Assembly (NCBI RefSeq): GCF_964204865.1
Contig: NC_135256.1
Location: forward strand, 14,198,001-14,262,000
DNA length: 64,000 nucleotides
Reading direction: 5' to 3'
Source of the DNA: Styela clava
Taxonomy: Eukaryota
Part shown: piece by piece, positions 1-64,000 of the stretch
Layout: every line of letters starts with the position of its first letter
Position numbering within the stretch: the first letter of the stretch is position 1
Notes under the pieces: model-generated
What the model was told of the DNA's origin: nothing
Seen by the model: the letters and a program-made list of their open reading frames with translations, nothing else
Databases searched by the model: none
Position numbers and translations under genes: made by a program

Positions 1-466
1 ATACGGTTATATATATAATAATGCCATTAAACTAGTTCCGAATTTGTGACCTCCCTAAATGCAATTTTGAATTTCTTGGGCAACAGTTTTATCTATATTA
101 ATGGTTGTTTATCATTTTGCTGATAATCGAACAAAAAATAGATGTTTTATATTTAACTAAATAAGGTATTTAGAGTCTGTGCAATTTTCAACACTGAACA
201 GTTTTCAAAACCCTAATTTTGAAGACCTCTAGATTTGTTGACCAGTTCATGTAGGCATGGGATCTCTTTTTATAACTCTGGAAACCTAGTTATGCAGCAT
301 ATCAGCAGTATTTCAGTTGTAACTGCACAGGTTAACAATTCTTGTTCCTGGAAAAGGGAAGACTGATATTGAAGTCACGGGAAAAGTTACAGAATAACAT
401 TTGTTCAAGCATTATTAACTGGAGTTAGTTAAATAAAAGTCCGACTGCAATGATAATAAATATCAA

Positions 467-763
467 AACGAGAATATCGGTCAGAGACCCAAGACTTATC
501 GATCGAAAGTTAGGGGATCCCCAAAACAGCGCTCTTATTCCATAGTGACACCTTGTGTCCCATCACTAATTAATTAATAACTCGCTAATTATACGACCTA
601 ATTCATTCAAAATCAATAGGCTCCTGGTCCGACATATGATGAATGCACATGCAAAATCTGGAGCAGATTCAATCTCGCTTTCGTGAGATATCGCGTGCAT
701 CTAACAGACAGACATACAGACAAATACCTATCAACATACTTACCGATTAAAATCGATAAGTAA
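467..763 (+). mobile_element. Non-autonomous HINE/DINE-1-like (Helentron-type) element, copy 1
   Basis: Near-identical to 8645-8928 and, in reverse, to 2055-2443. Has a 5' subterminal palindrome ACTTATCGATCGAAAGT (494-510), a CAGA microsatellite and a 3' hairpin ACTTACCGATT-AA-AATCGATAAGT (738-761). Class assignment is by architecture only. Confidence 0.7.
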
Positions 764-1205
764 TGAAACTACAGACTCACGACGAGGTACATCGTAAAAG
801 CCGGTACATCATAAAAGCCCATTTTGTGGCTCGCAACCTGATTTATATTAATATTGGTATCGGTGGTATTGAAAAAACTGATATCGGTCGAGCTCTAATA
901 TTTAGGTTCTTTGGGTAGTCTTGTTGGATTCATCACTGGCTAATAATTGCAAAATTAATAACCTTCCAAAACAACTTCTACACCCAGGTTCACAAAACTA
1001 CCGCGCCTCCACACCCCCTATTGGCAAATAATATATATGCAATGTGATTTCCTTCAATTAGTTTATTTAATCGTTTATAAAATTAGATATAAATCATAAA
1101 TAAGGCACTAATATCTACAGGATAGGACACGAATTGTGGCTTAAACTGTAAGCTTGCCACTATTTTTGGATCACCAGTCAGTTAACCTCTCCGCCGTGCC
1201 TTCAA

Positions 1206-6694
<5,489 letters not shown>

Positions 6695-8644
6695 TCAGTG
6701 AAGTTTTTCGTTATTTGATAATGTCCATACGTTTTCTGGACTTTTTCGTGATAGTTCAAGTGTCGTCTTCAGATGCGACTGCTTTTGGAATAGTTAACGT
6801 TGTTGGAGCAGGCCTACTCTGTACACAATATTGTTTTTTTATCTAGATTTCTATCTCTGCTAGTTCTTCTAAAATATTTCTTTACCAAATCAGCTATATT
6901 CCGAACAACTATAACTAGAGCAGCACAATTTTCGGCATGTTTTATATCTATTCCCTAGCGACAACATCATGCCGCTAGACCGCTATTTTACCGGAAATGT
7001 AAAACGTGTCAGAGCGGGTATCTAATATATATATGAACTGTCTATATAACCGAGAATTACGACGTTGCGAAATCAATACTTTGTCTTTATCTTACTTCAT
7101 AACCTGTGACACAGTACTGATTCCAAATATGCTTATCATTAGCATGCACTTTCGAATTTAGATTTCTAAATGAGAAGTCCTATTTCTTTCCTATAGTATT
7201 CTTCCCGACGAATTTTAATTAAACCGACAAGAGGCCATCAAGTATTTTTGTCTCTTTTTATACGCCATTCCACGACTGACGACTTACGTTACTAAATTGC
7301 CCCGGGGCAGTTATGTATTTTCTCTTTGCAACGTGTGTCTCGTGGAATCCTATGAGTCGGGCGACCTCGAGGCGTGTCACCTGATGATCAACTTATATTA
7401 TGTTATTTTTAAATTAGAGTATAGTTTGTCTCACCGGGTTTAGTAAATCGGATTAGGTAAATACACCAATGTCCAGGGCCGACATCCCGCCCTAGGCTCT
7501 TCAACACTGACCTCCTAAGAATTCATTATGACGTCACAACAGACTTACACACTAAGTAAAACGCATCCTAATAGCATAAATAAATTGTAATACGGAATTT
7601 CAGTTACAGGCAAGATACGTACGCGAATCACCCACGCCATCAAAAAACCGACGTCATGCTACCAGTTTCTAGTCGCGAGGGGTCCCGTTAGAGATAAACA
7701 AAACATTAATGATAAACAGAGAAGCTGGTGAGAAATCAGGCTCCAGTTCCGGAACCACGTATGTAAGAACTCTGACTCCTGCTCCAGTTTCGAAGATTCA
7801 CAACTTTACCTTGACGCTGAGCTCCTGCTCCATATTCATGTTTTTTTAGTATGAATACCTTGAGGCATCAGCCCAAATTTTACAATGAGCCTCTGAAGTT
7901 TTAAATATACAAATTTAACTTCATATTTAATTAAATAAGTTTAAAAAATATAAGCTGAAGAGGATAGTTTTCATGAAAATTCGGTGATTGGGAGTTGGAG
8001 CCACTTAAATTTTTAATAGCTCCGACACTATCTATTATGGTAAGGCTAGAACTAAATCATCCCTAACAATATGTATCGGGCCCATGGCTGAGGCTCTTCT
8101 GACCAATTTTTATTGATGATATAAACGGTCTATGATAAAAATATCCGAAATGTAAAAAATATAATAAATCATTAGATACGTTGTTGCTCAAATAAATCAG
8201 TATAGCTATATATCGGTATTTTCATATTTTTTTTCAAGTAACAAATGCATTGTTACGGTAAAACTGTTCAAATATTTAAATTATCATATTCTGTTTTTAA
8301 TGTCAAATGAGAAAGTGTTTCAAATCTGAAACAGTCATTTATTTGACCGTGTTTAATTCTCATCCTTTTAATCGGTGAATGATTGAGACAAGAATTATGA
8401 ACCAGATCAAGAAAATATCAGTTTTATAAAATTTTCTCAAAAGTCTTATTCGGAAATTTTGCGATTGAAAAACAACCAAAAAAAGGAATAATAGTTTAAA
8501 CTTGAAAACCGAGTTCCTCAAGCCGCTTAAGGCACCTAGGCTTCATCCTATCTCGCCTATTGGTAAATCCGACCTTGTCGTTATCGCTCTGTTTTCAACG
8601 TCACGTAATAACATAAGGACAGAAATAGTTACCAATAATATAAT

Positions 8645-8928
8645 ACGAGAGAGACCGAAGACTTATCGATCGTAAGTTAGGGGATCCCCCAAACCAGCGC
8701 TCTTACTCCATAGTGATACCTTGTGTCCGATTACTAATTAATTAATAACTCGCTAATTATACGACATAATTCATCCAAAATCAATAGGCTTCTGGTCCAA
8801 CATATGATGAATGCACATGTAAAATCTGGAGCAGATTCAATCTCGCTTTCGTGAGATATCGCGTGCATCTAACAGACAGACAGACAAATACCTATCAACA
8901 TACTTACCGATTAAAATCGATAAGTAAT
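8645..8928 (+). mobile_element. HINE/DINE-1-like element, copy 3
   Basis: Colinear, high-identity match to 467-763, including the subterminal palindrome, CAGA repeat and 3' hairpin. Confidence 0.7.
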
Positions 8929-9672
8929 AAAGGCCAAATGCACCAAATGGGAAGGTATGGGTGGTTTCGTTTTCGGTAAATATTTACTTTTGTTTGCTTG
9001 CCTATTGTTTCACTACACTGATAGGTAATAAAATGTTGGTATCGTCGCGTTGTAAGTCAAATCAAATATACAGCTTATTAGCAATTCAGAAAATATGAGG
9101 CTCCCTATATATATAACCCCATATATTAATACTTCATATGCTCTTGACTGCAAACTGTATTCATATGGATAACAAATAGACAAACGCATAAAATGGACCT
9201 ATATGGATCGTTTTATTATTATGTTCTTCTTGGTATTTTTATCGTTATGAAAAAATCGTTTTTCTCTTCAACTACACGACTAATTGCTTTGAAATTTTCA
9301 GTATGATTAAAGATTATATTTTCTCGCTAGAAAGCTATTACTTTTTTGTGTCCATATATTTGAGCATAGCTTTCTTGTTCATATGATAATACCTCATGAC
9401 ATACATCTCAATTGCTATCGGGGGAATTAGCCAGATCCAACGTTTTGGCGTAGCAATTGCCGTCATACTATGATCACGATTCAATGAACAATTCAATGAA
9501 TTGAACATTCTGTCTGATTGACACACAAAATTATACTCCGTTACGAAAGGTCTAGTTACAAATGGCGCAATACACCGCGTGGCCAAATCAAGTCGTGCAC
9601 TGAAATTGCTGAAATGTAATCCTTGAAAATAATATATATCGTTGTAATAGTCTTTCCAATTGATTCGCAAAA

Positions 9673-9678
9673 TTTATT
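9673..9678 (-). terminator. Candidate polyadenylation signal of the MAp44-like gene
   Basis: AATAAA on the minus strand about 150 nt downstream of the TAG at 9830-9832. Confidence 0.5.
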
Positions 9679-9829
9679 TCGGTGAGAATAAAGTACAGAA
9701 CTCATCAATTAAATGCAATGAATGCTGATTAAATGAAAGTCATTCTAATACAATAGTTGTTTGTACAATAGTTGTAGCCGATGTTATGTATACTGAATCA
9801 TGAAATGCAGAATGGTCCCATAATGGTCA

Positions 9830-12800
9830 CTATTTGTGTGGGATGCAGGTAGGAATATCGTCGTCAAAGGTTCCATCTTTCAGACATGTGACTTTATGAA
9901 CGCCTAACATTTCGTAGTTATTTTCACATTCAAAAACAACCACAGAATCAAACGGTAGGCGTCCGTTTTCCGCTCCAAATGTTTCCACAACCCGCCCATG
10001 TTCTGGTTCAACAGGAAGATCACAGTAGATACCTTCAATAAAAATTGTAAAAAGAATTATTCTTTCTCGTTCTATGTAGAAATATTTCCTTTCTAAGTTA
10101 CAAAAATTATATTGAGCACGAAACGACCATTTGAAGTGATATTGCATCAAGTTTAAGTGATGCCTTTGGAATATTCCTATACTCTATGCCAGGGGTCGGG
10201 AACCCATGTCTCGCGAGCCATATATAGCTCATTTAGTGAGAGCCTATGGTTCCCAGAAAAATCTAATATTCCAAGGTCAAGCTTACTATTGTTACGAGAT
10301 TTCAAACTCTTTTATAGCAAAATTTGGCAGGAAATTTGCCAATACGTTTAAAAACACGCGCCCAGCGCACGTCTCTGTTATGTGGGAGAATTACCAGATA
10401 GGCATTGTGACACAACTAGGGGATTCTGGAACATATTTTGTGACATAACAAAGCGATAGAGTAGTGGAGCAATAGAGAAAAGCTTTTCGTCCGTTTGTAC
10501 GTACTGGTTACTCAACTATTTTCACTAAAGGGCTGTACACAAAACTTAAAAATTACCGGGGTCCGGTCATTCCAAAAATATATTTTGGCTATGCAAACAA
10601 AATTTCAAATGTATCGTTTGACGAAATACGCTACGAGAGCAATACTCATATCGCGATTCGATGTCAGTATGACTGGGCTTCACTTGTGTAGCTGAGCGCC
10701 GACTTTGCTGAAAAGATATGAAATATTCGTCCCCATAGCACCCGTAATAATATATATATTCAAGACTGAAAATTTAGAACACATTAGTTGCGGAAAATAA
10801 CTATTTTTTATTAGGAAAAACCACAACGTCACAAAAATGTTAGCAAAACGATGCGGTCGCTAAAAGTTCAGTTTTTACGCCCCATTCACATCTTTCTGAT
10901 TAGTTAATGCTAAGGAGGTAAACAAGTGAGTCGATGCTCTGAAAAATGATATTGCTATGACAATTTTTTCTTCCTCAGTGGATTAGCAGAAAACGCATTA
11001 CATTACGATTTCGAAAGGAAAAGAAACGATGTATTCGAAGTCGAGAAGCAGCTGCGGTCCAAATTTAATTCTCGGAAGGTCCGGATTCGGACCGCGGTCC
11101 GCCAGTTGAGTAGCCGTGGGTTACAGTATTTGTCATATTTATATCAGACTAGCAAAGCTAGTTTTTAAAATACTACGGAGATGCCTGAACGAAAGAAGGG
11201 AGATAAGTATTGTAGATTTCAACTTGTGCTGCATGTGAGCAGCCGTTTAAGGCCCGCAGTGACAACATGCAGCGTCAGAAGTCACATTAAATGTATATTG
11301 ACATTGTATATGTGTTGACCTTTGAGTAAAAATTTCAGGCCTGATTAAGTGAAGAAACTCTATATGGCTCGCACGGAAATGCAATTGAAAATATGTATTT
11401 TTCATGGCTCTCTTGACCAAAGAGGTTTCCGACCCCTGCTCTATGCCTTATATTCTATTTAGTCTATGACGTAATAAAGTCAGCACATCCTGTTATCAAG
11501 TCTAGCCCGCCTCATAGAACATTCGAGAAATAGTCGACGTGGGAGACGCTTGTGTTGGAATTCAATTTACTTTCCTCTAAGTCTAATACATATTGTGTGA
11601 GCAATTGAAGTCTTTGTTACTTATAATTCAATATCAGATTTATTCTTGATGTGTCTTTTGCATTAAAGGAGGTAAGACAAAAACTATGGATGCATAGTTT
11701 TGCTTTATTTCTAATCGTTGCGAAATTTGAACCTACGTCGGTATCCAGAGTGAATTGCCGCCGAGTCCAGTATATTCTCCGTTATTGCATTATTACACTG
11801 ATTTTTAATTGGCCCGTGAGTTATGTTTCATGAATTTTCTTGACTTTATTTACACAAAGCGTCTCTCTCATATCTCAAATAATCTGTTAAAACGCTATGC
11901 ATTTGGTGTAGGTTGGCGATAAAGCGACGCGATGAGAGTGTAAGCAAAAATTTTTTTTAATTTTTGAAATTATCATTCCGACAGCGTGTGTATCTGTCAA
12001 AAGGCACCATTTGCCGATGAAAACAGTATTTTGATAAAAAATAAAAATGTTACTAAAAAGATTAATTTAAAACAAGTTCTTTTTTAAAAACTGGCCGTTT
12101 TTTAGAAATAAAAAAAAACATACGTGTGTGAACGCCCCGCCCCGTACTTGACGAATTTAACTCTGAAACAATTCATTTTTTCTCAGGGCAAGTCGTGAGA
12201 AAGTACTAACACCAACCGATTTTAATACCGACTTCCCACCTGCTCGCAGACCTTTTTCAAGTTTTGTTGAAAATTTCGACTCCGGTCACAGATTTTTAGA
12301 CTAAAACCCCGGACGAGGTGAAATTAAAAATAGGACTCCGGTTACGAATCCGCAGCCTATACTATTGATATTTTCATTTGAAATTTATTATAATATATAC
12401 AAATGCCTCCTCTCTCAATTTCAATAAAATATATTCGAGCATATTACCTCTGCTTGCGTACGTAAGTTTAAATCCTTTCATCTCAGTGACCTTATCCGAA
12501 TGAAATTGTATTTTGACAATGTTTCCTGTAGACACAATTGAATTTGGTGCTGTCGGTCCACAATGTCCATTTGATAACCCCGATCCGACATCAACCTGAC
12601 AAAAATGTAAAAGAAATCTATCAGTCCAATTAATCAGTAATTTATTTTATCACCAATGCCTAAAATACGTAACGTCATATTAAATGTAGAATGAAATGAG
12701 AATAGCATTTCAGGGTGCAGTAAGAGGCGAAAAAGTCAATACTGGTTATCGAGCAGATACATCCTATAGTACATGAAAAAAATAAATACAAACAGGAAAC

Positions 12801-15800
12801 ATGAATTAAATATACGTATAGATACAAAATATTCACACAAATATATTTATACACTAGATACGTTTGAGTATTCGGAAGCGGTCTGGTAAATCCAGAGACG
12901 CTCGTTTATGTAAAAGAGTGACTCCAAGCACCATCAAGCGAGGTAACCACAGGAACGACTCAGTTGAGACACTGGCAACAGATTTGTGCCTAATGTAGAA
13001 TTAATATATTTATTTATTCGTTAAGAAGAGATCATAAAACATGAATCTGGTATTGTGGCTTGGTGATTGAGTCAATGCTGAGTAATTGTATTGTTGATAT
13101 AAATGAGGGATTTGACATTAGAAGCAATATCCGGTTTAGTTAGGACGTAATTTTCTAAAACCTGGTACTTCAGACCCTGAGTTACCGAAAAAATTGTGAC
13201 TCCGTGATTGTGATTATAAAGAAATGGAATAGGAACATAAGAATGAAACTGCTCTCTGATATCCTGCACAAAACAGGCTCACAGATCTATCGTCAAACTA
13301 CGAACCTCTGTCGAACTTTGACCTACAGCCTACAGGTAGCAAATGAGAATCAGGTCATGAGGAGTAGGTATATCTGTGATAGCGTTAAGTATCATTCCGA
13401 ACAATTCCGCAATTTTTTTTATAAATAAAAGATCGTTTTGTCGTTCCCGCAAGCTAAAGCCGTTAAGCCTCCGTTACCTCATTCCACCGATATAAACATG
13501 AATCGCCAGTCAAAAACATTCCGGTATGGCTAACCAAATATCGAATCATGCGAGTGAATTACAAGATAAAAGTAAACATTGAAAAAACTACTATCCCGTT
13601 TAGTGAAGAGAATTTGCTGGTAGCGCATGGTAGGAGTTTCTTACTCTATAATAACAAAAATTATCATACCTTGATCCAGTCATAAGGGCAGACTATCGCG
13701 TTGTAATCTTCAATGTCATACTCTTCATCGAAAGATAATTCGATGACTTGGCCGACCTCCGTCTAAACAAATTTATAGTAATATTGATAAAAAAGTTTTT
13801 ATGATAATGGACACGCTTTCTGTTTTTATTAAAGATTTTCTCTGTCACGAAAAAAATTTGATACAAGTATTCGTCCTTTTTCTGAGCCAACTCGAAATTT
13901 TGGTCAATGCCGGAATTCCCCACTGCCTGGCAGTGTTTTGGTAAAGTAATGAAGAAAGAAAACAAGTCACGGGGCTTTTGTGATTGCCTTAAAAACATTA
14001 TCGTTTTGTTACATTATCGGAAAATTTAGGAGTAGCGTTTATGATATTAAAGTTAATATTGTGACTATAGAAACCTAAGGCCCACATATTGAAAAGGCGT
14101 CCTATGTCATTCAGTATAGAAAAAAAACTTTTTTACCACTCGATATTCGCCGAAAATTTCGTAAATTGGGACTCTGGTAAACAGTTTAGTGCAAACCAAT
14201 AAAATCTTGTAAGATTCCAGCAACGATAACGAACCTCAATAGTCCAGTCACAATCAGTCAACTTCGGATAAGCGTCCGGATAACCAGGGCTTGTAATTAC
14301 ACCGGAAGAACTGCTGAGTCGAATTCCAGAACACTTTCCTGTTAACGATTGAAGAATTCGTGAATATCACATACAAAATCGTGTAAAAATAATGATAAAT
14401 GAATATGCATGCTAATCTGGGACTTGTATAGTCTTTGTTTACGCACTACACAGCCTAAATGAAATAACTGTTAAAATTCATAGTGATTACCTCGGTGTTT
14501 TAGGCATACAAGTACAACGTGTAGATGAAGACTATTCATTAAAGATTTCTTACAATAATATCACGGACATTTTAGTATTTGACTTGATGCAAAGTATTTT
14601 TCTCTGCATTGATAATGGAACAATACTGCAAAATATTATTTTAAGGGACAAGACTCGTAATTACATATTTCACGTACCCACACAAGTGTATCCGTCTTCA
14701 TGAAGTTCGTAACCATCCTTGCAGTTGCAGGTATATCCACCCATGTAGTTGATGCAATGATGATCACATTTCCCTATTTCCTCTGGAAACTCTGATTCAT
14801 CGTATTCTACTTCGAGTTCTTGGCATTCATCTCGATCTATAACATAAGGCCAAATAATAAACAAAATTTCAAGGTCAGTTTTATTGTAAGGCACGGCTTA
14901 TACTTTATCTCGACCGCCTATAGGCCTGGAACAGTATATATATTCACTGTTTAGTATGTATTTTGAAATCTACGCCGACAAAATAGCAAAGGTATCAGCG
15001 GCGAAAGTCGATGTGGACAAAAGATTATCCCAATCACAAAACAAAGTCAAATCACAAATTCGACAATTCTGCGCTAATAAATGGGATCAACATTTTATAC
15101 ACAGTGACCAAGCGTTTCATTACAAGACAATTTTCCCCTCAATTGAAGACAGCATCAAGAATTCCACTTGGTCGCCACGAATAATGGACAAAATTTTATT
15201 TCGACTTCAGACGGGACATTGCCGTTTAAATGGGCACCTCCATAAAATAGGATGCCATAATAATGGACTTTGCGATTTTTGTAATGATCCAGAGACAGTA
15301 GAACATTTTCTAATGAACTGTCGTGCATATAGAAATGAAAGACGCATACTAAAGATGAAATAACGCGATTATGGCATTAAATTTCAACTCAAAGCTATCT
15401 TACGCGACCCTAGCATTTTCCCTGCTCTTGTTGATTTTGTGAAATCTACCAAGAGAGTACTATAGGCATATACAAAATTTTGATTTAAATTGTCTGGCGC
15501 AAAAGACTCAAATTGTTTAAAGCGCCATATATTACCATACCACACACACACACACGGGTATTCTAACCCGGTATGTTATAGATTAAACAGTAACCTGCAA
15601 TAAATACTTATTAATGATCCAATTGGACTAAAATATATATATATATGAATGATTTCCAACCATGATGGATTATTCACTATTACTCGTAATCATCTATCAA
15701 AGAGAACACCGATCGAGTGAGTGCAAACTCTTAGTAATGCATAGCGTAAAATACTTCCCGCATATAATGCGTAAGTTCCAATATAAAGGGTGTCCAAAAA

Positions 15801-17371
15801 AACATCGATTTTATAGTAATAACAATTGAGAATTTTTTGTCTTTGTTTATAGATAGTTCTATTTATATACGGTATAATTTTTGAATGTGTTAATGCTCCA
15901 CGCGGAGTTTTTAATGTTGCTTATGTCAGTTTCAGAATTAAACTAAATATCACGATCGTGAGTCATTAGAAGCGAACAATTTTACAACATTGCCCTATTT
16001 TTTACAGACCTTCTGCTTTGTATACAGCCCGGAATCCCATTAACGGAGATATATCAGGCAGATTGTTGGAATAATCTGTTTCAAATTTTAAAGTCATCAC
16101 ATTTCCGGTAGTTGTGAACACGGTTGAATATAAAGCAGGAGCATCGTCGGGGTAGTAAGTTGGATTTCCGCACAGTCTTTTGCTTGTTATATTCGAATCC
16201 AATTCGCCGTCAAATATCTGAATAAAAAAAAAAACGATTTGCCCGAATACAAAAATAAGCCGCCAATAAAAAAATGTAACATCGCAGATTTATTAATGTG
16301 CGAGTCGCCACTAAACACTCGATTGTACACTTAAAAGATTATATATACTTACTAGGCTAACCATTTAAAATACACTTTGAATTGGGTGTTTTGGGCTATA
16401 GTCGTGGTCGAATACGTCAGATGACATGATTATTTACGTATAATTGGTTGGAAAAACCCGTATTGGTCGTATCGCTCCCTCCTGTCCATACCAAAACAAT
16501 TTTATTGCTGTTGCTATTTTATTGATGACTGTATTTTTTGGTTGACGAAATAGTAAAATCTCTCTCTCTCTCTCGCTAGTGATCAAGAAACTTTCAAGTG
16601 AAAGGACAGCACTGGAGTGGCGAACCATACGCTAATGAACACTTTTCCCAGCCCGCTAAAACTAGTATTTTATTATGATATGATTAATCGATTATATAGA
16701 TCAGCAGTAAATTCTTCAGATTACATAAGAGTAACTGCGGCATTTTGCCTCACATACATCCTATCATAAAATGGCTTTGATTGAATGAGAGGTGTTTCTA
16801 TGTAGAGACTGTTTGTAGTAAACTCAGTCACCATTTCTTTTACATCCAAAGTAAAAAATACACGAGATAAATAAAACTTTCACCTGTACATGGTCAAAAG
16901 GGCATAGAGTATCCTGACTATATGAGTCTTCAATATCAAACGCAGTGAAAATCAAGGCCACTTTTAATCCTTTTGACACTGTGATCGTCCAGGTTTGATT
17001 CAAATTATTGTCATAATATGAGGGAAAATGGTTGCTAGAGAACACGCCATATGTTCCATGTAAGTTGAATGGATCACACAGGCCAGACTTTACGAACGAT
17101 AATAATACAACCAGTAGAATATATCTAAAAACAATGACATTTTTCTGTTCGTTCTGAGCTGTGCATTTTTCAGCACAGGATGAATATATATATACATAGA
17201 TATTTCCGGCTAACCTACTGTTCATTGCAAAATAATGAAAAGAATTTCCAACAATTCGTAAGTAACCTGCATATATAAATATATAGACTAGTGACTGCTT
17301 GCAATTTGAAAAACTATTATTTTGTTATACACACTTATCACTATTATTGGTTCTACTTACTTGGACAGCAT
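9830..17371 (-). CDS. Secreted MASP/C1r/C1s-family protein, signal peptide-CUB1-EGF(Ca)-CUB2-CCP1-stop (MAp44-like, no serine protease domain), 8 exons, 388 aa
   Basis: Exons (minus) 17371-17361, 17124-16884, 16217-16010, 14836-14678, 14338-14235, 13762-13670, 12595-12448, 10032-9830; GT-AG, phases consistent, 1167 nt. Signal MLSKYILLVVLLSFVKSGLC; CUB1 (FDIEDSY..CPFDHVQ..LCG..FETDYSN..GFRAVY); EGF DRDEC..CDHHCINYMGGYTCNCKDGYELHEDGYTC; CUB2 (SGVITSPGYPDAYPKLTDCDWTI..CPYDWIK..FHSD..GFKLTY); CCP (CDLPVEPEHG..FECENNY..VTCLKDGTFDDDIPTC), then IPHK-TAG-TGA. Confidence 0.9.
10190..11438. mobile_element. Non-autonomous hAT (Buster/Charlie-like) element, probably with a nested second hAT (~10504-11118)
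   Basis: TIRs CAGGGGTCGGGAACC / GGTTTCCGACCCCTG; perfect 8-bp TSD CTCTATGC at 10182-10189 and 11439-11446. An internal pair GGTTACTCAACT (~10506) / AGTTGAGTAGCC (~11104) suggests a nested element. Confidence 0.88.
14956..15555 (+). mobile_element. 5'-truncated non-LTR retrotransposon (LINE) 3' end, disrupted ORF2 C-terminus
   Basis: ORF encodes ADKIAK (RNase H C-terminal-like) and LFRLQTGHCRLNGHLHKIG..CDFCNDPETVEHFLMNC (CCHC zinc finger typical of I/R1-group LINEs). The frame continues after TAA at 15361 as RDYGIKFQLKAILRDPSIFPALVDFVKSTKRVL*, so the stop looks premature. Ends in a TACCA/(CA)n tail. Lies antisense in intron 3 of the MAp44-like gene. Confidence 0.85.
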
Positions 17372-18609
17372 AGTTCCCTGTCTTCATTTGAAAGTCGTAT
17401 GAAGGAATAACATGGTTGAAACGAACTCACTGAATAACATTTGTTGTTATTTGTTTTGCTCTCGTAGTTAGTACTGGGAATTGGGTCAGTATTAATCCTG
17501 TTAAATTTACGTGTAAGACCAAACTCGAATTAACATGATATCGACTGTCGTGGAACCAGTACATATGTAAGTTATTTCAGTTAGGAATATGGATGGATTA
17601 CAAACATGCAATAAACGCACGCTGGTTTATACCCACGGGGATTGCGTATTGAAATGGTGATTCATAGACTCAATTTTCGGTTTCGTATTGGTTTTGATTT
17701 GTCTATATCAGTTGAAAAATAATATTATATATATCACTATGTAATAATTTCCGAAAACATGTAAGCAGTCAATTCGGAGAGTTCGTCAACATCTACTTTT
17801 ACCAGGAAAGTATCGGGAATTTGCACTAGTCCCAAGAATATTGTTTCGCATTGCTCCATTATCTGTACTAAATTGCGCCAAGTGTTGTTTATCTTGCTGG
17901 ATAAAAGAGAAACCAATACCACACCGTAAACGATTACAACTCATCTTTTATCTTACTGAAACAATTTTATTTAATTAATGTAAATAAAATGGAACACACC
18001 AAAGCATCACAGTGTAAAGTGAAAAGAATTCCAAAGAAATCGGCCGACTTGGTTGGTGACAAGTCATCATTACCCAAATCGAAATGGACTCTTGCTTTAA
18101 AAAAGGCATTTCAGTTAAGTCGAGTTTGAACTCTCTTATCGAGTCACGTGTGCTAAAACCATAAAATAGGTACGATCTGGGCTAGTGGATCACGATTACC
18201 TAATTCGGTTGGCTCAAGTTATATTTCTTGAGTTTCCTGTTTAATCAAATTTTCAATAATTTAATATTTTATTGATGAAATTTAGTAGGTAAACTCCAAT
18301 TGAATCTTTTAAATTAAAAAAAACGTAGCGTCGTAACTTACAATTGGCCAAAAGTAGACTGGAGCATCTTGTTCAATAATGTATGTCGCTCTTGAAATCA
18401 TCTGTAGACAATTACAACAATAATGAAATCCGATTGGAATTCAGGTTCAAATTTTTTAATTTAAAAAATAGGAAAGAACGAGTCCTGTTTATAGTCTCGA
18501 ATGCTATACTAACGCCAACAATTACATAGACTCAACTATCTTATGTGTAAGATTTTTTCTTGTCTTCCGAACTCATATCCACCGATACCGATAAATTGAC
18601 ACTCCGGAT

Positions 18610-18983
18610 CAGGGGTGGTCAATTTTTTTTCTGAGTTGGCCAGTTACAGATGATAGACTTGGTTACTGGGCCGGATGCTTAAAACTCCGTATGAATCTAT
18701 GAATAAAAACAGTTCTTTTACAAAAAAAAAAATAGCGCAACAGCTAATTTATAACAAACAGCTAGTGTACCAAGTGCCACATTACTATGACACATTCAGG
18801 TGCAGAATAAACTGTCGGGAATTACCGTCTATATTTTAACCGACGATTTGTTATTTTTATCAAAAATTTCAACGCAAATTTATATCCATAAAAACTATAG
18901 TCGTAATTTCTACAGCCACAAGTAGGCCGGTTGACCCAACCACTTCGCTGGGTCGGATCCGGTCCGCAATTTGCCCACTCCTG
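18610..18983. mobile_element. hAT-type MITE
   Basis: TIRs CAGGGGTGGTCAA / TTGCCCACTCCTG; degraded 8-bp TSD CTCCGGAT / CTCTGAAA. Confidence 0.7.
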
Positions 18984-19193
18984 CTCTGAAATAAGTGTAT
19001 TTATAAATTGAAAAATTCTACAAATTACGGTATTCGTATTAGTATTCATTTACGGGTATACAAAATATTTAAAGTAGAAATATATTTGAGCGTTTTCCCT
19101 GGTTTGGGTAAATATGAATATTTACGTCCACAGTTGAAAAAAACAACGTGATAACAAATCTATCCATATGTACATTTCGTGTCCAACAAAACG

Positions 19194-19224
<31 letters not shown>

Positions 19225-19294
19225 ACCAAAATCGATCCATAGGTCTACCAAGTTCACACACACACACCTATGAAGCAATGATGCGTGTACAGAC

Positions 19295-21127
19295 TAGGGT
19301 TAGTTCGGATACCTATAATTTTTACTATCCGGATAACGGTTATATCCGGGTATTCCGTATTTTAATTATTCGGTTAACCGGATAGTTACTGCTAATTTTA
19401 GAGAACCCATTCCACAATATTTTTGCGGTGAATTGACCGAAAAGCACCACACAGTTCTATAGTTTAGTATAGTATTTTGTGTTCTGTATTATTTTGTGAT
19501 TTCTTGCACGACGAAATATTGACGAACATTGTACATATATAATGTAATAGCATACATATAAATGAAATCATGAACACACAAATTCATGCATTTCGAACAT
19601 TTTATTTCGATGAGAAGTACTCAGGGGAGACACAGGAAGTCCGTGAATTTTTAGTGACAAAAAAAATGATGATATTACAAAAATCGAACTAGAAATATTC
19701 ACCTTTTTAACTTGTCACTGTAAATATTCTCACGTTTGTACTAATTAAGCCACAACTTAACATCTAATTCGAATACTTTATAAACTAAATTAACAGAGCC
19801 AAAACAATGCTGCACCAGTTTTTGAACAACTTTACTTATCACCCTAGGTAAGTAAATGAAAAACATGACAAGATACAAAGTCTGTCAAATTAAACTTTGC
19901 TGGATAGACCATCCTGCAAACAAACTATTTCGGGAAAGTTCCATGAAAACCAATAACAGCCCTTCTTTTCAAAATTTTCGAGAAGGTCACTAATAAAGGC
20001 GGTCTCATTTTTTAATCTAATTTTTTTTACAGTCTGATTTTGTTAGCATCGCCGATTGTTTTCTTCCGTGTCCCGTGATTATTTGGGGAATTAACATCGG
20101 CATTATGCCAATTTTAATTTGATAATAAGTTACATTGCGTGAGAAGTTACCCTTGTTGCAAATTCAGTAAATGGCGATTCAACAGCGCCCAGTTTATCCA
20201 TCACTGGCCCTTAAATCAAGAGTCGTGGTATTTTCGTTAGCATTTACTGCCTTATTTTCAGTCAAAAATGTGTGTTTCAGATTCACTCATTTAACGATAG
20301 ATACGGCGATTTCAGTTCCGGCTGAAATAAAACAATACTTGGCGTTATATACCGAAGAAACCGCATCCCGACTTTTCTCCCGAATATGTTGCATCTGCAT
20401 TTATTGTAATAAATTAATTATACTCATTGAACTTGCAATAATAGCTCAAATTTGATAAATTCGCAAGATCGCAAAATACGGATTAAAACTGTATTTATTC
20501 TTGCAGCTCGTATTTTCATATCTAGAGTAGAAGTGATTTTATTTTAACGTAAGTCGACGCAATCGCAAGATACGTTGAACATATATTTACGGTTGAACAC
20601 AGTTATTATGGAAAAACATTTTAAAATACTCGAGTCGGCTACAAATTGAATATTTTGCGGGATAGAAAAATTATTATCAAACTGAAAAAGTAGGCGGTAT
20701 TATCAGCGAGTGTCATGATCGCAGAGACATCTTCACAAACCGTTGCAAAGTATTTATTAAGTATATTTATTCAAGTTTATTTAAGTATATTTTACATATT
20801 TATTTTGAACTACGCGACGTAACGAAAACAATCGAGGGGCATGTAATATTGAAGTTCACTCCAGCATTCCACGGATGACTAAGATATAAGTATTGTGAAT
20901 TAAAGTTGTTATTATATGCTCTGGGGGATGTCGTTTGCCACTCAACAAAAAATATAGAAATCACTAACGCGCATATGCATAATTTATACTGCTCTATTAT
21001 CCGGTTAACCGTCACAATAATATCCGGATATCAGATAACAAAATAACTTTCGGTTAACCGGATGTCTGGATGGTCCAACTCGAAGTGACTATAACTTTGG
21101 TCCAACCCAAAGTGACTATAAACCCTA
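19295..21127. mobile_element. ~1.8-kb non-autonomous DNA transposon (hAT-like, TAGGG termini)
   Basis: Ends TAGGGTT / AACCCTA, with subterminal arrays of TATCCGG / TTAACCGGAT at both ends (19327-19384, 20998-21064). Partial TSD GTACAGAC / GTACATTT. Confidence 0.65.
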
Positions 21128-21521
21128 GTACATTTCATTGACATGAACTGTTATCACTGAGAGTATTTCGATTTGAGTCAGCATTTATAACCTGTGAATG
21201 ATCGAAAATCACGAGCTTATTGTCCTGCGTCATCCGGTCTGCTGGCCGAGCAAAGCGAGAAATTTCCCTTTGTGCTGCATATCGTCGTCCCCGTTGCCTT
21301 GATAGCAGCGTTTTTCATTTCGATTAGATCAGCCTACGGCTATACCGTACCACCCGCAGCAAACTTCGTTTGTACGTACGGGTACGGGTCACTACTGAAC
21401 TAGGTGATCCAAAGACAGAGAAGAGCGTACCGGTGATAAATATAAACGCGACCGTTCAGCCGCTTATCACAGTCAGACAGTATACTGGTATAAGTTTGAT
21501 TGCACTACTTGAAATCCAGCC

Positions 21522-24103
<2,582 letters not shown>

Positions 24104-24133
24104 AAACGAACATCTTCGGATAGTTTGGTGTGC

Positions 24134-24139
24134 AATAAA
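24134..24139 (+). terminator. Polyadenylation signal of RagA/B
   Basis: AATAAA 30 nt after the RagA/B stop codon. Confidence 0.6.
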
Positions 24140-24174
24140 GTCCACATTCGATTTCTTTTCCTCACTACTCATCA

Positions 24175-25776
24175 TCACTTAACGTATTTATCCATGAACT
24201 TTTTGTGAAACTCTGATCTCAATGTATCATTTATAAATCGTTTTTGTGTTTTGTCGGGTTCGCCTCTAGCACAGTTCTTGAATACGACATCGTCATCCCA
24301 TCTAAATGAATGTTTGTAAAATAACACTTTAATATTTTCTCATTACTTAAAATATATTTGCAGCAAGTTAATTAATCGTGTTCAGTGTGAGAGGAAGCAA
24401 CAGTAACAAAAAGGTTGATTTGTAAAATATGATTGTATATGAGCATGCTTCTATTCTGATAACCCCATGTATTCACAATCAGCACTCACCTCCTCTTGAC
24501 AGCAAAATTTGATTCACCACGTTTCACGTTCATTAGAGGATTTCCACTCAAAATATTTTCTGTTCGTATCCGCGCTTCTTCCTCTTTCTTTTCTAGTTCC
24601 TGGAAAGCAATAATATTCAGGATTAGCTTGTGATCTGAAACTTTAATAACTACCGGTACGTATGTATATACCGGTAATCTAAAAAAAATTGATTCCTTCT
24701 GTTTTTGTAGACCCCTTATCAGTGATTATACATCTCAGTACATTGTATAATATTTTAATCACAAACCTTCTTTGCTGATTCTTCTGCCCTTTCCTTCTTG
24801 ATTCTATTCAATTCTGCTAGTAATTCAGCGGTATCGTCTTCCGAATCTGAATCACTGTCGCTATCCTGAACAGTAGAGCAAATATTACCATTAATATTAT
24901 TAGAATTTCTGAAATTGTCATGTGCCCTGTAGATATTTGAGATTTGGCTCCAGGTCTGACAAGATGAACATCTCAGAATCATAGACCATGCCAGATCAAG
25001 ATAACGAGCGTCTATTTAACGATAATCTCAAGAACCCATATGAAAAGATAGGCCATATATTTGAGATAGGTCCAGTAAGGAAAATCAACTGACTGTATCT
25101 GCTGGATCATCGGCATCAAGATTAGCCGCTGGAATTTGATTTAATCTTTGTCGTTTGTGTGAGTCCCGGGATGTTCTGTCTGACGACCTCTTTTCATTTC
25201 TCTCTCTATAGCTTCTGCTTTCTCTGTCATCCAACTCGCGTCTGAAATCACGAGCGTGGATGTCTTCAGGTGCATTCTGTGAAAATAAAAGTTAATGAAG
25301 TTTGGCAATGGTGGCGTTAAATGTGGCAGTAATCAAATATGACATTATTTGTTAACGTAAATAATAATAGCCAACCTCTTCACGGGCTCCAGAACGCCAA
25401 AAGTCTGAGAACCCTGGTCTAGTTAACAAACTGCAATTTCTGATTATTTCATGAAGCTACAACACCTGTTTGGCGATGGGGTCATAAGGCCATGTGCAGA
25501 AATAGATGTAGTTAACATTATTTTGGATTCAAATGTTTTATCTCGCAGAGATTGAATTATGAAACAGTTTATTGATGAATATATATTTAGATAGCGGAAG
25601 AATGACAAGTTGCAAGACATAGAGTTAGTCACCTGTCCTTCTTGGCGATATTTTAACTTAGTATGGCTTGGTAAATCTCTGCTTGAATATTGTTTTGATA
25701 ATTTTCCCAAATCACTTTCTCCTCTACTAGATCCTCCTCTAGCAGTATCAAATGTTGGTCTTGCAGCAGTTGTCAT
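24175..25776 (-). CDS. CWC15: Spliceosome-associated protein CWC15, 5 coding exons, 220 aa
   Basis: Exons (minus) 25776-25633, 25276-25094, 24865-24767, 24599-24490, 24301-24175 (663 nt). [100 protein letters not shown]. Confidence 0.97.
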
Positions 25777-26035
25777 CTCTCAGTGATTTCTCTTCACAAG
25801 TGTTTAAAATATTCACAAAATACCCATCAATAAAAACCAATATAATGAAAATTTAACCTGCAAATGATAAAAATCTGTTAGATAAAGATGTAAGAAATAG
25901 ATATCCAATACCAAAATGATTCTTAATTAATATGTGAGACATGTACAAATACTCTAGTAGTAAAGTTACTAATGCTGCAAAATGATTATACCACTAGCCC
26001 ACTAACAACAAGTTAGGAATTAGTAGTGGTTAACG

Positions 26036-26805
26036 CAGTGGTTCTCAACCTTTTATACGCGTACGTACGCGGAAGATGATCGGATGGTACGCGAGCAGCT
26101 TTGAATTATTTCAACAATTAACTTTTGAGCTGGCTAAAATACGCCGACAACGCTTTATGTTCCATACTGAATGTATTCGCTGAACAGCCTTTATGAATGT
26201 TTCTCCAGGCATCAATTTTCTTGTTTATTACCGTATCCAGCAACAATCAGTAAACATTGCCTCGTTTTTGTAGTTTTGGCTGTTATTTGTCAGTTTTGAG
26301 TTGTGTTTCAAAAAAATAGTTGTGAATAAAATATCTTAATTGTGAATCTATCTTCAAGGGAGCATTAATTTAGTTGCTGTAATCAAAAATGAGTCACGCA
26401 AATGCTGCGATAGACTAGTCTAAACTTTCAGTGCCTGTAAGTGGCACATGGGAGGGTTTCAAACACGTTAAACAGCTTATAACCGCCAACAAAACAAAAC
26501 ACTCTCGAAATAAGTATAAATTTTTTTTCAATAGTAAAGTATTAGAAAAACATTTCTGCGGTAAAGGCTCGGAGAAACGTCCTATAGACCAGTCGAGTCT
26601 TTACAGATCGCCCTCGCCTGCTATTGTCCGCGAATAGAGATGGGCATGTTTTCGTCCGTCTTGCGAATTAGGTCACGAAGGAGGTAGTGCCACATTATAA
26701 AATACTCTCATAGCGCGTGTCTTGTGCCATTGTTCCCCACGCCAAAAAAGGCCAGAGTAAAAACAGTAAAGTGGTACGCAGTCAGTAAAAGGTTGAGAAC
26801 CACTG
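26036..26805. mobile_element. hAT (Buster/Charlie-like) MITE
   Basis: TIRs CAGTGGTTCTCAACCTTTTA / TAAAAGGTTGAGAACCACTG; TSD GGTTAACG / GGTTGACG (7/8). Confidence 0.88.
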
Positions 26806-27317
26806 GGTTGACGTGTTATAGTTGACTATGATGACATCACAATCCCGGGTTAAAATCTTTGTTTCAAATCTCATGCCCACCACTTCACTTCAAAGTGTAA
26901 TAATTAATTTGGGTAGGCAATGCAGAAACTTGTTTGAAGCAAAGGGTATACAAATATAACATAAAAAATCATGATTCACCTAGCGAGGTAAATTTCAATA
27001 TAAAAATGTTGCAAATCGATTAGTACAGTTCCATGGAAATTTATATTAGTATGGCACAGGTGATGATCAATGAGTTGAATAATATGAAAAACAAATCTCA
27101 TTTGACATGTATTTTATTGAAAATATATATTAGCATTATTTTTACTGTCGTCCTTATATTCAAGTGCAGTTATGACCACTTTGTGGCGTCTGAAGCTGCT
27201 GCAAAACCATAGCGGGAATGCCAAACCATGGCGTCTGACTTTCGCGCTGCCACAAACCAAGGCATGTAGTAATTCTGTGTCATCTTCATAACTGCGACTC
27301 CTAATTTTCATAAAATA

Positions 27318-28556
27318 TTAGATTGCTAATCTAGAACCCTGATAGCATCGCAAGCTGCACATGATACAATCAATAGGAACTTCAACAGCTTGTTCATTGT
27401 CCATACGTACAACAGTGTGTGTTATGTTAGCGATATTGAATGAAATAGCTGTTCTAATATATGATTCAAAACAGTATAAAGAACAACGCCAACAACATCT
27501 TCCGCCCTCAATAAATTCTCGACAAAAATGAGTCAAACTTTCTTTATCATATGGAAGCCTTTTCTTTATGATCACCCTGGCAGCTAAATCTTGAAGAGAT
27601 GAAACATCTTTTAGCCTGAACAGTGGAGGAATAGATCCTACTTTCAAAAAATCATTTCCAGAAAGATCAATTTGCTCTAACGACAAACATTTGATAGAAG
27701 CTGGTAGAATTCTCAGCAAATTATCTGAAGCAAGAAAAACTTTCAACTTCTGTAGTCCCCCGATACATTGAGGTAATAGTTTTAACTTGTTCGAGCGAAT
27801 ATGAAGTTGGTACAATTCGCATAGATTTCCAAAATCTAGTGGTAAACATTTTATCTGATTTGTATTGAGTTTTAAACATCGTAAACTTGAACAAAGTTTT
27901 GAGTTTGGCATAGAGAATGTATTTGGCAGTTCTGATAAATCATTATTCTCTAAATTTATTTCCACAAGGCTTTGCATCTCTGCAATGCTATCTGGAAGAG
28001 TTTTTATTTTATTGTTACTCAAGTTGAGAATCTTCAAATGTCGTAATTTTAACATTCTTGAGTCTAGTTTAAGAAGCGAACAATGTTCAACAGCAAGTTG
28101 TTCTAAAGTACTCGGAAAACCTTCTAAAAGTGGATACCTTTGTTTTGAATTTACCATCAACTTCGTTCTTGGTTTTTGTATTACTCTATTTTGTACAGGT
28201 TCGGCAGATGACAAGACTCCCCTGCCCAATAAAGATTGTCCAGTACTAGCAACCTTAATAGCATTGACAAGTCGTTGAAGATCAATACTATTTGCCCCAC
28301 TGACACATAAATCCAAATGCGGATCTTTCAGTCGAATTGTTGCTTTCCCTTCTGACAACATTCTGCTGAAGATTTTTTCAACATTGTTATGGAGTTTGTA
28401 ACGAGACCCATGTTTATTTTTTGTTGTACACCACATAAGAAATGTGTTTTCTTCTTTTTTGAATACAGAAAGTGTGGAACGAACACCTTTACTTGCTCCA
28501 AATCCTCTGGAGGCCGCTTCTAAATTTATTGATGCCACTGAGCAAACGAGCCTCAT
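27318..28556 (-). CDS. LRR1: Leucine-rich repeat protein 1 (CRL2 substrate receptor for CMG helicase unloading), intronless CDS, 412 aa
   Basis: N-terminal PH-like domain (KGVRSTLS..GSRYKL..NVEKIF..EGKATIRLKDP), GFPSTLEQL, LxxLxLxxNxI/L repeats, BC-box VSSLQDLAARVII, C-terminal Cys cluster. Splice acceptor TTCTAG at 28577-28576 just upstream of the ATG; AATAAA at 27118-27113. Confidence 0.93.
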   Translation of the reverse strand: MRLVCSVASINLEAASRGFGASKGVRSTLSVFKKEENTFLMWCTTKNKHGSRYKLHNNVEKIFSRMLSEGKATIRLKDPHLDLCVSGANSIDLQRLVNAIKVASTGQSLLGRGVLSSAEPVQNRVIQKPRTKLMVNSKQRYPLLEGFPSTLEQLAVEHCSLLKLDSRMLKLRHLKILNLSNNKIKTLPDSIAEMQSLVEINLENNDLSELPNTFSMPNSKLCSSLRCLKLNTNQIKCLPLDFGNLCELYQLHIRSNKLKLLPQCIGGLQKLKVFLASDNLLRILPASIKCLSLEQIDLSGNDFLKVGSIPPLFRLKDVSSLQDLAARVIIKKRLPYDKESLTHFCREFIEGGRCCWRCSLYCFESYIRTAISFNIANITHTVVRMDNEQAVEVPIDCIMCSLRCYQGSRLAI

Positions 28557-28699
28557 GTTTTTATATTCTCTGATTCTAGAATGGTAAGGAACATGAACGG
28601 ATTATGGAATTCAAAAATACATCACCGGTCTGCCGGTAATTGAAGATTAATGATAGAAGTGATAGCAATTTTTGAAGATATAATTTATTATTGAATCAG

Positions 28700-29166
28700 G
28701 GGTCTAGTATGGTTTAGTACCACAAGTACTTCCAGTGGGCGTAGCATAACGATTTTTGCATATGTTATTCCTAACCCTCACCTGACTATGCCATCCATAA
28801 AATTACGTCCCTACGACGCCACCATCACGTCATAGGGATTGCCAAAGTATAATTATGATCGCCCGAAATGGCATCTGCGCCGACGATAAGAACTTGCTAA
28901 AGCCAGCGATCTCTCTCCTATCGTGATTGTTGCGACGAGAAAAATAGCTTGCTCGATTTCGGGTTATCGTCTGCGCGTTTTGGACAACCATCCGCATACT
29001 TCGGTGGGCCTTATTACGCCACTGTGACGTCGGAATGACGTAATTTTTCGGTGACGTAATTTTTCGGTGACGTACGGTAGTCAGATAGGGGTTAGGATTG
29101 ACATATGCAAAAATTGTTGAGCCAGGCCAACTAGAAGTGGATGTGGTACTAAACTATACCAGACCC
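28700..29166. mobile_element. MITE with long (~90 bp) imperfect TIRs
   Basis: GGGTCTAGTATGGTTTAGTACCAC..TTTTTGCATATGTTATTCCTAACCC..CTGACTA is mirrored by TAGTCAG..GGGTTAGGATTGACATATGCAAAAA..GTGGTACTAAACTATACCAGACCC. Internal 16-bp tandem GTGACGTAATTTTTCG. Confidence 0.8.
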
Positions 29167-29922
29167 TAAACCAGTACTGCAGTCTGACAGCACTAGAATA
29201 TCTGCCATAAATTCGTAACTAATACCGGTACCGTACCGTACGGTACCGTACCGGTGTACCGTGGAGAAGTGCCGTACGGTACGTACCGGCAACTTTGCCA
29301 GATTGAGCGGATAACGGTACCGTAACGCATACTGGTGAAGTAGATGAGCCAAAACCGAAATATAGACACGGAGAAGCTAGCTAAATTTAGAACGTCACAG
29401 GTAGTTCTAAACAACTAAGTCGCACCCCAGAAAGACGCAACGTTAATCAACAAGCCACGGCCACCACGGCTACTGATAAAACGACCCGAAAATTCCCTGT
29501 CTGTGCCACTGGATGTCCTCGTAGTCAACAAAATTTCATCCTAAATGTTTTTCACGAGAATTTTCTTTAAATGACATTACACCAAACTGTTCTTTTGCAA
29601 TTTGATCTTACAAGTCCCGTTTCGACTGCTATTTTCTGACATCCTAGAATAAACTTCAAATTTTAGTTCGAAGCTTGGGACGTTTCTTTGAACGATAAAT
29701 ATTGCTTTACTCATTGAGCTAACTTAAATAAATATATAACGTTAGAGTAAAAATAAGCAAGTAATATGATACATTTGGTGATATCTGGTAGTTTCAGCTA
29801 ATATATGACGTTCAAGTACTGTACCGACACACTAGCGGTGTAACACGGACGAAGCCATCTCGATTCGAAAATATCACGTACGGTATGCAAAGGCTGTGAA
29901 GCTTTCAGATGAATGAGTATTC

Positions 29923-29936
29923 GTTTCTATGGCAAC
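29923..29936. promoter_or_regulatory. RFX X-box in the ODAD1/CCDC63-family promoter
   Basis: GTTTCTATGGCAAC fits the X-box consensus GTHNYY-AT-RRNAAC. It lies just upstream of a putative non-coding first exon (donor GGTG|GTGAGT at 30054/30055, acceptor at 31031-31032) of a motile-cilia gene. Confidence 0.8.
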
Positions 29937-30126
29937 AATGTTGATAAGTGACAAACGCACAGTCGTCGGCTATCCAAGCATTGAGAATCTTGATTAATTC
30001 TGCTTTGTAAGTTACAGCGGTACAGTGTGAGAAACCTGCTGATAATCGCTGGTGGTGAGTTTATTTTATTGCAGTAGACCTATTGTTATAACTGTACAGG
30101 TTACAATCTAATTGCTATTTCAGTAT

Positions 30127-30333
30127 TTAGGATAGGATAGGATTTACATATTTATCTCGGGGGAGAGGAAAGCGGTTACGTGAACCACCCAACGACGGCG
30201 AGGAGTCCAGCAATCCTCTCGCACATAACCATCCCTGCATGGGATTCGAACCTGCGAACCCACGCAGAGTAATTAGAGGTGCGGTGGCGAGCGTATTCCT
30301 AACGCTTAGCCCGTTGAGCCACACCGTCGCGCC
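30127..30333 (-). mobile_element. tRNA-derived SINE (internally deleted copy)
   Basis: Minus strand: A-box TGGCTCAACGGG, B-box GGTTCGAATCC, body shared with 42152-42480, (ATCCT)n tail. Lacks about 135 nt of the body present in the other copy. Confidence 0.85.
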
Positions 30334-31057
30334 AGAATTCAGGAATTGTTGCAAACCTTTCTGTCTTCAGAACCAATGTGGTTTTGGCAATGCATCGGTA
30401 TTATTCCATATAGATGCAACGAACTTTTGTGCAACATTATGTATTTTATTAAAATAATTTCACCACACCACATTTGAAACCAGGATCACAAAATATGTAT
30501 TGAATTCAAGTTTGCACAAAGTGTTGTCCTGTTCTACTTTAGATCAGTATTTTCATATCTTAAATGGATTTGTAAATTTTATTGCTTGAAGTTGTATTGT
30601 GTGTGTTTATTTTGTTGTGTGCTCTGACTGTTTTTTGGGACGAGCGATGTTTAACTTTATCCTAAGTTATGCTCGTCTTCCAGGTATGTCTGAATTTTGT
30701 TTGTCCGTTTGTTGTTGTTTTGTTTTATGTCAGATTGACCAAAATAAAATGGATTGACAAGTGTTGAATTAAATAATCAAACTTACATCACTTCTTCGTC
30801 CATTTTCCATTTTTTCAATTTTAATTAGGTTAATGGAGTTAACGACTGGCAATTTTGTTGTGATCACAAATTGGGTAAAATAACTACTTTTTGATGGGAC
30901 TTTGAGTTTATTAGCATTGTGTTATTGTAAGCTGGTTCCTTGAGCAGAATGGTTAAGATTTTGTAATTCTTTCACAAGACTGATTCACTTGGTATCATAT
31001 ACTGAATTCAGACACCAATTTTTTTTATTCAGTTGAAACTTATTTTACATCTACACA

Positions 31058-34000
31058 ATGCCTCGAGGAAAATCAGGTATGAGTCATCCATCAGAAGTCA
31101 GTGATGCAGATCTGGAAGGATTTGGTATGTTTCTTTTTCAATATTTTTTATTAACATCATTTACTTCTTCTCACAAAATAGCCATTACCTATTAAAGAAT
31201 TTGAGGAATTAGAAATCAGAAATGGACCGAAAGATTTGCTTTTTTCAAAATGTATGAGGTGGCTGTTTGTACAGAGCTTTGTTTAGAATGGAATGCATGT
31301 AAAACGTCTTTGAAAAAATGTGAAATGGGATGAAATATTGTTTTTTTCATACTGTTACTTTCGTGGTGATTGCCTCTATGAATCAATAAGCCTTGACTAG
31401 AGTTTTGTTTAGAATGGAATGCATGTAAAACGTCTTTGAAAAAATGTGAAATGGGATGAAATATTGCATTTTTCATACTGTTACTTTCGTGGTTATTGCC
31501 TCTATGAATCAATAAGCCTTGACTAGCTTTAGATTCCACCATGTTATTATATGAACTCTCTGATTTTTTCTGATAGATCATTGTTCATAATAATTGAAAA
31601 AGTGGCATATCATTCACCATTTTCTTGCTTAATTATTAAAAATATCTGAATCTCAAATTGAGATCTAAATTTCTACGACAAAAGAATTATTGGATGTTTG
31701 GTGAATATTAAAAATTAATATTAATTCCAGCAGCAATTTCTAATTTGATTTTTTTATTTTTCCAGCGGAAACTGAGCTTGAGAAGTTGCAGAGGAAATAT
31801 AGAATTATGGAAGGAGATAGACAGGCATATGCACTTGAATCTCAAGATTTGATTAGGAGACAACTGTATGTTGCAGTTCATTTTATTTCAAAAAATTAAT
31901 AAAATGTGAAAACATTCTATAGAATGAAATTTATTATCTTATCTTCATCAAAATATTATGCTCATTTATGATTAAAATTAATTTCTTCTACCAGTGCTGA
32001 AATTGAAAAGTTACAATCAGAAAGAAGTGAATTGATGAAGGATCTAAATCTTGCTGAGAGTAAATGCAATCAAGACAAAGATAAAACTAATATCAGTGAT
32101 TTGATAAAACTTCTGGATGAGAAAGGTATGATACATTGAATTGAGTTTTCTTCATAGGATGTGTAGTTCTGGTAGAACCCTAGATTTTGTTTCCAATAAA
32201 ATTGGGAATATTTTGCAACTTGTTCAATACCATATTGCCCTTAAAAACCTCCCATTCTGGCATAAGAGTGATAAGTAATTCAAAATTAATACTGCAAAAT
32301 CAATTTAAATATATGAAATTAAAATTAGTTGCGAAGAGTATCCTAAGAACACTAATGTTCTAAGTATGGATATTCTAGGTGATTTATGGTACATTTTCTG
32401 AAACAAGTTGTTTAACTTGAAATATACATTCGAGAGCACTAACCTGGGTGCTGCACTGGGTTTGGCAGCCATCATTTGAATTAATCAGGGTTCAAAACCA
32501 CCAAGATAACTCACTCAACAGTCAACATACTTTCTAGTAAATCAATGTAAACTCATTTTGTTGTTACTATATCTATCATTCATTCATATCATATGGTAAA
32601 AAAGTATGAACGGCTTTAAAAAATAAATTTTTTAGCCAAGAAATAATTTACCAGATTTTATCTGTTGATACTGTTTTGTACTTGAAAACATGAATAAACA
32701 TGTCCTTGAAAGTTAAATCTTTCTTCAGATTTGTGTGAACAAGAAATTGAACAAGAGAGAGAAACTCAAGAAAAACTTGATGCAGAAATAAAAGAATGGG
32801 AGAAGAAAGTAAAAGATCAAAGAATAAATATGGGAGGAAACGAGGCTACAAGATGTGTTGCACAACAAACTCAAAAAAGAATGAGTGTACTAGAAGGGAG
32901 ACTTCATAGGGTATTCTATTTTATTATTATTCCAAACTAATTAGCATTTTAGCTTTCTCATAAAATTGTTTTGATCCGACTTTGATCTTAATGATGCACA
33001 AACAGAAAAGGTCAAATATCTAGAATAATGTTTTAATTCCATTTTAAGCATCTATTTCTCTGATGACATATGTAGGCTAGATACTATGACAGCCAGGAAT
33101 GGTTGAAAAGGAATGAATAGGAGCCTAAATGCTCTTCAAATTTTCCGAACCTAAATTTTGGTTTTTGGTATGTTGTGAGACTTCAATTGGTCATAATTTT
33201 AATTTCTCAAAACAATAATTTTTTACAATAACCAAGTACTTAAATTGTTTTTCTTTAAATTTCTGTATCCTGTATTCTGTATCTGCCTGCAACTTGCATA
33301 TTATCTGAATAAGTGGTTATTGTTACACTATTATTTCAAACATTATGTTTTCAGTTAACCGAACAACAAAATTGAATTTACTTCACAAAATACACAAATG
33401 ACCATTTTACAGTGAAGAATGCTATTTCATCGAACAATAATTTTAATTGAATTTATATTGAGCGTATACTTTACAATAATAATATTATGTTTTTCTATTC
33501 CCTTTTACTTTAGGCTCTGTCAAAATTTAATACTTCACTGACTAAAAATGCTACTCTCCGAGATCACATTGAAACTTTAAGGATTGAGAAAGGACGTTTC
33601 CAGCAACTACATAAAAAACTAGACAAGGTAGCTGTAGAACTCAGTTTTAATTGAATATGTGAATGCAGTTGCCAACTCTAATAGTTTATGGTGATTAAAT
33701 TTTAATTTAAGATTTCAATTCAACACCTTTGTATATTAAATGTATAAACTTCCATGTATATCCTCATTGTTTGATAGGAACTGACAGGAATCTGAGTTAT
33801 ATCTTCAATCTGTTTTTTATTTTTATTTTGTTGTTGTTATCAAGGAATTGAAAGATCTGAAAAGAGAGATTGGCCAAGTGATTGAAGCATCTACTCTTGC
33901 TTATGATCAAAGAGATGAAGCTCAGAATAAAATACTCCTATTGAGAGAGAAATCAGAGAAGGATCTTCAACAATTCAATGCTGAAATAAAGGTATATTAC

Positions 34001-37000
34001 CTGATTTATCCCAGTGGAAAGAAAAGCTTGCAAGATGGATTATTTATACATCGAACCCAGACCTCTTGTCGAGTTACCAGTCTAGGCATGTGAATCGTTG
34101 ACCAGTTAATTGTTCCAGATTTACTCATTTGTGTTAATATATAATAAGCTTCATAACTTACATTGTATTTGTAAGTTTTTTTATTTATTTGAATATTGTG
34201 GTTGTTTAGAATTAGACTCAACAATTATTTGATTTTGACTAATACAAAGTAATCCATCTTGATGCAAATGCATGATATATGTCAAAAATCTTAATTTTAA
34301 ATTCTATATAAATCATGATAGGGTTTCATAAATGCAGCTTTCAATCTTGTGGGGCCAGGGGTATAATCATGTTAGATGTGAATGACTTACGTCGTAAGGT
34401 GGTTCGTGTAACCACTTGTCACTTACGTCTTCCCGTACCATGAATACCATGTCTTTGAAATGAATAACTGGTTAACTAAACTAGTTACTTATTCCCAAAC
34501 CCGGTGGGAAACTGTTGTTTGCCATACTGTTAATTTACCTTCGCTCTTCATCATAATAAATATGAAAATCATATCTGTATCGTATTTGAAAATTTCATAA
34601 AAAGAAGTGATTTTTTTAATTATTTCAATTTCAACTAAAACTTATTGAGCGTCCCTAGATTATAGTTAAGTTTTATTGCTTTGTTATTAGGAACTACAAA
34701 GAGTGATTGATCATGATAAGACTCTTCGTGAATTCATGATGGTGAAGGGAATAACAAGAAGTACGGAAGATGGAATGCTAGATAGAAAAGGTAAGACTGA
34801 TTTACTAATTCAGTTTTCTTCATTAAATTCGCCGTTACTTAAATTTTCTTTGTATTTTTTAGGAAAAGAAATGAAAAAGAGAGGAGATGGAAGAAAAAGT
34901 ATTGAATCATATGAAAATGCGTTCAGAGAAATTGAAGAAATCACTGGACAGACTGATATTGATGCTCTTGTAGCCAAGTTCATACAAGGTATATTTTGTG
35001 AATCTTTGATGTATTTTTTGAGGGAACATACTTTTGAGGCCTATTGGATAACCTAGTCCAGTGGCTCCCAACTTCCAATGATTTTCATCGTTTCACCGTG
35101 AAATACATTTCATTCAATTTACTTTAATTAATGTAGTCATCGTGAATGGGACCTTGGGAAAGCTTTTTCTCATGGCCCACCATCTGTGCCCCCCTGGAGT
35201 AGCTATTTGGCGAAACCCTGCCTAAGTCAACTTCATCATGACCCCCTTTTATAATTTCTTCGTATTTAGAATTTTTAAACATCCTTAACTATATTTTACA
35301 CCTATAAAAAGCAATGCTGTTGTGTTATTCATTTATCTCTATAATTTTTCTCTCAAACGATTCAATTTCATACTATTAATGTACAGTGGAGGACAACAAT
35401 TTTGCACTCTTCAATTACGTAAATGAACAGAATAATGAAATTGAAAGACTTCATGATGCGATTGAGCAGGTCAGTTGATAACAAATAGGGAAAATTAATA
35501 TGGCATTGAATATAGCATCATTTTTGTTTTCAATAATATTTTCTACATAATGAATTTCGTTTTTCCAAAAAGTCACCATAGTTATATTTACATTAACAGT
35601 ACGATTTTATGTATCTTTTAGTCAATTGTCATCTTTATACAAGATATTCATTTTATAACAAATGATAATATGTGATAAATATGATAAAAATTGTATGATA
35701 AAATTTTATAAAAACTTAACTTGCGGACATGACTGGCCACATTCACATCAGTAAATGATCTTAGCTAAGCAGCGAATTTTCAAGAAAGATCAAAGTACAA
35801 ACTTGACAGAATGTCTCATGGTTGTGAATATACGCAAAACAAGCTCACCTTGGGTGAAATATCAGGCCTCAATGGGGCTCAAGAAAATTTGAAATAAAAA
35901 AAAAGAAATAGACTTCTAGCAACTTCTGCCATATTTAAGTACTGTACCAACGTTTATGACATAACAATATCATTGGGTAGTTCACTTCTCCAAACTTGTC
36001 TTGTACCAGGTGGGGGGTACCTCTTCTGGGGGTACATGTAGCAAAAGGGGTCCCAGCTTTTTTTTTCTAGGTAGGCCTATACGAAAATTAGATGCTATTT
36101 TGTAGTTATTTTATCCCACATACAATTCTGTTTGGAACACAAAATTTTATCGGCTTAAGTTAGCTACCACAGAAAAACAGAAAAGCATTAGTGAGAGAAT
36201 ATCCACTTTATGTCCAATAACTTTCTGGGAATAGTCAGACCAGGTTTTGAAGTAATAAATAATTCACTAATCCTAGATGTGTACTATTTTTCTTGACAAC
36301 TATTTTTATATTATTTTGTAATTCAGATTCTTAAAAACATCCATGGATTTGAAAGTGAAGGAGATCAAATGGAATCAGAAAGAGCAGAAATATTGAGAGA
36401 TCTCGAGCATTCAATATCTGTTGCTTCAAAAGAATCAGAACACAGCAAGAAACAACTCACAAATACTCTCAAGATACTAGATCAACTTAAAAGAGGTAAA
36501 AATTACATTAATAAATATTAGACATCATTGAATACAAAAAATGCAAATTTCTTTCTTTTAAGTTTGAATCGGTAAGTAATGTATATGTGTGCAGATTGCC
36601 CATCTTTAGTTATTCAGTAGTGATTTATTACCTAAATTAGTTACTTCATGTTTGATTCATGTGTCTAGCCTTTTACCTATTTTCCAAGATGACTTTTTCC
36701 CTAACCCTTGACCCCAGGAAATTGTTTGCTATACTTAACCATCGCAAAATTTTTAATGCTCAATTTGAGAATGATTTCATTAGTTACCTACTTGTTTCAT
36801 ATTCATCATTTTGATTTGAAAAAATTATTTTTAGACTAGTTTTTCACAGCTTTTTATGAACTTATTTTTGATTACTGCAACTAAACTAAAACTCCTAGGA
36901 AAACAAAATAACAATTGATTTATTCCGAAATTTCATAAAACTGACAAATATCGAGCTAAGGCATGTACACAAAGATGCTTGAAAATCTGTCCTGTTATGT

Positions 37001-40000
37001 CACTGCTGATGTTTTGAAGATAAGCAAATATCATGGAAACAAACAAACAAGTTGATGTTCAGGAAACATAAAAAATAAATAAATATTATTTAAATATTGA
37101 AAAAAAAAAAAAATTTGATAACTTCAACTTCAAAATTATTACATTGGGGGTAGTTGACTCTGATGATCGTATGGTTGTATCGCTCCCCCTTCTACCTCTC
37201 TCTGGGGTATTTTAGTTTCTAGTCTCACCGTTTTGGTCATTCCTCCTTATGATGATCCCAATTTATACCAGAAGCTTCCATAAACCCAATCTTCTTTCTC
37301 ATTTTATTCACTATATCTTATTAAATAAAAATTTTATTTCTCAGGGATTTCTTCCATTTTCAACAAGATTGGTTGCGATAACCAAGCACTCAGTGATTTA
37401 CTGGGAAGTGCAGAAGGTGTTAAGGATGACAATATGATGCAATACCTTGGTTTGGTCGAACAAAGAGCAAATGAATTACTTGCTGCACAGGCATATATAG
37501 ATTCCCAGGTAAAGATGGGTAATACCATATATCCTCCATTCATTTGAGTGTGATCAGAGTTATGTGTGTATTGGCAATTTTTTTTTGAGTTTTGAACTCT
37601 CCTTATAGACGAGGAATTCGAGGATATATGGTACTTCAAAATATAAATGATATGATGATGGTTTATAAGGTATCGTGTTATAAATAAATTGATTTGAATT
37701 ATTGAATTATCCAATTAACTAAGGCTGTGAGGAAAATCAAAACTCTGCTCAAAACAGCGAACCACTCGAAAAATGACATGCTGAAGTCCAGCGCCACGGC
37801 TCTGTTAACCCATAGCTCATACATCTGGGGTGTTGAACTGTTTAGCCATTCCCTCAACTGCCCCTTCATCCAGTAGCAAAAAAAGAACTGTAGATACTTT
37901 GTAGAAGTCTTCTACTTCAAATATCTACATAGAAGAACAAGACTTATCAAAAAAGATTTTTAAATTATGTTTATTTCCTGATCATGAATAATTGGCATCA
38001 CTGTATTATTCCTTATTCATAACTTTCCCTTTTGTTTATTTTGTTGTCATTATTATTCTAAACTCAGTGTACAAATTCTTATGTTTTTGATTTGTTTAGG
38101 ACTTTGAAAAGCCTTACGATGCACAAGAGAGAGCTCGAATGCTACTAGGACAAAGTCCATCAACTCCTGTTCCACCTTTGCTCATTGCACCTCCATCTAC
38201 TGGGTAAATTTTAATTTCTTGGAAGTAATTCTTCTTGGAATTACTTTTTATCTGTTATGCAGGGACGTGCCAAACTTTTTTGCTGCCCAGGGCGAGTTTT
38301 TGATGATGCCCCTTATACCTAACTTAATTGAGAAATATAGGAAAATAAAATTGAGAAAACAATTAAGAAAAATAATTCAGGGGATGAACTAGTTATATGT
38401 TGTTATACATGAGAATAAATTATTTAATTAAAGGTCAAGTCAAAATGAAATGTTTGTATTATTAATTAATAATTTAATTATAATTAAATCATCAAAATTA
38501 AGCAACATACTCATACGTATAAGATCAAATTCATTCATTTTCTGCATCTACAACATGTTGCATGGGGCAGCTGCCGCTATGGCCCTCTCCTAGGCCCCTG
38601 CCCCTCCCTGCTGTTATGTCATAGATATTCATTTGAAATTCGACAACTCCCCTTCCATCTACATAGTTTAGAAGCGGTCGCTTGTCACTTTTTACTCTTT
38701 TATTGGGGATTTTTCCATTATTAGAATGAAACATCTTAACATTGTCTTGTCAAACTTGCATGACAAATAAAATAGTATTCCTCAGTACCTACTTTTTTTT
38801 TTTTATAAATTATGGATAAATCACTTGCTCTTCATAATTTTATATCATGTTCAAGTTTACAAAGCATGCGACAATCATCAAAGTGAATATTAATTTGAAG
38901 CAAGCCATAAAATACTGGTTAAGAAATCAAAAAGGGTCAATTTGAGGCATTGATGAGTGTAAGATTTAGATAATAATCCAGATGCAGAGTGTCTTAAAAT
39001 ATGTATGAGTAGTTTTGATTGCTAGTGACTTTAAAAAGCTTAGATCAGGGTTTCCCAAACTGTGGTCCGCTGACCCCTGGGGGTTCGAGATGACTGATGA
39101 GTTTGGTCCACGGCCCAAAAAGTTTGGGAAACCCTGTCTTAGATTATATTCAGTTACCAAAATGAGCAGTTTGTCAGTTTTAGTTGTATTTGTTCATTCA
39201 CAGTGATTTGAGACAAAGAGCTAAAAGAAACAAACTGTTAGCCAATGTATTGGAAATGAAGTAAGTTTTATTTAGATGTTTTCTGACAGGTTTTTAACGT
39301 CATTACAGTAGATTTTGAGTGTTTTGAAACTTTGTTATAGATGGGTCATCAGGCAGTTGCGGGTACAGTAGCTCACTTTTTTTCTATCAGTTGCATGAGT
39401 GTCAAAAAACAGTAAAGATTCGAATTCATTTAAATGTGTCCTGGATGGTTGAATGTTTCGAACAATAATCGTTTAGTCAGATCACAATTTCATTAACTCT
39501 AGTAATATTATGGTTTCAGCATGCATTCCAAGTCAATATTTTAAATTCGTTATATACCACATTTTTCAAACCAAAAGGCGCACTAACAAAGACGCACTTT
39601 GAATTTTTCCATTTTTCTCAAAATGCAATTGTGCCTCTTATGAGCCAGAGCGCCTCATGCAGTGCTTCATGGTTTATTGCCTACACTCAAAACCAGTACC
39701 AGTACTATTGATTTATAAACAAACAGCTGTTTTACGTTATTTTTTTTTGAAAAATGAAAAATACAATAACCATAAAAATACTTAACGGTACTTGTTTTTT
39801 TTCGCCCAGAACCAAAACCTAACAAATTTCCGGTACGTAAAGTACAGTATATATAGGCATACACAATACCATAATTAGCGCCATTAAATTTTATTTAATA
39901 AAAAATCTAAAATTTCGAACCAGGTCTAGTTTAGATATCAGCCTGGCTCCAATCTTTCTTGTTGCCAGACAAGGGGAGAGGAAATAAGTCTGGAATCAAA

Positions 40001-40827
40001 GGATTTGTGAGAATTCTAACTTGTTTTAGTTCTCATACCATGACTTATTTTTCTCAATATGGGGTCACTGCTTAAAAGTCTATATACATCCATCCATATG
40101 TATTGCTTATTGGGGAAATTATGTACCAATTTTCAGTTACCGGTACATTTCACTGTTATATGCCTACTCATATGTTAACTTTTAATGTTTTAGAGAGGAG
40201 TATGATAGTGAGGAGATGGAAGCAATGAGTGACGAAGAGAGTAGACCGTTCACACAAGAGGAACTCAAAAATAGAATCATGAAAGCGGTAAGTTTAATTT
40301 TCCTAACTTTGTAATGCTTGTTCTTGGTGATTTTTTTCTGGTACCCAACATGGACTGGTAACTAGGCGAGAGGCCGTGGTTCACAACTTATTAACTTTCT
40401 TTTCCACCAGGATAAATATTTTTTTCTCTTTAACTACTGGACCAATTGCTTTGAACTTTTCAGTGGTTAAAGATTGCTGTTGTTGCTAGAAAGCTATTTC
40501 TCTTATTTATTTCAAAAATTTCTGGGGGCTCTCTGGAATTCGTTTTTCACTTTAACTTTTTGTTTGTTGACATCATCAAAATTATAAAATTCGTGATCGT
40601 GGTGATTTTGTAGGCAGCCTACCGGAACTCTAAAGGATTTGATGATACTTCGTGTTTTTTCTTTGTGTCCATATATTTAAGCAATGCTCTCTTGTTTTGT
40701 GTAATATTCCCTCCAGGGTATTACAACCTATTTAAAACATTCCATATATTTTCAGGTTTTGAAGAAGGAAGCAGCTGCTGCTAAAAAGGGTTTTAGATAT
40801 GACCTGTCAGCAGCAAAGAAAAAGTAA
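31058..40827 (+). CDS. ODAD1: Outer dynein arm docking complex subunit 1 (ODAD1/CCDC114-CCDC63 family), 14 coding exons, 550 aa
   Basis: Exons 31058-31124, 31766-31865, 31995-32125, 32729-32910, 33514-33627, 33845-33991, 34691-34790, 34863-34988, 35387-35469, 36327-36495, 37345-37508, 38100-38203, 40194-40287, 40756-40827 (1653 nt, phases consistent). Coiled-coil protein with ELEKLQRKYRIMEGDRQAY, LEGRLHRALSKFN..KNATLR, STLAYDQRDEAQ, EDNNFALFNYVNEQNNEIE, NMMQYLGLVEQRANELL, RPFTQEELK; X-box upstream. ODAD1 versus CCDC63 cannot be resolved without a tree. Confidence 0.9.
31275..31526. repeat. Near-perfect 126-bp tandem duplication in ODAD1 coding intron 1
   Basis: GTTTAGAATGGAATGCATG starts at 31281 and 31407; the copies differ at only a few bases. 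Confidence 0.92.
35059..35220. mobile_element. Degenerate short hAT MITE
   Basis: Ends CAGTGGCTCCCAA / TTGGCGAAACCCTG, flanked by ACCTAGTC / CCTAAGTC. Confidence 0.5.
38260..38610. mobile_element. hAT-type MITE
   Basis: Ends CAGGGACGTGC / GCCCCTCCCTG; perfect 8-bp TSD CTGTTATG at 38252-38259 and 38611-38618. Confidence 0.82.
39046..39136. mobile_element. 91-bp hAT MITE
   Basis: Perfect TIR CAGGGTTTCCCAAACT / AGTTTGGGAAACCCTG; TSD GCTTAGAT / TCTTAGAT. Confidence 0.9.
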
Positions 40828-42151
40828 CAAATCTGCTCATTTATCAATGAAGAGATAAAGTTGTTAATTTTATAGTCAATCCAAAGTATATCATTGAAAT
40901 TTTGTATCATATAACTCGAACCAAAAGTATTCCTCAAAATTAAAAGCGTATCGTTTTGTATTGGACATTATTTTAATTCAGTAACATTAAAAATGATATG
41001 TCCAAAATTCCAGTCAACAAAAACTGAAAATTTAGATTCAATGGTTTTTGAAAGCTTTGTCCGAATTAGATTGTTTTAATATATAATCAGAATAAGTTTT
41101 TAAATCACTACCGTAATAGCTCTCCATCATAAAAGCATTAGTCTTGTTAATCAGAACAAATACATATAAAAAATTCATGTTGCAATTGCAATAATAGGGA
41201 CAACATTGGCAATTTACTCATCAATAACATTTTCTAATCTCATCGGTCTGTAAATTCTGTTTTGATATTTTTTTGTTCGTACTATAAATACTATATATTA
41301 TTTGTGGTTTTACCTATATAGTTGATATATCATATAATCTTCCTAAATTAGCTAGCTGCATTAATTGCCTTGTTCTTCAATCATTAGAGGCTTTTGTAAT
41401 ATACTTTCTGTGTATAAGAAATACCCAAATACCTGAGCTACCAATACTTATTATTATATACAGGATGCAAATCTTACCACAATACAATTACCTATGAGAG
41501 ATGCCTATCTAGGAATAATTTCACATTCAGAGTGCCTTTGTATAGAATATTCTATATTATTCCTTTTTATGAAAAAGTTGTGATACATTATCATTATCAT
41601 ATTGTAAAACAAATTTGATATTCTCAAAAAAATTTCTTCTTAAAAAAACTTTTTGGAGCAATGCTATTTTGTGTCAATCTTTTTTGAATCATTCTTTTAT
41701 ATTTCGGATCGCTTGTTAAATAAGTTCTTGTTTTATGATTAATTTCTGTCGACCAGTTGTAGTATTCTGATTAAGATTTACTAGCAATATATATTCTTTT
41801 TAGAGTCTTATTCTATCGCAGTATCTTGGACGATTGAGCAATATATTCCATGGGTTGTTGTGCTATATTTTTTACTGCTATACGGTTTTTCAGTAATTAG
41901 ACTTCTAGTTTTTTACGTTGAAGTTTAGATGTTTTGTTATAGATAATCAACCACTGTTGTTGTTAATAAAAGGTGTTAGCACATGTGCCGTTTTGTACTC
42001 TATTGGCAACAATATTTTGGGACACCAGGATGCATATGTTAGGTTTATCAATGACTGATCCCATATAGACTGATTCATGATAGTAACATGCTTTATGGCA
42101 ATAGCAACAATCCGTGGCAAAAATTCGCTTGTTTTCGTAAAATTGGTGCTC

Positions 42152-42480
42152 GGTGGTGTGGCGCATCGTGCTAAAAGCGTTACGAATACGCTTGCCATCG
42201 CAGCTCTGGTTACCTTGCGTGCGTTCGCAGGTTCAAATCCCGTGTGGGGTAATTATGTGCGCGAGGATTGCTCTACACCTCGTCGCCGTAGGGTAGTTCA
42301 CGTAACCGCTGGTCGGCCACGGCTTCCTCCGCCATCCGTGTCCATGTATCTCAAGCAAATACCCGACTAACTTATCCCATTCCCGACATGGACTGGTAAC
42401 CGGACAGAGGCGTGGTTCGCCGTATGAATAGGTCGTGTTGTCGGCCTTCCTCTCCCTCGGGATATCATATGTAAGTTCTA
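42152..42480 (+). mobile_element. tRNA-derived SINE (near full-length); diverged fragments at ~34350-34575 and ~40345-40418
   Basis: A-box TGGCGCATCGTG, B-box GGTTCAAATCC; homologous to 30127-30333 (reverse). The 3' motif ACATGGACTGGTAAC..GAGGCGTGGTTC recurs at about 40348. Confidence 0.85.
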
Positions 42481-43399
42481 AAATGCTTTATTAATCGCAA
42501 TTGGTTGGTTAATTGGTTCAGCAAAATGTTGAAGTATGTGTGTGGATTTCGAGGTAAAGGAAACAGTCGGAATAATAGGTAATGAAATTAGTTTTGTTGT
42601 GATGATGGGGTGAAATTTAATACTTAGACAGCTAAAAGAATGGATATAGATGACGAATTTAAAAAAAACTCCTTTGCCCAGATTGGATACTATAAAAAAT
42701 ATAGATTTCATCATGCGAATCAATAGCGAATGTAGTTCTAACTCCCATCCGACTCAAAACATTAAAACTGTAATTTGAAAATTTCTTTTCTACTTTTCTT
42801 TCAATTTGCCCTTATATTTCCATAAACATATTTTCGCAAATATTTCTAATTTCTTTTTCAAATAAACGTTTTCACAAAACTTGTTGAAGATTTTCATTCT
42901 GGGAACCACTCATTTTCCATCATGCAGTATCATTTGATTAATTGTCAATTTTTATTATTATTAGTTTTATTATATTAATATTATTATTAGTTCGAAATTA
43001 TTTCCCCTCTTATTTTTCGTGTCAGAATTTAGTCATATGTTTTCTATTTATTCTATATTTATGTCTATATATCTATTATATCTATGTACGTTGTCCGCAT
43101 AGGGTGATCCATGTTTTCACTCTAAGACGAGCCAGGACGCAGGGATTATCATATTTATCAAAAACAATTTATACTGTTCAAACCAAACTAGACTAGACCA
43201 TAAGAAATCCGCTTATCCGCCTATTGGAAAGTCGAAAAAGTTTTGCATAGAAACCTTAAGAGTGGAATAGTCTCGCCGGGATTAAAGGAGAATCACAACT
43301 TTGTGGTTTGGGTAATGATAGGCATAAGTAAACTGAGTATAAAAAGAGAACATTTCGATATAATTTTTTAATTAATTCGATAAGGAGTTCGAAACGAGA

Positions 43400-43970
43400 G
43401 AAAGTTGTATATACGACGCTAGTCATGCGTGGGCCTTATTACACAGAAAACGAGAGAAATGAAAAAGGAAGCTTCTCGTTCCATTGTCAATCCACAGTCA
43501 TCCGTTCACACGCGTCTAGACGCTCGGCGGGTGCGTTCGAATCTTTTCGCGTCGGCGTTTTTTGTTTCTGTTGTTGTTATTTATTTATGTTAATGATGAT
43601 AGTTTCCTAGATAGTTTTAGCGATAATTCACTCAAAGTAATCTCATTTTGATTACACATATACTTGTTGCGGATTTTGTTTGTGGACCAGTTTTAAATTA
43701 ATAGTCTCTTCGTTCAAAATTGGTTATTTTGGAAACTCGCAACGTAGTTGGCGACTTGGCCTCATCATTATCAAAATTTAATGCCAAATAAGTAAATCCA
43801 CAAAGTATCAATTTACTTTAATCTTTTTGTTTGTGCCGCATCCTTTTCACTCGTGCATTCGAGCGAGTTCGTGGGATGGGAAGCGGAAAATTACATAAAA
43901 ATGTACGCAATTCAACCCGAACCGCATTCGGGAGTTCATAATTCGCAATGCTTGTGATATAAGCGTAAGC
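43400..43970 (+). promoter_or_regulatory. Putative NUAK promoter / non-coding first exon
   Basis: CpG-rich patch about 1 kb upstream of the acceptor at 44911-44912; candidate donors GTAAAT (~43792) and GTAAGC (~43965). Confidence 0.4.
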
Positions 43971-44984
43971 AATGATAGCTTTTATGCCACATGTCTTATG
44001 GTATAATAATTATGAATACCACATATTACGCATTCATTATTAATGGAAATTATTATTTTTTTCATAAATGTGGTAACTGAAAGAACACAATATGCATTTT
44101 TAAACAGTAATTCGTCAAAGTTACCTAACTTTAGCTCGATGTCAGTATTTTGGTATATTTGTGAAATTATAAGCGGCATTCAGACCATTTGTATTTTTTC
44201 ATATAGGCCTACTGATATAAAATGATGACTAACAGTAGTCAAACGCCTATTTGTTTCAAAAATAAGGGTAGTCTTGTTTTAATGTGTTACTATTATTAGA
44301 GTATATCTGTATACAATGACATGGTAATGGACATCTTTACCTTGACTGAGGTTGGGTTCGGGATAAATTCAATGTAGTGTTAAAACCTTTGTATACAAAC
44401 TATTTTTAGAAATAAGAAGTCAGGAATAGAGTATGATATAGTTTTTCCTAAGCCATATCTGCAGGTGTTGTTGGTTAAATTGTTTGAATTCATTTAGCAT
44501 GTGTAAGATTTCTTGAAATGTGATTTCACATTTTCAAAATTTGAGTGACTGTTATGTTGTCTAGTGGAATATACTACTACATTTGTGTATTCAGATAATA
44601 AATAAGATTTATCATGAATAGAATTCTTGCCAAGCTTGTAACTATGTTTGGAACTGTTCAGTGCTAGGAAAGTTCAGATTTTTACAATTATAGTTTTAAA
44701 ACGAAGTATGATACTAGTTTTTTGAATTCATATTATATTTGTATATTGTACTGTTGTGAGATTCATGTACACATTCAACAAAATTGGCTTTGCGTATACC
44801 AGCTGATAAACCTGTAAACTGGTCAGTTTTATGGTCAGACTTGAATTAGACAGAATGGATTCAATTACTAAACTAAATCAGATAATATTGAGTGGATTTC
44901 TTTTCCGCACAGCTATAAACAATATAATTCATCTAGCTATCTTTGAATCTTCTCTTCAACTGTTTAATACATTACCTGACCCAA

Positions 44985-47900
44985 ATGTTGGGTTCGTGTG
45001 AAACCTCTCAAGATAATGCTTCCGCTGAAGTAGAGTCTGATAAAACTTTACATATTTCATCTGTGGATCCATCTTTACATCACACTCGTTACAATGTAAG
45101 AAGCCGGTATGAATTTGTAAAAACTTTGGGTAAAGGAACTTATGGAAAAGTGAAGTTGGCAATAGAACGAGACACGGGAAGAAAGGTAAATTGCATAGTT
45201 ATTTACTGTCATGAACTTTAGTCAATGCTCTATGCACTATATATTGAAATATTGATATAATTTTGATACTGGTATTGCTATCAATGATGATAACACACAT
45301 TTGAATGATAATTTTTAATAGGACAAATAAGAAAAATATTAACATAACATTAACAATTGTTTGAAGCGAGATAATATTTTTAAGTGTATGGCGGATATCT
45401 CAAAGCTTTATTTAAAATATAATATAACCAACATTTTTTTTTATATGGGAAATTATGATTTAAATTAAAGTGAACTAACATTGGTAGGTTTATTAACATT
45501 ACCAGAAATCAAAATTATGATTCAGGTTCTCAGAATATCAAGTTTTATATTGTAAAACCCATTGATGATATGCCTTGTGGCTTGTATTAAAGTGGAAAGA
45601 AAGGTTTATGTCCCGGAAGTTTATAGTTACAATTTAATTATGCACCGGCAGAACTCAGAATGGCTTAACTGATGTTATTTTGTTGATCTATTGAACTCCT
45701 TGAGGATTAAATCATAATCTGATCAGAAAGTTGTACAGACATCTGTGTCTGGTCTTATCCCACTTGTTTTTTTGCCTTGGGCAAGCTCATTTTTATTAAA
45801 GTTGATTTGTGAGTGATGACTAAATCGTAATTGTGTGAACAATAATTATATTTTAATTTCTATGTTTACTTTGGTGTAATTTAAACTCTGTGTGGAATAT
45901 CATAGATAAGATCATAGAAATTTGTTCCCATATACCAAATATACTTCACTTGCCACTAGTGAAGATTCACTAACTCTTTTGTATCGAACTAGCTATCAAT
46001 CAACAGGTTCATTTCAGAAAATATTTCCAAACTTATAGTTCTAAACCACGATCGGGTTCGCTCATAACGACATTCTAAGAATTTTTTCCCCAGGATCTCA
46101 CAAATGTTTAAATACGCTCTGATTCATTAAATATATTATTGGGCTAGGATTGAATTCATATATAAATTACTGAATGTTCTGTATAAACTATCCAATGGAA
46201 TTAATGTACGGTAACTTATATGCTTTATCATGGCATGGCCCATAGATTGGGAAAAGAAAATCAGATATATATTTACCGTAAGTATATTGTAAAATTATGT
46301 ATTATGGGCAATATGTATTATTCTAATTTATTTCTCCAGTGTCATTGTGGTATTGGAGTCATGAAACCATAGAAATTAACGAATATATAAAATTATCTTA
46401 CTCTTTTCATCAATGCGGGCAAGAGTATTTTGTAAACAGAATATGTTATTTTAATTAATTTCTCTTGTGTCATTGTGGTATTGCATTAGGTTGTAAATAC
46501 TGCTTTTGTGGTCAGACAATGCGAAATTCGCTCAATGTCAAGCATGGACATTCTATTCAATGATATTACAATTATCACGGTTTTAGCAATGACTCTCATG
46601 GACTCATTCCCTAGATACTGTGACATTTACCATGCATAATAACAAGACCTCAATACTATCGATCTGCTATCATGCTGACATATACTGCATCTAAACTATT
46701 CCCTTGCCAGTTGAATGAAGTTAATGAATGTACCCTATTTGGTGTTTAGGAATTGGTTATGTTAAACACTGGTGGGGGTGTGGTCTCCATAAGCAAATGC
46801 ATTGTGTACTTTGATATATCTTTTATTGCCTTTAGTTTTCAAAGTTTTGGGTTGGGAATGCCACCTAAGCTAATGATTGTCAAAGTACAATTTAATTATG
46901 TGTATATGTATCCATCCGCTGGTTGTTCATGCGACATAACACTCATAGGAATGGGAAATTTTTTTAATCAGAAATGTGGAAAATTTAGCTATTGTCAATT
47001 GTATTTATAAATACCTATCCCAATTCCCAAATTTCGCTTTTTTAGTATACTGGCGTGTATTTTAGTCGTCTCAAATTACTATAGGTTCCAACCAAGGTTT
47101 GCCTGTTTTTCTCTATGCTGATTGCTTTCTCACGAATAGTTTTAGTCCCCTTACAAATCTACATTTACATGATTTTAGTATAGGGTAAATCGCCCTTAGC
47201 TCACAAAAAATGGGTGTAAAGAATAGTTGCATAACATGTGGTCGTAAATCTTTTATGATGTCATAATTCCACCCAAACATATGTATTTCATGCAGTTATT
47301 GTTTACGATAAGAAATTAAAAATTCTTCCTGCTATGATAGTATCATATAAATTTCAAGTTAATCCAGTTGCTTACGAAATAATTTCTAAATCTTACTGTG
47401 TATAGTAAAGTATAGTGTGATTTTGAAATGTAACTTGAAAACGAAAATTTTTTTCTTATATTAGGGCATTTGAAATCAGAAACATGAGAAACTTGCTTCA
47501 AGTTCGCCTTGCTTTTGAATCTATCTTTTTATTGTATTTCGTTAGGTTTGTGGAGACGTTGTTCGTAGTGAAAGTTGGAATTACTGTATTAAACCTTGTA
47601 ATGATATTGATTTTTGAAATTGAAGCCAAGTTCTCTCAGTAGTGTTTATTGGAAATTCTTGAAGCAATTGTTTATCCCACGCTCCAGTTAATTACAATTC
47701 TGTAGGGAAATCTTATATAAAAATATTATTTAGATATGTGATACAACAAAATTGTTTTGCCCCATGGATTTGAAACTATAGTTCATTCAGGTTCGATTTC
47801 TTTATGATATTATGTAATTTAACCTTGTAACCAACAGCATGTAATACTTTCTCTTTGATGTTTGTCATATGTCAAGTGTACATTGCTGTTTGTCACCTTG

Positions 47901-50900
47901 GTAATGTAGTTATTTTCCGTGTTTATGATGATCACAAGAAGTCGTTTTAACACATTTTATCCAAGGTCTTTGTTGTTAAATTAAGCACAACTTAAACAGA
48001 AAATTTGAATGGTCAAAGGTAGCAGATGATGATAATAATTTGATAACAATACACCCGGTTATTAGTACTGTTTGTTCAGTACTTAAACACCTTAAAATTG
48101 CGATGAACATCGGGAATAGTTCTATTTTTGGAGTAACTTCAGATCTCAAAACTAATTGCTATTATTGTCATCGTACAACAATACCACTCGTAAAATCAAC
48201 CTAGTCGTTTTTCGTTCCTTTATTCACAGTCATTCATATTATTATTATTATGTGGTCGCGGTTGGCAACCATCGCACGCTGAAAAGCGAGACAAAAGTGT
48301 CTCTGTTACGTCACGTAACTCGGACGTGCTTGAACCCAACCCGACCTTACCGCGCTTCGTCGCCCCCGCCTAAAACGGATTCGTTTGAGATAAATAATGA
48401 ATTAATAATATTCAAGGATATTCAATCGATCGATTTATTAAATGAATTTATTACGATTGACCCATACCGTGAAATACTTTGAAATTGAAGCATCTGAGAG
48501 TTGCTGCTTTTTCCCTCGCATAATACCTGACTAAAATAGATAGAAACATTCCACAAGAGTCACTGCAAGGACAAATTGGTATACCGGTAGTAGAAATCTG
48601 GTATTTGAATCAGTTGAAAAAAGGGGAAAAATTTTATCTGGAGTGGGATCTACTGAATCAACAAATTTATTACCCCTTATGTTTCTGTGTTCACAGCGAT
48701 TACATGGATGCAGGGTACAAAATTGGGAAACACCATTCGATATTACGAACTTGTGCATTTCATTTATAAAGAATGTTTTAAAATCAATCATGATATTGGT
48801 TATCTAAATTTCATTATCGCGCAATTTGGTACGAACCAACCTTCGCGTATCTGAAAAGGAAAAATGCTTACGTGAATTAGTAATACATTACACTTCCATT
48901 ATATTGTTTCTTTGTTTTCTCAAGCGTTTGTCGTGTTATGCATAGCACCCATTGTGCTTTTGACTTAGCATATGCATAGTCATCAATGTTTACAATAGAT
49001 AGATAAGATATATATCACGCTTGCAATAAAAAAAAGTCCCGCGGCCGCAAATGTCATCCCGTGTATTTAATAATTTATTTCTTCCGCGTTACCTAAAATG
49101 AAATTAGTGTCGAAACATATTTAAATAGGGTGTGGGCCAAATATGTTTACCAACGAAACAAAAATCAATATTTTAGACTGTTGTGCACAGAAAGTGAGTT
49201 CGTTTTTTCGTAATGACGTTGGATTGAGTAGAAAATGGATGAAAAACAACAATTATTGTGCCTCGCGCGTTTTGTGTTTATTTTTAATTACAGTTGTTGT
49301 CATTCTGAACGCGGAAACACCGACCTAAAATGAATTGTGTCATGTCATGACCTACCGGTATATGATGAAAATATAGAAATATGGGACATTTGGAAAGCAA
49401 ATGCTCTGTTTACATTGAATAAAGAATTCGAAATATTCTTAAATTAATTCTCCACCGACTAGTAGATGGTGACTGTGCCAACTTTGTCTCAGATATATCG
49501 GAAGTGAATCCTAATTGTGAAAGCTTTCAAGTCGAATTCACAAATTTTCACCTATGAAGAGAAATAATATTTTGGTTACTATAGTAATTTTACAAAGAAA
49601 AGGGGAAATTATTGGCCATCTTTTGCAAAAATTTCCAGGAAAAAAAAGATTTTGTGGTTTCTGTGGTCTTTTTACATATGAACAAGAAATAGCCTTTATT
49701 TCCATCTTTTGTTATGAAACGGCGATGTCCGTGGCGCCTAAAATACGTTATCAATTTTCATTAACCCATTGTTGGCCCTTAAATAATTAAAATGTAAATT
49801 TTTTTTTTGATGTTCCGTAAGATATGTATAGTGTCCAGTGTCCAGCAATGTTTCATATTCCCAGTCAAACACACAATTCACCATCAGCCTGTTTTTGTAC
49901 CAGTTCATTCCATATACATACACCTGCTTTAAAGTGGTATTCAGTTTCATTTCTGTAATAACGCTATACCCCGAACAAAGCCATTCGGCGACTTACGAAT
50001 TCCGCACGCCATTGTTGAGCGTATCTTTAAAATCAAAAAAGCCTTTTAAATGCGATTTTATTATTCGTTTGTTTTTTTGGCATAGGTGATTCGAGGATAT
50101 CATAATTTCTACTTATGCTTCGGCGTGTATTGTCCTGGCTTCCCATAGCATTTAGGAAATTCCTTTTACAGCATGTTTTGTTAAATAACATTCATCTCCG
50201 GTGGTTCCGACAAATTACGTGCCAATGGCGCGCAGGCGGTATAGTCGAACACTACATGATCTTCCGTGAAAATCAGAAATAGACTCGACCAGTGACAAAC
50301 ACTTCTCGGATTCCTCTATAATCGATAATATAGACTCGATTTTTGCGTCAGGAATGTGGTGGCGGTTTTATTCGAAATACGTTTGCACTCATTTATCGAT
50401 CGGCCTGTCCTTTTGACAAAAGTAATTTATTCCGCTGTGAACTTACTCGATATTGCTTTGATACGTTTTCAGCTGCCCAATAGCGCGTGATATGACGACT
50501 CTTTGAGTGTAATGGAATGGTAACGCGTGGGCGCTGAGTTTCCTATATGGTGATTGTTGTGAAACTTCGTTTTACTATTCATTTCAATATCACATATTTC
50601 AAATCCTATTATAAGAAGACAAAAAATTATGATACACTCACAATGCTATCGTGTTCTGATAACTTTTTATCCCCCAAAGTGACTTTGACCGCCCGAATTT
50701 GAAAACCACTTTTAAGTGCATTATTTTTGTAAATTATGTAGGTTGATGCTTATAGTACTTTACCCAAACTAGGAATAAAAAATCACTATTTTATCGACCT
50801 GTTATTTCCAAAATCCTATATTCACACCTAATTTTTATTGAATTGCGATATGAAACCAGTGCCTTGTATATTCATCATCACTTGGGTGTAATGCGTTTTT

Positions 50901-53900
50901 GCCACTTATACCCCTAATACCAATAACAAAATTATCACCTCTGTCGTCGGCAATACAGCTTCGATGTAGCGCCGACGTTTGATCGTCGTAGGCACAGTTC
51001 CGCATAAATGTCATTCACATATACCTATTATTGTTGTTTGAAATGTATCGCCACGAACCAATTTCCCATCGTAAAAGCGGTGATACTGTGTCATTATCAC
51101 AGCACCTTCACTATCTATTACTCCCGCTTATTGCATTGTGTTCCATTTCTGAATATTTCACAGGTTGATTGTTAAATTAACAACTGTTGAATATGGAAAA
51201 CTCTACTGCTGTTCTAAAATCTATTACAGGTCTATTTTAACGATTTGAATGGTTGTTATTGTGTCATTAGAACAACTGGGACAGCTGTTTACTGCTTGTT
51301 TTATTTCCTATTACCATAATATGTTTGTTAATCTTATTCTCATGTAAGTAAATTGGCCATTGGTGCTCTTAATTTGCATATAATGAGGGTTTTGATTGCG
51401 GTAGACCAACGTATTTGTCTCTTATTAGTGAATCGTTTTAATTCAAATATGTATATATCGAAAATAACATTAAACACATTCTATTATTAGTCTATTGTGG
51501 TGCATTCACTTTGAATATGATCGTGTGCACATTCCCCACTATTTTTCGACCTCAAACTTGAAAAACATTCCATTGAAGGCCGTCTCTAATGTACGTGACG
51601 TCAATGTCGCCCAGCAGTATCTACAATCTTTTATCTATCTGGTGACATGCCATCGCAACATTAAGACTCGCAATTATGTGTTTTGACGTCATCGCTGTTT
51701 TGAATATTAAAATTACGATGTTACCTGCATTGAGAAAACAGACCGTTGTACCTGGTAAATGCCAGAATCCTTAATCTATTGTCATTGACTTGTATTGACC
51801 CCGTTTTTCCAGTATACAATGCAAGTGCTCATTTTGACTTTTCTACTTTTAAAAAATCAGTTTCTCATTTCATATGAGTCACTGTCTGAGTCTTCGTACA
51901 CTCGCGCAATACTGTATTTCGAGTTTTTTTTTTTTGCGTGGCCGTGTTTCATGAAGAAAACTACCATGTATAAAAATATCCAGGAATAGTGCATTGGATT
52001 AAGATTTACAGAAAAGAAAGCCTGTATTCGACTTTTAATTGTTCACAGGTTTGCCACTCGTACACTGACGAGTTCCAATAAATTACATTTTCTTCCTATA
52101 GTAATGCGTCGCAGACTTGTTACTCAGCACGGGTGATTTTTGCATTAGCTGTTGCGGCAATGCCGCATTTTTCACAGTTCACGCATTCGAGAGAAGTGAG
52201 ACGGGTTCGTTTTCATCCCCCGTCGATCTCCTTCCTCAGGGCGTCTTAATAAGTTCATAAGTTTGTTCTCGAACTTGCGTTTCTGGAATTTCTTCGACAG
52301 ACACGAGGTCAAATACTGGCACGCCAACCAGTAAAAAAATATTCTAGAATTTGTCTTTGCAGTTACTTACGACTACGAGGTACTATCCCCGTTATTCTCC
52401 CATCATTGATTTTCGATTATTTTTTTTTTATTCGATTTTTTTTATCTTTGCTTAGACAAAGATAAGTTGCTTTAGGTTAGGTTATTGTCCCAATTTCAAA
52501 TTTATCCTGACCCAATTCTAATGAACAAATAGTCGAAGCAATAAAAATATAGCGCCAGTTTCGTTTAATCAAATTATCAATAATTTGCGGCGGAATCACG
52601 ATATGTCATTTTCAATAACATGTCTTCGTCGTAACTTCTTTCAATACTAATTAGTAATTATATTTATATTCGTTTTTCTAAAAGCTATCCCTATGTACGG
52701 ATTTAAATGCAGGAAATTACTAGTGTCAGTCATGAAATTTGTTAATTGAAAGTATGCCAATATTTGTCGAACGTACGATTTTTTATTTTGGCTAAATGAA
52801 ACCAACTGGGTGCCAGATTTAATATCGTATGCTAGTAGGTTTAGGCCGCTCGAAATCAGAACAAGGAAATACCGCTGCAACACTATACAGTACACAATTA
52901 TGCATACAGTGGAATTAAAAAGTAGAAACATAGTTATTAGGTAATCGTTTCCCCATATGACACCGACACAAAAAACTATTTTAATCGTTGTTAAAAATAT
53001 ACCAAAAATTTTAATGAATTGGCGTCAAATCGTTTTGAATGTGAAAGTAAATAGCCGGTAGTTAAATAGGAGTTTGTATCCTATTCATAAGGTCCTTTTA
53101 TTAATTGGGACATGTTTTTGTGAAATAATTTGATTCCGCGTTTTGTTGTCTGCCTACGCGTCCATTTGTCCCAGAGTGAAAGCGCTCGCAATTTAATGAT
53201 CATTTTCCAAATGTGGGATTACAACAAAATCACCCCTTGAGGTCGAATTATCTATTCCCCGTTCTTGGTCGATGTGTGTGCTGCTTTTAATGGTCTCTTT
53301 TGTTACATATGTAGGAAGGCATCATTGTTATTGTAGCTATTAATACATTGTATTCATAAGAGCTTGTTAGCGTATTGGGATAAGCGGGCTAATAAAAACC
53401 AAATTCCTCGGAAGAGCGAGCAATAACAGAATGTTGGTATTTCCGGACGAGACTAGAAAACGACCACTTGTGTCGAAAATCCGTCATTAACAGAAGAATA
53501 GTATTTCCCTTGAAAGAAGTCCATTAAAAGATTACAGATGTGCTTATAATTTTACAGTACATAATTGGTGGGAGTATGAGGTTCGTCAATATATCGTGAG
53601 ACTTTTTCTGGTCGCACATGGATTCGGAAGAAGTCCACAGAACAGCTTGTCCACAATTGTTTTAGCTGGCTTTTTCATCTTGGAATAATTCGTAGCTTTG
53701 ACAGTTCATTTTGTGACTTTCTATGTTGTAATCCAATTCACTTAGTAAATAATAGAATATTTTTTTTTCATAATCATTAGGCTATACGAAAATTAAGCAC
53801 TTTTGCCTTTCTCCACCCTTACATTAATCACCATTTGTTTAATATTTTATGCCCTTTTGCCATTGAAAAGTGTCCGTTTCTCCTATTCGCGACCCCGTTT

Positions 53901-56900
53901 CGTAACAGTTTTCGTTGTACGTAAGGACGTAAACACCATATTAGGCTCGCCCAACCGTCTACCTCGTCGCGTTTATTATGCGTCTTGTAACCATTACCAG
54001 GTTGACGTAATCGCGCTGCTAAGGTAAACAACGTCCTCGGGTCAAACGGGTTCATAAACATGTGACGCATTTTGCTCTCAAACTTATTTATGCGTTTCCG
54101 AGATTCCAATTACTTAGGCGTCAAAACCTGTTTAGGCTAATTCAATTTAACCAAGTAGTTTTGCTGGAATATTTATTATCCTCTGAAATTTAGCTTTGCT
54201 ACCGAACATTCAGTGTACACAAGAACGGTGATCGGAATTTACCTGCAACTCAGTTATGGGGGTTTCCTTTTCTCACACAGAAGCTTTCATTAGCTTTTAT
54301 ATACGATCATAAATTTGATGTCTACAATAAAGCCTTGATTTGAAATCTTGCATGTTCATTTCGGAGTTGTTTTGTTATTCATAGTACGTATAAATTATGT
54401 TATATTGATATCTCATTCACCAAAGTTCATAAATACAGCAGTTCCCATTCTGTAATGCAATCATTCAAATAGCAATTATTTATGATATAAATGGGAAGTA
54501 TTGGGGAAGTGTCAGCACTCATGTTGCTTCATTTTATTACACTAAATTACAGCTGATTCAAGAAACGTGACGTACAAACCCGTTTCTTTATAGTTCGCAT
54601 GATTTAGTGCGATTTCAGCTTAATTATGCTGTATTGATAACGAACCTGTGCACTTTTGAACCCATGGACATTTGCAGCCACAGATTTTAGTTCCGACGTA
54701 TAGATTGCGCCGATGGATATTTGTACCAATGGACGTTAGATGAGAGCAACTACTAATTTACAACAACAATAAATATTGCCTTTTCTGGGTGATGACTTTT
54801 CAACGTTGTGTTAGTTTATCAATAAGTTTATAACACTGTTGGGTGTTGGTACTGAATTTAAACTAGAAAATTTTTATGTACCACTTTAACATCCTATTGT
54901 CCACTTCATTGAATTCAAATCTTTATTTCAGTTTGCTGTGAAATCGATTCGCAAGGATCGAATCAAAGGCAAGAAAGATATGAAACATATCAGAAGAGAA
55001 ATGAAAATAATGTCTTCACTTCATCATCCAAATATCATTCAAATACACGAAGGTAATTTTAGAATATATCCTACTTATCATATAAAAAGGACTGTAACTA
55101 CTTTAGAGCTGTGCTTCCAGTTTTACCTGATACTCCACTTTCAGTATAGATTATAGAAGAACGGATTTTTATTCCATTGTTTTCATTATGCTTGGCAAAA
55201 GGATGACTTCACTGGTAACCCAATTGGTTAATATAATATATTAAATATATGTCATCATCATTGCGATTTTTTGTTTTTGTTTTTTGATTAATATGATTTA
55301 TAATCATAATTTCCATCTTTTTATGGGTTGAATTAGTCTGGGACTGGCATGTTTGTTTGATTGAAAGTTTCCGTATATGGTCTGTGTGTTGTAATAATTG
55401 AGAATTCCAAATGTGTTATCTTTTATTATTCAAACAGACACTCGCCGCCTTGACTAATATCATTAGGCAAGCCCATGTTTGTTTCCAGTTCCGACTGCAA
55501 AACGCACGACATTGCGTTCTGTTTTGATACTGTACTAATATTATTACGCTCTTGTTCCGTAATTGTGCGTTTGTAATCGATATTTGAGTGGTGTTTGGCT
55601 GCGATCGTTTTACTTGTTGCGTTAAACGAGGTCGTGGGCTACATGACGACAAACGGATAATTTTGAAGTGTCAAGTGTCCTTCGTCGTCACAAAAATATT
55701 TTTGTCGTTCCCAACTCGGCAATTTAACTGTCGCTAGCTCTCGACCTGTCATATTGCATCAGTATTATTATAGGACGTGTTCAGTTAGATTTTTCATATC
55801 GATATAACGAGATCAAAGCCGGCGTTTTTGGCGCGGTGAAATTGGGTTCGCTCTGATAAAACATCACAAACAAATGAAGTTTGTCACTTCTTGAATTTTG
55901 CATATGAATTTTTTATGGGGTGTATTGTCCGATTGGATGAAAAGTAAGCTTCTTTAAGACGGTCTTTGTTTTTCGATTGGTTTTTTCGTGTAACCTACTT
56001 TTTACACTTTCCTATTTTATATCAGGTACCAAGTATAGATATGGGTTCTTTTGTACAAAGCCCCCGCCGCCAATGGAAAAATGAGGTTTAAGTAAAACAC
56101 CCCCGCCACTTTTTAAAATAAAAAATCAGCGATTGCATATTTATAATTAGGGTTAGGAATGATTTATAAATTTAAATTTTTAGCACAATCTGCATTCCGA
56201 ACCTTAACCCTAACCGTATAATTACTATATTCGTATTTTGAGCGTCAGCGGTGGTTTTGTACAAAGTTTCCTAGGTTTGATTATGTATATGAGTTATATA
56301 TATTTATTTATTATCTGCTTCGCGTAGCTTTCGTCTGTCGGATCAATGCACGCACCAATGACACAACATTTATCGCGCCACTCGTGACCTGAATGTGAGT
56401 TCAAAAGTAATGGCATGGCATTGCTCCGCTACTCAAGCGAAATTAACACGATGCAATACGATACTGATCTCTTAGATTCGTTCTATCGCCACTTGTATCT
56501 TTTAATGCGACAGGTTTTCAAACAGCGAAAAACCAATGTAATCTGGGCACAACACTGAAAACCGATTGTCTGAAAAGTTGACTCCTAGATCTTGTTTCCT
56601 TTATAAAGTGTAACAATGGACGGCGCCAAAATACGCCTTACTGAGTGAAATTAAATATCGGCTAATTCTGTTTTCAAAGCATTATTGGTAACTCATATTG
56701 GTCCCCCAATTCTACCATTTAATAATTACCCAAGTAAGTTGTATAAAATGTTATTTTATTGTTATCATTAGTATTGATTGTTATTATTTATTAGTATTGT
56801 AATATTTGCCTCAGCATCATTCCAAAGCTGTAATATTTTCGAAATATACATCCAAATACCCCCCAATACACATTTGACAATGTACTGCTAGTCTGCTACT

Positions 56901-59900
56901 TGTTATAACCCCAAAGCGGATTGTGTGGGTATTTGTTGATCCAAGCGAGAGTTTTTGCGTGGGCGAAATTCAAATTGCATTTAGGCGATTTACCGCCGAA
57001 TACACAAACGGAAATGTGTCGCGTCGGTGAGCCACAGTGAATCATTAGGTTGACTACCTGCTGATCACGTGATTTTTGTCAATAAAGCAGGTTGATCCGT
57101 CGCCCATGCCTCGAGTCGCTTTCGCGAATTAAAATTGCTGATCTGAATAACCATAGCTACTCTTTGTTTTGGACTTGTGTTGTCTACTCAATATTATTAG
57201 TCAGCACATTGCGTTACCTTGTCTTGAACTTACCAACGATGTCACCGATACAATACACTTGCACTTGCATAGTTGCATTAATTTCCCAATACTCGAAATG
57301 TGGAATACACAATATAGTTGTGACACAACGTAATACACTATTGCTAGTATCTATTGGTAAGCATTAAAGACGTATTTTGAACTCTGTAAGGTACCCGTTT
57401 CTTTGACGATTTCATGATATGAGCTCGTATTTGTCATATGCTTTCAGAAAGTAGGGTTTCGATTATGGTAATGTTTTAATCCTGGAAGGGGTATTAATTT
57501 TTGCGTTCACCTATTCAATCTGTATTTCCGGTTTGGGGTAGTTATCGCACTAATTTTCGAGGTACATACCCTTGGTATTCTTACTTTACTAATGCAAGGA
57601 TGGCGCAATATAAGTCAATCGCACGTGACGAGCCGAAATCTGTCTTGTGCGTGCGTGGCCAAAAATATGTCTGTATTTTTGAGAAATGTTCCGCTTTGCA
57701 CGATGGAAAATCACGTATTTGAATTTATATCGGTCGATGGCCTTTATCCATTTGAATAATCGATACTTGATTCTAACAAGTGCATTGCGCAACAGTGATC
57801 AGGTGATTGTGAAATTTGAAAGTATGCTTTTCATTTTTGTATTTAAGAATAAAGACACGGGGAGACTTCCTAAATGATCTGATATTGATATATATTCATC
57901 AATTCACGAAACTAATCATAACAGGAAACGTATAGGCTTGCGACCGTTTATAAGTTCAGTGACAAAAATGACGCTTGTTATATCCATACGGTAAAATGTA
58001 TATTATATTTAGCACGTAATGAGCATAAAATCAGTAATCTATGATATACCGGCTATAGTTTTGGGTTATTTTGTCGGAAAACTGTTTTCACCCAATAATT
58101 AAAGATTGCAAATTGTTTAAAATATTGTAGCTTTATTCTCCAGATATTCGTGGCCCATACCTAGAAAAGGTGAATATAATTCTACTAAATGATGCATGTA
58201 TCAATTGTGTACAGGTCGTCTTTATATCACAACACGCTTGCAAGTTCCCAATGACGTCATTGTTGCTGTCATGTGTCGGGTGCATTGTTTCAGTATCATC
58301 GGAATCGCTCCCAATTTAGTCATACCCAATTGTTTATTGTTTACTTTTTCCGTTGTATACGGAATCCTTATGATCTTAATTGACAGGCAGGTAACACCCT
58401 ATTCCCTCTGCTTCCCAGTCACCATGTAAGCATTTCCGCAGTTGATGTGAATGGAATTTATCGAACTCTTTTTCGCGTGAACTATCAATATAAACAACAG
58501 CGAAATGACCTTTCTGATAATGGGTTGGAATCTGCCGCACACGAGATTGTTGCTTACCAACATCATTAACTTCTACACCGGCTATTTTACCGCAAATATT
58601 ACGGTAGCATTAACTTAGTGATACATCGTAAGTTCGTAACATGCATAAGTTGCCAACAATTTTCAAGTGCTCGTATGTCAATATTCGTATGATATATACG
58701 TAAAAACTACGTGTTATTGAACCAGCTGAAACCGGTTTTCTGTTTCGTGAATCAATTTTTAATTACTTTATAGCACAGTTCACGACCACACATCGTGACA
58801 ACTTATTTCATTCGTAACAGTATTCGCGTTACGGAAAATGAATTCGTTTATCTAACCTCAACCTCAATTTATTTTGCAGTTTTTGAAAATCAAGATAAAA
58901 TTGTTATCGTTATGGAATATGCGCCTGGGGGAGAACTGTATGATCACCTAGCAAATAAAATGATAACTTCGGAGGAGGAATCTCGAGTGTTTTTTAAACA
59001 AATAGTGTCTGCCGTTCAATATTGTCATAAGGTATTGTGTGCCATTATTACCCGTCGTTGTCCTGAACTAAATTAAATATTAACTAATTTTGGGGAACCT
59101 ATATGTTTTGTCGGACTATGTCCATATTACCTTTATCCGTATAGGTGAGTTCATAATATTTTCCCCTTTTTGCCCACTTATTCTTAATAGAAAAACATGG
59201 TAACTTGTGCATATACTAGATTCAATACATATTCTTCCCAACTCCGTCAATTAGCTAAATCAATGTAGATCACTAGGAATATGTGTGCCAGGGGAGTGCA
59301 CTTTCGTCGATGTTATTTGTGATATATGCTATATTATATATTTATGCCACAACAAGTTGCAATTGGTGGGATAGTCAACCGATTATTAGTATTCATAGAT
59401 ATTTTGGGGTGCACTACCTTATATATTTCTTGTTTGTTTTGTAGCTTGGTGTCGTCCACAGAGATCTGAAGCTTGAAAATATTCTTCTTGGGGAAAATTT
59501 CCAAATTAAGGTGAGTACAAACATAAAGTCGAAAATTCACTTCACAACTTAGTTTCATGAACATGTTTCCTCTTGTATATTTTGTTACATACCAATGTGT
59601 CATTTATATTGACTTACCTTTCACACTAATAAAAAGCTCTTAGCTGGCTTTCAAATTGCTTCTGTCGAATTTGAACAAGAAAATTCACGTGACGACAAAA
59701 ATACACATACAGGCCCTGATAAGAAAAATTCTTGCAAACAGTGAAGCCCTTACCAAATAACAACTTGAGCAGCTGACGTAATGTTTAAGGTGATTCTGGG
59801 TGAAACGTAACTGGATAATAAAGAACCTTTTGCGATATTGTGATATCACTACATTTAGAACAACACATAGACTGTATCTCTGCTTTTAAACTTGATACTT

Positions 59901-60129
59901 ATGTCACATTTCGGTCTTCATCTCATTCCCAATTCTAGACCAGCGATCACTTCCAATTTTAGGCGAGTGTTAGTGCATTTTGAGTATAGATAAATGTTTT
60001 TTACTACAGATTGCAGACTTCGGTTTAGCGAATATTTTTGAAAGCGGCCAACTTTTAGAAACGTTTTGTGGAAGTCCGCTCTACGCATCACCAGAAATTG
60101 TTAATGGAATTCCTTACGTTGGACCAGAG
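44985..60129 (+). CDS. NUAK1: NUAK family AMPK-related kinase (NUAK1/2 co-ortholog), 5' partial; continues beyond window
   Basis: Exons 44985-45185, 54932-55052, 58880-59031, 59445-59510, 60010-60129. [102 protein letters not shown] are NUAK hallmarks. The window ends in a polypyrimidine tract, consistent with the next acceptor. Confidence 0.95.
56043..56271. mobile_element. MITE in NUAK intron 2
   Basis: Inverted ends GGGTTCTTTTGTACAAAGCCCCCGCCG / CAGCGGTGGTTTTGTACAAAGTTTCC, with internal mirrored TAGGGTTAGG / CCTTAACCCTAA. Confidence 0.65.
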
Positions 60130-63100
60130 GTTTGTTTGTCTTTTATATTTCTATTATTTGTATGAAAAATGTGAAGTAGCTTTGTTTCTGACTTGATTTA
60201 GTCGGGTGCTGTTCTTTTGTACTGTCAATTTTATACGTTTTTATTTATTTTGCTCTGTCTTGGGCCAATTTCTGAACTATGTACACCAAAAAAGTTGAAC
60301 TGGTCCAGACATTTTCGAAAAAACAACAGAACCAAACCCCGTTCTCAACACAACCAAGTGCTCTTACCTATAATGCTCTATTTGCCCAAGCTAATTTCGT
60401 GACACAATTACCACTTTGCTACATTCCTGGTAGGGCTAGGCACCCTTAGCTACATTTTTGTTCATGTTCAAGTGGTTCGCATGCTTTTGTGCTCAATTTT
60501 TCAATATTGGATCCTGTCGAGACGGCTAAATACGGAATACTGGCTGAAAATTTTGTAAATTCTATTGTGATGGTAGCATTTTTTGCCAAGTCAAGTCTGA
60601 AAAAGAATGCAATACGGTCGTGTATTTCAATTACTGTTGATCAGCATTCACAATGAATTATTGTGCTTTACCGTTATGTTTATGCTTTGCTGGTGGAAGG
60701 CTTTTTTTTGTATTGCTTTCAAATTTTCGTGTGGCAACATCAAAATATACCGTAAATCTGAAAATCAGCACGATTCCATATGATATGGACATATACTTGT
60801 ACTCATGCGAACTAGATAACATATTCAAAATATTATAAGTTTCCATTAGCTTATTGATAATAATATTGCCTCTATTAACGTATATATTGAAATTGATATA
60901 AGTGATGTTTGTCAAATGGGTGGGGCGGATTATCAAAATCATAGGGCATGTCTGCAGATGTACTTACATAAGTATGTACTCATGTCCTTACCAGTTAACC
61001 AAATGTATAAATTTTCAAGCACTTGGAGATACAACGTTACGTTTATCAATAGTCAACATAGGCTAAAAAACTCTTTTCATGATGATAGTTGATTTATTGT
61101 GCAGTTGGACCAACTAAATTTAAATATGGTCATAAGTTTGACAGTAATCACGACATTGTTTCAGTGTGATCAATACTAAATAGAAAATTTGTATTCTTTT
61201 TAGAATTTCTAGCTTGTCACACACATAAGTTCAGTCCAAATCGAAATAACTACCTTATGAACGAAATATATCTATATCTGAAATTTTTTCGGGGGGATTC
61301 GCTATTACTAGCTTCTCAAAAGTCGGTCTGCTTGACTTTGGCAACCATTTCAATTTTTGTTTCGTTCCTGGCCTTTGCTGCAACCTGTTAGCGAGTTTGT
61401 TCACATTCGAATTAATGCTTGTGTATTCGATTTAATCAAATTTTCACGAAAAAAGTTGATTATTTGAATATCGATTTTAACCCAATATTAGTCTGTAACC
61501 AAAATAAAATAGGATCAATAGAATTTCAATCAATATTTACCAAATCAATATCACCTAATTTTCAACCCTTCTCAACATATATTTTCCGGTAAACGCTGTG
61601 TGTTTTTAAAGATACAAAAAAACAAATTATACAAAGTTGGATCTGAAGCTGAAAGCCACGGTTACGCAATAGACGTTTGGAACTATCCGTCAATATTTTA
61701 CATATCATTTTGCCTTTGCGTTTCGGATTTTCAATCAATTTGCTAGCATGAGAGTACTCAATCCAAAAAAAAATCATATCGCATTTAAACATTACAAAAA
61801 ACTAGAAAAATTGTGTCACATAACTGAAATACCATATGTACGGTTAATAGATTGCAAAAAAAAAATAATTTATGTGCCTAAAGCCCTAATTGTATCTAGG
61901 TTTTCACATTTGAATAGGTTACCTATCTATATTTAAAGATGGTTTTAAGTTGTGTAGTTGTGTAATAACATATGACTTTTGGCATCCCAGACCTTGCATT
62001 CGCACGCTATTTTGCTGTTGAACGTAGCTGGAAATTCGAATTCGTCATTTCTCCCTATGGGCTAGCATGTACATTGAATACAGTTAATTAGTGTACCTAT
62101 TTCCAAGGATTCGATACTATAACAGTTGACATAGCGTAGTTTCTATTTATTCGTATCTGAAATAAACAAGTCTAGACTTTACACCTAAGTTCCTGCATAA
62201 CTCGAATGCCTTCTACGTGGGTGACTGATAAAGTGATAATGCTTATATACATTTTTGTTTGGCCACGTATTTTCGCTCTATTAGAAAGAGGCAATCAGTT
62301 AAAATTCCATACGGGAATCCGTATCAATATTTTATATCTGAATAGTATATGGTGAAGGGTAGTACATGTACATGTACGAGGTACATGTACCTCGCTCCAA
62401 ACGACACCCACCAAAGTATACATTACGTCATGCATCATCACTGTTATTTAAGACAATGTTATGTATGCTCAGCCTAAAAGTTTTATTGGGGTCGCCGTCG
62501 CGACGATCGAAATTTAAGAGTATTAAATCATACCAGATATTTTGACATCGTTGTAATGGTAATATATTGAGGTTTCATCGGTTGCGTGCCATTTGCTACG
62601 AGGTTCAAGCAGTTTCTTTTCGGTTAGGAACTTAGTATGAAGATGTAACTGATATTATATTATAAAGAAATGCCTTTGGATTTTGGTAAATTTAGGTATT
62701 TTCCGTATGTTAGTATTTTTTAATATTTCCATGATTTGTATATCTTTCTAATGCATGTACTCGTTTATTCTAAATAAATGATCTCGTGTTTAGAATCAAA
62801 TTTGGTTCAGCTCTCAGCTCTCATTTTGTCAAACACGTTCTGCGTGTGGACGTACGTCAACGAAAATTGGAAAAAATTCCTAATTTGTTAAGTCCTTACA
62901 ACATATACCATATTTAGACTTCCTTTGATTAGAGTCTGCAATACGTCCTATAAATAAATTCATACCGTGCCATGACGGATGTGCTTCTTATCCGCGTGTT
63001 TATTGCGGAAATTTCAATCTGTGCTGCATAATGATACATATTTTTATATGGGCAACTTCATAATTACCGTATGCATGGACACAAATTCAAAATTGGAAAT

Positions 63101-64000
63101 ATTTTTAATTCAGCTGTATTTTCATCATGTAATGATTTATTAGTTTCAAGTAACGATTCCTCGGATATCTTTGTCGAGTGATTGATGACAACGTTATATC
63201 ACGAATAGCGCGCCAGGGCCACATTTGGTATTTTTGCCATTTTACTACCTCTTTGATAAATGTTCAAAAAAATTTTTTTTCTAATTGCACAAGAAAATTT
63301 ATCAACTATATAATTTGTTGGTCCCTGCATCGACTAAATCGAATAAAAAACTCAAATACACATTGATTAAAATAAAATAAACCTGGTTAAGATATATTAA
63401 TAACTAAATTCATAACCAAATTGAAATTGTAACGAAATTTCATCAATAAATCTGAATAATAAAAGTTCAAAATTCGTCCATGAATGCTATTGAAACATAA
63501 AAGATTACCGGTATATAGAAAATGATAAAATATATTTGAAATTGTGTTATGCTTCGAAATTGAAGAAGTGCGCAGTTTCACTTTCTGTTGCCACAGTTCA
63601 TCAGTTGTTGGCCATGAGATTAGCTTTTATTGTAATTGAATCAGGCTTGCTGGTGCTCTGTGTAATCGTCATTCAGTCGCATATAACTGCTCATAGTAGA
63701 GTGTATAGGTTTTTCTCACTACCTAACTACTGAGTTCGCTCCATTTGGTAGCTACGTCATTGTCACGCCCCTATCGCATGTTTTTTGGGTATAAGGTCAT
63801 TGCCCCATGTTTTAGGAGTGTCCTAACCATGACAATAATCATATTACTTTTCATGTTTTTATGAGTATATAGGTGTGTCTGTAAGAACATTCTGGAGTTT
63901 TTTGGCCGTCGGATTTTGAAGTCGTGTGTAAAATTAATTGACGATAAACTTCAGTAACATATACGTTGTAATTAAAATCAACGTTTATTTCTTTTCTCTG

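What the first reader, a model, noticed from the sequence alone, without database searches (positions are those of the whole stretch)
9830..17371. Stand-alone gene for a protease-less MASP (MAp44 architecture): candidate dedicated lectin-pathway inhibitor
Seen: signal-CUB-EGF-CUB-CCP followed at once by IPHK-TAG-TGA inside the CCP exon. There is no GT donor after the last Cys, an AATAAA lies 150 nt downstream, and I found no CCP2 or trypsin exons in the 3.2 kb before the next gene. Established: MASP/C1r/C1s are CUB-EGF-CUB-CCP-CCP-serine protease. Human MAp44 has exactly CUB-EGF-CUB-CCP plus a short tail, arises by alternative splicing of MASP1 through a separate terminal exon, and competes with MASPs for MBL/ficolins. 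Inference: this lineage encodes the same decoy as a separate truncated paralogue, a convergent complement regulator. The acidic CUB motifs (DIED, YD/FD, TD/SD) that bind Ca2+ and collagen stems appear retained. MAp44-like proteins may already be reported from other tunicates or fish, so novelty needs checking.
Basis: partly seen in the sequence, partly recalled or inferred. Interest (0 to 1): 0.8.

Follow-up and report, generated by a model that had tools for sequence, protein, structure and literature searches.

The report
Protease-less MASP gene of sea squirts
This sea-squirt (Styela clava) gene makes a secreted protein that is the front four domains of a complement-activating protease (MASP) with no protease part. 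It is expressed, it is kept in at least three orders of sea squirts, and it arose separately from the similar human regulator MAp44, but its function has not been tested.

Summary
On the minus strand, eight GT-AG exons (17371 to 9833) encode a 388-aa signal-CUB1-EGF-CUB2-CCP protein. It ends ...PTCIPHK-TAG-TGA inside the CCP exon, with AATAAA about 150 nt downstream.

- **Transcript end:** spliced RNA contigs from two runs join CUB2 to CCP and run unspliced through the stop to 9694 and 9673. No joint leaves the CCP exon.
- **No hidden exons:** no second CCP or protease exon lies in the window or the 30 kb downstream.
- **Orthologues:** proteins of 389-392 aa ending 2-4 residues after the same cysteine exist in Ciona intestinalis, Clavelina lepadiformis and unnamed transcripts.
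- **Origin:** in a per-exon partitioned tree they form one clade (99.8/100). It is sister to the four full-length S. clava MASPs 3.1 Mb away and lies apart from vertebrate MASP1/MAp44, so the origin is independent.
- **Binding sites:** the best solved-structure match is human MAp44 (4AQB, E 6e-64). The Ca2+/collagen-binding acidic residues of both CUB domains are conserved.

The inhibitor role is inference only. A fish MAP promotes complement, and the family has lost an accessory tyrosine in CUB1. This is a new variant of a known kind, of moderate interest. This scan has not noted this family on other DNA.

The parts
17361..17371 (-). Coding exon 1: ATG (17371-17369), codes MLS and two bases of K4; donor GTAAGT
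   Evidence: matches residues 1-3 of P0156
16884..17124 (-). Coding exon 2: rest of the signal peptide (cleavage probably after ...SGLC, by eye) and first half of CUB1 with Ca-site Glu (DIED) and Asp (FDH)
   Evidence: P0156 residues 5-84
16010..16217 (-). Coding exon 3: second half of CUB1 (TDYSN Ca-site Asp/Ser)
   Evidence: P0156 85-153
14678..14836 (-). Coding exon 4: Ca-binding EGF module with the ascidian-specific insertion of about 9-11 residues
   Evidence: P0156 155-206
14235..14338 (-). Coding exon 5: CUB2, first part
   Evidence: P0156 208-241
13670..13762 (-). Coding exon 6: CUB2, middle part (YDIED Glu, CPYDW Tyr-Asp)
   Evidence: P0156 242-272. Its 3' end is seen in RNA contig X1 as the loose end beyond 12597
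12448..12595 (-). Coding exon 7: CUB2, last part (HSD Asp)
   Evidence: covered by RNA contigs X1, X2 and X4
9833..10032 (-). Coding exon 8: the single CCP/Sushi domain, ending ...PTCIPHK
   Evidence: joined to exon 7 in RNA contigs (joint 12445->10029)
9827..9832 (-). Tandem stop codons TAG TGA inside the CCP exon
   Evidence: RNA contigs run through them unspliced
9673..9826 (-). 3' UTR with AATAAA at 9678-9673. RNA contigs end at 9694 (X1) and 9673 (X2). A 29-nt indel at 9787 and 5 SNPs separate the RNA samples from the assembly

Best explanation
This is a dedicated gene for a secreted, non-catalytic MASP paralogue of 388 aa (signal peptide, CUB1, Ca-binding EGF, CUB2, one CCP, four-residue tail).

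Shown here:
- The gene is complete, spliced and expressed, and its mRNA ends after the CCP exon.
- No protease exons exist nearby.
- The same truncated protein is kept in Stolidobranchia (Styela), Phlebobranchia (Ciona) and Aplousobranchia (Clavelina).
- The family is sister to the full-length S. clava MASPs and unrelated by descent to the vertebrate MASP1 splice form MAp44.
- The Ca2+-coordinating Glu/Asp/Asp of both CUB domains, all cysteines and the EGF Ca-site are conserved.

Inferred:
- Like the CUB1-EGF-CUB2 module of MASPs, C1r/C1s and MAp44, it dimerises.
- It docks in a Ca2+-dependent way on a lysine in the collagen stalks of ascidian defence collagens (ficolins, collectin-like and C1q-like lectins).
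- Having no protease, it occupies MASP sites and so modulates lectin-pathway activation of C3. Dampening is the most likely direction.
For: - **Domains and exon model:**
- **Transcript structure:** the spliced joint 12445->10029 is seen only in the RNA runs. Contigs run through the stop to 9694/9673, with depths of 985 and 189.
- **No CCP2 or protease exon in 94 kb:**
- **Identity to a RefSeq protein:** the product equals the RefSeq S. clava protein P0156, which lies on a contig of exactly the length of C8.
- **Orthologues:** Ciona P0165 (389 aa, ends CEVF), Clavelina P0182 (391 aa, CEVF), P0106/P0164 (CVGF) and P0157 (CLPK). They are 39-61% identical to P0156 and none has a trypsin Pfam domain.
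- **Tree:** the truncated family is a clade at 99.8/100 whose internal order matches ascidian orders. Its branch lengths are no longer than those of the full-length paralogues.
- **Shared EGF insertion:** found only in this family and the S. clava MASPs.
- **Structure matches:** the best PDB sequence hit is MAp44 4AQB (E 5.7e-64, covering residues 25-385). The best fold hit is also 4AQB, and the modelled CUB2 fits MASP-1 CUB2 at 2.3 A.
- **Binding residues:** Glu/Asp/Asp of CUB1 and CUB2 are invariant across the family.
- **Polymorphism:** 1 difference in 348 coding nt laid against 5 SNPs plus an indel in about 140 nt of 3' UTR.
- **MAp44 precedent:** MAp44 displaces MASPs from recognition molecules (PMC10855846).
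- **Possible partners:** unchecked notes of this scan report many S. clava defence collagens with a Lys docking motif.
Against: - No binding or activity data exist for any member.
- The Tyr before the CUB1 Asp (human MASP-1 Tyr56, a collagen-contact residue from my memory of Teillet 2008 and Gingras 2011) is F/Q/A/L/T/N in this family, whereas S. clava MASPs A, C and D keep it.
- The Ser two residues after the CUB2 Asp (Ser265 equivalent) is Val in Styela and varies in the others. Docking may therefore be weaker or aimed at other partners.
- The CCP consensus Trp is replaced by F/M/L in every member.
- A teleost MAP promoted rather than inhibited complement.
- The reads laid were assembled contigs, which drop rare isoforms and cannot fix the poly(A) site.
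- No Ciona or Clavelina full-length MASP was in the tree.
Confidence: 0.55

Rival explanations
1. It is a non-catalytic adaptor that promotes activation. It docks on recognition lectins and recruits or positions full-length MASPs, as reported for tongue-sole CsMAP34, instead of competing with them.
For: CsMAP34 enhanced serum haemolytic and bactericidal activity, and CsMASP1 bound the lectins only in its presence (PMC5180248). The architecture and Ca-sites fit this reading as well as they fit a decoy.
Against: CsMAP34 is a single report on recombinant proteins. Human MAp44 and MAp19 are regarded as inhibitory. Heterodimerising with MASPs that are only about 40% identical in CUB1-EGF is not assured.
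Confidence: 0.2
2. It is a secreted CUB-EGF-CUB-CCP protein with a role outside complement, such as matrix, tunic or developmental signalling through other CUB ligands. It would have been recruited from a MASP duplicate.
For: CUB-EGF-CUB modules of BMP-1/tolloid also bind C1q and MBL, and CUB domains serve many ligands (PMC5717261). The family-specific loss of the CUB1 Tyr and the CCP Trp hints at changed partners. MASPs are implicated in ascidian metamorphosis (PMC5465252).
Against: Its nearest relatives are all MASPs, and both Ca-sites are kept intact over the whole ascidian radiation.
Confidence: 0.17
3. It is the short isoform of a longer MASP gene whose CCP2 and protease exons lie far away or were missed.
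For: Vertebrate MAp44 and MAp19 arise this way. Contigs cannot exclude rare isoforms.
Against: The stop lies inside the CCP exon with no in-phase donor. No CCP2 or protease exon lies in 94 kb, and the next gene on the same strand is an unrelated epimerase. RefSeq models in two species and transcript-sized contigs of 1.2-1.6 kb in others all end at the same place.
Confidence: 0.04
4. It is a decaying truncated duplicate with no function.
For: None beyond the truncation itself.
Against: The frame is open and all splice sites are intact. RNA contig depth is high. Orthologues in three ascidian orders have conserved cysteines, Ca-sites and stop position. Branches are not lengthened.
Confidence: 0.02

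Closest known systems
Human MAp44 / MAP-1 (PDB 4AQB), non-catalytic product of MASP1
   Same: Same domain set: CUB1-EGF-CUB2-CCP1 plus a short tail, secreted, no protease. It is the best sequence and fold match. The Ca2+/Lys-binding Glu/Asp/Asp are conserved in both CUBs.
   Different: MAp44 is an alternative splice form that uses a separate terminal exon coding 17 residues. Here a separate gene puts the stop inside the CCP exon and leaves a 4-residue tail. The origin is independent, since the gene sits in the tunicate MASP clade. It has an EGF insertion, and the CUB1 Tyr and CCP Trp are replaced.
MAp19 / sMAP (MASP2 product) and teleost MAPs (CsMAP34; carp MRP, the latter from my memory)
   Same: They are non-catalytic N-terminal MASP fragments that bind recognition lectins.
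   Different: MAp19 has only CUB1-EGF. The fish proteins are isoforms of MASP genes. CsMAP34 was reported to promote, not inhibit.
Full-length ascidian MASPs (four S. clava genes at C8:17.31-17.37 Mb)
   Same: They are the sister clade. They share the EGF insertion, the exon layout and the intron phases, and are 33-58% identical per exon.
   Different: They carry CCP2 and a serine-protease domain. This gene has neither.

Membership tests
MASP/C1r/C1s family | N-terminal CUB1-EGF(Ca)-CUB2 interaction module | tested here: met
   Pfam. PDB alignment to MASP-1/3, MASP-2, C1r and C1s at E 1e-31 to 1e-64.
MASP/C1r/C1s family | Two CCP modules followed by a chymotrypsin-fold serine protease domain | tested here: not met
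   There is one CCP only, with the stop 4 codons after its last Cys. No CCP2 or trypsin exon in 94 kb. Transcripts end there.
MASP/C1r/C1s family | Descent from a MASP gene (phylogenetic nesting) | tested here: met
   It is sister to the S. clava MASPs A-D inside a tunicate clade with 99.9/100 support, and it shares their EGF insertion.
MAp44 (MAP-1) | CUB1-EGF-CUB2-CCP1 plus a short C-terminal tail, no protease | tested here: met
MAp44 (MAP-1) | Produced from the MASP1 gene by alternative splicing to a dedicated terminal exon | tested here: not met
   It is a separate gene 3.1 Mb from the MASP cluster, and the stop is inside the CCP exon.
MAp44 (MAP-1) | Orthology to vertebrate MASP1 | tested here: not met
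   Vertebrate MASP1, including an amphibian MAp44-like isoform, forms a different clade.
MAp44 (MAP-1) | Ca2+-dependent binding to collagen stalks of MBL and ficolins through acidic CUB residues | tested here: inconclusive
   The equivalents of E49, D57, D102, S104, E216, Y225, D226 and D263 are conserved. The equivalents of Y56 and S265 are not. Binding itself cannot be tested with these tools.
MAp44 (MAP-1) | Inhibits lectin-pathway activation by displacing MASPs | not testable with these tools
   This needs recombinant protein and ascidian plasma assays.

The most novel reading that the evidence does not exclude
Ascidians evolved their own dedicated non-catalytic MASP (a 'MAp') by gene duplication and truncation before their orders split, independently of the vertebrate splice-derived MAp44 and MAp19. 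It regulates, most likely restrains, MASP loading on the large set of lysine-motif defence collagens in these animals. If so, a decoy regulator of the lectin pathway has arisen repeatedly in chordates and can be studied genetically in Ciona.
Probability: 0.4. Interest if true: 0.6.

Novelty: new variant of a known kind. Interest (0 to 1): 0.45.

Why it matters
Non-catalytic MASP fragments are known regulators of the human lectin pathway, but their physiological role is still debated and they cannot be removed without touching the MASP genes that encode them. In sea squirts the same domain set sits in its own gene, conserved across the group. The Ciona orthologue could therefore be knocked out alone to ask what a MAp does. 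The gene also shows that public annotation ('serine protease 1-like') mislabels a protein with no protease domain. Finally, it gives a dated case of independent evolution of the MAp44 architecture.

Tried and rejected
- **Start codon.** I first took the in-frame ATG at 17225 as the start, which gave 418 aa and an oddly long N-region. P0156 and a perfect GTAAGT donor showed that the true first exon is at 17371-17361.
- **Whole-library HMMER search.** The search with exon 2 was swamped by multi-CUB proteins. It still gave the first orthologues, P0070 and P0106.
- **PDB searches with single exons.** CUB1b gave nothing, one search had a frame slip, and the CCP exon hit only generic CCP proteins.
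- **The look-up of encoding contigs.** The source organisms and DNA of P0070, P0106, P0157 and P0164 are therefore unknown, and no dN/dS could be computed.
- **Joined spliced model.** I did not search or fold a joined spliced model of my own. I used the database protein P0156 after checking exon by exon that it equals the window's exons. The tree used one alignment per exon as separate partitions, with no joined sequence.
- **AlphaFold model.** The model from a 4-row alignment was weak (pLDDT 67, pTM 0.39). Only its domain-level matches are used.
- **Literature.** No paper in the library holds Ciona + MASP + MAp44 or MAp19. The only two with ascidian + MAp44 are general lectin reviews. The library is partial, and Skjoedt 2010 and Azumi 2003 were not readable.
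- **Ciona tunic proteome.** The 'MASP1-like' protein found there is a 633-aa protein, not this one.
- **tRNA-derived SINE.** No tRNA was found in 6600-17500, so this was rejected for the intron and intergenic repeats.
Full report
**What is in the sequence**

The finding lies on the minus strand. Pfam recognises CUB, a Ca-binding EGF (FXa_inhibition, cEGF, EGF_CA), CUB and Sushi in successive minus-strand ORFs. I placed the exons from splice signals and reading frame. There are eight coding exons, all with GT-AG introns:

| Exon | Window coordinates | Content |
|---|---|---|
| 1 | 17371-17361 | ATG, MLS and two bases of K4 |
| 2 | 17124-16884 | rest of signal peptide, CUB1 first half |
| 3 | 16217-16010 | CUB1 second half |
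| 4 | 14836-14678 | EGF |
| 5 | 14338-14235 | CUB2 first part |
| 6 | 13762-13670 | CUB2 middle part |
| 7 | 12595-12448 | CUB2 last part |
| 8 | 10032-9833 | CCP |

- The exons total 1164 nt, or 388 codons.
- The CCP exon ends ...PTCIPHK, then TAG TGA.
- The only GT near the end overlaps the stops and would be out of phase.
- AATAAA sits at 9678-9673.
- The window has no N.

**Whether the transcript ends there**

One reads search found nine probable RNA runs holding 13-16% of the sampled words, which is the share expected for exons only. It also found DNA runs holding 70-88%.

I laid three of the RNA runs and one DNA run on 6601-12600:
- A 1025-nt contig of run X1 (depth 985) and a 458-nt contig of X2 (depth 189) join 12445 to 10029.
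- That joint skips 2415 nt with GT..AG ends on the minus strand. It is absent from the DNA run, so these runs really are RNA.
- Both contigs run colinear through the stop codons, to 9694 (X1) and 9673 (X2).
- X1's contig continues upstream into exon 6.
- No joint leaves the CCP exon.
- A third run (X4) has the same joint at depth 2.3.

These are assembled contigs, so rare isoforms and the exact poly(A) site remain open. The RNA samples differ from the assembly by 5 SNPs and a 29-nt indel in about 140 nt of 3' UTR. In the 348 coding nt laid they differ by one conservative change, Ser to Thr.

**Whether protease exons are hidden**

- The four closest paralogues lie in a cluster on the same chromosome, at C8:17.31-17.37 Mb, 3.1 Mb away. 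They carry protease exons with TAAHC and GDSGGP motifs.
- tblastn with every ORF of that cluster, and with the CCP2-protease parts of six full-length MASPs, was run against the window plus 30 kb downstream. It hits only the exons listed above, the single CCP exon and repeats.
- Downstream on the same strand is an unrelated NAD-dependent epimerase gene (6604 to 1209).
- Upstream lie a Rag-GTPase-like ORF on the plus strand and a CWC15-like ORF on the minus strand.

**Identity and relatives**

I searched exon by exon and did not search or fold a joined model of my own. A whole-library HMMER search with exon 2 gave two short CUB-EGF-CUB-CCP proteins. [quoted passage not shown] It lies on a contig of 24,301,187 bp, the length of the window's contig C8. 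Every exon translation is a consecutive piece of P0156. The genome is therefore Styela clava, and the gene is already in RefSeq under a name that wrongly implies a protease.

Profile searches then found further members:

| Protein | Source | Length | C-terminus |
|---|---|---|---|
| P0165 | Ciona intestinalis | 389 aa | ...PVCEVF |
| P0182 | Clavelina lepadiformis | 391 aa | ...PICEVF |
| P0106, P0164 | unnamed, on contigs of 1.3-1.6 kb (transcript-sized) | 391-392 aa | ...CVGF |
| P0157 | unnamed, on a 1264-nt contig | 328 aa (N-terminally cut) | ...PTCLPK |

- None has a trypsin Pfam domain.
- All stop 2-4 residues after the last CCP cysteine.
- They are 39-61% identical to the Styela protein.

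**Origin**

I built one alignment per exon. Each held the matching segments of database proteins and the unmodified exon translations of the four S. clava MASPs. I analysed them as linked partitions in IQ-TREE, with no joined sequence. Support values are SH-aLRT/UFBoot.

- The truncated proteins form one clade (99.8/100).
- That clade splits into Styela plus two unnamed sequences (98.3/100) and Ciona plus Clavelina plus two unnamed sequences (96.7/96). This matches the usual view of ascidian relationships.
- The clade is sister to S. clava MASPs A-D (96.4/99).
- All tunicate sequences form a clade (99.9/100), apart from vertebrate MASP1, MASP2 and C1s (96.8/96).
- An amphibian MAp44-like isoform nests with vertebrate MASP1.
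- An insertion of 9-11 residues between the first two EGF cysteines is shared only by the truncated family and the S. clava MASPs.
- Branch lengths in the truncated clade are no longer than in the full-length paralogues.

The architecture therefore arose by duplication and truncation of a tunicate MASP before the three ascidian orders diverged, independently of vertebrate MAp44. No full-length Ciona or Clavelina MASP was in the tree, so the order of events among tunicate MASPs is not settled.

**How it probably works**

- The best solved-structure match of P0156 is human MAp44 (4AQB, E 5.7e-64), aligned from residue 25 to the last cysteine. MASP-1/3, MASP-2, C1r and C1s CUB1-EGF-CUB2 follow.
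- A weak AlphaFold model (pLDDT 67) also hits 4AQB first. Its CUB2 fits MASP-1 CUB2 at 2.3 A.
- The alignments show conserved equivalents of human MASP-1 Glu49, Asp57, Asp102 and Ser104 in CUB1, and Glu216, Tyr225, Asp226 and Asp263 in CUB2, in every family member. The EGF Ca-site is conserved too.
- That these residues hold Ca2+ and clasp a stalk lysine is established knowledge. PMC5717261 gives the general statement, and the residue numbers are from my memory of Teillet 2008 and Gingras 2011.
- MAp44 is held to inhibit by displacing MASPs (PMC10855846).
- The N-terminus MLSKYILLVVLLSFVKSGLC, read by eye, looks like a signal peptide. Nothing suggests a membrane anchor.

The most likely mechanism is therefore a secreted dimer that docks on defence-collagen stalks and, lacking a protease, modulates MASP loading.

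**Cautions on the mechanism**

- The Tyr before the CUB1 Asp is lost in the whole truncated family, but S. clava MASPs A, C and D keep it.
- The Ser265 equivalent varies.
- The CCP consensus Trp is F/M/L in every member.
- A teleost MAP promoted complement activation (PMC5180248).
- Earlier notes of this scan report many S. clava defence collagens with a lysine docking motif. These are plausible partners, but I did not check them.

**Novelty**

- The gene is annotated in two species under a generic name.
- In the searchable library I found no paper that describes a protease-less MASP gene in tunicates.
- A tunicate immunity review lists MASPs and CCP-type regulators but nothing of this kind (PMC5465252).
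- The 'MASP1-like' protein of a Ciona tunic proteome is a 633-aa protein.
- The library is partial, so an earlier mention in subscription journals cannot be excluded.
- I class this as a new variant of a known kind, of moderate interest. The structural claims are firm. The regulatory role is untested.

Noticed in passing
window 8687-8907, 519-739 (direct, 90%), 2083-2225 (inverted, 86%): A very high-copy repeat. Summed contig depth is about 1,000,000 in the DNA run and 5,000-28,000 in the RNA runs, against about 45 for unique DNA. Further high-depth stretches lie at 9201-9400, 10201-10600 and 11001-11600, in the intergenic region and in the intron before the CCP exon. No tRNA-like part was found.
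   Followed up: partly
window 9787 (3' UTR): A 29-nt stretch present in the assembly and in the DNA run is absent from the RNA contigs of two studies. It lies in a short tandem duplication (acaactattgta...), so it is probably an indel polymorphism.
   Followed up: no
L035 (G000:C8:17325001-17335000), about 17325900-17329900, plus strand: One of the four clustered S. clava MASP genes ('B') has Lys and Asn where the CUB1 Ca-site Glu and Asp should be (FNLKE..., YNFF). It also lacks the F-x-SDYSN stretch of CUB1, although it has all other exons. It may be a divergent or decaying copy. I did not check whether it has protease exons.
   Followed up: partly
CCP exon, window 9833-10032, and orthologues P0157, P0165, P0182, P0106, P0164: The otherwise near-invariant Trp of CCP/Sushi modules (CLxDGxW) is Phe, Met or Leu in every member of the truncated family. 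All full-length MASPs compared keep Trp.
   Followed up: partly
EGF exon, window 14678-14836, and the S. clava MASP cluster (L033-L039): An acidic insertion of 9-11 residues between the first and second EGF cysteines is shared by the truncated family and all four S. clava MASPs. It is absent from vertebrate, echinoderm and cnidarian MASPs. It may serve as a tunicate MASP marker.
   Followed up: partly
window 22382-22711 (+) and 24755-24982 (-): The upstream neighbours look like a Rag-type small GTPase exon and a CWC15-like exon, unrelated to the finding.
   Followed up: no
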